NCBI RefSeq assembly: GCF_044704955.1
Contig: NC_091984.1
Location: 148,056,001-148,120,000, forward strand
Source of the DNA: Pristiophorus japonicus
Taxonomy: Eukaryota
Direction of reading: 5' to 3'
Length of the DNA: 64,000 nt
How positions within the stretch are numbered: the first letter of the stretch is position 1; every line of letters begins with the position of its first letter. Both the position numbers and the translations under genes were made by a program. The notes beneath the pieces were generated by a model, which saw nothing but the letters and a program-made list of their open reading frames with translations, was not told where the DNA came from and searched no databases. Positions 1 through 64,000 of the stretch are shown piece after piece.

Positions 1-1889
1 TCCGCAGCAGCGTACAAAAGTCGGATCCGGGCGACGAAATGCGTCCCGAACCCGAAAGCGCGCAGAGTTCCGAGCAGATAGTCGTGATCCACCCTGTCGA
101 ACGCCTTCTCTTGGTCAAGAGATAGGAAGGCGACCGACAGACCAGCCTCCTGGGAATGATGGATGAGGTCCCGGACCAGATGGATGTTGTCGTGGATTGT
201 CCGGCTCGGGACCATGTAGGACTGGTCGGGGTGGATCATGTGGTCCAGCATGGTGCCAAGGCGAGCAGACATCGCCCTGGCGAAGATTTTGTAGTCCGTG
301 CTGAGGAGGGAGACCGGGCGCCAGTTCTTAAGGAGGCGGAGATCGCCCTTCTTAGGCAGCAGGACGATGACTGCCCTGCGCCAAGAGAGGGGCATCTCCC
401 CGGTCGCCAGACTTTCCCCCAGGACCCGCGCGTAGTCGCTCCCCAGGACGTCCCAGAACGCCCTGTGGAACTCCACGGTCAGCCCGTCCAGCCCCGGGGA
501 TTTTCCCCTTGAGAGCCGGTTGAGGGCACCGGTCAGCTCCGCCAGGCTTAGCGGAGCTTCCAAATTTTCACCGCCCTCCGGGCTGACTTTCGGCAGGTCC
601 TCCCACAAAACTCTACACGCTTCCTCGCTGGACGGATCCGGAGAGAACAGAGCCCCGTAATATTCATGGGCCCTGTTGTTGACGCCCTCCGGATCCGAGA
701 CGAGAGAGCCGTCGTCGGCCAGCAGCGTCAAGAGCTGCTTACGGACACTCTGCCTTTTTTCCAGCGAGTAGAAGAAGGGGGAGCCGCGGTCCAGATCCCG
801 CAGGAACCGGATCCGTGACCTCACGAACGCGCCTCTGGACCCGATGAGCTGCAGTCCTTCAGCACGGCCTTCTTAGCTTCGTACACCGTCCGCAGGGCCG
901 GGTCCTCGACGACTTGACCGAGACGGGATTCCAGGTCGAGCACCTCTTTTTCTAGGCGCCCGACTCCGGCCGCCCGCCTCTTGGTCGACCCCCTCGCGTA
1001 CTCTTGACAGAAGACGCGGACGTGAGCCTTGCCCACGTCCCACCATAGCCTCAAGGAGGGGAAGCCCCCCTGCTTCCTTCTCCAGTCGGCCCAGAATCGA
1101 CGGAACGAGTCCTGGAACCGCACGTCCACCAGCAGCCGGTTGTTAAAGTGCCAGTACGCGGACCCCGTCCTCGCGCGGAGCGAAGCGAGCTCCGCCCACA
1201 CCAGGTGGTGGTCCGAACACGGCACCGGCCGCATGGAGGCCGCCGGGACGCAGGAAACGTACGCCTGAGACACGTAGAGGCGGTCGACTCTGGACCATCC
1301 TACTCCAGGCCTCACCCAAGCAAAGGCGCTGGAGTCGGGGTGGAGATTTCGACAAACGTCCACCAAGTCGAAGGACCCGACCAGGTCCCTCAACTTCTCC
1401 ATCACCGTCATGCTCTGCAGGGCACCGGAGCGGTCCCTCGCCTCGAGGGTGCAGTTAAAATCCCCCCCCGAGGACAATGCAGTCGCCGACGTCGACGGAG
1501 CCAAGAAGAGCGGACACTTCTTCGAAGAAGCGCGCCTGCTGCGGGCCGGGCTGAGGGGCGTACACGTTCACGAGATGGAGCGGCATGTCCCCTAGGCGAA
1601 CCGTTACGTGCAGCAAGCGGCCTGGCACGGGCTCCTCGACCCCCAAGATCTCCGGCTGAAAATGCGGGCCCAGCAAGATGGCCACCCCACTAGAAGTGGC
1701 GGTGAGGTGGCTCATGCGGACCTCTCCTTGCCATTCCAGGAGCCACGTGGCTTCGTCTCCCGGAACGCTGTGGGTTTCTTGCAGGAAGCACACCGTATAT
1801 TTCCCCTCCCGCAGGAGCGAAAAATTGTCAAATCTACGACATGCCCCTCTGCCGCCGTTGATGTTGAGGCTGGCTATGGTTATCTTCAT
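1..1889 (-). pseudogene. Tx1 ORF2 (endonuclease-RT), frameshifts near 1465 and 855
   Basis: ORFs 1455-1907 and 821-1504 are consecutive endonuclease parts; the frame change falls in the C-run at 1462-1470. Confidence 0.85.
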
Positions 1890-1919
1890 GACTAGAGCAT
1901 AGTGCAACCTCTACCTAAC

Positions 1920-4013
1920 CTATTGTGGGGGGGGAGTGGAGTCTTTTGTTGACCTCCACTCCCTCAGCAGCCCAGCGAGGAACTTTTTGAGCCGTCGCAG
2001 CTCAAGGCCTTGCGCCCTTGATAAGGGCCCGCCCGCGGCCATGGTTTAAGCGGCGACGCGGACGGAAGCGATGAGCAGCCCCGGCTCGGACCATCTTTCC
2101 CGGGCCAGATGGGTTCGGTTGCGGCGACCCTGGCTCTCGACCAAAAAGTCCCGGAGATCCTCTATGGGAATGAGGGGGGACTCAGCAGCGGCCGAGAGCA
2201 GATCCACCGCCTCACTGGCGATGGACTCGAGATCTTCACCTGCGTCCTCCACCGAGTCCCCGTCCTCCTCCGGGAGGTCGCCGCTAGCAGCCGGCCCGTC
2301 GACCGCACGAGGTACGGCAAACGGCCCGGCCGCTCCATCCGGCCCTGGCTCCGCCCCGATCCCACCCCCAGGATCGTCGGCAGAGGAGTCCCCACTGGGC
2401 TCTTTTAGAATTGGTGCTGGGTCGGGAAGCGACAGCGGAAGGGGGTCCTCCTCCGCCCCAGGAACCGGGGAACAAGGAGAGACCCGGCCACAGGAAATCC
2501 CCAGGCCCTCCAAGCGCTCCAGCTCCAAAGTAGGGGGCGAGGGTGGGTGTTCCTCCCCCTCCCCACCACCACCCCCGGCCCAGCGTGTACAGATTCATTA
2601 AAAGTGTTAATACTTTATATTTCTGCCGAGTCGAGCGACTCCCGGGGGAAGTTGGATATTGGCTGGGCGGGCTCAGGTTCGGCCTTTTCGACCCCGCCCG
2701 CCTCAGTCCCCGGGCTACTCGACCCGGCGGCAATGCATTCTTCCGCTGGCCCCACGCCCCCCCACGACAGGCAGATCTTTCACGCCATCCCCGGGAGGCA
2801 GCGGCTGGGCAGCCTCGACTGCTTCACCCTCCCCGGGGATAGATTCCTTGTGCCTACGGCGCAGTTTGGGGGCGCCGGTGGGGGACGCTGCGGGCACCGA
2901 CTCCTCCGCGGAGGGATGTTGTTCCCCCCCCCCGCCTCATTGGAGCGGCGCCTCCTTTTTTTCCTGGGGGGGCACGGAGACAGGGAGACACCCGTTTCTG
3001 CCGAGGCCTCCCGCTCCACTCCCCCCTTTTTCTTATCTTGCCCGCGCCCGAACCCCTCTGCGGTATTAGTCAAGGGCTCGGGCACGGGCTCAGGGCACCC
3101 CGCGCTCGCCGGTGACGGGGTTGGGCCGAGCGCGGTGAACAGCTTGTCTGGCGCACTAAGGGGACCCGCCTCTAGGTGTTTCGCCTTCTTCTGCGCCTTC
3201 TTTCCGGTCAGACGCTCTCCCTCCCCCCCGCCGGAAGCCGTGAAAACAAAGGCCCCCGACGATGCCCGCGCACCCACAGCTCCCGGCACGCGGACGCTAC
3301 TAGGGGGAGGGGTGGCGGCGGCGCCAGCCTTGGCCGCCCTCGGTGATTTGGCGGCTTTGGAGGCGGGGCAATTCTTGCGAACGTGCCCCACCTCCCTGCA
3401 GGCATGGGCACTGCACGCCGTCCTACGTCCAAAAGATGCGGTAGGCAGTCCCCTTGTGCACCACATTAAAACTACCCTCTGTCGTCTCTTCCCGCGCCAG
3501 CCGGACAAAGAGCTGGCGGCGGAAGGAGAACACGTGGCGCAGGCTGTTCTCCCTGAGGCCGAGCGGTATGGGGTTGATCCCCGACCTTACCTCTCCCAGT
3601 TGGTGTCAGTGAGGGAGGAGGAGCTCAGCGGGAACAAAGGGCGGGACGTTTGATAGAATGACCCTCTGCGCGGTAGCCTCGAGAGGGTCCACCGGCAGGA
3701 ACACCCCGCCCACCGTGAGCCGCTTTTCAATGGCCAGGGACACCACCCGCTCCGACCCCAGGAAGAACACAGCCTTCCCAGACATCTTGGAGGCTGCGAC
3801 AATGGCCGAGGGGCCGACTACCCCAGCCATCGCCTGCACGCACTCCTCAATGCTCATTGTGGGGTGAGTGTAGCTCTTGACCCCGTATTTCTTAGTTATA
3901 AGTCTGAATGGTGGCAGGGCAGCAGGTGGCACAGGAGGTGCCGTGGATGTGGATGCCGCCTGCGCATAAGTCCTAGCTGGCCCTGCCACCGGCGTAGATG
4001 GGGTCGCCATCAC
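1920..4013 (-). pseudogene. Tx1 ORF1 (gag-like, zinc knuckle), frameshifted
   Basis: Three consecutive ORF-track fragments in different frames; the first starts MMATPSTPVAGPARTYAQAAS. Confidence 0.75.
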
Positions 4014-4925
4014 GGGGTCCCTTTAAGGGCTACACCTACCCCAAAGTCACAAGCCTTAATGGTCTTTAAATGGCCTCGTTTAATAGACTGAGCAGAGGAG
4101 CTCTTAACGAGGCACACCTCTCCCCTAGTTGACAATTGGGGAGGGGCCTTGCTCCCTCTGCTCAGTTGTCTTAATTGTTTTATATTTTTCCAATCAATTT
4201 GGGAGGAAAGGGCTCTCAGAGAGAGAGGGGAGAGACAGAGAGTAACAGAGAAAGAGAGAGGGGGTGGGAAGGGGGGAAACTGCGAGGGCAGGTCTCCCCT
4301 CGCAGCTGTGGGTGGGTGCAATCCCCAGATGGCAAACAAAAAATAGTCCTTGGGGTGGTCTTCGGGTGAGGGGAGAAGATGTCTTCACCTGGTGCAGCTG
4401 GAGCCACACAGGCACACACTCCCAACGATGTTAATTAGGGTGGATTAATTGTTTCTTAGCCTGGTAGCTCCAGCTATCCCAGGCTAGGCAATGGTGGAGG
4501 GGTGCTTCAAAGGTGTGTGGGGCCCAGTTGTAAGCAAGGCCCCCACACACACTTCCACACACACCCCCCCCGCGATGTTCCGGCCCCCGACTGGTCTTCT
4601 TTCCTCCCCCCACCGATACAGCAAAGTCTTTTAGGGACTGCACCAATACACCCACCTGTAGAATGGTAGAGTCTCCCTCCTTCCACACTGGATGTTGTTG
4701 TTGGTCTTTCCCCCTCTCTCCAACTCTTTGTAGAAATGGTGAAGTTGTTAAAGTTTTCTGCTTTTTCCTCCTCTCCCTCTGGGTGAAAGTTGGTGGTGAA
4801 GCCCCTTCCTTCCTTCCTTCTCTTCCTGGGCTGATTCACAGGCCCAGCCAGGAGCAAAAGCAGCAGCTCCTTCTCTCACTGCTCACAGCTCCAACTGTTT
4901 AGGCCACGCCTCCACTGCTCCACAA

Positions 4926-5632
4926 TTGGCCCAGGTGCAACAGGTAATCAGGAAGGCGAATGGAATGTTGGCCTTCATTGCGAGAGGGATGGAGTACAAA
5001 AGCAGCGAGGTCCTGCTGCAACTGTATAGGGTATTGGTGAGGCCGCACCTAGAGTACTGCGTGCAGTTTTGGTCACCTTACTTAAGGAAGGATATACTAG
5101 CTTTGGAGGGTGTACAGAGACGATTCACTAGGCTGATTCCAGAGGTGATGGGGTTACCTTATGATGATAGATTGAGTAGACTGGGTCTTTACTCGTTGGA
5201 GTTCAGAAGGATGAGGGGTGATCTTATAGAAACATTTAAAAGAATGAAAGGGATAGACAAGATAGAGGCAGAGAGTTTGTTTCCACTGGTCAGGGAGACG
5301 AGAACTAGGGGGCACAGCCTCAAAATACGGGCCAATTTAAAACCGAGTTGAGAAGGAATTTCTTCTCCCAGAGGGTTGTGAATCTGTGGAATTCTCTGCC
5401 CAAGGAAGCAGTTGAGGCTAGCTCATTGAATGTATTCAAGTCACAGATAGATAGATTTTTAACCAATAAGGGAATTAAGGGTTATGGGGAGCGGGCGGGT
5501 AAGTGGAGCTGAGTCCACGGCCAGATCAGTCATGATCTTGTCGAATGGCGGAGCAGGCTCGAGGGGCTAGATGACCTACTCCTGTTCCTAATTCTTCTGT
5601 TCTTATGTTCTTATGTTCTTATGTTCTTATGT
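4926..5632 (+). mobile_element. CR1 LINE 3' fragment with (ATGTTCTT)n tail
   Basis: LYRVLVRPHLEYCVQFWSP..RRMRGDLIE..TRGH motif; octamer-repeat tail at ~5600-5632. Confidence 0.9.
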
Positions 5633-6892
5633 CCTGATCTGGCGGGCCGTAATGGGGGATTTCTCATTCTCAAATGCCTCCATGACCATAAGCAAGTCCG
5701 CTGGCTGTGCCATTTCCACCCCAGTGGTGGGCAACGGTAACCGACTGAGAGCATCTGTGCAGTTCTCTGTGCCCGGTCTGTGGCGAATTACACAGTTGCA
5801 TGCCAACAGCATGAGCACCCATCTTTGGATGCAGGCAGAGGCATTGGTATTTATCGTTTGCTCTCTGAGAACAGCGAAATGAGCGGCTTGTGATCTGTTT
5901 CAAGTTCGAACGTCAGGCCAAGCAAGTACTGGTGCATTTTTTTTACAATGTAAACACAAGCCAGAGTCTCTTTTTCAATCATGCTGTAGGCCCTTTCGGC
6001 CTTGGACAAACTCCTAGATGGATATGCAACCGGTTGCAAAATCCCCAATTCATTAGCCTGTTGTAAAACACACCCGAACTTGTATGATGACGCATCGCAA
6101 GCTAACACTAGTCGTTTACATGGGTTATACAGGACAAGCAGTTTGTTAGAACACAGTAAATTTCTGGCTTTCTTAAAAGCAGCCTCTTGTGAATTCCCCC
6201 ATACCCAGTCGTCTCCCCTGCGCAGTAGCGCATGCAAGGGTTCTAGTAGGGTGCTTAACCCAGGTAGGAAATTACCGAAGTAGTTCAGGAGTCCCAGAAA
6301 CGACGGCAGTTCTGTGGTCACAGCGTGTTCTTGATGGCCTCCGTCTTGGCGTCGGTCGGTCTGATGCCATCTGCTGCGATCCTTCTTCCTAATAATTCAA
6401 CCTCCTGTGCCAGGAATACACACTTTGAGCGTTTCAACCTGAGCCCCACGCGATCCAACCGACTAAGAACCTCATCCATAGTGCTCCATAGTGTCCCAAC
6501 CTGTAACCAATATGTTGTCCTGGAAGACCAGTGTACAAGGAACCGACTTTAGCAGGCTTTCCATGTTTTGCTGGAAGATTGCTGCAGCCGACCGAATCCC
6601 GAACGGGCACCGGTTCTAAATGAATAGACCTTTGTGCGAGTTGATGCAGGTGGGGCCTTTTGAAGACTCCTCCAGCTCCTGCACCATGTAGGCCGAGGTC
6701 AGGTCCAGCTTGTGAACGTCTTCCCTCCAGCAAGGTCGCAAAAGGGCGTCTGCCTTGGGTAGCGAAAAACGGTTCATTGTTACTTTATAGTCACCGCAAA
6801 TTCTAACTGTACTGTCCTCCTTGAGTATGGGAACAATCAGGCCGGCCCAGTGTTGAATTCCACCGGCGCGATGATGCCCTCACGTTACAGCC

Positions 6893-7368
6893 TGTGGAAG
6901 AAAACGATCTCTGTAGTATGGTAAAGGGAAGGGTTAAAATCACTTCTTGCTGATATTGTAGAAATAATGGAGCTAGAGAAAACACCCAAACTTCTTTGTC
7001 TTGAGAAAACAAAAATTGATTATCTGTTCCCTGCATGAGTCTCCTAAAACTGATTATTGACACAGACAGGGAGAAACTGATTATTGACACAGACAGGGAG
7101 AAATTATGCAAGAACAGATAATGTGTGCCTTCCGGGATGACCTTTGTATTCTCGGAGTAATATGATTAATGTTAATGTGTGGAATTTGAAGATAAAACTC
7201 CTCTTTTTACTGTATAAATATGGCGCGGGTTTTCCTGTAAAAGTCAGAGTTCTGCCTTAGTGTGGACTAAGCGGGCTCTCCGAGATATCTCGTTAGAAAT
7301 AAACTTTCTCTCGAAGCACGGCTCTGAAAGTCTCCGCTGAGTTAATTTAAGCTAAAATTTCTTCGACA
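6893..7368 (+). repeat. ERV 5' LTR
   Basis: TGTGGAAG...CTTCGACA; 27-bp U3 tandem repeat (AAACTGATTATTGACACAGACAGGGAG x2); TATAAATA ~7213; AATAAA ~7298. Confidence 0.97.
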
Positions 7369-7373
7369 GATTC

Positions 7374-7392
7374 TGGCGTAGTCAGGCAGGAT
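7374..7392 (+). promoter_or_regulatory. Primer-binding site complementary to tRNA-Ser
   Basis: TGGCGTAGTCAGGCAGGAT versus the complement of the vertebrate tRNA-Ser 3' end, TGGCGTAGTCGGCAGGAT (one extra A). Confidence 0.8.
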
Positions 7393-7713
7393 CTCTAAAA
7401 ACGAGATCCAAAAGAACCAAATTTAACTTTGAAAAGAGAAAAGAGGAATTTTAAGGACCTTCCTAGCTGAAAGGGGGAAGGTACCAAGGCCGTCCTAGCT
7501 AAAAGGGGGACGAGCCACCAAGATCCCTTGAAGGGTGAGGCATTTAAGGTAGCTACCACAAAGAAGCTAAAATAACAAGAAAGCAATAAGGAGACCCCGA
7601 GCTGAGCGGAAAAGAGAACACCGGTGAGCGCTTTGTAAAATATTACTGTATATTTTGTCGGAGTGTCCTTAATTCTCATTTCAGAAAAATCGCGAGACAT
7701 CGCACCCGGAAGA

Positions 7714-9414
7714 ATGGGAAACAGCTCTAGTCGAGCAGGGCGCTCGCGCCCAGCTCCTAGAAAAGGAAAGAAAGACGACCCCTTGACCAAAGGAATGAAA
7801 TTACATTCTAAAACCGAAAAGAGAATCCGTAAGGTAGTAAAGCAACGAGAGAAGGTAGGAGATCCAATTGTGCCGCCCGGCTCGCCGGCGGACACTGTAA
7901 TTAAAGAAACAGGAGATGACCGATACGCGGTAACGTTTAGTAGCGATTTGTACGGTTGGTCTGATGGGGATTGGCCATATGGAGGAAGTTTTAAACTATC
8001 TTTAATTGAGGAATGGAGAAAAATAACCAAGGAAGGAGGGGGAGACCCTACTTGGGACAAGGATTACATGGAAAATTGTTTTAATAAATGGATTGAGGTT
8101 GCTAAGAGACATCAGCCTCCGAAAAATAAAAATTCGGAGAATAAATCAGGAGGAAAAGAAAAGGGGGAAAATGAAAAACCTCCCTCTTATAGCCCTCCAA
8201 ACCTCCCTATCCCCTCAGCACCCACTGTGGGACTTTATCCTCGTATAGAACCCCCAAAGCGAAATAGCTGGCAGGAAATTATAGAAATGGTTATTGCCCA
8301 TAGAGATCAAGCCCAGAGAGAACTAGCTGTCCTCCCGGCCCCACCACCTAATGGAGGAGCCGATGGAGGAAACCCGGAGGTATTAGGAGCAGGGGCTGAA
8401 GCAGCAGAGGGAGGGGAAGTCAATCAGAGATCTGGGATGAGTTCTCGACTAAGGTCGCAAACAACCCCAGCCCAGGCAGAAGCCGACTCTACCCTCCTCC
8501 TCCAAAATCCCAGGGTAATGATAGGAACCACAGCGGTTTTAAAACCCTGGTCCCCGGGAGAGGCCAGAGATATGATCTCTGCCGCCCCAAACCCAGTAAA
8601 GAAACCTATAGCATTTCACAACTGGCTTGAGCAGACATGTACGATTTACAATCCGCTACCGGGGGATATTAAATTATTATTACAAGCAGCCTACGGATCC
8701 TCCTGGCAGGGAGTAAAAGATATGTTCTCGATCCCGCCAGGAGAAAGGGAGGATTGGAGAGTTGATGATACCTTGCTGGACAACGGCAATGAGTCATTAA
8801 CTCACTGGCTGCAACATAGGGGAAAAAATGCAATTCTGAAGGGAGCTAAAAAACATGGGGACATTGGGGAAGTCAACCGCTGTCTGCAGAAAGCGGAAGA
8901 ATCAATGATAGATTTCGCAGGCAGGTGGAAAAATAGCTGGGACGAGCATGCAGGAATACCCTTGGATCAAAACGAACTTTTAGCAGTGCAGACTTTGTTG
9001 AATTGTATGTTACCACAGCATGCCAGAACGTACAAGATCAAGGTCTTGGACTGGCAAGGAAAAAACTGGAAGGAAACAATTACAGTACTGGCAAACATGG
9101 ACAGGGAGGGACTATTTACCTACAAAGATAACAAAGCCAAAACAGCAGGACAATACTATCAGCAGAAAGGAAGAGGACAAGCACAGAATAGAGGAGGGTT
9201 TGGGGGAAGGAGGGGAGGAGGAAGAGGACAGTGGTCCCAGCGAGATCGCTCGCAAGATGAGTGTAGAAATTGCGGAAGGAAGGGGCACTGGGCTCGAGAT
9301 TGTAGGTGCCCACCTAAACAGTTTGGAGGGTTACAGGGGAATTTCCCCGAACCTACACCTCCACTGGCCCCTCAATTTTCCTTTTCTAACCCCAACCCGC
9401 ACCAATCAGCATAG
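7714..9414 (+). CDS. gag: Retroviral Gag
   Basis: ATG at 7714 gives MGNSSS (myristoylation motif); PPSY, PSAP and LYPRI late-domain motifs; single CCHC knuckle CRNCGRKGHWARDC; ends in TAG. Confidence 0.93.
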   Translation: MGNSSSRAGRSRPAPRKGKKDDPLTKGMKLHSKTEKRIRKVVKQREKVGDPIVPPGSPADTVIKETGDDRYAVTFSSDLYGWSDGDWPYGGSFKLSLIEEWRKITKEGGGDPTWDKDYMENCFNKWIEVAKRHQPPKNKNSENKSGGKEKGENEKPPSYSPPNLPIPSAPTVGLYPRIEPPKRNSWQEIIEMVIAHRDQAQRELAVLPAPPPNGGADGGNPEVLGAGAEAAEGGEVNQRSGMSSRLRSQTTPAQAEADSTLLLQNPRVMIGTTAVLKPWSPGEARDMISAAPNPVKKPIAFHNWLEQTCTIYNPLPGDIKLLLQAAYGSSWQGVKDMFSIPPGEREDWRVDDTLLDNGNESLTHWLQHRGKNAILKGAKKHGDIGEVNRCLQKAEESMIDFAGRWKNSWDEHAGIPLDQNELLAVQTLLNCMLPQHARTYKIKVLDWQGKNWKETITVLANMDREGLFTYKDNKAKTAGQYYQQKGRGQAQNRGGFGGRRGGGRGQWSQRDRSQDECRNCGRKGHWARDCRCPPKQFGGLQGNFPEPTPPLAPQFSFSNPNPHQSA

Positions 9415-12400
9415 GGATGCCCTGGAGGTGTAGTGGTACAGGCGGCAACCCTCCGCTTATCTACAGACATAGAAGAGAATCCTTTGGCAGTAATAAAACT
9501 GGGAAACACTGATGTAAAGTTTCTGGTGGATACCGGTGCTACTATGTCTTCTGTACCACCCTCTGTGGGATTACCTGTAAGCAACACTACCGTCTTGAGC
9601 ATGGGAGTGGCCGGTATCCCCCTGAAAGAATTTTTGTCCGAACCTACTAAATTGACAATTGAAGGACACCAAGTAGATAATGAGAGTTTGATAGTCTCTC
9701 AAACAGCCCCTCTCCCCTTATTAGGAAGACAGACTTTGTGCAAACTAGGAGCCACAATATATTGCACAAAGGAAGGGATGTTCATGGAGCTCCCTCAAAA
9801 TAAAATCCATCAGTTCTTTGATGGGATTAAAAGGGAGGAGGGGGAAGATAACAAAGAAAAGGCTGCCCTCTATTGTTGGCAATTGAGTGACAACTTCTAT
9901 TCCCCCCTGATACAGGATATTGTAAAAAACTTAAAAGCTAAATTTGACTCTAATGCGGACGAACTGATGTATATCATCTTAACAAGCTTTGAGGCGGTTC
10001 AGCTTCACTGCACAGCCTGGTACACTCGACAAAAAGCTGAAACTTACCAGTGCTTAATACAGCCCTTTCTAGATAAAGAAGAGATAATAGAAGCTACACC
10101 CCGCATTTATTTCGGACCAGAAGGATTAGGGGTAGCCATGGATTTGACACCCTTACAGCAGAAGCGGTTTAAAGAAGAGAACTCGACACCCCATCTGACA
10201 TTGGCTGTAAAACCGCTGGCGAAACCCAAAGATATGGGTCCGATGATTGTAGAAATAGAAAAGGAGAAGCAGCATCAAGGCTATAGACCTTGGGCAGTAA
10301 TAGAATTACAGAATGTCCAGATAGCATTTATCACCCGTTCCAGGGGAATTCTCCAGTGGAAAGGTAAAAGTTATGCCTCCACCTTTAAAAAACAGCAACC
10401 CCCTGGACAACCGAGCCCTAAGCTGCCAATGGCATTGAATCAAGTGTCTTCTGAACTTTGGGCAAAACATAAGAATCATGTTGGGAAGGTACATTCTGCA
10501 GCACCCCACCGGGTACGACTGATAAAGAACGCCGTGTTACCAAGCATTAAGCAGTACACACTGCCTCCAGAGGCAGAAGATGGGATAGAGCCAGTCATTT
10601 CTGCATTGTTGGAACAAGGAGTTCTAGAAAAGACACAGAGCCCGTGTAACACTCCGATACTGCCCATACCAAAGGTTAATAGGCCGAATGAGTGGAGATT
10701 TGTGCAAGATCTAAGAGCTATTAATAAGATAGTAGTCCCTATCACCCCTGTGGTACCGGACACCAACATTGTGCTATCTGCCATCCCACCAACAGCAACT
10801 GTCTTTACTGTGATAGATTTGTGCTCAGCCTTTTTCTCCATCCCAGTAAATCAAGAGAGTCAGTATCTGTTTGCTTTCACCGACAAGAAACAGCAGTACA
10901 CATGGACCCGGTTGCCCCAAGGGTACACCGAAAGCCCCGCAGTATATGCAGCAGCAGTAAAAAGAGACCTAGAAGACTGTTTATTATCAGACCAGTCTGT
11001 ACTGTTACAATATGCGGATGATTTGCTTGTGGCTTCCAGCCACGGATACAGATGCATGCAAGATTCCCTGAAATTATTACAACACCTATGTGAAAGAGGG
11101 CACCGAGTATCATTACAAAAGCTACAATTTTGCCAGACTCAAGTCCAGTACCTGGGTTTCCACATATCTCAAGGGCAGAGGCAGCTAGGACCCGAAAGAA
11201 TTCAGACTATTCAGAGTATCCCCATACCAAAGACAAAAAAGGATATTTTGTCTTTTTTGGGGATGGTTGGGTACTGCAGACAGTGGATCCCTGATTATCG
11301 AGAATGGGATGCGGTCCTAAGATCAGCTGCCCTAAATGATGCCCCACCCAAGGTAGAGTGGACCCCAGAGAGGGAGGAGGTGTTTGAACAGTTAAAGAAA
11401 GCTATCACTAACGCTCCGGCATTGGGACTTCCAAACTATTCTAAACCCTTTCAGATGTATGTGAATGAGAAAGAAGGATTTGCAACGGCGGTATTAACCC
11501 AAGAACATGGTGGGGGAAATAGACCAGTGGCCTATTATTCGGTTTTACTTCCTCCAGTAGTGAGGGGAATGCCAGCATGTCTACGCGCTGTAGCCGCTAC
11601 TGCGGTCATGGTGGAGAAGTCAGTACCTATTGTTTTGGACTATCCGTGTACTGTCGTTACAGCTCATGCAGTGCTATTACTATTGAACTCTGCCGCCACC
11701 CAGCATTTCACAGCATCTAGAAGAACAGGTTATGAAGTACTGCTGCTATCACACTCTAACTACACCTTTCAACGCGCGCCGATAGTAAACCCCGCCACTT
11801 TTGTTCCCACTAGAGAAATAGAGGATCCAGACCAGCATGACTGTCTGTTAACAGTGGAATTAGCCACCTTGCCGAGACCAGATTTGCTCACAGAGCCCAT
11901 GGACAATCCTGATCTCATTCTCTATACGGATGGGTCATCGTACAGACCATCAGATAATTTGCTTTTGTCAGGCTATGCAATTGTAAGCCCCCATGAAACT
12001 GTTGAAGCATTTGCCCTGCCTCCTGGAACCTCGGCTCAGGCTGCTGAATTATTTGCCCTCACCAGAGCTTGTATAATAGCAAAAGATCAAACTACCAATA
12101 TCTATACTGATTCTAGATATGCATTCGGTGTGGTCCATGATTTTGGACAACTATGGAAAAACAGAGGCTTTATCACCTCTGGTGGAAAGCATATTAAGCA
12201 CTCTCAATTGGTGCTTAATCTATTAGACACCATTCAGTTGCCAAATAAGGTAGCCGTTATCAAATGTGCAGCACACACAATCGGTGAGGATGAAGTGTCA
12301 GTGGGAAATAGGAGGGCTGATGAAGCAGCCAAACAGGTCGCTTCGGCACAGACAGACTGCCTTCAAGCAGTCTCAGTCACCCTTCCACAGACACTTGACG

Positions 12401-13548
12401 TCCAACTACTTAAAACAGCCCAACAACAAGTTACTATGCAAGAAAGAAGGACTTGGGAAAACCAGGGTTGCTTTCTAAAAAATGACATTTGGTATCACCC
12501 TGATGGGCGAACTGTTTGCCCTAGATCTCTATTCTTGCCCCTGTCTCGCCTAGCACACGGTCAGGCTCACATGGGCAAAGGAGGGATGATGCATGCTATT
12601 AATGCACAGTGGTATGCACCAGGAATAACAGTGGTAATTGAAAAAGTTGCTAGAACATGCCAAATTTGTCAACAAAATAACAGAGGTAAAACACCTGCTG
12701 AATATGATCATCTACCCCAGCCAAGTATGCCCTTTGAAAATTTGCAAATTGATTTTGTCCACATGCCTCCAGTATCAGGTTTTAAGTACCTATTAGTCAT
12801 AGTAGACATGTTCACAAGGTGGGTAGAAGCGTACGCCACGAGGAGAGACGATGCCCGAACAGTAGTAAAGATTCTATTTAAAGAAATAGTACCAAGATAT
12901 GGGATACCTATGGGAATCAACAGTGACAGGGGAACACACTTCACCGGAAAAATAGTGCAAAATCTTGCAGAAGCGTTAGGTTTCCAGTGGAAGTTACATA
13001 TACCATATCAACCTCAGTCTTCAGGAATAGTAGAGAGAGTAAATGGGATAATAAAATCTACCCTTACCAAGGTATGTAAGGAGACAGGATTAAAATGGCC
13101 AGACGCCCTACTGTTGGTACTATATACATTAAGAAACCAGAAAAAACGAAACACTGGTTTGACACCGCATGAAGCCTTATTGGGAAGGCCAATGCCTACC
13201 GGAGTAAAACCACCACTGGTAGCGGAAAAGGTAGCATTAATTTGGAATGATGAAAAATCACTAAAGTATGCTCAGGCCATGTGTAAAATAGCAAGAAGTC
13301 TGCATGAACAGATAAAGCAGACACAGGTGCCCCTGTTGGAAGGAAATATGCACCCATTCAAGCCAGGAGACCAAGTGTTAGTGAAAACATTAAACAAAGA
13401 ATCTTTTTCTCCTAGGTGGAAAGGACCGTATCAGATAATTCTCACGACGAGAACGGCATTGAAATTGGAAAAGCATCCAAACTGGGTGCATGCAACCCGT
13501 TGTAAATATTACTTCCCCAACAAATCACAGCCAAAAGAAGAGACATAG
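9415..13548 (+). CDS. pol: Retroviral Pol (PR - 2H phosphoesterase-like insert - RT - RNase H - IN), in frame with gag after TAG
   Basis: FLVDTGA; LPQGY..QYADD; YTDGS/SAQAAEL/YTDSRY; HHCC, QIDF..SDRG..VER and WKGPY. No stop codon in ~1377 codons. Confidence 0.96.
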   Translation, partial: GCPGGVVVQAATLRLSTDIEENPLAVIKLGNTDVKFLVDTGATMSSVPPSVGLPVSNTTVLSMGVAGIPLKEFLSEPTKLTIEGHQVDNESLIVSQTAPLPLLGRQTLCKLGATIYCTKEGMFMELPQNKIHQFFDGIKREEGEDNKEKAALYCWQLSDNFYSPLIQDIVKNLKAKFDSNADELMYIILTSFEAVQLHCTAWYTRQKAETYQCLIQPFLDKEEIIEATPRIYFGPEGLGVAMDLTPLQQKRFKEENSTPHLTLAVKPLAKPKDMGPMIVEIEKEKQHQGYRPWAVIELQNVQIAFITRSRGILQWKGKSYASTFKKQQPPGQPSPKLPMALNQVSSELWAKHKNHVGKVHSAAPHRVRLIKNAVLPSIKQYTLPPEAEDGIEPVISALLEQGVLEKTQSPCNTPILPIPKVNRPNEWRFVQDLRAINKIVVPITPVVPDTNIVLSAIPPTATVFTVIDLCSAFFSIPVNQESQYLFAFTDKKQQYTWTRLPQGYTESPAVYAAAVKRDLEDCLLSDQSVLLQYADDLLVASSHGYRCMQDSLKLLQHLCERGHRVSLQKLQFCQTQVQYLGFHISQGQRQLGPERIQTIQSIPIPKTKKDILSFLGMVGYCRQWIPDYREWDAVLRSAALNDAPPKVEWTPEREEVFEQLKKAITNAPALGLPNYSKPFQMYVNEKEGFATAVLTQEHGGGNRPVAYYSVLLPPVVRGMPACLRAVAATAVMVEKSVPIVLDYPCTVVTAHAVLLLLNSAATQHFTASRRTGYEVLLLSHSNYTFQRAPIVNPATFVPTREIEDPDQHDCLLTVELATLPRPDLLTEPMDNPDLILYTDGSSYRPSDNLLLSGYAIVSPHETVEAFALPPGTSAQAAELFALTRACIIAKDQTTNIYTDSRYAFGVVHDFGQLWKNRGFITSGGKHIKHSQLVLNLLDTIQLPNKVAVIKCAAHTIGEDEVSVGNRRADEAAKQVASAQTDCLQAVSVTLPQTLDVQLLKTAQQQVTMQERRTWENQGCFLKNDIWYHPDGRTVCPRSLFLPLSRLAHGQAHMGKGGMMHAINAQWYAPGITVVIEKVARTCQICQQNNRGKTPAEYDHLPQPSMPFENLQIDFVHMPPVSGFKYLLVIVDMFTRWVEAYATRRDDARTVVKILFKEIVPRYGIPMGINSDRGTHFTGKIVQNLAEALGFQWKLHIPYQPQSSGIVERVNGIIKSTLTKVCKETGLKWPDALLLVLYTLRNQKKRNTGLTPHEALLGRPMPTGVKPPLVAEKVALIWNDEKSLKYAQAMCKIARSLHEQIKQTQVPLLEGNMHPFKPGDQVLVKTLNKESFSPRWKGPYQIILTTRTALKLEKHPNWVHATRCKYYFPNKSQPKEET

Positions 13549-13681
13549 AACTAGGACGTACTACGGTTACCTACCCGAGAAGACGGCCATCTTCTCACCA
13601 AAGAACTGTACTGACCCCTCTTTTGTGACCCTTCGCAAGGGTACATTGAACCTAAAATAAGACACCCAGAGTTCAGGCCAG

Positions 13682-13828
13682 ATGTCAGAACTTGCTTGTA
13701 TGCCAATTTGGGCCTTTATTATTTGGATCACTGTTACCCTCGTGCTTGCGTGCTGTTATTTTAACAAATTAATACAGGAGTGTTATAGAAACAGAGAAAA
13801 AAGGGAAGATGAGGCGGAAAAGCTGTAA
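13682..13828 (+). CDS. Putative 48-aa single-pass membrane accessory protein overlapping the env start
   Basis: Hand translation MSELACMPIWAFIIWITVTLVLACCYFNKLIQECYRNREKREDEAEKL*; shorter than any ORF in the supplied track; preceded by a splice-acceptor-like site at ~13639. Confidence 0.55.
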   Translation: MSELACMPIWAFIIWITVTLVLACCYFNKLIQECYRNREKREDEAEKL

Positions 13829-15296
13829 GCGGACATTGGGCATTCTGATCATTTTAGCAGTAGGAAGAGTCAGACAGGAAGAAGGAAAAGAATGGAAGGG
13901 AGATATGGAGTGGGAAAGAAGTGATAGGTCAGAACGGCAAGATAACTTTGTATGCCCAGAAGGAAAAAATTGTAAAATAGGGAACTTCACAGTAATGTGC
14001 AAAGCTTGTGGAGTGGGGAAAGGCATAAAAATAAGAAATGCCTGGGATGAAGGATTACAGCAATTGCAGGTATCAGGTTATATCACAGACGAAATGACCT
14101 GGGGGCAGAATGAAAAGATAGAGAAGGAAATAGAAAACCTAATGAAGGAACAAAAGGAAGTAAATAAGTACACCCATTGCATGTTCAGGGAGATGATCAG
14201 ACAGTTACTGAGAGCCGAGCTAGAAAGGAAAGTACTATCCTTCCATGCTAACACATGGGAGAGATTACTGGAAATCAATCAGAAAGATAAACTTCTAAAT
14301 TTAACCATTAAACCCCAAGAAAAATATACTGGTTGCGATTTAAAAGGATGTAACATCACTATGGAAATAGTAAATAAGACAAAAGGAGAAATATGGTGTC
14401 AGTTCCAAGTAATACCCCAGTTGTTCGGACGAAACTTCTGGTACCCAGAATTTAAAGGAGACTGGGTTGATGAAAAGAATCTAACACATCACGACAGGGG
14501 ATGTGCTAGGTGGCCGTTCGGAATGGTGTGTCCCTATCAGACTGCCATACACGAACCATGCTCTCTACAGCACCCCACTGGAATATGTAGATGGGAACTA
14601 AAACCAACCAATGACACCGATATTTCTGAAGTAGGACAGAATGAGGTCTGCCTGACGGGAAATAGACCTGTCTACCTGGACGGAATTCTGTATAAACCCC
14701 CCATTAATACATGTGTGAGAGAAGTCTACACCCTGTATGATCCAGAAGAAAGAAGAACTTATACTTTTGGGCAGTGGCAGAATGTAGTAAAATATCTGTC
14801 TGTGCACAAAATTGATCCTTTACCCCCTGTAATTAATTTGACCAGATTGCACAATTTGATAAAAAATGACAAACAAATAGAGGAGGCTCTGTCCAAAAGG
14901 GGCCAAGACATCCACCAGTTCAAAATAGAAATGAGTTACAAGAAGGGACAACTAGTAAGAATCGCGAATGCAGTCACCTCCCTGACAGTACACCACTGGT
15001 GGGATGTGTTTTCCGGATGGTCCCCCAAAGCTTCAGCAGTACTGAAGCTTGCTATATACCCCATAGTAATCGTAGGTGTGGTTATGCTTATATTACTAAT
15101 AATCATGTGTGGGATGTGGATAAAAGTAAAAAGGCTAATTAACCAGGTAATGGGCCTAGTATCCCAAGTAGAAGGGAAAAGTATGTTTGTGAAAGGAAGG
15201 TTAAGCCGCATAGAAGAAAAATTAGATGAATATGACGAAGTAGAATGCCTCAAGATGCGACCCTACCCCGAAGGATATGAACCCCCTTTTCAATAA
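13809..15296 (+). CDS. env: Envelope-like glycoprotein (class III/ERV-S-like TM region) with no obvious furin site or fusion peptide
   Basis: Signal-like N-terminus, N-glycosylation sequons, Cys-rich ectodomain, HHWWDVFSGWSP before a long TM helix; lies just before the PPT and 3' LTR. Confidence 0.85.
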   Translation: MRRKSCKRTLGILIILAVGRVRQEEGKEWKGDMEWERSDRSERQDNFVCPEGKNCKIGNFTVMCKACGVGKGIKIRNAWDEGLQQLQVSGYITDEMTWGQNEKIEKEIENLMKEQKEVNKYTHCMFREMIRQLLRAELERKVLSFHANTWERLLEINQKDKLLNLTIKPQEKYTGCDLKGCNITMEIVNKTKGEIWCQFQVIPQLFGRNFWYPEFKGDWVDEKNLTHHDRGCARWPFGMVCPYQTAIHEPCSLQHPTGICRWELKPTNDTDISEVGQNEVCLTGNRPVYLDGILYKPPINTCVREVYTLYDPEERRTYTFGQWQNVVKYLSVHKIDPLPPVINLTRLHNLIKNDKQIEEALSKRGQDIHQFKIEMSYKKGQLVRIANAVTSLTVHHWWDVFSGWSPKASAVLKLAIYPIVIVGVVMLILLIIMCGMWIKVKRLINQVMGLVSQVEGKSMFVKGRLSRIEEKLDEYDEVECLKMRPYPEGYEPPFQ

Positions 15297-15331
15297 AGAA
15301 AAAGAAACTGTGTTGATCGGTTATAAAGATC

Positions 15332-15345
15332 AACAAGGAGGGAGT
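15332..15345 (+). promoter_or_regulatory. Polypurine tract
   Basis: AACAAGGAGGGAGT directly before the 3' LTR TG. Confidence 0.8.
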
Positions 15346-15821
15346 TGTGGAAGAAAACGATCTCTGTAGTATGGTAAAGGGAAGGGTTAAAATCACTTCT
15401 TGCTGATATTGTAGAAATAATGGAGCTAGAGAAAACACCCGAACTTCTTTGTCTTAAGAAAACAAAAACTGATTATCTGTTCCCTGCATGAGTCTCCTAA
15501 AACTGATTATTGACACAGACAGGGAGAAACTGATTATTGACACAGACAGGGAGAAACTATGCAAGAACAGATAATGTGTGCCTTCCGGGATGACCTTTGT
15601 ATTCTCGGAGTAATATGATTAATGTTAATGTGTGGAATTTGAAGATAAAACTCCTCTTTTTACTGTATAAATATAGCGCGGGTTTTCCTGTAAAAGTCAG
15701 AGCTCTGCCTTAGTGTGGACAAAGCGGGCTCTCCGAGATATCTCGTTAGAAATAAACTTTCTCTCGAAGCACGGCTCTGAAAGTCTCCGCTGAGTTAATT
15801 TAAGCTAAAATTTCTTCGACA
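15346..15821 (+). repeat. ERV 3' LTR
   Basis: Same length as the 5' LTR; ~7 substitutions counted by eye. Confidence 0.97.
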
Positions 15822-17411
15822 CAGCCTGTCCAGCTCGATTTCCACTTTTTCACGCTTCATGTACGGTACCGCCCGAGCCTTGTGGTGGATCGGTCGCGTA
15901 CCAGGAACCAAATGGATCTGCACTTGCGTCCCCGAGAAACTTCCAATGCCTGGCTCGAATAACGATGAGAACTTGCTTAGAACCTGGGTACATGCGGTGT
16001 CATCAACTGACGAAAGCGCTCGGATGTTGTCCCAGTTCCAGCGGATTTTCCCCAGCCAGCTTCTGCCAAATAACGTGGGGCCATCCCATGGCACAATCCA
16101 TAGCGGGAGTTCGTGTACTGCTCCATCATAGGAGACTTTGACTTCAGCACTGCCAATTACCGAGATTAGTTCCCTTGTATAAGTCCTTAACTTCGTGTGA
16201 ATGGGGCTGAGCTTGGGCCTGTGTGCAATGGCTGCAGAACAATGGGACACTTCCAACGAATGTGCAGGTGAGCTACAAACCCTGCAAACCCTGCAAATTA
16301 CCACGTTGCAGAGGAAGATCGGTCCACAGTGGAGCAGACAGATCTGGGTGCCTTCTTCCCCCACAGCCTGTCGAAGGCTGTTTTACTCATTATGGACTGA
16401 CTTGCTCCCGTGTACCGCTCCATTGACACTGGAATACCATTCAGTTCAACTTTCAACATTATTGGTGGGCATTGCGTCGTGAACGTGTGTACCCCATACA
16501 CCTCTGCCTCCTCAGTATGAGTTTTCAATTCCATCTGATCCACTGTGGACCGATCTTCCTCTGCAACGTGGTGGTTTGCAGGGTTTGCAGCTCGCCTGCA
16601 CATTCATTGGAGGTGTCCCATTGTTCTGCAACCATTGCATACATAGTGCTTAAAGCGGCATTGATGGGGCCGATGATCACCTCCGCAGCACCAACAGGGT
16701 GTTAACTGCCTCGTATTAACAGATGATGACGGATTCTGGGTCAATTGAGGTCAGGCCACAGCAGCCGGTGTGTACATTCTGCCATGTACATTTCTGCTCA
16801 AAACCGACGTTACTTTATGCACAGTACTGGCCAAAACTTCTTTGTTCTGCGAAATCTGCTTGGTGTTGCCGCTGGTGGACATAAATGCTTAGGCTATCGT
16901 TATGGCTTTATTCAGATTTGCTGTTTCTACAGTCAACAAGCTTGCGAAAGATTGTCTCATGTCCAATGCCCAGTACAAAAAAGTCTCTGAGCATTTGTTC
17001 TCGGAATGCCTCAAACTCACAATGTTCTGCAAGGTGCCTTAGTTCGGTGACGTAGCTCGCCACTTCCTGGTCCCCCGATCGTTGACACGTGTATAACCAA
17101 TATTTCACCATCAAAAGGCTTTCCTTAGGATTTAGGTGCTCCTGGACCAGCGTACACAGTTCTTCATAGGATTTATCTGTTGGTTTAGCCGGGGCCAGGA
17201 TATTCTTCATGAGGCCATAGGTAGTGGCCCTACAGACGGTTAGGAGGATCGCCCATCGTTTGGTTGCATTCTCGTCCCCTTCCAGCTTGTTGGCTAAGAA
17301 GTATTGGTCGAGTCTCTCCACATAGTCCTCCCTATCATCCCCCTCCGAGAACTTCTCCAGGATGCCAACTGTTCTTTGCATTTACGCGCGGTTCGTTATC
17401 TCGTCACCAAT

Positions 17412-17639
17412 TGTTATGCTCATAATAAATGCTCAGACCGATTACTGTGTGTAATGAGCAAGTGTGACCTTAGCTCCTTTACTGTAGTTACAGAGTGCAG
17501 GTACCTCATGGGTGGCCTGCTTATATACTATACTGCCAAGGGATGCTGGGATCCCTTGGGACTCCAACAGGGCAGGCAGGCCCTCTGGTGGGCAGGTGTG
17601 ATGCAGGTTACAATGTTAAAAGGGGTTAAATACATAACA
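17412..17639 (-). repeat. Gypsy 5' LTR (228 bp), followed on the minus strand by PBS-like TGGTGACGAG
   Basis: Ends TGTTATG...CATAACA; PBS 2 nt inside the LTR, gag start just downstream. Confidence 0.8.
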
Positions 17640-17859
17640 ACAATGCTCCTGTGAAGCACTCGGGGAGTTTTACTGTGTTAAAGGTGCTGCATAAAAGTTG
17701 CTGTTATTGTTTGTTCTGAGTTAGCTGTTCCAACTGAGGTCGGGATATGACTCACAGCTCAGACTGTGCAGCATCCAGAGATGCAATGTTGTATCGTGGG
17801 TTCAAGCCCCACTCCAGGGACCTGAGTGCAAAATAAAGACATACATTACTGTGCAGTCC

Positions 17860-18100
17860 TGAGGGAGTGCTGCACTGTCAGAGGGGCAGTACTGAGGGAG
17901 TGCCGCACTGTCGCAGGAGCAGTACTGAGGGAGTGCCGCACTGTCAGAGGGGCAGTTCTGAGGGGAGTGCTGCACTGTCAGAGGGGCAGTACTGAGGGAG
18001 TGCTGCATTATCAGAGAGACAGTACTGAGGGAGTGCTGCACTGTGAGAGAGGCAGTACTGAGGAAGTGCTGCACTGTCAGAGGGGCAGTACTGAGGGGTT
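17860..18100. repeat. 33-bp tandem repeat (SINE-derived), ~7 units
   Basis: AGGGAGTGCTGCACTGTCAGAGGGGCAGTACTG units; accounts for the 11-aa periodic ORFs. Confidence 0.85.
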
Positions 18101-18103
18101 GCC

Positions 18104-19227
18104 TGTAGGTGGTTCTCTCAGCCGTACCAAAAACGCACCTCCTTCTACAAGTTCTGGACGATAGGGATTATATGGACAGATGAGACTCAGACACACGTTT
18201 TTCGGGTTCAACCGTATTGTGTTTAATAAGATTAACAACACCACTCATAAACAGTGCAAAACAGTACATCCCTGGCTTGTCCAATAAGCCCTGCCGTGCT
18301 AAGTTACCACGGCTTAATAAAAGGACCGTCCCGTGAAATAAACTAACACAGGACCCCCCCCCCGCCGCCCAGCACTAAACCCCTTGGGTTTGGTTGGGAC
18401 TTACAATCACTCCCTCACACAGCTAAGTGGTGTTGCGGATGTGTAGGCGCAGGCAATATGCTCACCCTGATTGCCCGTTGTCTTGATTGCAGCTTCTTCC
18501 TGAACGTCTCGCTCCTGGGCTTTTTCCTGGGCTTTTCTGGAGCTTTTCCTGGGCTTTTTCCTGGGCTTTTTCCTGAGCTTCTTCCACCTGAGCTGGAGTT
18601 TGTTGCAAAGTGGCTCCTTATATCCCCAAAACCCATCACTTTTCCTCCCGCCAATACTGACCGATGGATTGATTCCGGTGATCTGTCTGGACCCCTCCTC
18701 CTCCCCCTCCCGCCGTGGCCTGGAGTGGCTCGTAGCCTTTGAAATCTTTGTGAAAAATGATGTTTTATTTTCGCTCCCAGGCCTTGCATCTGGAGAGACA
18801 ATGGGTGCTGATTACTGGATGTCTGTCGTTTCCTGAGTTGATGGCCCCCATTAGCAGGTAATGGGTTTCGATCACAAACCGATCTTGCTTAACCGGCTTA
18901 TCTCCTGGAAGACAACGGGCCGGCCATTTCCTGCATTGCACCAGTTTGGGTTGGGACTGAGTGGTGACTGTGCTTTAATAATGCGAAGGCACAGTGTCTC
19001 TGAGTTACCTCTCGGGGTATTGTTCCCAGTAATCACTTTAGATGGTGATGACATCAATGGGCCTGGGTTCCCTGTTACCCAGCCTGTCAGTGTGAAATGT
19101 CCGGTTGTATATGAATGCAGCTCAGTGCCACCCCACAAGCTCGCCAACAGTACAGTTCTTTCTTGGGGATTTGGATTTATGGAATTAAAATATTGTTGAT
19201 AGAAATGGCCAGAAAGCTGGTGCTACA
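18104..19227 (-). repeat. 3' LTR (~1.1 kb) of a second LTR-retroelement family
   Basis: Minus strand reads TGTAGC...CCTACA, preceded by PPT TAGGGGG-AT and an integrase remnant. Confidence 0.75.
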
Positions 19228-19599
19228 ATCCCCCTAATGATATTTTGTCACCAAAACCAGAAATATCTCGAATTCCGTCGTCTTCTGCTGCGGGAGGTGC
19301 ATTGTGGGTCCATAGCTGATCAATTACACCCGGGCTCCCGTTTCTTCTGATTTCCTGATTAAGACAAACAGATACAGTACCACCGTTCTCTGAGCGCTTT
19401 TTCCCTCCACAGGTCGGGCTTTCGTTATTTACATATATATACAGTTCGTTCCGCGTTATCGAGTGCCCCCGGTTAAAATCTCTCCTGTTGGGGCCTCTTG
19501 CGGCTCGCGGCTGGTGAGTAAGGAGGCGTCCACGGCGCCCTAGGCCGTGGTATCCGACTGTTTCTCCTTACTGCCCTGCCATCTGGGTCATCATCATCA

Positions 19600-19995
19600 T
19601 CCTACACCATGGGAGGAAGACCCGCGTCCACCAGGCTCATTATTGTGCCCTGGTTTCTCTTTGCCTTTGTCTTCCCCCCCTCGGGGTTAAACAACTTGCA
19701 CTGGTTGATATGGTAGCATTTTGTATGTTTCGGGAGTCTGACTGCATATACCATGGGGCTGGCCTTATCTACGATGTTATAAGGCCCCATGTACAGTGGC
19801 TCGAATGCCCCCACTCGGGCACAGTTCCTGAACATTACCTGGTCTCCCACCTTCCACTCGTGGCTTCTCCGGGGCTCAAGTAGCAACCGATGTTTCCCGG
19901 TGCTGGTTCCCCAGGTTACTGGCTGCCTGCCAGTGAATCTGTTTTAAAACATCAAACAGATTCTGGACCAACCAGTCCCGGTTTACCTCGCGGTC
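19600..19995 (-). pseudogene. Integrase C-terminal remnant belonging to the 18104-19227 LTR
   Basis: WKVGDQVM..FEPLYMGPY..HINQCK, clearly homologous to ORF 22444-22869. Confidence 0.8.
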
Positions 19996-20009
19996 ATGAG
20001 CTCATGTGC

Positions 20010-20827
20010 TGCAAGGTGTTAATTTTCCACTCTCCTCTGATTCATAGACCTCGGGAATTACAGGAAGGACTCCACGTAATGCAAAGTTTAGGCTTAAACC
20101 CAACTGTTATTTTGTTGCACAAAAAACAACTGAACATTACAGAACAAGACTTCTTAGAGATTGACCGAAGACATACAATCGCCCATCCAGCCAGTTGCTA
20201 CTGTTGTCCATTGTCGGCTCGTGGAGCGAGGGAAGGTGTTGTGGCCCTGCTGCTGCTTCGTGGCTGTAGTTCATTGACCTGCTGGTCTGAGATGTTTCTT
20301 CGACCTGTTCTTCCTCTCTCTGAACCTTTGTTCTCAGCTCTTACAGATATATCCATTCGATTATACACATCTCCTGCTGGGCTGCCTTTCAGTTAATGCA
20401 GCTGGATGAGTCTCGATGGCTGTGGTGATGGGTCTGGATCTGTTCGGACGGCCACAATTCACACATGGAATTGATGGGGCAAAAGATAACTCCTTATCTT
20501 TTGTGCCCCGTTATCCAAGAATGCATGCCTTGTGGGATCCTTTGTTGTCCTGGGTTTTCGCAGACTTGGGAGTCTCCAGAGGAAACTGGTTTTCCCCTCC
20601 GGCCAATGAATCCATGGGCTCCTCTGCTTGATTGTATCAAACCCTTTGTCTCGATGTTAATCGGGTCTCACTCCTGACCCCAGAAAACGCATTAATCAGT
20701 GATCAGTCACCACCTGCCCCAGGCTGGTGCTCTTTCTCCTTCCCTACAGTCCCAAAGGTTTTCTTTTAAGCCATTTTAGTCCATGGCCTCTTGCTGCACC
20801 TCGATCATGAAACATATAACCCTTACA
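20010..20827 (-). repeat. 3' LTR of the degraded ERV
   Basis: Minus strand AAAGGGGGAAG|TGTAAGG...CCTTGCA; colinear similarity to 28714-32471. Confidence 0.7.
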
Positions 20828-20839
20828 CTTCCCCCTTTA

Positions 20840-22218
20840 ATATCTCTTGTTATAAACTCAGAGACATTACTACAGGTGGCTTCTTCTTCTTTCCATTGAG
20901 CTCTTTTGGGTGTATTGCAGTCTTCAGTCAAATCTCCATTTACATACTTTTTACAACAAAACGTCTTTCCATTGAGCTCTTTTGGGTGTATTGCAGTCTT
21001 CAGTCAAATCTCCATTTACATACTTTTTACAACAAAACGATGTTTGGCCTTAATCCATCTGACTTCAGTTTATACTTTTACAAACACTTGCGCCTTGGTT
21101 GATTTTAATAACCCTTCAAGATTCCCTTCCCTCATCTTTTGCTTTAGTTAACAGGACAAGACGAATAGATACAACACTATTACCAACTGTACAATTACTA
21201 ACAAGTGTGATACAATTTGAACCCAGGATGGGATCTCAATATTGAGTCCCACATCCCACTGTGGAGGGGCAATCATTTCCTCAATTTCCTCCCTTACTTT
21301 TTCGTTCTTTTGGTGTGACGTGTAATAATGTTTGTGGGACAACTCGATGTTCTTTAACAGTTCAGTCAAATGTTCGAGGAACAGTGGGATATAGTATCCA
21401 ACACGCGATATGTATCCCTGGAGGTTCGTAACGTATCATTGACTGTAATATAGATATGTTTGTGGTCTGAGATAGGAATTATCCTTTCTTGTGCTAACTG
21501 TGCCTCTACCTGGGGTTTGAAACAAAAGGAAGAATCTGTCAGCATTTTCGGGAGAGGTTTTAATCTGCTTGCGATCAGTTTGGTCACATTTACTGCCTTT
21601 GGTCAAGGTCACACAGGAATCAAAACCCTGCGTCCAATTCATTCCTGACCCGAAATCCTGTCATTGTCGTTTAAAAACAATCCCCACACCTCCCCTGCAT
21701 TTCTGGCTAGATCCAACCACACAGACATAAATCCCTTATTCCTCCTTCCACCACTTTTCCCAACACAATTTCACCCCTTCTCTTGTTCCTGTGCTCCGCC
21801 TGTTTGAGTTATTACCCAGTTTCTCCCATTCTGTGGATGCATTAACTTTTCTCCTGTCTGTTTTCTGTAACCACCACCACCCTCCCATGGGGGTAATCCC
21901 TTTACATTCCAGACAAACTCGTCTCCCCTCTCTCACCCGTACATTCCTGGCCGTGATGTTTAGCCTGGGGCAGGACACTGACACCTCCCCAAGTTTACCC
22001 TCGGTTTGTCTGGAGTACTTGGTCGAATTTGACCCCAACCACCCTGGCCAGCTCCCAGTGTGAGCATCGGTGTTTGTGCCCTTGTTGCTCCGTATGGCTC
22101 CCCCTTGAGTTACAGTGGGGCCGGTTCCTCCCATACACCCGTGTGTAAGGAATGTCTCGGTGTCTCCCCGATCTCCCAATCCTTTAATAATAATGGCCAT
22201 CCACAGGCCTATCCACAA
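20840..22218 (-). pseudogene. env: Degraded env
   Basis: Signal-like MWIGLWMAIIIKGLG; C-terminal heptad plus TM (IPSWVQIVSHLLVIVQLVIVLYLFVLSC); multiple stops; 76-bp tandem duplication at 20888-21039. Confidence 0.65.
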
Positions 22219-25200
22219 CGTCCACCTCCTCTCGTACCCTTGGCTCGATTCGCTCCTATAAAGACAAAAATTAAAGAAATACCTTTGCTCTGTGGGGCCT
22301 CCCCCTCACAGGTCCTCCTTCAGTTATTCACAAATGTACGTAACTCCTTTTTACAACCACTGCTTCCCTCTCCTTTTATCCCAATGCTTGGGCTTACAGA
22401 GGCTCGGGGGTGGAGATGGAGGAGGTGTCCAGGGCACCCTAGGTCACAGTACCTGACCACTCCACCTTACTGCTCCGTCCCTTACTTCTCCATCCTCATC
22501 ATCCCACAGTATTGGTGGGAGGCTTACACTGATCAAACTCATTATTGTTCGTGGGGCCTTGGCCCGCTTTTTACGTTTCTCTCCGGGGTTGTACAGCTTA
22601 CACTGGTTTATATGGAACCATTTTATATGTTTTGGCAGCTGGATCATGTACACCATAGGGCTTGCCTTGTCTACAATGCTATATGATCCTTTGTACAATG
22701 GTTCAAATGCCCCTATTCTGGCATAATTCCTGACCATTACCTGATCTCCTGCCCTCCATTCCTGTGTAACCCAGAGTTCCAGCAGCAGTTTATTCTGCTG
22801 GTGCTGCCTGCCCATATTGTTAGCTGCTTCCCAATGCAGCCCCTTCAGAGTACCATACAGATCTAACAAACCTGCCCCATGTGATCTCTTTAACCTGCGT
22901 TTCAGTCAGGACTGGTGCTAGGATATGGGTCGGGGTCATCATTAGTCTCCCTGTCATCATCACATGTGGGGAGTGTCCCGTACTCTTAGAGAGACTGGCT
23001 CAGTGGCTCATCAGTATTCGGGGTAGGGTCTCACCCCATTTCTTCGGGGTATCTCCTATTTCCTTCCTAAGCCTCTCTTTTAAGGTCCGGTTTGTCCTCT
23101 ACTGGATCTAACGATTGGGGGTTATACGCCACATGCCATTTCCCCTGTATCCCTAACAGCTTTAGGGTGGCCTGCATTACTGCTCCGGTGAAATGACTCC
23201 CTTGATCTGATTCCACTATCAGGGTCAGTCCCCATTGAGAAAATACTTCTCGCACCAGAACCTTTGCTGTGACTATCGCGGTGGCCGCCCGGCATGGAAA
23301 AGCTTCAACCCATTTTGTAAAGAGATGTATTAACATAAGCAATATTTATTGCCTCTGCCTGAGGTGGGCAGTGACCCAATTAAATCTATCTGTATAGACT
23401 GCCATGGCCCCTCTACCCTCCTCGTGTGTCCCAATGGAGCCTTCCTCGGTGGGGGTCTGGATTGTTTGTGGCACATACCAGACAATTCTGGCAATAATCC
23501 CTGACATCACTTCTAAGCCCGGGCCACCATCCCACGGCTTCTACTTTATTCCACATTGTTTCTGGCCCTGGATGTCCAGCTCCTGGACCCACATGCACCA
23601 GCTGCAAGAATTCTTCCCTGCACTGCCCTGGCACGATCCAACTATCTCCCTTGAACAACATTCCTTGCTTTACTGCTATGTCTGCAGCTCCCAAAGGTCC
23701 CACTGCAGACTTCCCGTCTATTTTGTCCCTAATCGCTGCTCTAAGGTTTGCATCCCGTAGCTGAGCCTGTTTTAAATCAGGCGGCAATGGGACTTCTTTG
23801 GGCCTCTCTCTGCCTGTTACAGCCGTGATCTGTCCACAGTGATATGGGTCCCAAGGTGTCTCTTCTCCTGCCCCTGTTTTAGCCAGTGTGTCTGCTTTCT
23901 CATTCCCTTCCCACTTGGGCTCTGTCTTAGAGTGTGCTTTGACCTTTTGGATGTCGTCACCCTTCTGGTCCGTACCCTTGACGTGCAAAATGACTTTTAA
24001 CAATGGAACCATCACCAACCATTTTCCATCTGAGGACTTAAACCCTCGCCTCGCCAATATGGCTAAATACTCTGTTCAGGAGTTAGAAATGAACATGGAG
24101 TCTGAACATATCGTATAGGGAGTTGGGAATTCGTTCGGGTGTGTGACTACATACGCTACTGCTGCTAGCTCGGTCTGCTGCGTACTTAAAGTGTTGGGGA
24201 TTTTATGGCTTTCTCCATCACTGCCTCTGGATCGTAAATCCCACAGCCTGTCTTTCTCTCTCTGTTTATTACTGAACTAGACCCATCTACATAGACGTCC
24301 CTGCCTGTCAGGTGTTCTCCTGCTCAGAATCCCACATCTACATCCCACACTCCTTCCACTGAACACACATGAGCTGCTCCCGGATAAACCAGGCTCGGGG
24401 CGAGCTTTGGTTCTCCTGACCTCTCGACCTTCAGGTCTAACTGAGTAAGCAACAATGTCCAGCGGGCAATCCTGTTACTGCTCACTGTCCCATCTTTCAT
24501 TCTACCATCCAGTAACACTTGTGTCGTGGTGTGACAGGTCAGTAAAGTTACTGTAGCTAACCCTGTGAGCGACCGAAAATGCTTCACTGCCCAAAATGTT
24601 GCTAACAGATGTCGTTCGCAATTCGAAAAGCTCTTTTCTATTTCGATGAGATCTCGGGAGGCGTAGGCCACTGGTCTCAGCTTGTCGTGTCGCTCCTGGA
24701 ATAACACTGCACTCAAACTGTCCCCAGTCATTGCTACCTCCAGACTAAAATCCTGGTCCCCATTTACTGCTCTCGATGCTGGTGCTGTCTGTAACACCGC
24801 TTTTAACCAAATGAAAGTTTCCTGACAAGTCTCACTCCATTCCCACTCTACTCCTTTCCGAAGAAGCCTCAACAAAGGAGCTGCCACGGTTACATATTCC
24901 TCTATGAATTCCCTGCAGTAACCCTTTTTCCCAGGAAAGACCTTACTCCAGACACGTCCTTAGGAACAGGTAGTTCCTGGACTGACTTTCTCTTAGCTCT
25001 ATCTATGGCCCTTTCTCCTGCCCCAATGGTCAAACCTAGAAACTGCACCTCCTCTTTGCCTATTTGAACTTTCTTGGGACTGACTTTAAAATCTGCTTCT
25101 TTCAACAAATGCAGTAACTCACTGAATAATGGCCCGTGGTCCTCCGCACTTTCGGAGAATAACAACAGGTCGTCCACGTATTGGACCAACCGATCTGGCT

Positions 25201-27929
25201 GACTAAAACCGTTTAATGCCTCGGCCATACTCTGGTGGAAGATCGAGGGACTGTTGTGAAACCCTTGTGGAAGACATGTCCACGTATACTGCTGACCTTT
25301 AAAGGTAAAGGTAGATTTATACTGGTCCTCCCGTCTCAGCGGAATGGACCAAAACCCGTTTGAAATGTCCCGCACGGTGAAAGTTGTTGTGGCCGCAGGG
25401 ATACTCCCGATCAAATCCGCTACCACTGCTACCGTGGGCGCACAGGCTGGAATATTTTTTATTCAGGATTCGGTCATCTACCGTGGCCCTCCATGAGTTA
25501 TCGGGCTTCTTTACTGGCCATAGGGGTTAGTTTACATGTGTGGCTATGGTCCTCAACGCACCTTGATCCACCAGGGAATTTATAGCAGTTTCCAAATCAC
25601 TTTCTGCTTCCCGGGGAAAATTATACTGTTTCTGGGGTCGTGTCATCGAATCCCCATCTATCTTCACCTCTACCCCAGATACTATCCCGCAATCGTGCTT
25701 GTGCATTGCAAACGCATCCATATTCTCCCGTACATACCTTGATACCGGGCCGGAATGTTATCGACTAATCGTTCTCAGTCATAACTCCCTTTCGGCTTCA
25801 TCGTGCAGGTGCTGCCTTTGTCTGTACTGTCCCTGGGAATCACTACGATCTCTCCCATATTATCTGCATCAAATGCCCCCCATAGACAATTGTTTTCCAT
25901 ATCCACTATGGTGTGGTGTGTCAACATGTAGTCGGCCCCGAGAACTCCCGAACCGGGCTGTTCCCACTTCATTAAAATGCCCTCCCATTTCATTATGTTC
26001 GGTCCTAACTCTACGGTTAAGGGTTTCCACACTGCCCCAGCCTGCTCATTACCCGTAAAACCCACCAGTGTAAATGGTACTCCGCTCAACCTCGGGGAAG
26101 TGGTCGGATTCGGTGAGTGGACAACCGTGCTAGAGGCTCCTGTATCTACTAGATCCCTTCCCCTAACTGTTTCCACCTTCACATCCACACATGGCCTGCC
26201 CCACCCATCATATATGAGCAGACACAGGTATTCTGGCTGGGTGCACCGTCACAGAGGGGGTGCCAACACATTGGGTCCCTTTTCTCCCACTGCTGCGTCC
26301 AGCTTTCCTCCACCCGTGCCCATAACCTGCTGTAATGCGGCCACTAAAACCTGCACTGGGTCGTCGGCTACCTTCTTCTGGCCTTTTCCTGCCTCAGCAC
26401 CTCGTACCCTGGCTTCCCTCCTTTAGAGAGCCTACAATCCTTGCTCCAGTCTCCCAACTTCCCACAGTTAAAACACTCACCTTTAGATCGACCCGCATTA
26501 CCTCCCTCTTGTCTCCATTCTTTCTATGGCCGAACCTCTCCTTTTACTTCGTGCACCTTCCCGTTTAGTTTCTCCTCCTCCCCTTGCCTAGACTTAAAGC
26601 TAGAGTTAGTCTTCTCAGCACCCCTGCCTCTGTATTCTGGAGATGGTCTGGGTCAAACCATGCTTCAACCTTTGCTCTGAGCCGTGGCAAACTGTTACCA
26701 TTACGGTTCTCAGCCAATGGTCCCTGGGTTCCCCTATTAAATCTGCCCGTACCAGATTTCCTCCAGCGGCCCTGAAATAAATCGCCCACAGTCTGTCTGC
26801 AAACGTATCGGGCGATTCGTTTACTTGCTGCCTAGTCTGTTCTACCTGCCAGAACGGACTACCCTGACTGTACCCGAGCACTGCCATCATTTGCTCCTTT
26901 AAGCCCTGTGGGGTTCCTGCACCTAACTTGGTGGCTGTCGACAAGCTCTGATAAAGCTTCCCCTCCAGCGAGAGCAGTGTTAGCTTCACTTTCTCCTCCT
27001 CGCTGCAGTTATTGATACCCCCTATCTGCTCTATATTAGTAAAATGAACAGAGACATCTCCTCCTTGCTTTAACTGTACTACACCCGTCAGCATCTCTTG
27101 CAGCTGAAGCGGTGTGTATGGGATCACTAGTCGCTCTGTAATGGTGCCGGACCACCATTTGGTGGGGGTGGGCTGAATTTCTGCTGTCTCAAAGGACACA
27201 TCGGTTTCAGGGGTCCCGGTGCCTCAGGAGCCGGCCGATGCTCGCGATACTCGGGCCCATCGTCTGACTCTTTCCCCTCTGGATCCCAATCTTCCTCACC
27301 TGTTCCGGGTGCCCTGAGACAAACCATCCCTTTGGTCCCGTCTAACTCTGCCGTTAATTGGTGGATCTTTTCCTTACAAGGTCCGTGATCTGCTCTTGCG
27401 TAACCCTGTTTCTGAGCTACCTGATAGGCTATCGACTCTCCTGAGCTGGTCCTCTGCCTCTTTGGCTCTTTCTAAATGCCTTTCACTTTGTTCAATGTGG
27501 GTCTGCTGCTGCTTTTTGCACTCGGTCACCTGGCATTGTAAATACTCAAAGTGATTCCGTGCCGTTTCTTCCTTCCCACCCTGGTCCTGCCTTTCCTTCT
27601 CCAAACTGCCTACCTCGCCCTTTAACCCTTTATTCTCCTTCTCCAGCTTTCCTATCCTTTCTCTTAACAGTTGTGTCTGCTTCTGCAGGCACATGAGCCA
27701 AACCTCCTTCTCTTTTGACCCTTTGTGGTTACTACTGACTGTCCACTCTGCTGTTTGTTCCTGCGGATCCCCAGAGTGCAGCATTTCCCGTGCCCATGGC
27801 CCTGAAATGTTCAATTTATTGCCTATATATCCAGCTACCTTAGCCTCCATGGACTCCCTACGACTGCTCTTACCCGCGGACTCTGCCACGTTTTGCTGCG
27901 GTGAGTCCATTTCCAGTGCCTCTGGCTGA

Positions 27930-28600
27930 GAAATTCTCCCTGACTACCTTGGTGTCCCCTGAGACCACCTCGCAGTGACCTGCGGTTCCTGTTACTCTGG
28001 CTTCTCTCTGTGGCTACCCTAGTCAACCCGAGACTACTTCGGCCTGTCAGAGACTTTCTCTCCTGGTCCCCTAGTCGCCCTTGAGATCACCCTTGGCCTC
28101 CCTGAGACTACCCGTGACAATATTGGCTTTTCTCTGTGACTACCCCAGTCAACCCGAGATTATTCCAGCCTATCCGAGACTGTTTCTCTCCTCAGGCTGC
28201 CCTGGCCGCCCGTGAGATTATCCCTGGCCTCCCTGAGACCCCTGTGCAGACTACCTGCGATTACTTCACCCGGTGGCTGCCCTAGTCAGCCGGAGCTCTT
28301 CGGCTACTCCTGGTCCCCCTTGAGATTCCCTTGGTCTCCCTGAGACCCCTTCGCAGACTACCTGCGGCTTTCTCGGTGGCTACTTTAGTCAACCTGGGAT
28401 TATTCCAGCCTACCCAAGACTGTTCCTTCCTCTGCTGGCTGCCCTAGCCGCCCTTGAGAGTACAATGGTCTCCCTCAGACCACTGAGCAGCTACCTGAGA
28501 CTTCTTTTCTCAGTGGCTACCCTAATCGACGGAGACGACTCAAGCCTATCAGACCCTGTTACTCTCCTGGTCGCCCTAGTCGCCCTGGAGAAGATCCTTT
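27930..28600. repeat. Imperfect ~110-120-bp tandem repeats in the ERV leader
   Basis: Recurring CCTTGAGA..CTCCCTGAGAC..GGCTACCCTAGTCAACCCGAGA motifs, 5-6 copies. Confidence 0.65.
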
Positions 28601-29378
28601 TCGACCACCTTAGCCGACCTTTGACATAACCAAGCCTCCCTCGGGGTTTTTGCTCTGGTATGTGTCCGTGATACGATTCCCAAAGCCGAGGTCCTGCTGC
28701 GGTCACCAATTTCTGTAGGTAGTTTATTTTTCACTCTACTCTGATTCTTCGACCTGGGAACTTGTAGTGGGAAAGGACAACATGTGGCACAACATTTAGG
28801 CTTCACCCAGTGTCAGTTTTATTGTGCACAAAAACCGTCGAAAACTACAGGACTAGACTTCTGAGAGAAATCGACTGAAATCATACAATTGCCCTTCCTG
28901 GCTGTAGCTATTGTAGGTTCGTGGTCATTGGTTCCGTGACCGGTTGGTTCTTCTTCTGGCCGTTCTCTGCAGTGCTGTTACTTCTGTGTACGTTCCGTAC
29001 AACATGTTCCTCCGTCCATTCGTCTGTTCGTGCTTTTGACCTGTGTCCATCTGTACATGTGTCCTTCTACTTCTCCTGTGTGCTTCTTCTTCCGTCTGTT
29101 CCTGTCCTTCTTCCATCTCCTGCTGAGCTGCTTCTAGCTCACATATTTATATCCAGGTTATGACTGATCTCCCGCCACTGCGCTTTCTGATAAAGTGTTT
29201 GCATCAATACATTGTTTTGTGGTTCTCTTGTTTGATTGATTACAATAATGAACTCGTCTGTTTTTCCATTTGCACACTGAGTCTGCAAGGCTCAAGTTGA
29301 TTTCTCATCTTAACACCTCATCCTAAAAAATGTGCAACTGTTGTGGTTCCTTTGTTGTCAGGTCCTTTTACAGATTTG

Positions 29379-32261
29379 GGGCTAGAACCTCCTCTTTTAT
29401 TGCCTGTTTAATGCCCACTTAACACCCATTTTACCACTGAAATGACATATAACGCACAGATATCACCCATTTTGGCAAAAAATGGAAACTGACAGGCTTT
29501 TTTAGGAGACTTGTCGCCGAGCGTTACTTTCCCAATGGGCTTAACGCAGAGAATAAATATTATCGCCCACCTACTTTTTTGGGGCGGAATCAGCAGAATG
29601 GGCAAATTCAGCGCCCATAGTATCACCCAGCGTTACTTTCCTCATGGAATTAATGCCGAGATTCAATATTAACACCCGGCGACTGTTTTTTGTCATGAAC
29701 AGCATATTTACCCAAAGTAATGGCCATGGAGATCACCCACCGTCAATTTCACCACCTCGTACACATATCGCCCACAATATTGCTCGCTCAAAAAACCGCC
29801 CACAAAAAGTGGAACTAACCAGAACGAATCACAGCGTTCTGGACGCCGTGATGTTGATCACATGTCGCGTCCTTTCACCTCGGCGGAGTTCAGATGTACT
29901 CTGCAGGTCGTTGGAGTTGATGTGAACATCTCTGAAGACATCTTGACCACACTGTGACCGATTAGAATTGAAGAGGTGTGCTCGTCGGGACATTCTTTGC
30001 TTGTGTGCAATTGGTGACAGACAGAGAGCTACTGCAATGGGGCCTGTCCTTTCTCACCCTCTCTTGGTGACCAAATATAAGCAGCAGACTCAACATCACT
30101 GAAGGAACGCGACATTGCATTATGTGCCCAATGTACGAAATAACAGTCAGATGAGGAGGACCAGACGTTACACCCCCGCAAGTACAAGGAGAAGCATTCT
30201 TACCTCGACTTGCCCGACACCACCTGCCTTCGGAGACTGCGCTTCCACAAAGAGGTTATCACTGAGGTATGCCAGCTGATAAGGGCAGGCCTACAGCCTA
30301 CCAGCACCATCAGAACTGCACTGTCCGTCGAGGTCAAAGTCACCACGCCACTATCGTTCTATGCCTCGGGTTCTTTTCAGGCCACAGCTGGCGACATTTG
30401 CAGACTTTCTCAGCATGCCACACATTGCTGCATTAGACAGGTCACTGAAGCCCTGTACGCACGCAGGAGGGACTTGATCAGCTTCCCTATGACCAGGGAG
30501 GCACAGAGTGAGAGGGTTCAAGATTTCTCCAGAATTTCAAACGTCCCCAAGGTGCAGGGAGCAATAGACTGTACGCACATCGCGATGTGGGCACCTTTTC
30601 AGGATGCTGAGGTTTTCAGGAACCGCAAGGATTCCACTCCCTGAATGTCCAGCTGGTTATCGACCACCAGCAAATTATACTGGCAGTGAATGCTCAATTT
30701 CTGGGCAGCATCCATGCTGCACACATCCTGCGTGAGAGCATTGTATCTGACTTGTTTAACAATGAGCTACAAGGTCCATACTGGATGCTTGGGGACAAAG
30801 GATATGGCCTCGCCACCTGGCTGATGACCCTCCTGCGTGACACCCACACTGAGGCTGAGAAGTGATACAATGAGAGCCACAGAGCAACTCGCAAAACCAT
30901 TGGAGTGCTGAAGCAGAGCTTTAGATGCCTGGACCACTCAGGTGGTGAGCCTCAATACCACCCTGAGCAGGTAGCTCAATTCATGGTGATGTGCTCCATG
31001 CTGCACAACTTGGCTATCAGGAGGGGACAAGAATTGCCTGATGAGCCTGACAGTCCACCTCACCAGAGAGAGGAAGAGGAGGACGAGGAGGCGGACGCCG
31101 ACATCGGGTCAGACAATCAGGCTGACGCTGAAGCCATGCCCCCGCCCTTCTGTAGACCGCATGAAAGGGCCCATGGTGGCATGATAGCTGCAAGAGCCTT
31201 ACGCCAGGAGCTCATCAATAATCGCTTTGCCTGAAAGAACGTTGGTGTTATTTCCACGGCTGACACACTGCTGTGTGTGCAGGTCATAAATTAATCGTGG
31301 GCATCACCTTGGTGACCGTTAAAAAGTTTACTTTGATTATATCCTTTGATGTTAACGAATCACCAGCGTGTAACGGTACAGCTATCTGAGCCAATGTGCT
31401 GCAAGGTTTTGTTCAATAAAAAACATTTAAACCGAACAATAGTCTGAAATCATCAGTATTTCTGTACAAACCAACCTTTCCCCCACCCACCCCGCTTCTC
31501 CTCCCCAACTCTACCCATTTCCCTTCCCCGCCTGACTCCAAGCCGCCTGACCGTGGAGGTTCTCAGGCGATGCTTCATTGGGAGGTGGGTGGTGATGGAC
31601 AAAGCACTGCTTGGACGGATATGGGAGAGGATGGTCCCAAGGTGGGAATGTGCTTCGAGCCAGAAACGAGATGTTGCTCCTGGCTCTCATGTGTGGTTGG
31701 CAATGGGGTTGCGTCACCTTGGGGTGCAGTGCGGCTCTCCGGGACCACTGGGAGCCCTCTGCCACCAGTGTTCCTGGCTACCAGCTCCAGGGCCTCCTCT
31801 ATCCCTTACATTTTATATGTTATTTGTGGGACAAAAACTTGATGCCAACTATGTTCTTGGTGCTTAGTGCGCTTTTTGCTGCTGGTGAATCTCCCTCGTG
31901 CCTCCCACAACAGCCAAACAAACACACACCACAGCCACACACGCTTTCAGTGCCTCTGAGCTCCCTCTCTCTCTGTCTCCTCTTCTGCGTATGTCATGGT
32001 GACCCTTGACCTCCAGAATCGAGGGAATGGACCATTGCCATGCTGTTGCGAAGGACGGCCACACTTCACAACAGAAGGTCAGAAAAGTTTAACGCTACTG
32101 CCCATTTGATATCACTCGCGGTAACGCACATTTTCAAAGATGTAAACTAAGTGTTTTGAGAATGGGCGAGAAGCCGGCGATCTAAAAACCCTTTTTTACC
32201 ACCCACGCCGGAAATCACGCCCAGTTTTGGGCGCTAAGCTCAAAAGTGGAGGTTCTAGCCC
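29379..32261 (+). mobile_element. PIF/Harbinger DNA transposon
   Basis: 20-bp TIRs GGGCTAGAACCTCC(T/A)CTTTT (19/20 match); 3-bp TSD TTG; transposase inside. Confidence 0.93.
30037..31234 (+). pseudogene. Harbinger (HARBI1-like) DDE transposase, frameshifted
   Basis: FYASGSFQ, VQGAIDCTHIA, LGDKGY, LKQSFRCLDHSGG, LHNLAI motifs across three frames. Confidence 0.9.
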
Positions 32262-32876
32262 TTGGTGTCTCCAGTGAGCTTGTTTTCCCCACCCTGGTCA
32301 ATCAACTTCAGGGCCTCATGTAACAACTCCATTCTTGTTATGCATGGAGTCAGTTTTGGTCCCTGACCACAGAATGTCATTAATTGTCCAGCTTCATTCC
32401 AAAAGCTGGTATTAAGCAATTTTTAGTTCATGATCTCCTTCTGTGCTTTTCTGAAGTTTGGTAACCTTACACACAACACTCATCTATCCACCTTCAAAAC
32501 TGTTCCTCTCCCAACCCCAACACCGCCCCCAACACAACCCCTCTCCACCCCCAACACCCACCTTAAACTGACACACACAGTGGGCAAGACTTATATGGGC
32601 ACATGACCCCCTGCAGGACACATCACCACTGAGGGCTCATGTCCCCTGGCCTCACAATGGAAACCATGGCAACACAGAAACCGCAGCGGTGGACCAATCA
32701 CAGCAAAGTGCTACGGACTGTGCATTTGTGCCTGAGAGAGCAACGAGGAGAGAGCTTCAATCTATTTAACCCTTCGATCCCTGGCTGCCGTCTGAAAACT
32801 AAGCCTGAGTTGGCAGAGGCAGTGACTACATTATTCCTGCTATTATTCTGCGCCCTGCTCATTCATCTCAACCCCT

Positions 32877-34380
32877 GTGTTAATGTTTCTCTGCTCAATG
32901 GTACTGCTCCCCACGGCAAATCCAAGCAGAGAGATTGCTCAGCTGGGTGTGAAACATGGAGAAGCAGAGATGGGCATGGACTGTGTGGGGGCACTAAAGG
33001 ACCCACTGGCTCCGACCAATAATAAAACAGTCGGTAAGGACACGGTGAAAAGGGGGGGATGGGACCAGATGATGGACCTGGGCATGTCCGACAAGGAGGC
33101 TGTCCTGCCGGCCAGAGCAATGGTGAAATACACTGGCCTCAGCCTGCCTGGCATTGTGGAAGGGCAGGCAGCTCCGATCCTTACCGTCCCAGACTGTCAG
33201 CCAATCACCGTGGCTTCCTCCTTCGGAGAGCTGTTCAAATCTCCACGGGTTTCACAGCTGCAGCTCACAGACACGCTGGTGAGCAGATTGTTGGGGTGTT
33301 TGCTCTACACTTGTCCAGTTGCTGTGTGTCACGGGCCTGGGCAACATTACAACTGGAGCCCATTACTGGTCTCATAAAGTGACGGGCACATTGATTAGTC
33401 TGAGCTTTCGACCTCACATACGCAGCATAACTAAGACCATCTATTTCCATCTCCGTAACTTCGCCCGTCACCACCCCTGCCTCAGCTCTTCCGCTGCTGA
33501 AACCCTCATCCATGCCTTTGTTACCTCTGGACTCGACTATTCCAATGCACTCCTGGCTGGCCTCCCACATTCTACCCTTCGTAAACTAGAGGTGATCCTA
33601 AACTCTGCTGCCCGTGTCCTAACTCGCACCAAGTCCCGCTCACCCATCACCTCTGTGCTCACTGACCTACATTGGCTCCCGGTTAAGTAACGCCTCGATT
33701 TCAAATTTCACATCCTTATTTTCGAATCGCTCCATGACCTCGCCCCTCCCTACCTCTGTAATCTCCTCCAGCCCCACAACCCCCTCGAGATGTCTGAGCT
33801 CCTCTAATTGTGCCCCCCTGATTATAATCGCTTAACCATTGGTGGCCATGCCTTCTGTTGCCTGGGTCCCAAGTTCTGGAACTCCCTCCCTAAACCTCTT
33901 CACCTCTCTACCTCTCTTTCCTCCTTCAAGATGCTCCTTAAACTCTATCTCTTTGACTAAGCCCTGCGCTAATTTCTATTTATGCTGCTCAGTTTCAAAT
34001 TTATATCGCATAATACTCCTGTGAAGCACCATGGGACGTTTCACTACGTTAAAGGCGCTCTATAAATACAAGTTGTTGTTGTTGTTGGGAAACACAGAAC
34101 CAGAAGGAGGCGCTGTCGACCCTCTCCAAGAACACAATCCAGTTGAGAGCAGACACCATCCAACTGTTTGTAGACAAAACCCACGCAAGGATTCAACCGC
34201 TCTGCGATGCCGTGTGATAAAGTGCGGGCTGAAGCTCTCAGTGTGCTGGGGAACTTGGCCATGGGGGGAATCGGAGGGTCCAGGTGTTGCTGCACCTGGA
34301 TGGAAACAGTGAGCAGGTCACCAGGTCCTGTCGTTCAACACTGCGCTCCGTATTCCCACGTATTGGATCTGCTCAGTCTT
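32877..34380 (+). pseudogene. Armadillo-repeat, importin-alpha-like pseudogene fragment interrupted by L2
   Basis: LGNITTG, QKEALSTLSKNT..DTIQLFVD and KVRAEALSVLGNLAMGG occur in the order of importin-alpha ARM motifs; frameshifted. Confidence 0.45.
33385..34087 (+). mobile_element. L2 LINE 3' fragment with (TTG)n tail
   Basis: HIRSITKTIYFHLRN..LIHAFVTSGLDYSNALL..LHWLPV; ends TATAAATACAAGTTGTTG. Confidence 0.9.
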
Positions 34381-34622
34381 CCTCAATAACTGAGAATGAT
34401 CCAGGCGAACCCAACAGGGGCTACATGGACTTCCTCAGTAACTGAGAATGATCCAGGGGAACCCAACAGGGGCTACATGGAGTTCCTCAGTAACTGAGAA
34501 TGATCCAGGGGAACCCAACAGGGGCTACATGGACTTCCTCAGTAGCTGAGAATGATCCAGGGGAACCCAACAGGGGCTACATGGACTTCCTCAGTAACTG
34601 AGAATGATCCAGGGGAACCAAC
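34378..34622. repeat. 52-bp minisatellite, ~4.7 copies
   Basis: ACTGAGAATGATCCAGGGGAACCCAACAGGGGCTACATGGACTTCCTCAGTA at 34389, 34441, 34493 and onward. Confidence 0.9.
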
Positions 34623-35757
34623 AGGAACATACCATTATTGTCCCTGGGGGTGCAAGAGGATGAGGAGAGGTGAGGAACATACAATTGTTTTCATCGTGGG
34701 TGGAGAAGAGGTGAGGACATGCTATTATTGTTCCCGGGGGAAGGAGAGAATGGGGAGAGGTGAGGAACATACCATTATTGTCCACAGGGATGGGGGTGGT
34801 GGAGAGGAGACGGAGACTTGAGGAACATACAATTATTGACCCGGGGAGACGACGAGAGAGAGAGAGCGGTGAGGATCATACCATTATTGTCCCTGGGGTG
34901 GGGGAGAGGGAGAGGTGCGGAACATACCATTATTTTCCCAGAGAGGGAGGGGGGTAGAGGAGAGGCAGAGGTGAGAAACATACCATTATTGTCTCCGGGG
35001 GGGCGAAGAAGGAGAGCGGGTTGACTTATGAGGAATGGTTGAGTAGGTTGGGCCACCGCTCATTGGAATTCAGAAGAATGAGAGGTGATCTTATCAAAAC
35101 ATATAAGATTATGAGGGGGCTTGACAAGGTGGATGCAGAGAGGATGTTTCCACTGATGGGGAGACTAGAACTAGAGGGCTTAATCTGAGAATAGGAGGCT
35201 GCCCATTTAAAACTGAGATGAGGAGGAATTTCTTCTCTCAGATGGTTGTAAATCTGTGGAATTCGCTGCCTCAGAGAGCTGTGGAAGCTGGGACATTAAA
35301 TACATTTTAGACAGAAATAGAGTTTCTTAAATTATAATGGGTTATGGGGAATGAGCAGGGAAGTGGACCTGAGTCCATGATCGGATCAGCCATGATTGGA
35401 TTAAATGGGGGAGCAGGCTCGAGGGGCGGTGTGGCCTACTCCTGCTCCTATTTCTTCAGTTCTTATGAGAGGTGAGGAACATACCATTATTGTCCCCTGG
35501 AGGGGGTGGGAGAGGAGAAGGAGAGGTGAGGAATAAACCATTATTGTCCCCGGGAGGGGGTGGGAGAGCAGAGGGAGAGGTGAGGAACATCCCATTATTG
35601 TCCCCGGAGGGACAGGAGAGGGAGAGGTGAGGAGCATCCCATTATTGTCTCCGGGTGAGGGGAGGGAGGGAGAGAGAGAGAAAGAGAGAGGGAGGGGAGC
35701 GTTGAAGAACATACGTTATTGTCCTGGGGGGGTGGGGTGAGTGGAGAGGTGAAGAAT
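34623..35757. repeat. Purine-rich imperfect minisatellite (GAGGTGAGGAACATACCATTATTGTCCCC core) interrupted by a CR1 fragment at ~35015-35466
   Basis: More than 10 core copies; CR1 3' end with tail lies between them. Confidence 0.8.
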
Positions 35758-36830
35758 TGTAGCTCCAGCTTTCTGGCCATTTCTATCAACAATACTTTAA
35801 ATCCTTAAATCCAAATCCCCAAGAAAGAACTGTCCTGTTTGGCGAGTTTGTGGGGGTGGCACTGAGGTGCATTCATATACAACCGGACATTTCACACTGA
35901 CAGGCTGGGTGGCTGGGAACCCAGGCCCATTGATGTCATCACCATCTAAAGTGATTCCTGGGAACAATACCCCGAGAGGTAACTCAGAGACACTGTGCCC
36001 TCACATTATTAAAGCACAGTCACGACTCAGTCCCAACCCAAACTGGTGCGAGGCAGGAAATGGCCGGCCCGTTGTCTTCCAGGAGATAAGCCGGTTAAGC
36101 AAGATCGGTTTGTGATCGAAACCCATTACCTGCTAATGGGGGCCATCAACTCAGGAAACGACAGACATCCAGTAATCAGCACCCATTGTCTCTCCAGAGG
36201 CAAGGCCTGGGAGCGGGAAAACAAAATATCATTTTTCACAAAGATTTCAAAGGCTACGAGCCACTCCAGGCCACGGGGGGAGGGAGTCCAGACAGATCAC
36301 CGTTGTCAATCCATCGGTCAGTATTGGCGGGAAGAAAGGTGATGGGTTTTGGGGATATAAGGAGCCGCTTTGCAACAAGCTCCAGCTCAGGAGGAAGAAA
36401 GCCCCGGAAAAAGCCCAGGAAAAAGCTCAGGAAAAAGCCCAGGAGCGAGACGTTCAGGAAGAAGCTGCAAGCAAGACAACGGGCAATCAGGGTGAGCATA
36501 TTGCCTGCGCCTACACATCCACAAGACCACTTAGCTGTGTGAGGGGGTGATTGTAAGTCCCAACCAAACCCAAGGGGTTTAGTGCTGGGGGGGGGGTCCT
36601 GTGTTAGTTTATTTCACGGGAGGGTTCTTTTATTAAGCCGTGGTAACTTAACACGGCAGGGCTTATTGGACAAGCCAGGGTTGTACTGTTTTGCACTGTT
36701 TATGAGTGGTGTTGTTAATCTTATTTGGTTGAGCCTGAAAAATGTGAGTCTGATCTGTCCATATAATCCCTATCGTCCAGAACTTGTAGTAGGAGGTGCA
36801 TTTACGTTACGCCCGAGAAAACCACCTACA
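35758..36830 (+). repeat. LTR, inverted paralog of 18104-19227
   Basis: TGTAGC...CCTACA; mirror-image ORFs 35867-36115 / 18872-19147 and 36186-36542 / 18415-18801. Confidence 0.85.
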
Positions 36831-36835
36831 GGCAC

Positions 36836-37340
36836 CCCCTCAGTACTGCCCCTCCGATAGTGCGGCACTCCATCAATATTGCCCCTCTGGCAGTGCGGCA
36901 CCCCCTCAGTACTGCCCCTCCGATAGTGCGGCACTCCCTCAGTACTGCCCGTCTGACAGTGCAGCGCTCCCTCAGTACTGCCCCTCTGACAGTGCGGCAC
37001 TCCTTCAGTACTGCCCCTCTGACAGTGCGGCACTCCCTCAGTACTGCACCTCTGACAGTGCGACACTCCCTCAGTACTGCCCCTCTGACAGTGCAGCACT
37101 CCCTCAGCACTGCCCTTCTGACAGTGCAGCACTCCCTCAGTACTGTCCCTCTGACAGTGCAGCACTCCCTCAGTACTGGCCCTCCTGACAGTGCGGCACT
37201 CCTTCAGTACTGCCCCGACAGTGCAGCACTCCCTCCGTACTGCCCCTCTGACAGTGCAGCACTCCCTCAGTACTGCCCCTCCGATAGTGCAGCACTCCCT
37301 CAGTACTGCCCCTCTGACAGTGCAGCACTCCCTCAGGACT
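36836..37340. repeat. 33-bp tandem repeat, ~15 units
   Basis: CAGTACTGCCCCTCTGACAGTGCAGCACTCCCT units. Confidence 0.9.
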
Positions 37341-38749
37341 GCACAGTAGTGTATGTCTTTATTTTACACTCAGGTCCCTAGAGTGGGGCTTGAACCCACG
37401 ATACAACATTGCATCACTGGATGCCGCACAGTCTGAGCTGTGAGTCATATCCCGACCTCAGTTGGAACAGCTAACTCAGAACAAACAACAACAACAACTT
37501 TTATACAGCACCTTTAACACAGTAAAACTCCCCAAGCACTTCACAGGAGCGTTATAGAATAAAGATTGACAGCGAGCCACGTAAGGAGACATTGAAAATT
37601 GCAGCTCAGTCAAATTGTGAGGGAAATTGGCAGTGTTGTCTTCATACCAAAAGGGGGCGATGTTGGTTCTGAAAAGACCAAATTTTTGGACAATTTCTGT
37701 GTCACTCAATTGATTGGTTTGTAAAACGCGTTTGGACCAAACCTCCAGTCAGGTTTGCAGAATAATTTCCAGTTCCCCACGTGACATTTGATGGTGGATC
37801 TCAGCAGGTATCTCCTCGTCCGCTCGTGAGGCGGTGTCTCAGACCGATTGGGGGTCAGAAGCCACTCTGCACTGCAGTGAGCATCGGCAGGCCATTCACT
37901 GTGGGAGGCCTCACCGCGGAGCTAGGTGCATGGGGTATATCCACACAGAGACAGCCAGGAACGGCAGCAACAACCTGCATTGCTACAGTAACTGGAACAT
38001 TAGAACAACATCCCGAAGCAGCTGACAGAGGCGTAATCTGGTCAAAGTGGTGCTGAGCCAAAGGGGGAGGGGCTGGGAGGGTGATCAAAACGCTCAGTCA
38101 CAGATTGGGTTTGAAGGGAGGTCTTAAAAGAGGAGAGGGGTGGAGTGGCAGAGAGGTTTAGGGAGCAGGGAGTTAGGGCCCAGGCAGCTGAAGGCACGGC
38201 CCCCAATGGAGGAGGAAGGGAAGGGGGGATGGATAAGAAGCCTGAGCCAGATACAACGGCCCCTGAACACAACAACAACTTGCATTTATATAGCGAGTGT
38301 TGTGACAATGACAGACAGTGAGAATATAACCCTGATAATGTAACACAGTATTTGCAGCACTTGACACTGTTGGGAAAGCTTGTAATTTTAAATCCATGAG
38401 CTGTACCTAAGCGAGAGCAGGACCTGTTTGTGGCCGGTGCGGAGATCACCACTTACAGAAGGTAGTTACTGCAGGGAATTCAGGGCCACAGTGACCTCCT
38501 GGACTAGTTTCCATCGCCTGGGGGCGGGGCTGGAGAGGAGTTTCCCAGATTTATTTCCCCCAATGGGTTTTTTCCCTGGTTTTTTGCCTCTCCCAGGAGG
38601 TCAGGTAGTTTTGGGTGGGGTGGAGAGTCTATACTGTGATACACAAGGTATCACAATTGTGTGGGACGGGCTGGATGGACCACAGGGTCTTTACCTGTCC
38701 GTCACTGTCTGTGGGTTTGGGTTTCAAAGATGTAGAGCTGAATTGGAAA

Positions 38750-39705
38750 GAAAGACTTGCATTTATATAGCGCCTTTCACCACCTCAGGACATCCCAAAG
38801 CGCTTTACAGCCAATGAAGTACTTTTGAAGTGTAGTCACTGCGGTAATGGAGGAGACACGACAGACATTTTGTGCACAGCAAGCTCCCACAAGTTACTTT
38901 GGGCCCAAATTGCGTATCGCCCCGGTTGGGGCGGTAACTTTTCCATGCCGAAGTCACGCCCCGGAAGCGAAATTGGGGTCACAGCCCCTGACAGGAAGTG
39001 GAGTGCAATGTGGTGTACAGCATTTCCCCTGGGGGCGGGCTCAGGGGCCAGTGTCAGGCTGCACCATCGCGGCACTGACCCCGTCACATCGGCATAGAAA
39101 GGCCCGACCGGTTAGTTGTCCAAAACAAATGTCGGGGCGCAGAGGCGCACACCGCCTGTAACTTTCACCCCGTGAGTGAAATGCGGCCCGGTTCGTGACC
39201 CGCAGGCCTGGTGCGGACACGGCTCACGGGGCATTCTCCGTTTCAGTCTCTGCTAAATCGCGCGGTAGCTCCCCCCTCCACCGCCACTCCATACCCTCGG
39301 GGAAAACACTGTCACACCCCGTAAGCGCCCTCCGGAGCCACTAATGGCAGGCACACAGCGGGGGAATTTCATCCTCAGTCTGTTTTTGTGATGTTGATTG
39401 AGGGATAAATATTGACCAGGACACTGGGGAGAACTCCCCTTGCTCTTCTTCAAAACAGTGGCATGGGATCGTTAACACCCACCTGAGAGAGCAGATGGGG
39501 CCTTGGTTTAACCTCTCGCCTGAAAGACGGCCCCTCCGACAGTGCATCACTACCTCAGTTCTGCACTGGGACTGTCAGTGTGGATTTCTGAGAGTCTCTG
39601 GAGTGGACCATCTCTCCAGCCACGCATTCATCTGTTCTATCCTCCTATTCTGGAGTGGACCTTCGGACTCAGAGGTGAGTGTGCTGCCCATTTAGCCACA
39701 GCTGA
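38750..39705 (-). mobile_element. tRNA-derived SINE with L2-like tail, carrying a ~480-bp GC-rich insertion (~38895-39370)
   Basis: Colinear with the uninterrupted copy at 47535-47960. Confidence 0.65.
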
Positions 39706-39877
39706 CTGAGCTGGAAACTTAAGGCTCATTAATGGCCCATCGACGGTGTTCGCCCTCAGTGGGGTGAACAAATCCAGAAATTATGGCCAGAATGATGTAG
39801 GCTAGGCCATTATTTGCTTTTTTTTTTTAGTTTTAAATTTATTTCTGCTAAGTTAGTCCTTAGTCTATTAAATAGAG

Positions 39878-42800
39878 GCATGGCAGGGCAGTTCTGTCCC
39901 GTGGAGTGCACATCCTGTGCCATGTGGGAAGTCCTGGACACTTCTCGTGGCCTGGACGACCACATGTGCAGGAAGTGTCACCAGCTACAGCAACTCGAGC
40001 TCCGCGTTTCGGAGATTGAGCGGCGGCTGGAGTCACTGCGGTGCGTCCGCGAGGCTGAGAACTTCGTGGATAGCACGTTTCTAGAGGTGGCCACCCCGCA
40101 GCTTAAGAGTGTGCAGGCAGAGAGGGAATGGGTGACCACCAGACAGAAGAGGAGGTCCAGGCACGTAGTGCAGGAGTCCCCTGAGTCCATCTCACTCTCC
40201 AACCAGTATTCTGTTCTGAGTACTGGTGGGGGCGATGGTTCCTCCAGGAAGTTCAGCCAGAGCCAAGTCCACGGCACCACGGGTGGCTCAGCTGCACAGG
40301 GGGGAGGAAGAAGAGTGGAAGAGCAATAGTGGTAGGGGATTCAATAGTTAGGGGAACAGACAGGTATTTCTGCAGCCACAGGCGTGACCCCAGGATGGTA
40401 TGTTGCCTGCCTGGTGCCAGGGTCCAGAATTTCACTGAGTGGCTGCAGTACATTCTGAGGGGGGAGGGTGAACAGCCAGAGATTGTGGTCCATATCGATA
40501 CCAATGACATAGGTAGAAAGAAGTATGTGGTCCTACAGGCAGAGTTTCGGGAGCTAGATTAAAAAGCAACACAGCAATGGTAGTAATCTCCAGATTACTC
40601 CCGGTGCCACGTGCTAGTGAGTACAGAAATAGGAGGATAGAGCAGATGAATGCATGGCTGGAGAGATGGTGCAGGAGGGAGGGCTTTAGTTACCTGAGAA
40701 ATTGGGACCATTTCTCGGGGAGGTGGGACCTATACAAGTCGGACGGGTTACACGTCAACAGAGCCAGGACCAATATCCTCGCGGGAGATTTGCTAGTGCT
40801 GTTGGGGAGGGTTTAAACTAGCTTGGCAGGGGATGGGAACCGGAGAATAGATTCAGTGGGGAGAGAAGCAAATCTGGAATTTGAAAGCAGAAAAGTAGAA
40901 AGTGAATTTGGAAGACAGAGGAAACAAAGCCCAGAAAATAGACAGCAAAGATGGTTGGCATTGCTCAATAGTGTATACTTCAATGCAAGGAGTATAGGGA
41001 ATATTGCAGATGAGCTGAGAGCACAGATAGACAATTGAGAGAACGATATTGAGGTGGAAATTCTGACGTCCCCGGGCCCGTACGTGGTTTCTATGGACCC
41101 GGGAAGGCATCGGAAAAGCCAGTTTTCAGCGTGCAATGCGCATGCACTGAAAACCTGCTTTTCCGATCTGTCAAGCTGGAGCTGGAGAGATCATAGCCAG
41201 ATCATGAGCGAGGACATTTGTACGGGCAAGATGGGACTATTTACCCATATCTTTCCCAGCAAATGTCCTCAAAAATCATAGCCTACTTTTACAGGCGTAA
41301 GTGTTTTAAAACATACAGAAACAATTGTAAAATAACATTATAGACACATAGTTTATTGTTCAAAAACCTCCCCACTACAGTAAGTTTATTACCATAATTT
41401 TAAAAACTTTTTTAGCAATCGGGAAAATATTTTATTTCTATAAGACCATAATAACTTTAATTTCAAATAATTTTAAGTATGTGTGGTCTATTTTTTATTT
41501 TTTTATTATTTTGTGTGTTTGGTTTTGTCCCCATTAATAGCACTGAGAACTGGTAGATACGCGAGTCTTAGTGCTATTAATGGGAACCTGTGAACTACCT
41601 ACCTGATTGGCTAAGCAGTCACTCGTGACTGCATCTTCTGCGTGGGAACCCTCTGGACTGGATCACACTTAAATGCATTCAGGAGAATTTTATCAGTGAG
41701 TATGTAACAAGTCCAACAAGGGAGGGGACGGATCTGGACTTGGTTTTGGGGAATGAAGAGGGGCAGGTGGAAGGGGTATCAGTGGGAGAGAATTTTGGTG
41801 CCTGTGATCATAATTCAGTTGGATTTAGTGTAGTTATGGAAAAGGACAAAGATAGACCAGGAATAAAGATTCTCAATTGGGGAAAAGCCAATTTTGCTGA
41901 GCTGAGATGAGATTTGGCCAAAGCGGGCTGGAAATGGCTACTTGATGGTAAATCAGTGTCAGAGCAGTGGGAGGCATTCAAGGAGGAAATCCTGTGGTTT
42001 CAGAGTAAGTCTGTTCCCTTAAAGAAAAAGGGTGGGACTAACAAATTTAGAGGCCCATGGATGTCAAGGGATATACAGTGTAGGATAAAGTAAAACAGGG
42101 AGAGTTATGACAGATACTGAGGGCTCAATACTGCAGGAACTTTAGAGGAGTATAGAAAGTGCAGGGGTGCAATTGGAAAGGAAATTAGGAAAGCAAAGAG
42201 AGAGCATGAAAACATTTTGGCAAGTAAAATCAAGGAAAACCCAAAGATGCATTAAGAGCAAGAGGATAATTAAAGAAAGTGTCGGGCCTATTAGAGACCA
42301 TAAAGGTAATCTGTGTGTGGAGGCAGAAGATGTGGATATGTTTCGTAATGGATACTTTCCGTCTGTTTTCACAAAAGAGAGGGGCGATGCAGACATTGCA
42401 ATCAGGGAGGAGGAGTGTGAAATATTAGATGAAATAAACATTGTGAGAGAGGAAGTATTAAGGGGCTTAGCAGCTGTGAAAGTGGATAAATCCCCTGGTC
42501 CTGATAAAATGTTTCCCAAGCTGATAAGTGAAACAAAAGAGGAAATAGCACAGGCTCTGACCAACATTTTCCAATCCTCTCTGGTTGCACGTGTGGTGCC
42601 AGAGGTCTGGAGGACTGCTAATGTTGTACCTTTGTTTAAAAAGGGAAAAAGGGATAGACCGAGTAATTGCAGGCCAGTCAGCCTAACCTCATGGTGGGAA
42701 AGTCATTGAAGAAAATTCTGAGAGACAGGATAAATCTTCATTTAGAAAGACACAAATTAATCCAGGAAAGTCAGCATGGATTTGTTAAGGGAAGATCGTG

Positions 42801-44178
42801 TCTGATTAACTTAATTGAATTCATCGAGGAAGTAATAAGGAGGGTTGATGAGGGCAGTGCATATGATGTAGTGTATAAAGATTTTAGCAAGACTTTTGGT
42901 AAGGTCCCACATGGCAGACTGGTCATGAAAGTAAAATCCCTTGGGATCCAGGGCAAAGTGGCAAGTTGGATCCAAAATTGGCTCAGAGGCAGGAAGCAAA
43001 GGGTAATGGTTGGTGATTTAATGATTGGAAGGCTGTTTCCAGTGGGGTTCCGCAAGGCTCAGTACAAGGTCATTGCTTTTTGTGGAAAATATCAATGATT
43101 TGGACTTGAATGTATGGGGCATGATAAAGAAGTTTGCAGATGATACTAAAATCGGCCGTGTGGCTGTTAATGAAGAAGAAAGCTGCAGACTGCAGGAAGA
43201 TATCAATAAAATGGTCAGGTGGGCAGAACAGTGGCAAATAGAATTTAATCCAGAGAAGTGTGAGGTAATGCATTTGGGGAGGGCTACCAAGGCAAGGGAA
43301 TACACATTAAATTGTAGGATACAGAGAAGTTTAGAGGAACAAAGGGATCTGTCCACAGATACCTGAAGGTAGCAGGCCAGGTAGATGTGAGGTTATCCAC
43401 TTTGGCAGAAAGAATAGAAAAGCAAATTATTTTTTAAATGGAGAATAATTGAAACTGCTGCAGTACAGAGGGATTTGGGGGTCCTTGTGCATGAAACACA
43501 AAAATTTAGAATGCAGCAAGTAATCAGGAAAGCAAATGGAATGTTGGCTGTTATTGCAAGGGGGGTGGAGTATAAAAGCAGGGAAGTCCTGCTACAATTG
43601 TACAGGGTATTTGGAGACCTGGAGTACTGTGTGCAGTTTTGTTCTCCAAATTTAAGAAAGGATATCCTTTCATTGAAGGCAGTTCAGAGAAGGCCCACTA
43701 GGTTGATTCTGGAGCTGAGGGGGTTGACTTATGAAGACTTGTTGAGTAGGTTGGGCCTATACTCATTGGAGTTCAGAAGAATGAGAGTTGATCTTATCGA
43801 AACATATAATATAATGAGGGGGCGTGACAAGGTGGATGCAGAGAGGATATTTCCACTCATAGGGGAAACTAAAACTAGAGGGCATAGTTTCAGAATAAGG
43901 GGTCGCCTATTTAGAACTGAGATGAGTAGGAATTTCTTCTCTCAGAGGGTTACAAATCTGTGGAATTCTCATGCCACAAAGAACTGTGGAGGCTGGGTCA
44001 TTGAATATTTTTAAGGCAGAGATAGACAGATTTTTGAACAATTAGTGGATAAAGGGTTATGGTGAGCAGGCAGGGAAGTGGAGCTGAGTCCACGAACACA
44101 TCAGCCAAGATCTCATTGAATGGTGGATCAGGCTCGAGGGGCCAAATGGACTCCTGCTCCTATTTCTTATGTTCTTAA
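39878..44178 (+). mobile_element. Near full-length degraded CR1 LINE(s): ORF1 (Zn finger + esterase) and ORF2 (APE-RT)
   Basis: CTSCAMW..CRKC, VGDSIVRG, KSPGPD, QHGFVKGRSC, KFADD, tail TTCTTATGTTCTT; insertion at ~41050-41670. Confidence 0.88.
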
Positions 44179-44532
44179 TCCGTAATACCCTTACCCAACA
44201 GGGTGCTGATGGTGCCGGAGGACCAGCCTGAGCCTCAGATCCTGAACTGCCCACTGCAACACTGGACTGAGACACAGAGGGAGCAAAGTGTGTGCAGAGT
44301 GGTGACTGGCTGGTCCCCTGGTCCCCGAGACCCCTCCCCGACCCCACAGTCCCAACAGGATCCCCCCCCCTCGACACCCAGCACCCAGTCCCCGCCAGAG
44401 CCCCTGACCTCCCCGTGACCCCCACGATCCCCGTGAACCCCCCCGCCCCCCGATCACACCGGCCCCCCCCGTTCCACGCATGGTCAGCCCCCGATCAAGC
44501 CCCCCCTCCCCCGGCCCGGTCTCCCCTCTCCT

Positions 44533-44825
44533 GGGTAACAGTCTTGCACACACATACACACACCTACAGACAGTGCTGGGTAACAGTCACACACACACAC
44601 ACCTACAGGCGGTGCTGGGTAACAGTCACACACACACACACCGACAGACAGTGCTGGGTAACAGTCACACACACACACACACCTACAGGCGGTGCTGGGT
44701 AACAGTCACACACACACACACCTACAGGCGGTGCTGGGTAACAGTCACACACACACACACACCTACAGACAGTGCTGGGTAACAGTCACACACACACACA
44801 CCTACAGGCGGTGCTGGGTAAGTCA
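44533..44825. repeat. ~40-bp tandem repeat with (CA)n core
   Basis: ACCTACAG(A/G)C(A/G)GTGCTGGGTAACAGTCACACACACAC, ~7 copies. Confidence 0.9.
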
Positions 44826-45064
44826 CACTAACAGTCAGGGACATGTACACGGTGATACACTGACTGCTCCTCTCCCGAAGCTGAGGCCTCACTCGGGACA
44901 GTTTTGTGCTGCTGCCATGAGCCACACGTTAAGGAGAGAGAATGCAACATTGTGACTGTGGCCTCCTGCCCCCAGATTGCTCCCAGCAGTCAGCACAGAG
45001 TGCACAGTGCGATCCCACCATCGGGGGCAGCCCCAACACCCCCAGTGTGCAGAGTGAGAGCCAA

Positions 45065-46175
45065 CAAGCTCCCCGCTGGAGTGGAACTAAACTACAGAAC
45101 CAGTGGGAACCTGTTCAACCTGCACAGTCTCCAGGCCAGATCCAAGGCCACTCCAACCTCTGTCGTCGAGCTACAGTATGTGGACGATGTCTGCATCTGC
45201 GCACATACAGAGGCCGCACTCCAGGACATAGTCGACGTATTTACTGAGGCGTACGAAAGCATGGGCCTTACGCTAAACATCTGTAAGACAAAGGTCCTCC
45301 ACCAGCCTGCCCTCATCTCACAGCACTGCCCCCAGTCATCAAGATCCATGGCGCTGCCCTGGACACCGTGGACCACTTCCCATATCTCGGGAGCCACCAA
45401 TCAACAAGAGCAGGTATTGACGACGAGATCCAACACCACCTCCATGCGCCAGTGCAGCCTTCGGTCGCCTGAGGAAAAGAGTGTTTGAAGACCAGGCCCT
45501 CCAAACTGCCACCAAGCTCATGGTCTACAGGGCTGTAGTAATACCTGCCCTCCAATATGGCTCAGAGACATGGACCATGTACAGCAGACACCTCAAGTTG
45601 CTGGACAAATATCACCAACGATGTCTCTGCTAGATCCGACAAATCCCCTGGGAGGACAGGCGCAACAACATCAGCGTCCGCAGTCAGGCTAACATCCCCA
45701 GCATTGAAGCACTGCCCACACTCGATCAGCTCCACTGGGCAGGCCACATAGTCCGCATGCTAGACACGAGACTCCCAAAGCAAGTGCTCTACTCGGAGCT
45801 CCTTCATGGCAAACGAACAAAAGGTGGGCAGCGGAAACGCTACAAGGACACCCTCAAAGCCTCCCTGATAAAGTGCAACATCCCCACTGACACCTGGGAG
45901 TCCCTGGCCCAAGACCACCCTAAGTGGAGGAAGTGCATCCGAGAGGGTGCTGAGCAACTCGAGTCTCGTCGCCAAGAGCATGCAGAAACCAAGCGCAGGC
46001 AGCGGAAAGAGCGTGCGGCGAATCTGTCCCCACCCACCCCTTCCCTCAAAGACTGTCTGTCTCACCTGTGACAGAGTCCGTGGTTCTTGTATTGGACTGT
46101 TCAGCCACAAAAGACCTCACTTCAGGATGGAAGCAAGTCTTCCTCGATTCCGAGGGACTGCCGATGATATGATGA
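45065..46175 (+). mobile_element. RTE-clade LINE 3' fragment
   Basis: YRTSGNLFNL..ELQYVDD..GLTLNICKTK; RLPKQVLYSEL..GGQRKRYKD; GATGA-type tail. Confidence 0.85.
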
Positions 46176-46432
46176 GACTGGGAGGGTTTAATCCCAGCAG
46201 TTTTTAGTGTCTCTGTATTTAATCTTGTGCACTCCAGGGGTTCGAGATCAAATTGATCATTTTAAAATGATTGACAATTGGCTTTGAATCAAAGCTCCTG
46301 CTGACATGCCATTGATTGACAGCCCACCCAGCCAATCAGGACAGCCACTTACTGAAATGCAGCCAATCCAGCTGAGGGGGAGGTGGGACATTTCCAAAGC
46401 ACTCGCCAGACACAGACAGAATATTCTTCACG

Positions 46433-46533
46433 TTTATTGCCTTTTACAGATTCACATTTACAGAAACAAGAATTGAATAAACAGCCCAGCGAGAACGAGC
46501 TGGAGACATTCACAGGGAGAATGCAGCTTTATT
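46433..46533 (-). terminator. Candidate polyadenylation signals for the light-chain transcript
   Basis: AATAAA on the minus strand at 46528-46533 and 46433-46438. Confidence 0.55.
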
Positions 46534-46963
46534 AAAACAGTTGTGGGGATTTTCTCCACACCGTGAGAATCCTGTCCCTTCAAACGTGGACAAAACCTTG
46601 AATTGTAACAGCAGGGTGAGCAGGGAGGGGGTCTGCTTACTGAAGCGGCACTTCACAGTTTAACATTAGTTTTACTCTGCTGACAGTCTTCAGCATCTTC
46701 GAGAGGTTTTACTTGGCAGCACGAGTCAACATTGTCCCATCAAACCCTCCCAGGGCAGGTACAGCACGGGTTAGATACAGAGTAAAGCTCACTCGACACT
46801 GCCCCAATAACGTGCCTTACCCCCTGACCCTCAGATGCTTTCCCTGACCCAGTCCCGAGAAGGAAGAGAGTAGAAATGCACTGCTGACAATGACCTTTGC
46901 CCTCCCGGCTCACCCCCTGTTCTATTTAAAGTTGCGTCTCCCCCCCGGACTGTCCCTGACACA

Positions 46964-47292
46964 CTACGCACATTCTGCTCTCCTGACTCCCTTGCTGAGG
47001 GGAGAGGAGAGGCTCTCGTGGGTGAGGCTGCAGGAGAAGCTGGCGTTGGACTCCCAGTCGGAGCCAGAGAGGGTCAGCAGGCTGCTGACACTGTAGGTGT
47101 TGTCCGAAGCTCGCAGGTAGTCACTGGTCTGGACCCCGGCCGAAATGGTCGCCCCGTCCTTCTTCCACTCCATCTCCACCGCATCGGGGTAGAAGTGATC
47201 GGCGAGGCACACCAGGGTGGCAGTGCCCTTGGTCGTGACCTCCTCCGGGGAGGGGGGCAGCAGGGTCAGCGTGGGTTGTGTCTTCCCTCGGC
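46964..47292 (-). CDS. IGKC: Immunoglobulin light-chain constant exon, kappa (shark type III/NS4-like), intact
   Basis: Acceptor TATTTCAG|GC, phase 1. Translation RGKTQPTLTLLPPSPEEVTTKGTATLVCLADHFYPD..WKKDG..YSVSSLLTLSGSDW..FSCSLTH..RAECA* has both C1-set cysteines, the conserved Trp and the C-terminal interchain Cys. Confidence 0.93.
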
Positions 47293-47534
47293 CTGAAATA
47301 GAGGAGAAGGATGTTTAATAGGTGTATATTAATGTGTGTGTGTGTGTGTGTCACTGTGGGTGTTTCCGTGTGGGGATAATTCACATCTGATAACGGAGAG
47401 TTGGGTTAATGAACTCCTGGCTGGTGATTAACCATTAGAAGCGAGCAACATTAATTCTTAATCTTCTTTGCATCGCTTGATAAGTTTAATCTAAATATAA
47501 ATGTGTTTGATGTTAAGGTGCTTAAAAAAAAATC

Positions 47535-47960
47535 TTGCATTTATATTACGCCTTTCACAACCACCAGACATCTCAAAGCACTTTGCAGCCAATGAAGTAC
47601 TTTTGGAGTGCAGTCACTGTTGTAATGTGTGAAACACGGCAGCCAATCTGCGCACAGCAAGCTCCCACAAACAGCGATGTGATAACGACCTGATAATCTG
47701 TTCTTTTGTCATGTTGGTTGAGGGATAAATATTGAACAGAACACCGGGGAGAACTCCCCTCCTCTTCAAAATAGTGGCGTGTGATCTTTTATATCTACCT
47801 GAGAGGGCAGACGAGGCCTCAGTTTAAAATTTCATCTGAAAGACGACACCTCTGACAGTGCTGCACTCAATTGTCAGCCAAGAGTTTTGTGCTCAAGTCC
47901 CTGGTGTGGGACTTGAACCCACAACCTTCTGACTCAGAGGCGAGAGTGCAACACACTGAG
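47535..47960 (-). mobile_element. tRNA-derived SINE
   Basis: B-box-like GGTTCAAGTCCC on the minus strand at ~47910 and an L2-like 3' tail; several copies in the window. Confidence 0.7.
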
Positions 47961-49712
47961 CCAAGGTTGATACTCAAAATCATATTGGCCTGTTGTATAA
48001 ACATCTGCAGTGCAGGGTTGGCACACATTCAGCACCAAAATGTTTAACAGTAAGAGTCGGTAAAGACTGAGTGTCCCGTTAAGATGCTGTTCACTGGCAG
48101 GAAGCTCGAACTGTAGATGGGTGGATACAGGGGAAACAGGCTCAGCAGTGAGAAAGCTCAGATCACACACAGATCGGGAGAACTTTATCTGGGAACATTG
48201 CGGCACACTTGTATAAACACACTTCAGCAAGGCTTCATGTTGGGTGTCGGTGTAGAAGCTTCTAGATTGCATTTAAAAGCTTGCTGCCCAGCACTGGGGT
48301 GAGGTCAAGGGTGAGGCTACAATTAGCCTCAGTGTACCGGGGTCAGGCAGGGTCACTGCTCCCAATGATCCCGTGACCTCCTGGAAGGTCAGAGTGCGTG
48401 GACAATGGGCAAGGGTCAGGATCAGGGTCCTCTCACTTCAATGAAAGAAAGCCTTGAATTTATATAGCGCCTTTCGCAACCTCAGGCGATCCCAAAGTGC
48501 TTTACAACCAATTGCACACAGGAAGATTTCGAAGGATGTTGCCTTGACTGGAAAATTTTAGCTATGAGGAAAGATTGGATCGGCTGGGTTTGTTTTCTTT
48601 GGAATAGCGGAGTCTGAGGGGAGACCTTATTGAGTTGTATAATATTATGAGGGGCTGAGATAGAGCGGATAGGACGGACCTATTTCCCTAAGCAGATTGG
48701 TCAACAACCAGGGCATAGATCTTAAAGTAATTGATAGGAGGTTGAGAGGGGATTTGAGGGGAAATGTCTTCACCCAGAGGGTGGTGGGGGTCTGGAACTC
48801 ACTGCCTGAAAGGGTGGTAGAGGCAGAAACTCTCATCACATTTAAAAATGTACTTGGATGTACACTTGGTGTGCGGTAACCCACAGGGCTACAGACCAAG
48901 AGCTGGAAAGTGGGATTAGGCTGGATAGATCTTTGTCGGCCGGCGCAGACACGATGGGCCGAATGGCCTCCTTTCATGCTGTAAATTTCTCTGATTCTAG
49001 CTCCCAGACTGCAATAATATCATGACCAGATCATCGGTTTTAACTATGTTGGTTGTGGGATAAATATTGGCCAGGACACTGGGAAGATCCCCCTTGCCCT
49101 TCCAGTAGTGATTATGAGATCTTTCATGTCCACCTGAGAGGGCAGACGGGACTTCGGTTTAACGTCTCACCTGAAAGACGGCACCTCTGACAGAGGGAGG
49201 ATATGTTAGAAGGATCATCAAATGAGGCCATATGGTTTAAACTGATGAACATAAAAGGGGCGATCACACTGCTGGGAGTGTACTATAGACCCCTAAACAG
49301 TCAGAGGGAGATAGAAGAGAAAATATGTCGGCAAATTGCTGAGATGTGCAAAAACAATCAGGCAGCAATAGTCGGGGATTTCAACTCCCCTCACATTAAC
49401 TGGGATGGAATCAGTGTCAAAGGTATAGAGGGCGCAGAATTCTTCAAATGCATTCAGGAGAACTTTTACAGCCAGTACGTAGCAAGCCCAACAAGGGAGG
49501 GGGCGGTTTTAGGCTTAGTTTTTGGGAATGAAGCTGGGCAGGTGGAAGGGAGATCAGTGAGAGAGCATTGTGGTGCTCGTGATCATAATTCAGTTAGATT
49601 TAGTGTAGTTATGGAAAAGGACAAAGATAGAGCAGGAATAAAGGTTCTCAATTGGGGAAAGGCCCATTTTACTAAGCTGAGAGGTGATTTAGCAAAAGTG
49701 GGCTGGAAACAG

Positions 49713-51207
49713 TGTAAGGGGTGGTTTGCAGGGGGTCAGCTTTCCCTTCTGACCTTATATGAGCGGTTCCGAATCGCTCCCACACCCTTGGTTCTCGGCA
49801 CTGGAATTATGAAGGGACTGTGACAGACTTGGACAGACAATCGGTTTCAAGGTGGGAAGCAGGTGTGGCTTTATTGTGTTTAAAAAAAGTAAAAGGCACA
49901 CCTTTAATAACACACACAGACCAATACACATTGAAGGGTACAACACATTGAATAAATTGTCAAATTACAGCCTGTGGGGAAAAGAATACAGCTTAAACTC
50001 TAAATGGGGTAAAGAGGAGAATGCAGATACATTTACACAAGTTATCCCAGCCTCGCCCCTCCCAATTCCCCTAACTAACTAAGTTATAGCTCTGAGGGTT
50101 CAGGGGCTATGCTCACCAATCCCTTTAGACAGTTGCCGGTGAATCGAGGTTTCGGGGTTCACTGCACTTGGCCTTCTAGGTGAGCTGTACCCCAGTCGGA
50201 GGAGAGGACTTCGGACTGCGTAGTCTTCGGTTGGGGTGCGTCCGTTGATGCGGTAAGTTGCGTTTCGGATGTATGGGATAAGTACCCACTTTCTTTGGTT
50301 TTAGTTAGTCCTTTTAGGTAATTTCTCACCCATTGGCCGTTCAGAAGTAGATTGTACAGTGGAAATAAATGTCGATTCTTCGGTTTTTGCTGAGTTGATT
50401 TTGGTTGGTCGTTTCACTGGTTGTGGTAGCCCGGGTTTTTAATTTGGTTGCTGACAACCTTCCATTTCATGGGCCTCATGCTCGGTCGGTCCTTGACGAT
50501 TTCTTGTAGGTTCCTTCACGACTCCATTTCTTCACTTCGGCTGCTTGTGTCTGTCTGTGTTCCTTTCGAGTCTGCATTCTGCTCGTCCTTGCGTTCTGCT
50601 CATCCTTCCTTGTAAAACTGGGGGATAGATATATCCCCCCAAAAAAGCTCCGTTATCTCCCATCAAATCTCTTGGGCTCTGTTTAAACTGTTCTGTCCAT
50701 TGATTTTCAAATGTCTCCTTTGTCAGCAGTAACTCGATTCGGGTGTGAGAATGTGCTATCACTGGTTTTGCATTGTTTTAGGATTGTCCAGTTTTTCTGA
50801 CCATGATTTCCATTGTGTTTGATTGGGTAATTCGATTATCTCTTAGGGGGTGAATAGCCTGGGATCCTTAATACACAAATTTGTTTGAGGTTGGCCCCAC
50901 CTCCTGTATTTGGTAACTCTTTTTTGCAGCCAAAATGTTGTAGAATCTTAAAATTGATATGCTCCTTCCCATAGATGTTTAGGGGATCTCAAACTTCTGT
51001 AATTTAGGTCCATTTTGAATTCCCTTTCCTATGAGTCCAAACACTGGGGGGCGGGGGGGGGGGGGGTGTCTCCATGAACGCATCCCTTTTTATCCCCCGC
51101 AGGCTTCGTCTGCCCCTTAAACTCATTTTAATATCCCAGAAAGGCATTCTTCTCCTCTGCAGGGGAAAGGTGCCTGGAATCTTTGCGAGATATTGGTAAA
51201 TTCTACA
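49713..51207 (-). repeat. Solo LTR (~1.5 kb) inserted in CR1
   Basis: TGTA...TACA ends; 4-bp TSD ACAG (49709-49712 and 51208-51211); CR1 resumes seamlessly. Strand inferred from TTTATT at ~49870. Confidence 0.8.
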
Positions 51208-54200
51208 ACAGCTACTTGAAGGTAAATCAGTGCCAGAGCAGTGGGAGGCATTCAAGGGGAAGATAGTGAGGGTTCAGAGCAAGTATGTTCCACAAAGGAA
51301 AAGGATGGGACTCCCAAATCTAGTTATGAGGAAAGATTGGATCGGTTGCAGTACAGCGGGACCTGGGGGTACTTGTGCATGAAACACAATAGCATAGTAT
51401 GTAGGTACAGCATGTGATCAGGAAGGCCAATGGAATCTTGGCCTTTATTACAAAATGGATGGAGTATAAAAGCAGGGAAGTCTTGTTACAGTTATACAGG
51501 GTATTGGTGAGGCCACACCTGGAATATTGCGTGCAGTTTTGGTTTCCATATTTACGAAAGGATATACTTGCTTTGGAGGCAATTCAGACAAGATTCACTC
51601 GGTTGATTCTGGAAATGAGGGTGTTGACTTATGAGGAAAGGTTGAGTAGGTTGGGCCTCTACTCACTGGAATGCAGAAGAATGAGAGGTGATCTTATGAA
51701 AACATATAAGATTATGAGGGGGCTTGACAAGGTGGATGCAGAGAGGATGTTTCCACTAATGGGGAAGACTAGAACTAGAGGGCATGATCATCGAATAAGG
51801 GGCCGCCCATTAACAACTGAGATGAGGAGAAATTTCTTCTCTGAGAGGGTTGTAAATCTGTGGAATTCGCTGCCTCAGAGAGCTGTGGAAGCTGGGACAT
51901 TGAATAAATTTAAGATAGAATTAGACAGTTTCTTAAATGATAAGAGGATAAGGGGTTATCAGGAGCGGGCGGGGAAGTGGAGCGGAGTCCATGATCAGAT
52001 CAGCCATAATCTTATTGAATGGCGGAGCAGGCTCGAGGAGCCACATGGCCTACTCCTGTTCCTATTTCTTATGTTCTTATGTTGAAGGTAAATCAGTGTC
52101 AGAGCAGTGGGAGGCGTTCAAGAGGAGATAGTGAGGGTTCAGAGCAAGTATGTTCCCACAAAGGAAAAGGGTGGCACTCCCAAATCTAGAGCCCCCTGGA
52201 TGTCAAAGGGCATACAGAGTAGGTTATGGCAAAAAAGGAAAGCTTATGTCAGATACCCAGAGCTAAATACTGCAGAAAGCCCAGAGGTGTATAGAAAGTG
52301 CAGGGGTGAAATTAGAAAGAAAATTAGAAATGTAAAGAGAGGGCATGAAAAAATATTGTCAAGTAAAATCAAGGAATACTCAAAGATGTTTTATAAATAC
52401 ATAAAGAGCAAGAGGATAACTAAAGAAAGAGTTGGGCCTATTGGAGACCAAAAAGTTAACCTATGAGTGGAGGCGGAAGACGGTGGAATGGTTCTTAATG
52501 AATATTTCGCATCTGTCTTCACAGAAGAGAGGGACGATGCAGATATTGTAATTAAGGAGGACAAGTGTGAAATATTAGATGAGATAAACATAGTGAGAGA
52601 AGAAGTATTAAGGAGCTTCGCATCTTTGATTGTAGAAAAATCACCAGGCCTGGATGAAATGTATCCCAGGCTTTTAAGAGAAGCAAGCGGGGATATAGCA
52701 GAGGCTCTGGCCATCATTTTCCAATCTACTCTGGCTACAAGTGTGGTGCCGGAGGACTGGAGGACTGCTAACGTGTACCTTTGTTTAAAAAGTGAGAAAG
52801 GGATAGACCGAGCAATTACAGGCCAGTCAGCCGAACCTTGGTGGAGGGAAAATTATTGGAAACAATTCTGAGGGAGAGGATAAATTGTCATATAGAAAGG
52901 GACATATTAATCAAGGACAGTCAGCATGGATTTATTCAGGGAAGGTCGTGCCTGACTAACTTGACTGAATTTTTTGCGGAGATAACAAGGAGAGTCGATG
53001 AGTGTTGCATCTTTGATGTCGTACACATGGATTTTTGCAAGGCTTTTGGCGAGGTCTGACATGGCAGAAAAGTAAAAAGCCCAGGGATCCAAGGGAAAGT
53101 GGCAAGTTGGATCCAAAATTGGCTCAGTGGCAGGAAGCAAAGCGTAATGCTCAACAGGTGTTTTTGTGACTGGAAGGCTGTTTCAAGTGGGGTTTCAAGC
53201 CAGGTTTACTGATGATACAAAGATGGAAGAGGAAAAGCAATGTGTGAGGAGGACACAAAAAACCTGCAAAAAGACATAGAAAGGCAAAGTGAGTGGGCAA
53301 AAATTTGGCAGATCGAGTATAATGTTGGAAAGTGTGAGGTTATGCACATTGGCAGAAAAAAATCAAAGAGCAAGTTATTATTCCAATGGAGAAAAATTGC
53401 AAAGTGCTGTAGTACAGCGGGATCTGGGGGTACTTGTGCATGAAACACAAAAGGATAGTATGCAGGTACAGCAAGTGATCAGGAAGGCCAATGGAATCTT
53501 GGCCATTATTGCAATGGGGATGGAGTATAAAAGCAGGGAAGTCTTGCTACAGTTATACAGGGTATTGGTGAGGCCATAGCTGGAATACTGTGTGCAGTTT
53601 TGGCTTCAATATTTAAGAAAGGATAGACTTGCTTTGGAGGCAGTTCAGAGGAGGTTCACTAGGTTGATTCCAGAGATGAGGGGAGTTGTCTTTTGAAGAA
53701 AAGTTGAGTAGGTTGGGCCTCGACTCATTGGAATTCAGAAGAATGAGAGGTGATCTTATCGAAACATGTAAGATTATGAAGTGCCATGGATGCAGAGAGG
53801 ATGTTTCCACTGATAGGGGAGACTAGAACTAGGGGGCTTAATCTTAGAATAAGTGGCTGCCCATTTAAAACTGAGATGAGGAGGAATTTCTTCTCTCAGA
53901 ATCTTTAATCTCCAAGTATTCTCTAATCTCCAGATTACTCCCGGTGCCACGAGCTAGTGAATACAGAAACAGGAGGATAGAGCAGATGAATGCGTGACGG
54001 GAGAGATGGTGCAGGTGGGACGCTTTAGTTTCCTGAGGCATTGGGACCGTTTCTGGGGGAGGTGGGACCTGTACAAGCCGACCGGGTTGCTCCTCAACAG
54101 AGCCGGGACCAATAGCCACGAGTGGGGCATTTGCTCGTGCTGTTGGGGAGGGTTTAAACTAGCTTGGCAGGGGGATGGGAACCGGAGAATAGATTCAGTA

Positions 54201-55849
54201 GGGAGGGGAGAAAAGCTGGAATTAGAAAGTAAAAATAAAGAAAGTGAGTTTGAAGGAGAGAGGAAACAAGCTGATAAAAAGGGTAAAAAAACAAATTTAA
54301 AGGCTCTTTGCCGAAATAACAAAATAGCTGAGTTGATGGCACAAATAGATACAAATGAATATGATCTGATAGCCATTGCAGAGACGTGGTTGCAAGGTGA
54401 CCAGGACTGGGAACTAAATACTCAGGAGTCCATGACAATCCGGAAGGACAGACAGAAAGGAAAAGGAGTTGGGGTAGCTCTGTTGACAAAGGATGGAATC
54501 ACTGCAATAGTGAGAAATGATATTGGCTCAAATGATCAGGATGTTGAAACAGTTTGGGTGGAGATAAGGAATATTAGGGGAAAAAGTCACTGGTGGGCAT
54601 AGTCTATAGATCCCCTAAAAGTAGCAACACTGTTGGTCGGAGTATAAACCAAGAAATAGTGGGGGCTTGTAAAAAGGGAACAGCAATAATTATGGGTGAT
54701 TTTAACCTCCACATTGTTTGGATAAATCAAATTGGTCAGGGTAGCCTTGACGAAGAGTTCATAGAATACATAAGATACGGGTTCCTTGAGCAGTATGTAA
54801 TGGAACCAGCCAGGGGGCAGGCTATCTTAGATCTGGTCCTGTGTAATGAGACAGGATTAATAAACAATCTCCAAGTAAAGGATCCCCTTGGACTGAGTGA
54901 TGATAACATGGTTCAATTTCAAATTCAAATGGAGGATGAGAAAGATGAATCTCTAACCAGCGTACTAAGCTTAAATAAAGGAGACTACAAAGGTATGAGG
55001 GCAGAATTGGCTAAAGTGGACTGGAAAAATAGATTAAAGTGTAGGACGGCTGATGAACAGTGGTGTACATATGAAGGAGATATTTTACAACTCTCAAGAA
55101 AAATATATTCCAGTGAGGAGGAAAGGGTGTAAAAGAAAAGATAGCCATCCGTGGCTAACTAAAGAAATAAAGGATGGTATCCAATTAAAAACAAGGGCAT
55201 ACAAAGTGGCCAAAACTAGTGGGAGGACAGAAGATTGGGAAGCTTTTAAAAGCCAACAAAGAATGACTAAAAAAATGATTAAGAAAGGGAAGATAGACGA
55301 TGAAAGTGAACTAGCACAAAATATAAAAACAGATAGCAAGAGTTTCTATAGGTATATAAAAAGGAAAAGAGTGGCTAAAGTAAATATTGGTCCCTGAGAG
55401 GACAAAACCAGGGAATTAGTAATGGGGTACATGGAGATCGCAGAAACTCTGAACAAAGATTTTGTATCAGTCTTTAGGGTAGAGGACACTGAGATGAGGA
55501 GGAATTTCTTCTCTCAGAGGGTTGTACACCTGTGGAATTTGCTGCCTCAGAGAGCTGTGGAGGCTGGGTCATTGAATATATTTAAGACAGAGATAGACAG
55601 TTTCTGAACCGATAAGGGAATAAGGGGTTATGGGGAGCGGGCAGGGAAGTTGACCCGAGTCCATGATCGGATCGGCCATGATCGTATTAAATGGTGGAGC
55701 AGGCTCGAGGGGCTGTGTGGCCTACTCCTGCTCCTATTTTGTATGTTCTTAAAGTGAGGAGGAGTGGGACTAATTGGGTAAATCTTTCAAAGAGCCGGCA
55801 CAGGCACGATGGGCCGAATGGCCTCCTTCTGTACTGTAAGATTCTAGGC

Positions 55850-56070
55850 TGTGAGCGCGGTTCACAGTTTTCTCCCGTGTCATTAACAAACGTACAGCTG
55901 TGACAACCTCCCTCTTTCACTTCCTCTGTGGGTGAAGTTTCATTCTTCCGATCTGACAGTCTCTTCAGTTATTTTTTGCACGGGGGATTTCTGCTGTGGT
56001 CTGAGTCTCTAATAATAACCGTCCAATCAGGCAGAATAACAGCAGCTCGAACCGGCTAGGACAGCGGACC
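55850..56070. promoter_or_regulatory. Candidate B-cell (kappa intronic-type) enhancer
   Basis: Non-repeat island with E-box CAGCTG (55895), EICE GGAAGTGAAA (55915-55924, minus), kB-like GGGGATTTCT (55983) and RUNX TGTGGT (55995). Confidence 0.4.
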
Positions 56071-59000
56071 CAGGCTCAGTGCTGACCCTGCAACGTCCTC
56101 CTCACCAATATCTGAGGACCTGTGCCAAAAGTGGGAGAGCTGCCCCACAGACTAGCCAAGCACTAGCCTGACATAGTCCTACTCACAGAATCAGACCTTT
56201 CAGCCAATGTCCTACTGCACCACCCCCCCACCCCCCCCGTCCTTCCCGCCCCCAAAATCCCATGAATCCTTAAACAGGAACCCTTTTGAAGAACAGTCTG
56301 TACTGAAGTTCTGGGTGTAAAAGATTCTGTGCTGAGAAAACAATCACTATCACTGGAGAAAAAGTTACTCGGTAAAATAATGGAACTAAAGGTGGACAAG
56401 TCCCCTGTACCTGATGGCGTGCATCCTAGGCTCTTAAATGAAGTGGCTGCAGAGATAGTGGATGCATTGGTTGAAATGCATCTGAGGGTCTAGTGAGGAG
56501 GAGGAACTGAAGGATATCCTTATTAGGCGGGAAATTGTATTAGGGAAATTGATGGGATTGAAAGCTGATAAATCCCTGGTGCTTGATAGTCTGCATCCCA
56601 GAGTACTTAAGGATGTGGCCCTAGAAATAGCGAATGCATTTGTGATCATTTTCCAACAGTCTACTGACTCTGGATCAGTTCCTATGGACTGGAGGGTAGC
56701 TAATGTAACACTACTTTTTAAAAAAAGGAGGGAGAGAGAAAGTGGGTAATTAGCCTGACATCAGTTGTGGAGAAAATGTTGAAATCAATTATTAAGGATG
56801 AAATAGCAGCGCAATTGGAAAACAGTGACAGGATTGGTCCAAGTCAGCATGGATTTATAAAGGGGAAATCATGCTTGACAAATCTTCTGGAATTGTTTGA
56901 GGAAGTAACTGGGAGAGTGGACAAAGGAGAACCAGTGGATGTGGTGTATTTGGACTTTCAAAAGGCTTTTGACTAGGTCCCACACAGGAGATTGGTGTGC
57001 AAAATCAAAGGGCATGTTATTGGGGGTAATGTACTGATGTGGATAGAGAACTGGTTGGCAGACAGGAAGCAGAGAGTCGGGATAACTGGGTCCTTTTCAG
57101 AATGGCAGGCAGTGACTAATGGAGTGCTGCAGGGCTCAGTGCTGGGACCCCAGCTCTTTACAATATACATCAACGATTTGGATGAAGGAATTGAGTGTAA
57201 TATCTCCAAGTTTGCAGATGACACTAAACTGGGTGGCAGTGTGAGCTGTGGGAGGGATGCTAGGAGGCTGCAGAGTGAATTGGACAGGTTAGGTGAGTGG
57301 GCAAATGCATGGCAGATGCAGTATAATGTGGATAAATGTAAGGTTATCCACTTTGGGGGTAAAAACGCAAAGACAGAATATTATCTGAATGGTGGCAGAT
57401 TAGGAAAAGGGGAGGTGCAAGGAGACCTGGGTGTCATGGTTCATCAGTCATTGAAAGTTGGCATACAGGTACAGCAAGCGGTGAGGAAGGCAAATGGTAT
57501 GTTGGCCTTCATTGCTAGGGGATTTGAGTATAGGAGCAGTGAAGCCTTACTGCAGTTGTACAGGGCCTTGGTGAGGCCTCACCTGGAATATTGTGTTCAG
57601 TTTTGGTCTCCTAATCTGAGGAAGGACGTTCTTGCTTTTGAGGGAGTGCAGTGAAGGTTCACCAGATTGATTCCTGGGATGGCTGGACTGACATATGAGG
57701 AGAGACTGGATCAACTGGGCCTGTATTCACTGGAGTTTAGAAGGATGAGATGGGATCTCATAGAAACATATAAAATTTTGACGGGATTGGACAGGTTAGA
57801 TGCGGGTAGAATGTTCCCGAAGTTGGGGAAGTCCAGAACCAGGAGGGACAGTCTTAGAATAAGGGATAGGCCATTTAGGACTGTGATGAGGAGAAACTTT
57901 TTCACTCAGAGAGTTGTTAACCTGTGGCATTCCCTGCCGCAAAGATTTGTTGATGCCAGTTCATTAGATATATTCAAGAGAGTGTTAGATATGGCCCTTA
58001 CGGCTAAGGGGATCAAGGGGTATGGAGAGAAAGCAGGAAAGGGGTACTGAGGGAATGATCAGCCATGATCTTATTGAATGGTGGTGCAGGCTCGAAGGGC
58101 AGAATGACCTTCTCCTGCACCTATTTTCTATGTTTCTATGTAAATCTACCAAAGTTCCCTGGATTCTGAAGAGGTCCCAGCAGATTGGAAAACCGCAAAC
58201 ATAACGACCCTATTTAAAAAAGGAGGGAGACAGAAAACAGTAAACTAAAGACCAGTTAGCCTAACATCTGTCGTTGGGAAAATGTTGGTGTCCATTAATA
58301 AGAAAGCAGTAATAGGACATTTGGAAAAGCATAATTCAATCAAGCAGAGTCAGCATGGACTTATGAAAGGGAAATCGTGTTTGACACATTTGCTGGAGTT
58401 CTTTGAGGAAGTAATGCGCAGGGTGGATATGGGGGAACAAGTAGATGCAGTGTATTTGGATTTCCAGAAGGGATTCAACCAGGTGCCACATAAAAGATTA
58501 CCGCACACGATACGAGAACACGGGGTTGGTGCTAATATATTAGCATGGTTAGAGGATTGGCCAACTAACAGAAAACAAAGTTAAGATAAATGGGTCATTT
58601 TCTGGTAGGCAACCAGTAACTAGTGGGGTTTCACAGGGATCGGTGTTGGGGCCTCACCTATTTACAATCTATATTAATAACTTGGATGAATGGACTGAGT
58701 GCAAAAAATCGAAGAGCAAATTATTATTTAAATGGAGAAAGATTACAAAATGCTGCTGTACAGAGGGATCTGGGGGCCCTTGTGCATGAGACACAAAAAG
58801 TTAGTATGCAGATACAGCAAGTAATCAGGAAGCAAATGGAATGTTGGCCTTAATTGCAAGGGGATGGAGTATAAAAGCAGGGAAGTCCTGCTACATCTGT
58901 ACAGGGTATTGGTGAGACCACACCGAGAGTACTGTGTACAGTTTTGGTCTCCTTATGTAAGGAGGGATATATTTGCACTGGAGGCAGTTCAGAGAAGGTT

Positions 59001-60829
59001 CACGAGGTTCATTCCTGAGATGAAGAGGCTGACTTATGAAGAAAGGTTGAGCAGGTTAATCAGCACTTAAGAAATAGGAACAGGTGTAGGATATACGGCC
59101 CCTCCGCCATTCAATAAGGTCATGGCTGATCTGATCATGGACTCAGCTCCACTTCCATGCCCGCTCCACATATACTCTTTGGAGTTTAGAAGAATGAGAG
59201 GTGAACTTATTGAAACATATAAGATTCTGAGGGGACTCGGTAAGATAGATGCAGTGATGATGTTTCCACTCATAGGGGAACCTAGAACTAGCGGACAGAG
59301 TTTAAGTATAAGGGGTCGGCCATTTGGAACTGAGATGGGGAGGAATTTCTTCTCTCAGAGGGTTGTAAATCTGTGCAATTCTCTGCCCCAGAGAGCTGTG
59401 GAGGCTGGGTCAGTGAATATATTGAAGGTGGAGATAGACAGATTTTTGAACGATAAGGGAGTAAAGGGTTCTGGGCAGCGGGTAGGGAAGTGGAGCTGAG
59501 CCCAGGATCAGATCAGCCATGATCTTATTGAATGGCAGAGCAGGCTCGAGGGATAAATGGCCTAGTTCTGCTCTTATTTCTTATGCTCTTATGATTCTTT
59601 GGCCTAGAATTTACCTGGTCTAGCACCAGCCATTTAGAGGGTTTTGTTCAAATAATCGCAGCCGCCTTGCTTGCGGCCCGGGACAAGTCATCCACCATTT
59701 TGGTAAGGGCCTTACCGCTGTCATTGGCAGCACTCGCCTCACAATGTGGATTGTCAGATGGTGACACCAATGCCTGGCTCGAGCCATGACTGTTAATTGG
59801 GACATTTGCGCTCACCATATGGCCCTGCCCTAAGCACACACAGAAAAGCAGGCGTGAAGCAGCCCTGCACAGATGCTGTTGGTGCTTCTTAACGGGGCAC
59901 ACATCTTTCAGGTATGTTTGCATTTAAGCTCTGGTCTGTTTTAAACAATATATTTTATGGAAGTAGTAGCTTGGTGCAATAAATGTTAAATATTTTCTCA
60001 GTGTGCAGGGAATGCAAGGTGTGCTGCTGGATGTGTGCAAGGCTTTGGGTGGTAAAGGAAGGTCCCTGGAAAGACCGGGAATGCTGGAAATACTCAGCAG
60101 GTCAGACAGCATCCATGGAGAGAGACAGAGTTAACGTTTCAGCTCAAGCTGCTGTCTGACCTGCTGAGTATTCCCAGCATTTACTGTCTTTATTTCAGAT
60201 TTCCAGCTTCTGCTCGCAAAGGGAGGAGGAGGAAGTGGAAGGAAGGAGGCAACCCAGACAGCCACTTTCTGGCCGGGATATCCGGGATCGAATCATCCGC
60301 CTGTGGTCCCAGTGACCACAACCCCAATCCCCTTTCAACATTAGTGCCACACCTTAGTGTCCCTCTGTTACTGACCATCACAGTGTCCTCTTGGCCATAG
60401 TGCTGAAATAAAATCATGAATCTTCGGAAATCTCTATTCCAGAGAGCTGTGGAGGCTGGGTCATTGAATATATTTAAGATGGAGATAGACAGATTCTTGA
60501 ACTACGGGGAGTCACGGGTTGTGGGGAACAGGTGGGGAAGTGGAGTTGAGGCCAAGATCAGATCAGCCATTACCTTATTGAATGGTGGACCAGCTCGAGA
60601 GGCCGTACGGCCCACTCCTGTTCCTTTTCCTTATATTCTTGTGTATGAGTCCTGATTGCTAGAGTTTGTTGGTAGGTGGGTGATGGGGGCGTGGTGCATT
60701 GAGCAGCGTGTGAGGCTAGTGGTGCTGTTGGTGGGACACGGACTTTGAAGATGAATTCTCTGACCTTGACCACTCCGTTAGGTCATTGAACATTTGGTGG
60801 CACTGCATCCAGGTCCTCAGGTCCTGGTC

Positions 60830-61850
60830 TCACTGCCTTTGAAACGTTTGTCTGGTGCAGCCTCCTCGCCCCCTTGGATAGAGAACATCTCTACCCCCTC
60901 TGCACCTCCTCACTTGGTGGCAACACTGTTTCAGACCCTGATGAGTTCCTGGTAAAAGACATGCAGCCCCGCATGGTGGTCCTGATGCCCCCAGGCTCAC
61001 AAACAGGAGCTGCGTGTCATAATTGAGGCAGTACTGCTGGCGGAAGAAATATGTCATCAGCACACACCATCTAGGAAGGGGCTGGATGTACAGGTATCTC
61101 TGCAGGATCTGAAGACGGAAAGTCGCATGCTGGGTACTGACGCACACCAACGCCTGACCACCCTCCCTAAGTAGGAGACTCAGAACCACAGCAGAGACCC
61201 AGTGCTTCCCATTGTCCAGAAGAAGTCCACCAGCTTCTTCTGTATCTTGGCGACAAAAGCAGGGGGTGGGGGGTGCCAAAGTGACCAGCCGGTACCACAG
61301 CATAGCGGCCACTAGCTGGTTTATGACTAGCGCTCGACCCCTGTAGGACAGCATTTGGAGCAGTCCTGTCCAGCGCCCTCGGCGAGCGGCAACTTTGTCC
61401 TCCAGCTCCTGCTAGTTCACCAGCCAGGCTTCCTCATCAGGGCTAAGGTAGACTCCCACATAGAGGAGATGGGTCATGCTCCAGGCAAAAGGCCTGAACT
61501 CCTCCGGCAGGGAGTTCATCCGCCAGTAACCGACCAGCAGTCCGGAACATTTCTCCCAATTGATCCTGGCGGAGGATGCGGCCGAGTAAATCTCCTGGCA
61601 CTCATGCATCCAAAGTAGGTCAATGGGATCCTCAACCATGAGGAGCACATCATCAGTGTAAGCCAAGAGGACAACCTCCACGCCCGGCCCTTACAGAGCC
61701 AGTCCCGTCAACCTCTTCCGCAAGAGGCGCAGGAAAGGCTCCACGCAGATGGCATATAACTGGCCAGACATTGGGCATCCCTGGTGCACCCCTTTCCCAA
61801 AGCGAAGGGACGCCGTCAAAGACCCGTTAACCTTAATCAGACAATCCATG
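60830..61850 (-). mobile_element. Second Tx1 ORF2 RT fragment
   Basis: GVHQGCPMSGQLY, AYTDDV, INWEKC, LSYRGRALVINQL. Confidence 0.85.
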
Positions 61851-62446
61851 GACGTGTTACTACTGTTGTACAGGGCCTTGGTGAGGCCATACCTGGAGTA
61901 TTGTGTACAGTTTTGGTCTCCTAACCTGAGGAAGGACATTCTTGCTATTGAGGGAGTGCAGCGAAGGTTCACCAGACTGATTCCCGGGATGGCGGGACTG
62001 ACATATCAAGAAAGACTGGATCAACTGGGCTTGTATTCACTGGAGTTCAGAAGAATGAGAGGGAATCTCATAGAAACGTTTAAAATTCTGATGGGTTTAG
62101 ATAGGTTAGATGCAGGAAGAATGTTCCCAATGTTGGGGAAGTCCAGAACCAGAGGTCACAGTCTAAGGATAAGGGCTAAGCCATTTAGGACCGAGATGAG
62201 GATAAACTTCTTCACCTAGAGAGTAGTGAACCTGTGGAATTCTCTACCACAGAAAGTTGTTGAGGCCAATTCACTAAATATATTCAAAAAGGAGTTAGAT
62301 GTAGTCCTTACTATTAGGGGGATCAAGGCGTATGGCGAGAAAGCAGGAATGAGGTACTGAAGTTGCATGTTCAGCCATGAACTTATTGAACGCAGGCTCG
62401 AAGGGCCGAATGGCCTACTCCTGCACCTATTTTCTATGTTTCTATG
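61851..62446 (+). mobile_element. CR1 3' fragment with (CTATGTTT)n tail
   Basis: LYRALVRPYLEYCVQFWSP motif and tail. Confidence 0.88.
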
Positions 62447-64000
62447 CTTGAACTGTACAAAACACTGTTTCGGCCACAGCAGGAGTACTGCGTGCAGTTC
62501 TGGTCACCACATTACAGGAAAGATGTGATTGCACTGGAAAGGGTGCAGAGGTTACAGGGCTACGGACAAAGAGCTAGAAAGTGGGATGAGGCTGGATAGC
62601 TCTTGATCAGCCGGTGCAGACACGGTGGGCTGAAACGGATTCCCTCCATGCTGTGAATTTCTATGATTCTATCATGGATAGATGCATCTACAACAGGTAG
62701 ATTGATGAGGACGAGGTCAAGTAGGTTTTTCCCTTGTGTTGGTTCTCTCCCCACCTGCTCTGGGCCCAGTCTGGCAGATATGTCACAGAATCATAGAATC
62801 ACAGAGGTTTACAGCACAGAAGGAGGCCATTTCAGACCATCATGTCCGCGCCGCCCAACAAAGAGCTACCCAGCCTAATCCAACTTTCCAGCTCTGGGTC
62901 CATAGCCCTGCAGGTTACGGAACTTCAAGTGCACATCCAAGAACTTTTTAAATGTGGTGAGGGTTTCTGCCTCTACTAACGAAGGACCTAATATTCCAGG
63001 TCCTGACCTACATCCTGAAGGGTGGAAGATGCCTGTGCGTGGATTTTTTTTAACATGTGGTGACCGTTGCACACCAGCCTTCACACGGGCTCGACAGAGC
63101 TAGGTCTTGGTCCAGTGGCAAGGGTTAACCAGGACGACTGGAGACCTGCTCTGCTGTACGGACCGAGTGTGCACACATATCGCAGTGTGGGCTGGCCCGT
63201 GCTGCCCCTGGGCCCCTGGCCACACCCCCACGACCCTCTGGGTGAAGAAATTTCCCCTCAAGTCCCCTCTAATCCTCCCCTCAATTACTTTAAATCTATG
63301 CCCCCTGCTTGTTGAGCTGGAGGAAGAAATTCAGAAACTCCAATCCTGAGTTCAAGCACAGACCATTGCTTCCTTGAGTATGAATTGAAGCATAATTAAA
63401 GTTACATGCTCTGTTGAAGATTTTGTTCATGGGAATAAAACTTATTTTACTGTAGGAGAGAGCAATTTCAGATAATATTTTTGTGCCTGGCTAACAGAAA
63501 TAGGTCCATCCTACCAACTCTTTCCAGGCCCCTCATAATTTTATACACCGCAATCAGGTCTCCCATCAGCCTCCTCTGTCCAAAGAAAACAAACCCAGCC
63601 TATCCCATCGTTCCTCATAGTTAAAATTCTCCAGTCCAGGCAACATCCTCGTAAATCCTCTCTTTAACGTCTCGTCCGAAGAAATCATACTGTTAATGAA
63701 ACACTGAAGGCAAGAACTTTGAAATGGTGGGAATACTCAATGTATCAAGACAGGAACATTGTCAACATTGATTGTGACATCATGCACTCACAACCTCCCC
63801 ATAGTATGCACAATGTGAGCACCAGACCCGAGGACAGAACCCAAGGAGATGTGCCCAGCACCAATCCAGGACAATGATCAATGTAAAGCCAAAGCTGAAT
63901 GTTATCAGGGCTGCTTTGCCGATGATTGGCCCTGTGATCGCGGGCACCAGCAGCACACACACCTCTTGTGGGTACAGTCGTGTTGTGGTTATGTTGCTGC

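What the first reader, a model, noticed from the sequence alone, without database searches (positions are those of the whole stretch)
9860..10390. CNPase-like 2H-phosphoesterase domain embedded in ERV Pol between protease and RT
Seen: ~180-200 extra in-frame residues between PR and RT with two HxT motifs, QLHCTAWY (His at 10006) and TPHLTLAV (His at 10192), 62 aa apart. The surrounding ALYCWQL, IYFGPEGLGVAMDLT and KDMGPMIVEI parallel vertebrate CNPase (LYFGWFL, LHCTT, FVTPKTTGARVEL, AHITLG). Established: paired Hx(T/S) motifs define 2H phosphoesterases, and coronavirus ns2 and rotavirus VP3 use this fold to destroy 2-5A. From memory, a similar domain was noted in some teleost ERVs such as ZFERV, so the domain may not be new, but I know of no established function for it. 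Inference: a catalytically intact, virion-packaged enzyme against nucleotide second messengers (2-5A or cGAMP), or for healing 2',3'-cyclic-phosphate RNA/tRNA-primer ends.
Basis: partly seen in the sequence, partly recalled or inferred. Interest (0 to 1): 0.85.

Follow-up and report, generated by a model that had tools for sequence, protein, structure and literature searches.

The report
CNPase-like enzyme inside retroviral Pol
A young endogenous retrovirus carries, between its protease and reverse transcriptase, a conserved domain predicted to fold like the host enzyme CNPase; such domains were already noted in fish retroviruses, and this one likely opens 2',3'-cyclic phosphates on RNA ends or nucleotides rather than destroying 2-5A or cGAMP, which is inferred and not tested.

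Summary
A young provirus (LTRs 6893-7368 and 15346-15821, 7 of 476 bases differ) has about 200 extra in-frame residues between protease and RT, with HCT at 10006 and HLT at 10192. An alignment-based model (pLDDT 83) matches vertebrate CNPase far better than any other two-histidine (2H) enzyme: Z 16.9, against 6.2-6.9 for ns2, VP3 and Acb1. The domain is under purifying selection and sits in the same Pol position in fish, salamander and shark ERVs and in at least four ERV families of this genome; 39 of 46 aligned homologues keep both motifs. It is not new: reviews credit 2002 and 2009 papers with 2H/CNPase domains in fish retroviruses, and this scan reported it in five other windows. The 2-5A idea is weak, since the motifs stay intact in hosts that lost OAS-RNase L. 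Most likely it is a Gag-Pol-borne CNPase-type enzyme opening 2',3'-cyclic phosphates; its purpose is open. Two leads: the same fold lies in walleye retrovirus Env, probably in its cytoplasmic loop, and the teleost sister clade has largely lost the histidines. My paper searches found no functional test.

The parts
6888..6892 (+). Left target-site duplication (CAGCC), repeated at 15822-15826; the provirus sits inside a Ty3/gypsy-like element on the minus strand
6893..7368 (+). 5' LTR (TG...CA)
   Evidence: 476 bp, 7 mismatches to the 3' LTR
7374..7391 (+). Primer-binding-site-like stretch starting TGG, 5 bases after the LTR; tRNA-Ser-like from memory only
   Evidence: sequence; tRNA identity recalled, not tested
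7714..9414 (+). gag, with a CCHC zinc knuckle, ending in TAG in frame with pol (readthrough inferred)
9472..9759 (+). Retroviral aspartyl protease (Pol aa 20-115)
   Evidence: Pfam RVP E 8e-8
9847..10395 (+). CNPase-like 2H phosphoesterase domain (Pol aa 145-327), between a charged linker and a proline-rich linker
   Evidence: AF2 pLDDT 82.9; Foldseek E 4e-9, TM 0.76 to mouse CNPase; VIA Z 16.9, rmsd 3.3, 181 aligned
10006..10023 (+). First motif HCTAWY (H = CNPase H230, T = T232, Y = F235 position)
10192..10200 (+). Second motif HLT (H = CNPase H309, T = T311)
10666..11166 (+). Reverse transcriptase core (YADD); RT begins upstream, near 10430
   Evidence: Pfam RVT_1 E 1e-25
11911..12342 (+). 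RNase H
   Evidence: Pfam RNase_H
12724..13014 (+). Integrase core
   Evidence: Pfam rve
13809..15296 (+). env-position ORF with a C-terminal hydrophobic stretch; no family match; probably shorter than in most other copies
15346..15821 (+). 3' LTR

Best explanation
The retrovirus encodes, in frame between protease and RT, a domain predicted to fold like vertebrate CNPase, which is likely an active enzyme carried into virions with Gag-Pol and likely converts 2',3'-cyclic phosphates on RNA ends or free nucleotides into 2'-phosphate/3'-OH products. Shown: position, motifs, conservation, purifying selection, predicted fold. Inferred: capture of a host CNP catalytic domain by an ancestor of this retrovirus group; translation by TAG readthrough; packaging; activity. 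Purpose, inferred and ranked: (a) cleaning up nuclease-cut viral RNA or primer tRNA, since this chemistry leaves a 3'-OH (about 0.25); (b) destroying cyclic-phosphate ligands of TLR7/8 such as 2',3'-cGMP (about 0.2); (c) withdrawing substrate from the RTCB ligase, as CNP does for XBP1 splicing (about 0.1).
For: Fold: all 42 Foldseek rows shown against solved structures are CNPase or RICH (best E 3.9e-9, TM 0.76). VIA Z 16.9 (rmsd 3.3, 181 of 183 aligned) for CNPase, next 7.4; Acb1 6.9, ns2 6.5, VP3 6.2, penguinpox cGAMP PDE 5.7, AKAP18 5.5. Sequence: the family profile finds goldfish RICH at E 5e-4; 21 of 23 PDB hits are CNPase/RICH, and it aligns with an exon of this genome's own CNP gene at E 2e-5, probability 77%. 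The model has a helix (127-142) right after the second motif strand, where CNPase has its family-specific helix alpha7, proposed to set stereospecificity (PMC4643303). Conservation in 47 rows: H54 41, T/S56 46, H116 43, T/S118 40, aromatic at the F235 position 42, the G matching host CNP 41; both motifs in 39 of 46 rows that span them. dN/dS 0.23-0.33 against five more distant copies, like the protease (0.21-0.32, four copies). CNP acts on RNA cyclic-phosphate ends and lowers RTCB-mediated XBP1 splicing (review PMC13247085). The top viral structural hits are Env polyproteins of walleye dermal sarcoma virus and walleye epidermal hyperplasia virus 1 (TM 0.67-0.68, E 1.4e-9); WDSV Env has a cytoplasmic loop between residues 874 and 1045 (PMC3185748), the right size, so a second placement would also face the cytoplasm or virion interior.
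Against: No activity was measured. Identity to CNPase is only 15-20% and a direct BLASTP to the host exon finds nothing. Two CNPase substrate-site residues are not kept: V321 corresponds to K/R in 33 of 47 rows and R307 has no Arg in any row; the Y168 register is unresolved. Substrate choice may therefore differ. 7 of 46 homologues have lost a motif, all in one teleost clade, and by RT that clade is the sister of this element (8 of 9 rows affected, SH-aLRT 81; the set with this element 100). Several of them still have Pol frames of 1343-1425 aa, so catalysis looks dispensable there. dN/dS is higher than for RT (0.11-0.16) and the comparisons are not independent. The place of the fold in WDSV Env is inferred from size; the tool gave no range. 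The distance between the two histidines could not be measured, as no coordinates were available.
Confidence: 0.6

Rival explanations
1. The domain is an antagonist of nucleotide second messengers, cleaving 2-5A (OAS-RNase L) or cGAMP (cGAS-STING), like coronavirus ns2, rotavirus VP3 or avipox PDE.
For: The 2H fold has been repurposed this way many times (PMC11410667; PMC10835031). This host genome has an OAS gene cluster (16 matches to PF10421) and cartilaginous fish have a working OAS-RNase L pair (PMC10400998). The teleost sister clade, in hosts without RNase L, has largely lost the motifs, which is what this idea predicts for that one clade. Basic residues replace V321.
Against: Known 2-5A PDEs descend from AKAP7-like genes and score Z 5.5-6.5 against 16.9 for CNPase. 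Those enzymes make 2',3'-cyclic products and the four tested do not cut cGAMP (PMC8406329). Intact motifs occur in ERV proteins named from Corythoichthys, Austrofundulus, Sarotherodon, Gymnodraco, Gasterosteus, Syngnathoides, Fundulus, Trichomycterus, Takifugu and Pleurodeles, all in lineages reported to have lost OAS-RNase L. cGAMP is not excluded by host range.
Confidence: 0.15
2. The main role is non-catalytic: a membrane- or Gag-binding module, a decoy against host CNP, or a spacer that helps Gag-Pol processing.
For: Mammalian CNP blocks HIV-1 assembly by binding Gag, independent of its enzyme activity (review PMC5758531). One clade keeps the domain at about full length (292 aa against 298-325 between the same anchors) after losing histidines.
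Against: The four catalytic residues are among the best-kept columns in a family with about 20-28% identity, across at least four families in this genome and most teleost families.
Confidence: 0.17
3. It is an inert passenger, a captured host fragment with no use to the virus.
For: Loss of motifs in one clade.
Against: dN/dS about 0.25; retention in frame across shark, teleost and salamander ERVs; broadly matching 2H and RT trees.
Confidence: 0.03

Closest known systems
CNPase-encoding epsilon-like ERVs of ray-finned fish (Basta et al. 2009, not held; seen only as one sentence in review PMC4977317) and 2H domains of fish retroviruses and WDSV (Mazumder et al. 2002, not held; seen only as cited in PMC9503650)
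   Same: A CNPase/2H domain encoded by fish-type retroviruses. Teleost Pol proteins with the same PR-2H-RT order were retrieved here.
   Different: Host here is likely a cartilaginous fish (closest named protein, 82% identical, is from Pristiophorus japonicus). Whether those papers place the domain between protease and RT could not be read. In walleye viruses the structural match is to Env, not Pol.
Vertebrate CNPase catalytic domain and fish RICH (PDB 2xmi, 1woj, 2i3e; Pfam PF05881)
   Same: Predicted fold over the whole domain, both HxT motifs in register, aromatic at the F235 position, helix in the alpha7 position, conserved glycine at its start.
   Different: 15-20% identity; below Pfam detection; about 30 residues shorter, motifs 62 apart against 79; no N-terminal PNK-like domain; V321 and R307 not kept; embedded in a polyprotein.
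Viral 2',5'-phosphodiesterases and cGAMP PDEs (MHV ns2 4z5v, rotavirus VP3 4rpt, Acb1 7t27, penguinpox PDE 9bkq, AKAP18 2vfk)
   Same: 2H superfamily fold with two Hx(T/S) motifs, carried by a virus.
   Different: Z 5.5-6.9 with 107-134 residues aligned, against 16.9 and 181 for CNPase; separate origin (AKAP7-like for the 2-5A enzymes).

Membership tests
2H phosphoesterase superfamily | Two Hx(T/S)x motifs with hydrophobic x | tested here: met
   HCTA and HLTL; both kept in 39 of 46 homologues
2H phosphoesterase superfamily | Two-lobed 2H fold | tested here: met
   Model pLDDT 82.9, pTM 0.79; the top 21 VIA rows are 2H-type folds (fold assignment of a few rows is recalled)
2H phosphoesterase superfamily | The two histidines face each other in one cleft | tested here: inconclusive
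   Implied by motif register and by 181 of 183 residues superposed on 2xmi; no coordinates were available to measure it
Vertebrate CNPase clade | Closest structural and sequence relative is CNPase/RICH | tested here: met
Vertebrate CNPase clade | Helix alpha7 after the second motif, absent from other 2H enzymes (PMC4643303) | tested here: met
   Predicted helix 127-142 after strand 116-121; ungapped alignment to host CNP through this stretch
Vertebrate CNPase clade | Substrate-site residues F235, V321, Y168, R307 | tested here: inconclusive
   F235 position Y/F in 42 of 47; V321 position K/R in 33 of 47 and never V; R307 position never R; Y168 register unresolved
Vertebrate CNPase clade | Hydrolysis of 2',3'-cyclic nucleotides to 2'-nucleotides | not testable with these tools
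   Needs an assay
Vertebrate CNPase (full protein) | N-terminal PNK-like domain | tested here: not met
   The protease stands in that place; only the catalytic domain is present, so it is a CNPase-derived domain, not a CNPase gene
Viral 2',5'-PDE (AKAP7-like, LigT group) | Closest to AKAP7/ns2/VP3 in structure | tested here: not met
   All are listed, at Z 5.5-6.5, far below CNPase at 16.9
Viral 2',5'-PDE (AKAP7-like, LigT group) | Cleaves 2-5A | not testable with these tools
   Indirect only: host range argues against, motif loss in the sister clade argues mildly for
CNPase-encoding fish ERVs (Basta 2009; Mazumder 2002) | Retroviral genome of aquatic vertebrates encoding a CNPase/2H domain | tested here: met
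   definition taken from reviews
CNPase-encoding fish ERVs (Basta 2009; Mazumder 2002) | Same lineage and same position as the published elements | not testable with these tools
   Both papers are not held; no named reference virus was in my trees

The most novel reading that the evidence does not exclude
Fish-type retroviruses captured host CNPase and placed it inside the virion twice, in Pol here and in the Env cytoplasmic loop of walleye viruses, to destroy 2',3'-cGMP and cyclic-phosphate RNA fragments, the ligands of TLR7/8, as particles are broken down in endosomes. It would be a retroviral enzyme against endosomal RNA sensing, a target not among those reported for viral 2H enzymes in the papers I read. 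Basis: only 2',3'-cGMP among guanine nucleotides potently activates TLR7 (PMC11470960); CNPase has a pH optimum of 6; TLR7/8 in fish is recalled, not checked.
Probability: 0.12. Interest if true: 0.8.

Novelty: new member of a known kind. Interest (0 to 1): 0.38.

Why it matters
The domain has been on record for about two decades, yet my searches found no test of what it does. It is an extra enzyme domain in Pol across a wide group of aquatic-vertebrate retroviruses. Assaying it would show what pressure made retroviruses keep a CNPase, and could throw light on the still unknown physiological substrate of host CNPase. The family supplies natural controls: motif-intact and motif-lost clades, hosts with and without OAS-RNase L, and a second placement in Env.

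Tried and rejected
Single-sequence Pfam and PDB searches: nothing relevant. Near-length homologue search: 0 of 22 candidates passed. Single-sequence fold: pLDDT 35.8, not used. PDB search with alignment A3 was swamped by RT hits and says nothing on the domain. Two of 21 phmmer hits (P0007, P0019) are unrelated repeat proteins and were dropped; P0012 (internally duplicated), P0027, P0028, P0032 and P0045 were left out of A3, and P0022 lacks the first motif region and was left out of the 46. Phage collection: no match. Viral-contig scan did not run. The ESM Atlas did not complete. Sequencing runs: no RNA holder listed, which says nothing on expression. dN/dS against 17 near-identical copies is too noisy (0.28-1.03) to use. 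The count of 35 of 35 own-genome loci with both motifs is biased, since loci were picked by best score and include the window itself and duplicates. Nomburg 2024 and Goldstein 2024 have no passage on retroviral PDEs; the zebrafish ERV survey none on CNPase; their supplements were not searched. No complex prediction was run. An artefact or chance motif pair was rejected on conservation and fold.

Full report
THE LOCUS. The finding lies in a provirus with LTRs at 6893-7368 and 15346-15821 that differ at 7 of 476 bases, and a 5-bp target duplication. It is inserted in a gypsy-like element. gag (7714-9414) ends in TAG, in frame with a 1377-aa pol frame that holds protease, RT, tether, RNase H and integrase by Pfam. 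An env-position ORF follows. The family is large: 150 of 150 scored candidates (of 1263) match the domain at 82-100% identity.

THE OBSERVATION. Between protease (aa 20-115) and the first RT-like stretch near aa 349 lie about 200 extra residues. HCTA at 10006 and HLTL at 10192 are 62 aa apart. Such a pair arises in 0.95% of shuffles. The single sequence matches nothing in Pfam or the PDB.

RELATIVES. phmmer over 1.84 billion representatives gave 21 hits; 2 were unrelated repeat proteins and the other 19 share the motif region, most with protease or RT sequence beside it. A profile search gave 25 longer proteins, all with RT or protease domains; named ones come from teleosts and one shark. A salamander (Pleurodeles) protein is among the first set. 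A search of this genome with a distant homologue found three more ERV families with the domain. The distance from the protease-end motif to the RT NTP motif is 292-325 aa in all 21 rows printed. In alignment A3 (47 rows, mostly 20-28% identical to the query) the catalytic columns are among the best kept: H54 41, T/S56 46, H116 43, T/S118 40; both motifs are whole in 39 of 46 rows that span them. Against five more distant copies (dS 0.22-0.38) dN/dS is 0.23-0.33, like protease and above RT (0.11-0.16); these comparisons are not independent.

WHAT IT IS. A profile of eight ERV domains finds goldfish RICH (E 5e-4) and mammalian CNPase (E 0.03-1.6) as 21 of 23 PDB hits, and aligns to one exon of the host's own CNP gene at E 2e-5. 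AlphaFold2 with A3 gives pLDDT 82.9. Foldseek returns only CNPase/RICH in the rows shown (E 3.9e-9, TM 0.76). VIA-align over 48,161 chains gives CNPase Z 16.9, rmsd 3.3, 181 residues; the next is 7.4, and ns2, VP3, Acb1, penguinpox PDE and AKAP18 lie at 5.5-6.9. Using mouse numbering from PMC4643303 (passages): H230, T232, H309 and T311 are present, F235 is Y/F in 42 of 47 rows, and a helix follows the second motif where CNPase has its distinctive alpha7. V321 is replaced by K/R in 33 of 47 and R307 is absent. It is a CNPase-derived catalytic domain whose substrate site has drifted.

HOW IT LIKELY WORKS. As part of Gag-Pol it would be made by readthrough and packaged; whether protease frees it is unknown. 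CNPase opens 2',3'-cyclic phosphates to 2'-phosphates (PMC5434554, Background section), works on RNA ends and lowers RTCB-dependent XBP1 splicing (PMC13247085, passages). I put about 0.6 on this chemistry being the selected function. The purpose is open: clean-up of cut viral RNA or primer tRNA, removal of TLR7/8 ligands (2',3'-cGMP is the potent TLR7 guanine nucleotide; PMC11470960, abstract and passages; PMC8406329 mentions TLR8 and RIG-I responses to cyclic-ended RNA), or interference with RTCB. The viral structure library adds a clue: the best hits are Env polyproteins of WDSV and WEHV1. WDSV Env has a cytoplasmic loop between helices ending at 874 and starting at 1045 (PMC3185748, passages). 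If the domain is that loop, which I infer from size only, two different placements both put it on the cytoplasmic or virion-inner side, and coupling to RT is not required.

RIVALS. For 2-5A: this genome has OAS genes, cartilaginous fish have a working pathway (PMC10400998, passages), and the teleost sister clade of this element has mostly lost the motifs (8 of 9 rows in the RT tree; 7 of 10 in the domain tree). Against: intact motifs in ERV proteins named from nine teleost genera and a salamander, lineages reported to have lost OAS-RNase L; the fold is not the AKAP7-derived type (PMC10835031, passages). cGAMP is not excluded by host range but has no positive support. A non-catalytic role is possible: CNP restricts HIV-1 assembly without its activity (PMC5758531, passage), and the motif-lost clade keeps the domain in long open Pol frames.

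PRIOR ART. A review states that some ray-finned fish ERVs encode a CNPase (Basta 2009, in PMC4977317, passages). Another states that 2H domains occur in a fish retrovirus and WDSV (Mazumder 2002, in PMC9503650, passages). Neither original is held. ZFERV was not confirmed (PMC8672886, passages). Seven searches on retroviral 2H/CNPase domains listed no functional study; subscription journals and supplements were not seen. This scan has five earlier reports of the same kind on other DNA and none in this genome; they are not independent support. One of them named the Mazumder citation that I then checked.

VERDICT. Real, conserved, likely catalytically competent, and a new member of a known but untested kind. 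Interest 0.38.

Noticed in passing
BFVD hits A4GTG3, Q9WHI8, Q2VF30_1: The same fold is matched in Env polyproteins of WDSV and WEHV1 (TM 0.67-0.68) and in an unnamed 1072-aa entry (TM 0.72). WDSV Env has a cytoplasmic loop of about 170 aa that would fit it.
   Followed up: partly
P0018, P0024-P0029, P0040, P0043: A teleost clade, sister to this element by RT, keeps the domain but has lost one or both catalytic motifs; P0003, P0030 and P0033 in the same clade keep them.
   Followed up: partly
L023; L026, L027, L030, L032, L033; L025, L028, L029, L034: Three further, divergent ERV families of this genome carry the domain with both motifs; in the L025/28/29/34 family the N-terminal part is much shorter.
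   Followed up: partly
window 13809-15296: The env-position ORF matches no Pfam family or PDB chain. Most other copies match only from residue 68-69 on and many have open frames of about 700 codons against 507 here, so this copy's env is probably internally shortened.
   Followed up: partly
G000:C3:232761900-232919919: About two dozen matches to the domain at a spacing of about 5.35 kb, a tandem array of a partial ERV copy.
   Followed up: no
window 5851-6892 and 15822-17381: The provirus interrupts the RT region of a Ty3/gypsy-like element on the minus strand, with a 5-bp target duplication.
   Followed up: partly
G000:C21:4659000-4669000 (L038) and G000:C8:218.42-218.60 Mb: Host CNP gene (one locus found) and a cluster of OAS genes.
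   Followed up: partly
window 17820-18131: 33-nt tandem repeat region; the rest of the window is mostly LINE- and gypsy-like fragments and no tRNA gene.
   Followed up: no

Follow-up and report, generated by a model that had tools for sequence, protein, structure and literature searches.

The window analysed here, i.e., the whole stretch of 64,000 nucleotides from Pristiophorus japonicus, holds a provirus that carries a previously unreported gene for a predicted membrane microprotein. The gene stands ahead of env and overlaps it, in a layout like that of vpu and env in HIV-1. Its frame is conserved across many proviral copies of the same genome, and we consider it very probable that it encodes a real protein under selection. 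As to function, the best overall reading is a trafficking adaptor that resembles Vpu in kind and is unrelated to it in sequence, to which we give a little less than an even chance.

The provirus and its genes

The provirus spans positions 6893 to 15821 of the window. Its two LTRs differ by 7 mismatches in 476 nt, and its flanks read as a 5-bp target-site duplication (6888-6892 before the 5' LTR, 15822-15826 after the 3' LTR). It is inserted within another repeat, the empty form of which is seen in all three sequencing runs. The respective features are:

6893..7368, + strand, 5' LTR (476 nt), from LTR-LTR comparison
7714..9414, + strand, gag (566 aa, one zinc knuckle), with a TAG end in frame with pol
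9415..13548, + strand, pro-pol, 1377 open codons (DTGA, YADD, RNase H, integrase with GPY and MLVIN_C)
13682..13828, + strand, microprotein ORF, 48 aa here, with a hydrophobic segment at about residues 4-25 and a charged, predicted helical tail
13809..15296, + strand, env, 495 aa in the window copy, Ovex1-ORF3-like with a predicted F-type fold
15346..15821, + strand, 3' LTR, from LTR-LTR comparison

The gag TAG is probably read through into pol. Compared with solved structures, the reverse transcriptase (RT) scores 231 bits against MLV-type RT, 152 against foamy and 101 against Ty3. The primer-binding site (window positions 7374-7392) looks tRNA-Ser-like.

The microprotein ORF in the window copy

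Re-reading of the sequence confirms the ORF as described in an earlier note on this DNA, i.e., 48 aa from the ATG at 13682 to the TAA at 13828, with the claimed translation and a 20-nt overlap with env, whose ATG (13809) lies in the +1 frame. When the 280-nt stretch is Markov-resampled, 0.12% of 5000 versions hold an ATG ORF of at least 45 aa with a hydrophobic 19-mer. The tail of the window copy is three residues shorter than in the usual protein, by which a dileucine is lost; the same short tail is found in two near-identical further copies. When compared with longer copies, the env of the window copy lacks about 185 internal residues through an in-frame deletion, which covers most of SU, the cleavage site and the fusion peptide. 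That is, the window copy is a defective member of its family in both its dileucine and its env.

Protein matches are found at no fewer than 150 places of the shark's own genome (65-100% identity), where the match sets comprise 150 scored of 589 candidates and, for a second search, 150 of 632. Fetched copies were sorted into the subfamilies S1 (the window's own), S2, S3, S3b, S4 and S5. The usual protein length is 51 aa, with 66 aa in S5.

Splicing and start codons of the env message

Junction evidence comes from contigs of three public runs (X1, X2, X3) of one study, for which the kind of run is unrecorded. The sites discussed in the following are:

7624..7625, + strand, major splice donor GT (joint 7623|13416), with an AUG-free leader exon upstream
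7855..7856, + strand, second donor inside gag (joint 7854|13416 in run X3)
13414..13415, + strand, env splice acceptor AG after a pyrimidine tract, within the integrase gene, from junction contigs
13490..13660, + strand, upstream ORF in weak context, 56 aa here, incidental to integrase codons, with unconserved length and start
13638..13639, + strand, acceptor AG proposed in the earlier note, unsupported

Among the 15 of 23 contig joints listed, GT..AG joints are found at 7623|13416 in X1 and at 7854|13416 in X3, and the 18 of 37 loose ends listed include leader-like ends at 13415 in X1 and X2. Spliced copies stored as DNA could produce the same contigs; they would record the 7623|13416 splice all the same. 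The donor that had been proposed at 7624 is thus present as GT and used in a GT..AG joint. It is kept in 8/8 confidently aligned copies (15 fetched), and the leader is free of AUGs in 6/6 testable copies as well as in the window copy. The gag-internal donor, seen in one run, would yield a short Gag-fusion peptide when joined to the env acceptor.

The acceptor AG at 13414-15 is found in 111/120 aligned copies, where the site is also integrase coding sequence. For the acceptor proposed earlier at 13638-39, i.e., the junction 7623/13640, the AG is present in 34/120 copies (own subfamily only) and no use is seen among the joints and loose ends listed, such that this part of the proposal is dropped. 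The earlier note had held that an env acceptor downstream of 13700 would speak against its reading. Since the observed acceptor (13415) lies upstream of 13700, the ORF is on the env mRNA ahead of the stronger env AUG. A bicistronic layout like that of vpu and env, as claimed before, is therefore found in these runs of unrecorded kind: the spliced env mRNA contains the ORF, which overlaps env and has the weaker AUG.

The order of start codons has to be corrected, however. The AUGs of the ORF had been taken to be the first two after the splice, but the first one is at 13490, i.e., the microprotein AUGs are second and third. None of the three AUGs between acceptor and env in the window copy (13490, 13682, 13700) has a purine at -3. 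The contexts given for the two microprotein AUGs are as stated before (CAG-ATG-T and TGT-ATG-C, with pyrimidine at -3), and the env AUG has an A at -3. AUGs with a purine at -3 number 0 in the 393 nt from acceptor to env vs. 11 per kb in pol, and no such AUG is found in this interval for 66/84 copies scored. The AUG of the ORF itself has a pyrimidine at -3 in all 88 loci and in S5. Judged from their contexts, the weak AUGs ahead of env would fit leaky scanning.

The ORF at 13490 encodes a basic 56-aa product in the window copy and was considered as a Rev-like gene. This is ruled out by its length of 19 aa in most other subfamilies and by its start, which is often ACG. Within S5 (L200-L217), the only AUG ahead of the microprotein ORF meets an immediate stop, and another stop directly precedes the ORF's AUG. 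A frameshift that joins the ORF to env was set aside, given that env starts at an AUG of its own, with its own signal peptide, and that no common slippery site is visible by eye.

Conservation and selection across copies

Most of the scored protein matches (139/150) are without internal stop, in a set that leans towards intact frames. The env AUG follows the ORF's AUG at +127 nt in 83/88 distinct loci and is in the +1 frame in 88/88. The distance from the end of pol to the ATG of the ORF drifts by subfamily, by non-multiples of three, and is 89-151 nt in most.

Selection was assessed pairwise for 95 copies free of indels, after masking of letters found in a single copy only. Between five subfamilies, codons 2-42 (not overlapping env) show a dN/dS of 0.29 (0.16-0.48, bootstrap over codons), where the interval is optimistic because subfamily pairs have a common history and are thus phylogenetically non-independent. 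For the same 95 copies, the +1 and +2 frames show 0.94 and 0.73, respectively, and the reverse frames 0.43-0.68. Stops per pair range from 1.7 to 6.3 in the five other frames vs. 0 in the frame of the ORF. An earlier run with four subfamilies provides a dN/dS of 0.08 for the integrase control, 0.46 for the N-terminus of env, 0.48 (0.28-0.85) for one spacer pseudo-frame and a non-significant 0.53 (0.19-1.77) for S1 vs. S4 alone.

Replacements at residues 7-23 remain hydrophobic or small. Invariant in 22 variants are M1, E3, C6, P8, W10, F12, I13, T17, V18, Y26, N28, L30, Q32, Y35, R36, E42 and D43. The earlier note had suggested comparing other copies for ORF conservation and dN/dS; in this comparison, frame and hydrophobic segment are kept among paralogous proviruses, with purifying selection. 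By the dN/dS of the ORF, the element has a selected gene beyond gag, pol and env and is, as had been suspected, a complex retrovirus, although solely in carrying this single extra gene.

S5 is very young, with 48 matches identical over 51 aa.

Copies with a broken ORF

Among S5 matches, 32/90 carry a TAG, which is located at codon 15 in 7/7 fetched copies, some of which adjoin a long open env. The spread of S5 with this stop implies that the gene is dispensable in cis for germ-line spread, as is expected for an accessory gene, or is supplied in trans. A small further group shares a common stop at codon 25 together with a purine at -3 (3/3 fetched).

We also considered loci selected by env (53 loci chosen from 150 matches, 3 without integrase left out). 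Half of those reaching integrase (25/50) have an intact frame of 50-51 aa, while the frame is hit by deletions in 13, by stops or frameshifts in 8 and by a short inversion in 4. In most ORF-broken loci of this set, env is broken as well. ORF codons ~21-27 are inverted in L127, L133, L153 and L184, which belong to different subfamilies; the recurrence suggests a hairpin-prone inverted repeat. In L183 and L192, what a common deletion has left of the first half of the ORF reads in frame with env.

Protein features and homologue searches

An N-terminal transmembrane helix, as proposed earlier, is predicted for 6/6 variants, with a best 19-mer hydropathy of 2.3-2.6 at residues 4-23, and the structure model is one continuous helix (pLDDT 80). 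The juxtamembrane CC pointed out in the earlier note is present in the window copy but not invariant (SY in S5, CG in S3b). The topology is probably N-out/C-in, which is favoured because no basic residue precedes the hydrophobic segment; the charge bias across the helix is weak. The protein starts with MSE or MPE, has a predicted ectodomain of <10 residues and a net tail charge of -1 to +1, and carries Q-E-x-Y-R in its tail.

The motif D43-x-x-x-L47-L48 (DxxxLL) is found in all five main subfamilies, lies within the env overlap and is lost from the window copy by a deletion. The env AUG falls at D43, and W6 of env overlaps L48. Since env constrains both residues, the dileucine counts as independent evidence only in part. 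At L47, the leucine is maintained through three different codons, while the residue that env has there varies (S/F/C). The DSGxxS degron is absent from the 22 aligned variants.

No homologues were found among 5.8 billion proteins, searched at lengths near the query with the single sequence as well as with a 22-variant profile. Neither Vpu nor any homologue was matched in Pfam (window protein and 22 variants) or in PDB (best E 0.36), and a search of viral contigs returned no relative. The search for the BST2 family gave no match anywhere, with likewise none for the controls. The open-access main texts searched contain no report of the ORF. Weak Pfam matches to WBP-1 (best E 0.0085, 5/22), Hemotin and MLANA were considered as host-gene capture and are read as generic helix-plus-cysteine matches.

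Residues Q32, Y35 and R36 (within 31-36; invariant in the 22 variants) look like the first part of an IQ calmodulin-binding motif. The calcium-channel IQ peptide is among the weak, non-significant PDB matches (E about 0.5), which makes it a lead only.

The envelope

In longer copies, env encodes 680-740 aa that match no Pfam family. A longer natural env shows 109 matches at E<=0.001 among 1.84 billion representatives. Its relatives include chicken Ovex1 ORF3 (24% over 479 aligned positions, E 3e-16) and unnamed proteins of frogs, bichir, owl, koala and sharks; the nearest named relative is from Heterodontus francisci. The env model (pLDDT 64, pTM 0.42) matches paramyxovirus/pneumovirus F, foamy Env and the Env of walleye epsilonretroviruses (WEHV1, E 1.2e-7; WDSV, E 5.6e-7) with good E-values and low TM-scores of 0.2-0.37. 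On the basis of its sequence relatives and this model, Env is a predicted Ovex1-type, paramyxovirus-F-like fusogen.

A homologous env (about 50% to P0001) is also found in a second, older ERV family of this genome, where it follows a different pol directly, with no small ORF in 12/12 loci read (L141-L152). It follows that this type of Env does not require the microprotein. The integrase of the second family is unrelated (about 30% to that of the window element), i.e., distant pol lineages have this Env type in common.

Proposed function and alternatives

If the protein is real and selected, we slightly favour an adaptor as its job. The singly spliced env message (7623|13416) carries the ORF ahead of env, and the microprotein would likely be made by ribosomes that otherwise pass its weak AUG and reach env. 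Its product is likely a single-pass membrane protein of ~50 residues, oriented N-out/C-in. Helix and juxtamembrane Q-E-x-Y-R face would bind a membrane protein of the host (or Env), while DxxxLL would recruit clathrin adaptors and thereby clear the bound protein from the cell surface. Such an accessory role would be useful to the infectious virus and unneeded in cis for germ-line copying. A bolder version states that a shark retrovirus independently invented the vpu/env solution with a new microprotein family, which takes over clathrin adaptors and thereby removes an antiviral protein or a receptor from the surface. We hold this version as tentative, with the balance clearly on the doubtful side.

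The fixed 127-nt coupling to the env start and the mRNA common to both genes would also suit a protein that is made together with Env and chaperones, sorts or restrains the F-type fusogen, or enters virions alongside it. A detached leader peptide would be comparable, as would the small membrane proteins that accompany the glycoproteins of nidoviruses. The Env of this family is large and rich in cysteines, with a predicted F type, and most deletions that remove the ORF also take the env start. The second ERV family, however, does without such an ORF in all loci read, and within S5, copies stopped at codon 15 have spread with env open, which makes a helper of the envelope unlikely, though worth keeping in mind. 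The neighbourhood of an F-like gene is likewise reminiscent of viroporins: SH proteins adjoin F in pneumo- and rubulaviruses, and coronavirus E is a further likeness. In such a role, several helices would assemble into a channel for ions or solutes, with the effect of aiding release or dampening innate signalling. The earlier note had suggested a convergent viroporin or restriction-factor antagonist, both of which stay putative. Size, a single predicted helix with polar T17 (invariant) and T19, and, for most subfamilies, cysteines close to the edge of the membrane agree with this, but the cysteine pair is lost in a young, abundant subfamily, no channel motif is recognised and the conserved tail motifs favour binding over a pore. 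We thus rate a channel as rather improbable.

It is also conceivable that the peptide itself has no function and that the ORF is an overlapping uORF which lowers Env output, with its conservation due to RNA signals. Overlapping uORFs are known to divert ribosomes, copies without an intact ORF have spread and the recurrent micro-inversion hints at a local hairpin. Against this stand the excess of synonymous changes, found in the ORF's frame only, the hydrophobic-for-hydrophobic replacements and the lack of any frameshift common to subfamilies; pure tuning of translation is decidedly improbable. A cell-cell fusogen of the FAST/sORF2 kind seems very improbable. Small membrane proteins of this kind occur in LTR retrotransposons and fish nackednaviruses, according to the part of PMC11952523 considered, but the shark protein has no glycine 2, an ectodomain of <10 residues and a tail that is not net basic. 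Moreover, it comprises 51 aa (66 in S5) vs. 67-200, and the element has its own Env. Overall, the Vpu-like adaptor is the reading we retain.

Comparison with known systems

HIV-1 and its simian relatives are known to encode small accessory proteins of the membrane on a bicistronic env message. For Vpu, the sections of PMC8402909 considered describe an env mRNA that is bicistronic, leaky scanning as the presumed mode of translation, and motifs of the form [DE]xxxL[LIV]. Measured against these sections and those considered of PMC3315493, the shark protein resembles HIV-1/SIVcpz Vpu as a small, N-terminally anchored membrane protein (predicted here) whose gene precedes env on the env mRNA and overlaps it, with presumed leaky scanning (PMC8402909; PMC3315493). 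The acidic dileucine in the predicted helical tail would be a further likeness, where the motif falls inside the env overlap and is absent from the window copy. It differs in that it has no sequence match to Vpu and no DSGxxS, and its element is class I-like (gamma/epsilon-type pol) with a predicted F-type Env rather than a lentivirus. Vpu is also longer, with about 81 aa vs. about 51 aa.

The env of snakehead retrovirus (SnRV) starts upstream of gag, whereas the leader in the window is without AUG. Compared by description only, ORF1 of this fish retrovirus has 52 aa and is expressed from a subgenomic mRNA (PMC12193657, in the part considered). Homology to SnRV ORF1, if present, would place the shark protein in a known kind. 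The epsilonretroviruses WDSV and WEHV have an Env that resembles the shark Env model; their accessory genes lie before gag and after env. SH proteins of pneumo- and paramyxoviruses as well as FAST/sORF2 proteins are small and hydrophobic too, without sequence match to the shark protein, which also misses the FAST hallmarks.

Ovex1 has a homologous Env, for which the sections considered of PMC2717909 give neither CX6CC nor an immunosuppressive motif. It differs in that these sections report no obvious accessory ORF and a Gag without zinc finger (PMC2717909). Lokiretroviruses share an F-like Env with the shark element, as far as the respective part of PMC7947760 describes them. Their elements carry at most smc, and their RT is sister to that of all other retroviruses, while the shark RT scores far higher with MLV-type RT than with foamy or Ty3, which, by these scores, would argue against such a sister position. 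The excerpts considered of an earlier report on shark ERVs (Han 2015, PMC4422223) contain no mention of the ORF or of accessory genes.

A selected, unrelated case in a young and abundant shark family indicates that this layout can come about a second time and that, in the ERVs of fish, genes of this kind lie hidden below the thresholds of annotation. Many copies of an F-type retroviral envelope that has been little studied are available from the family as well, and the partner of the microprotein would point to antiviral defences of cartilaginous fish. If the independent invention of the vpu/env solution is true, the shark protein would be the first case of a Vpu-like antagonist beyond the primate lentiviruses and could lead to a restriction factor, as yet unknown, in cartilaginous fish.

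What the first reader, a model, noticed from the sequence alone, without database searches (positions are those of the whole stretch)
13809..15296. Open env of class III type on a class I-type pol, lacking furin site and fusion peptide
Seen: 495 aa with no R-X-K/R-R in the ectodomain, no hydrophobic fusion peptide and no gamma-type ISD/CX6CC. Only ~50 aa follow the signal before a heptad-like helix (IKIRNAWDEG..). The Cys-rich body and HHWWDVFSGWSP-TM resemble, from memory, ERV-S/class III (paramyxovirus F-like) TM subunits. Inference: env was acquired by recombination from another retroviral class. It then either suffered an in-frame deletion near GVGKG|IKIRN (~14025) or is a naturally non-fusogenic, interference-type protein.
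Basis: partly seen in the sequence, partly recalled or inferred. Interest (0 to 1): 0.7.

Follow-up and report, generated by a model that had tools for sequence, protein, structure and literature searches.

The report
Shark retrovirus envelope with internal deletion
A young endogenous retrovirus, likely of a sawshark, has lost a 543-base piece of its envelope gene that holds the cleavage site and fusion peptide in sister copies, so it is likely a broken copy; the family's envelope is predicted to fold like foamy-virus and paramyxovirus fusion proteins, which is unusual on this kind of retrovirus.

Summary
The 495-aa env ORF is real and lacks an R-X-K/R-R site, fusion peptide and CX6CC. The cause is a 543-nt in-frame deletion at an 8-nt direct repeat (window 14012-14019). 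Sister copies, 96-99% identical, carry a polybasic furin site and a Gly-rich fusion peptide there. So this is not a naturally non-fusogenic envelope. Env deletions recur: 19 of 60 sampled family copies lack that region. This deletion sits at two separate insertion sites, and one of them is frameshifted. Pol is class I-like (MLV RT 493 bits, foamy 198). The envelope is not gamma-type. It belongs to a Pfam-less family reaching from sharks to mammals that includes chicken Ovex1 Env, and it is predicted to have the foamy/paramyxovirus F fold. 'Class III type' is a mislabel: HERV-S carries a class I envelope, and walleye epsilonretroviruses already have a non-gamma Env. An old envelope swap is plausible, direction unknown. 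Verdict: ordinary decay of one provirus. The interest lies in the family: an F-like envelope on a class I pol, plus a conserved small membrane-protein ORF before env.

The parts
6888..6892 (.). 5-bp target-site duplication (repeated at 15822-15826); the provirus interrupts a Ty3/Gypsy-like element on the minus strand
   Evidence: flanking minus-strand ORFs 5851-6396 and 15795-17381 (Gypsy label from recalled motifs)
6893..7368 (+). 5' LTR, 476 bp, 7 mismatches to the 3' LTR (1.5%)
7374..7392 (+). primer-binding site; tRNA-Ser-like by recall, not tested
   Evidence: sequence
7717..9414 (+). gag, 565 aa, one CCHC knuckle, ends in TAG in frame with pol (read-through layout)
9415..13548 (+). pro-pol, open (1377 codons): protease, RT (YADD), tether, RNase H, integrase with MLV-type C-terminal domain; class I-like
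9760..10440 (+). insert of about 225 aa between protease and RT with two H-x-T motifs (2H-phosphoesterase-like by recall); no Pfam match
13682..13828 (+). small ORF (48 aa here, mostly 51 in sisters): one predicted membrane helix plus a charged tail, overlapping the env start in another frame; candidate accessory gene
13809..15296 (+). env, open, 495 aa: signal peptide, about 50 residues of SU, then the fusion subunit without its first ~35 residues
14012..14019 (+). junction of the 543-nt in-frame deletion (8-nt direct repeat); the lost 181 codons hold most of SU (6 Cys), the furin site, the fusion peptide and the start of the first heptad
14229..14840 (+). Cys-rich beta core of the fusion subunit, predicted fold of domains I/II of foamy Env and paramyxo/pneumovirus F
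15042..15119 (+). membrane anchor, preceded by the HHWW motif
15346..15821 (+). 3' LTR, preceded by a purine tract at about 15335-15344

Best explanation
This is a young class I-type endogenous retrovirus whose env lost 543 nt in frame, removing the furin site, the fusion peptide and most of SU that its sister copies carry, so its protein is likely non-fusogenic and likely a decay product with no job of its own. Shown: the deletion, its 8-nt repeat junction, intact motifs in sisters, the same deletion at two separate insertion sites with shared substitutions, and many other env deletions in the family. Inferred: the deletion arose once by template switching at the repeat during reverse transcription. 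The deleted genome was then copied again, either inside the cell (gag and pol are open here) or in particles supplied with envelope by other copies. One insertion was later duplicated with its flanks. The frame is open because one deletion in three keeps frame and the element is young. Predicted: the family's envelope is a class Ib (F-like) fusogen, in which SU strands complete the core, so the remnant would probably misfold. It reached this class I lineage, or was lost from its neighbours, by an old envelope swap.
For:: 73 DNA matches from 40 scored candidates (of 702). 10 span the window env without a break; many others split at query 452-463; the deletion is 543 nt in L001-L004, with an 8-nt repeat at both ends in 8 of 8 full-size sisters printed; a full-size sister env of 679 aa has a polybasic site followed by a Gly-rich peptide; an R-X-K/R-R plus Gly-rich motif in 16 of 18 relatives from other species; of 60 copies picked by RT, 23 have large env deletions (24 by script; L073 is full-size on inspection) and 19 lack the furin/fusion-peptide region. 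Other deletion sizes are 559 (5 of 6 loci measured; L010 seen by blast), 1655 (3 loci) and 976 (joint in 4 of 4 runs). Only 1 of these 4 sizes is in frame. L001-L003 share one insertion site; L004 has another site, another TSD and a frameshift; 12 substitutions link the two sites, 4 of them in no other copy; env changes in the three duplicates are 6 non-synonymous of 11, against 0.67 in sisters (P=0.28). Fold: NDV F E 1.5e-7; core against foamy Env Z 7.3, rmsd 4.8, 161 aligned, and the top 8 of 48,161 chains are all foamy Env or F.
Against: Both deletions in this copy (543 and 9 nt) keep frame, and env is open in all three duplicates. Env differences since the duplication are 2 non-synonymous to 4 synonymous (P=0.10). 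The window copy has 15 private changes in pol and none in gag or env (about 2e-4 by hand, post hoc). That is unexplained and could be conversion between copies. The fold scores are middling: Z 7.3 is within the range of chance best hits, and TM-scores are 0.2-0.5. The wide search with the full model was led by unrelated coiled coils, with NDV F at rank 15. Misfolding, template switching and the copying route were not tested.
Confidence: 0.86

Rival explanations
1. The deleted env is being kept by the host as a restriction factor. The remnant keeps the trimer core and anchor, and would act as a dominant-negative subunit or decoy against the family's intact envelope.
For: Open frame in three duplicates; 2 non-synonymous to 4 synonymous changes since duplication (P=0.10); no private env change in the window copy; the insertion has been duplicated.
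Against: Most of SU, which a receptor-blocking protein would need, is gone. The second insertion with the same deletion is frameshifted. gag and pol are as open as env. LTRs differ by only 1.5%. Selection is not significant.
Confidence: 0.08
2. A naturally non-fusogenic envelope type: the virus itself used an uncleaved, short Env.
For: The window sequence read alone lacks the motifs.
Against: Sisters 96-99% identical have 181 more codons with the cleavage site and fusion peptide. So do relatives in sharks, frogs, koala and birds.
Confidence: 0.01
3. The deletion or the three-fold copy is an assembly artefact.
For: L002 and L003 are 99.9% identical with shared flanks, and L003 is on a small contig, so one may be a second haplotype.
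Against: The same junction is at an unrelated insertion site, 98% identical over the whole provirus, with shared substitutions. The window and L002 differ by 0.4%.
Confidence: 0.03
4. The envelope was captured recently from a class III (spuma-like) virus by this very family.
For: Best core fold match is foamy Env. Ovex1, whose pol is SnRV/class III-like, has a homologous Env. An RT relative at 60% has a gamma-type TM. A second lineage in this genome has a related env on a pol only 32-36% identical (L129).
Against: 60 of 60 sampled copies and all subfamilies (env 57-97% identical) have this env. A horn shark protein is 45% identical. There is no sequence match to the foamy Env family. The same type is on class I GGLTR11 (PMC2717909). 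No donor was found. An old swap of unknown direction remains likely; only 'recent, from class III' is scored here.
Confidence: 0.05

Closest known systems
Chicken Ovex1 ORF3 Env (LOC422926), GGLTR11 and TERV envelopes
   Same: Sequence homologue: 23% over 457 aa, E 3e-15. Same furin plus Gly-rich peptide, Cys pattern and HHWW before the anchor. No ISD or CX6CC (PMC2717909, passages).
   Different: Ovex1 is an old single locus with an SnRV/class III-like pol and an 873-aa Env. This element is young, multicopy, class I-like, and its env is deleted.
Foamy virus Env and paramyxo/pneumovirus F (class Ib fusogens, PMC11468914)
   Same: Predicted core fold: long helix after the fusion peptide, beta-rich domains I/II, C-terminal heptad.
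   Different: No sequence match (PF03408 and PF00523 not hit; PDB profile search blank). SU is short (about 200 aa) and lacks the large foamy RBD. The pol is orthoretrovirus-like, whereas that paper places orthoretroviral Env in class Ia.
Epsilonretroviruses WDSV and WEHV
   Same: Class I pol with read-through and a non-gamma Env (PMC3758190, PMC9967133; passages). The full-length model hits WEHV1 Env (E 3.2e-8) and WDSV Env (E 4.8e-6).
   Different: Their Envs are 1159-1317 aa. TM-scores are low (0.10-0.23), and they are not among the 50 rows for the core-only model. No cyclin-like accessory gene was looked for.
Lokiretroviruses (PMC7947760)
   Same: Retroviral layout with an F-related Env and an RXKR site.
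   Different: Their Env hits PF00523 and their RT is sister to all other retroviruses. Here there is no PF00523 hit and the RT is MLV-like.
Env-deleted ERV sublineages (IAP from IAPE; 'env-less superspreaders', recalled; title seen only in a reference list)
   Same: Repeated env deletions that are copied to new sites.
   Different: This deletion is at only two insertion sites among those seen; no large expansion is shown.
HIV-1 vpu-env arrangement (recalled)
   Same: A small single-helix membrane ORF overlaps the env start in another frame.
   Different: No homology shown; layout only.

Membership tests
Class I (gamma/epsilon-like) ERV by pol | RT-RNase H closer to gammaretroviruses than to spuma or class II | tested here: met
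   MLV/XMRV 491-493 bits, foamy 198, 7sr6 polymerase 85 (HERV-K by recall), HIV 56-70
Class I (gamma/epsilon-like) ERV by pol | gag and pol in frame across a stop; zinc knuckle; MLV-type integrase C-terminus | tested here: met
   (PF00098, PF18697); in-frame read-through also occurs in some class III elements
Class I (gamma/epsilon-like) ERV by pol | RT tree groups it with named epsilon or gamma references | tested here: inconclusive
   groups with teleost ERV RTs (96/93) far from foamy-env elements, but no named WDSV, MLV, SnRV or ERV-S sequence was available
Gamma-type Env | ISD and CX6CC in TM; TLV_coat match | tested here: not met
   profile against a gamma-type TM has probability 0.5%
Class Ib (F-like) fusogen | furin site followed by fusion peptide and long heptad | tested here: met
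   in full-size sisters and relatives; not met in the window copy
Class Ib (F-like) fusogen | beta-rich domains I/II in the fusion subunit | tested here: met
   predicted only: core pLDDT 81.6; foamy Env Z 7.3, rmsd 4.8, 161 aligned; all 50 rows of the second look are foamy Env or F; NDV F E 1.5e-7
Class Ib (F-like) fusogen | N-terminal subunit contributes strands to the core | tested here: inconclusive
   model 162-568 aligns to NDV F 35-491, Z 8.3 but rmsd 23
Class Ib (F-like) fusogen | trimer; membrane fusion activity | not tested
   no complex job was run; activity needs bench work
Ovex1/GGLTR11/TERV-type Env | sequence homology over the fusion subunit, conserved Cys, HHWW motif | tested here: met
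   (E 5e-17)
Epsilonretrovirus (WDSV/WEHV) Env | homology to walleye virus Env | tested here: inconclusive
   fold hits with the full model, not listed with the core model; no sequence comparison was possible
ERV-S / class III element | class III pol | tested here: not met
   only foamy stands for class III in that library. HERV-S Env is class I per PMC4724089
Lokiretrovirus | Env matches PF00523; RT outside other retroviruses | tested here: not met
Co-opted Env restriction factor (Fv4, Refrex-1, suppressyn; recalled) | receptor-binding SU retained | tested here: not met
   about 50 of some 200 SU residues remain
Co-opted Env restriction factor (Fv4, Refrex-1, suppressyn; recalled) | env under purifying selection while gag and pol decay | tested here: inconclusive
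   P=0.10-0.28; gag and pol are open
Co-opted Env restriction factor (Fv4, Refrex-1, suppressyn; recalled) | expressed, fixed, orthologous across species | not testable with these tools
   no related vertebrate genomes are held; runs are of unknown kind

The most novel reading that the evidence does not exclude
Class I-type retroviruses from sharks to mammals carry a third, unclassified envelope type with the foamy/paramyxovirus F fold. It is the same type as Ovex1 Env, is probably kin to the uncharacterised walleye epsilonretrovirus Env, and is shared with an amphibian herpesvirus. It has been swapped repeatedly against the gamma-type Env. The shark family adds a Vpu-like small membrane protein ahead of env. 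This would break the rule that orthoretroviral Env is class Ia. (The further step, that this deleted copy is a host restriction factor, has about 0.08.)
Probability: 0.6. Interest if true: 0.55.

Novelty: new variant of a known kind. Interest (0 to 1): 0.36.

Why it matters
The flagged oddity is ordinary: a deletion. What is left matters for envelope evolution. Reviews set the epsilonretrovirus Env aside as uncharacterised (PMC3758190, PMC9967133), and a recent scheme puts orthoretroviral Env in class Ia (PMC11468914). A widespread Pfam-less envelope family with a predicted F fold on a class I pol gives that gap a testable candidate. It would also explain the unassigned chicken Ovex1 ORF3. Screens built on gamma- and beta-type queries would miss these elements. 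The small upstream ORF is a candidate accessory gene in a genome that otherwise looks simple.

Tried and rejected
Pfam and PDB sequence searches with the deleted env, the full-size env and a 59-sequence profile gave no significant hit. Of 30 relatives scanned, only two had any Pfam hit, both outside env. The word-based protein search found only 2-3 close proteins. The ESM Atlas gave no result. The wide structural search with the whole model was filled by coiled coils. Walleye Env was not listed for the core model. A gamma-type env on near-identical pol copies, the sign of a recent swap, was found in 0 of 60. A search for other lineages with this env type in the genome returned the same broad family in 19 of 20 loci fetched; L129 was the exception. 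The nucleotide tree of the env 3' part is star-like and does not group the deletion classes; the link rests on shared substitutions. Sequencing runs: no RNA holder listed. One search was laid on the wrong stretch (gag side) and says nothing on env. One search showed the 559, 976 and 1655 joints but not the 543 joint; contigs show presence, not absence. The tree row 'winGypsy0' is mislabelled: it is a second degraded retroviral pol, so the trees have no true outgroup. The 70-row tree is the quick one; the 26-row tree is a chosen subset. The PDB class test of the L129 RT did not run because of a stop codon. Literature: no paper held all of 'walleye dermal sarcoma', envelope, alphafold, paramyxo. 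The class-I-fusion/epsilonretrovirus search returned only Viro3D, which does not mention walleye or epsilon viruses in its main text. The 2H phosphoesterase search was blank. Subscription journals and all supplements were not seen, and Viro3D's data tables or Calcraft 2024 may already list these envelopes as F-like. No earlier scan finding matched.

Full report
Setting. The ORF is the env of a complete provirus at 6893-15821: LTRs of 476 bp that differ at 7 sites, a 5-bp target duplication, gag ending in TAG in frame with an open pol, then env. The closest named proteins are 99% and 73% identical and labelled Pristiophorus japonicus, so the host is likely that sawshark or a close relative. The family is large: an RT search returned 150 matches at 94-100%, which is the scoring limit.

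Observation. The 495-aa frame has no R-X-K/R-R, no CX6CC and no hydrophobic stretch between signal and anchor. Pfam and PDB sequence searches give nothing significant.

Why the motifs are missing. A search of the own genome scored 40 of 702 candidates. Ten matched the window env end to end and many others broke at the same point. Against a full-size sister, the window lacks 543 nt plus 9 nt near the start, both in frame. The junction is an 8-nt direct repeat at 14012-14019. The lost 181 codons hold most of SU with six cysteines, a polybasic furin site, a Gly-rich fusion peptide and the first turns of the heptad. Sixteen of 18 relatives from other species show a furin site followed by such a peptide. 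The 'naturally non-fusogenic' reading is therefore refuted.

The deletion is one of many. Six loci share a 559-nt deletion that removes SU and shifts frame, and three share a 1655-nt deletion. A 976-nt joint appears in contigs of 4 of 4 runs. The 559, 976 and 1655 junctions also sit at 5-7-nt repeats, as expected from template switching (established knowledge, not tested). Of 60 copies chosen by RT and not by env, 37 have a full-size env region, 23 a large deletion, and 19 lack the furin/fusion-peptide part (one row re-classed by eye). One of the four exactly sized deletions is in frame, about the chance rate.

History of this allele. The window, L002 and L003 share flanks and are 99.6-99.9% identical: one insertion, duplicated, with L003 possibly a haplotype. 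L004 has the same junction at another site with another target duplication, and its env is frameshifted. Twelve substitutions link the two sites, four of them absent from all other copies compared. So the deletion likely arose once and the deleted genome integrated at least twice. The env tree alone is star-like and does not show this.

Selection. Env changes in the three duplicates are 6 non-synonymous of 11, against a fraction of 0.67 in 24 sisters (P=0.28). Changes since the duplication are 2 to 4 (P=0.10); the baseline includes stop calls, some of which may be alignment noise. Against my reading: the window copy has 15 private changes in pol and none in gag or env. I cannot explain this; conversion between copies is one option. 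gag and pol are as open as env, so youth suffices. Co-option stays at about 0.08.

Pol class. RT-RNase H scores 491-493 bits to MLV/XMRV, 198 to foamy and 56-85 to class II enzymes. The integrase has the MLV-type C-terminal domain. In a 26-row tree the RT groups with teleost ERV RTs at 50-65% identity (96/93), apart from a gamma-env family of the same genome (about 40%) and from foamy-env elements. No named epsilon, SnRV or ERV-S reference was available, so 'epsilon-like' is an inference.

Env class. The full-size env has 107 relatives at E up to 0.001. Of the 30 looked up, 25 carry a name: horn shark (45%), basking shark, bichir, pipefish, frogs, a caecilian, turtles, birds, echidna, koala, marmoset, and a 928-aa Bufonid herpesvirus 1 protein. 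One is chicken LOC422926, which is Ovex1 ORF3 (23% over 457 aa). None of 30 scanned has an envelope Pfam hit, and the profile does not match a gamma-type TM. The model of the full-size env (pLDDT 72, pTM 0.47) hits paramyxo- and pneumovirus F in the PDB, best E 1.5e-7. In the viral library it hits a 928-aa unnamed entry, WEHV1 Env (3.2e-8), WDSV Env (4.8e-6), F proteins and feline foamy Env. The window's own core (pLDDT 81.6) matches foamy Env at Z 7.3, rmsd 4.8 over 161 residues, then RSV, hMPV, PIV and measles F. These scores are middling; the case rests on all top rows being one fold class. Walleye Env is not listed for the core model, so that link is open.

Is it a swap? An RT 60% identical from mackerel has a gamma-type TM with an ISD in one gene model, and a second fish model shows the same; both are chimeric gene models. 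A related env sits on a pol only 32-36% identical in this genome (L129). So env type and RT do not track each other. But 60 of 60 family copies have this env, so the swap is old and its direction unknown.

What is in print. All were read as search passages unless noted; no supplements were seen. Epsilonretrovirus Env is distinct and uncharacterised (PMC3758190), and is proposed to have replaced an ancestral gamma-type Env (PMC9967133). Ovex1 ORF3 lacks ISD and CX6CC, resembles class I GGLTR11 and TERV, and may differ in origin from its pol (PMC2717909). HERV-S and XtERV-S have class I envelopes. Lokiretrovirus Env is F-related (PMC7947760). Foamy Env is F-like, class Ib, with orthoretroviral Env put in class Ia (PMC11468914). 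Env-pol incongruence is common in fish and amphibians (10.1101/2021.11.23.469661, first of six parts read). Viro3D expects further retroviral F-like proteins. Passages of 10.1101/2024.03.17.585361, PMC12690878, PMC13524379, PMC13709493 and PMC10699275 added nothing on this family. My searches found no statement that Ovex1-type or walleye Env has the F fold. The library lacks most subscription journals.

A side finding. An ORF at 13682-13828 codes for one membrane helix and a charged tail, and overlaps the env start. Of 86 loci where its start was recognised, 80 keep 45-66 codons; some loci are the same provirus or recent duplicates, and copies without a recognised start were not counted. dN/dS between seven subfamily representatives is 0.11-0.83 (20 pairs, not independent). 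The other two frames have stops in 6 of 7 and 7 of 7. The layout recalls vpu-env (recalled); no homology is shown.

Verdict. The flagged feature is a deletion derivative, most likely ordinary decay (0.86). The family's envelope, a predicted class Ib fusogen on a class I pol, is the part worth following. Novelty: new variant of a known kind. Interest 0.36.

Noticed in passing
window 13682-13828: Conserved small membrane-protein ORF overlapping the env start, dN/dS below 1 between subfamilies; candidate accessory gene with a vpu-like layout.
   Followed up: partly
window 9760-10440: Insert of about 225 aa between protease and RT with two H-x-T motifs, 2H-phosphoesterase-like by recall; no Pfam match.
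   Followed up: partly
P0194; probably rank 1: A 928-aa hypothetical protein of Bufonid herpesvirus 1 is a weak sequence relative of this envelope (E 1.7e-6), suggesting exchange between retroviruses and an amphibian herpesvirus.
   Followed up: no
window 22564-25718 (-): A second, degraded retroviral pol, 29-40% identical to this one.
   Followed up: no
L129 (G000:C5:22710200-22719200): A distant ERV lineage with a related envelope (closer to Ovex1 Env, E 1e-22) on a pol only 32-36% identical.
   Followed up: partly
L011:1802-2779: A 976-nt env joint at high depth in 4 of 4 runs, a deletion class not met among the loci fetched; possibly an abundant non-autonomous form.
   Followed up: no
window 7717-15296 against L101/L102: The window copy has 15 private changes in pol and none in gag or env since the duplication; unexplained.
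   Followed up: partly
L032, L033, L052, L067: In some copies the small ORF runs in frame into env, giving an env frame with two N-terminal hydrophobic stretches.
   Followed up: no
L151-L162: The genome holds degraded foamy-like proviruses: 21 matches to PF03408.
   Followed up: partly
L016 3' LTR; window LTR about 7050-7105: A 27-bp unit in the LTR U3 varies in copy number among proviruses and is strongly expanded in L016.
   Followed up: no
P0145, P0133, P0140: Marmoset, koala and echidna genes encode long open members of this envelope family; whether any is co-opted was not examined.
   Followed up: no
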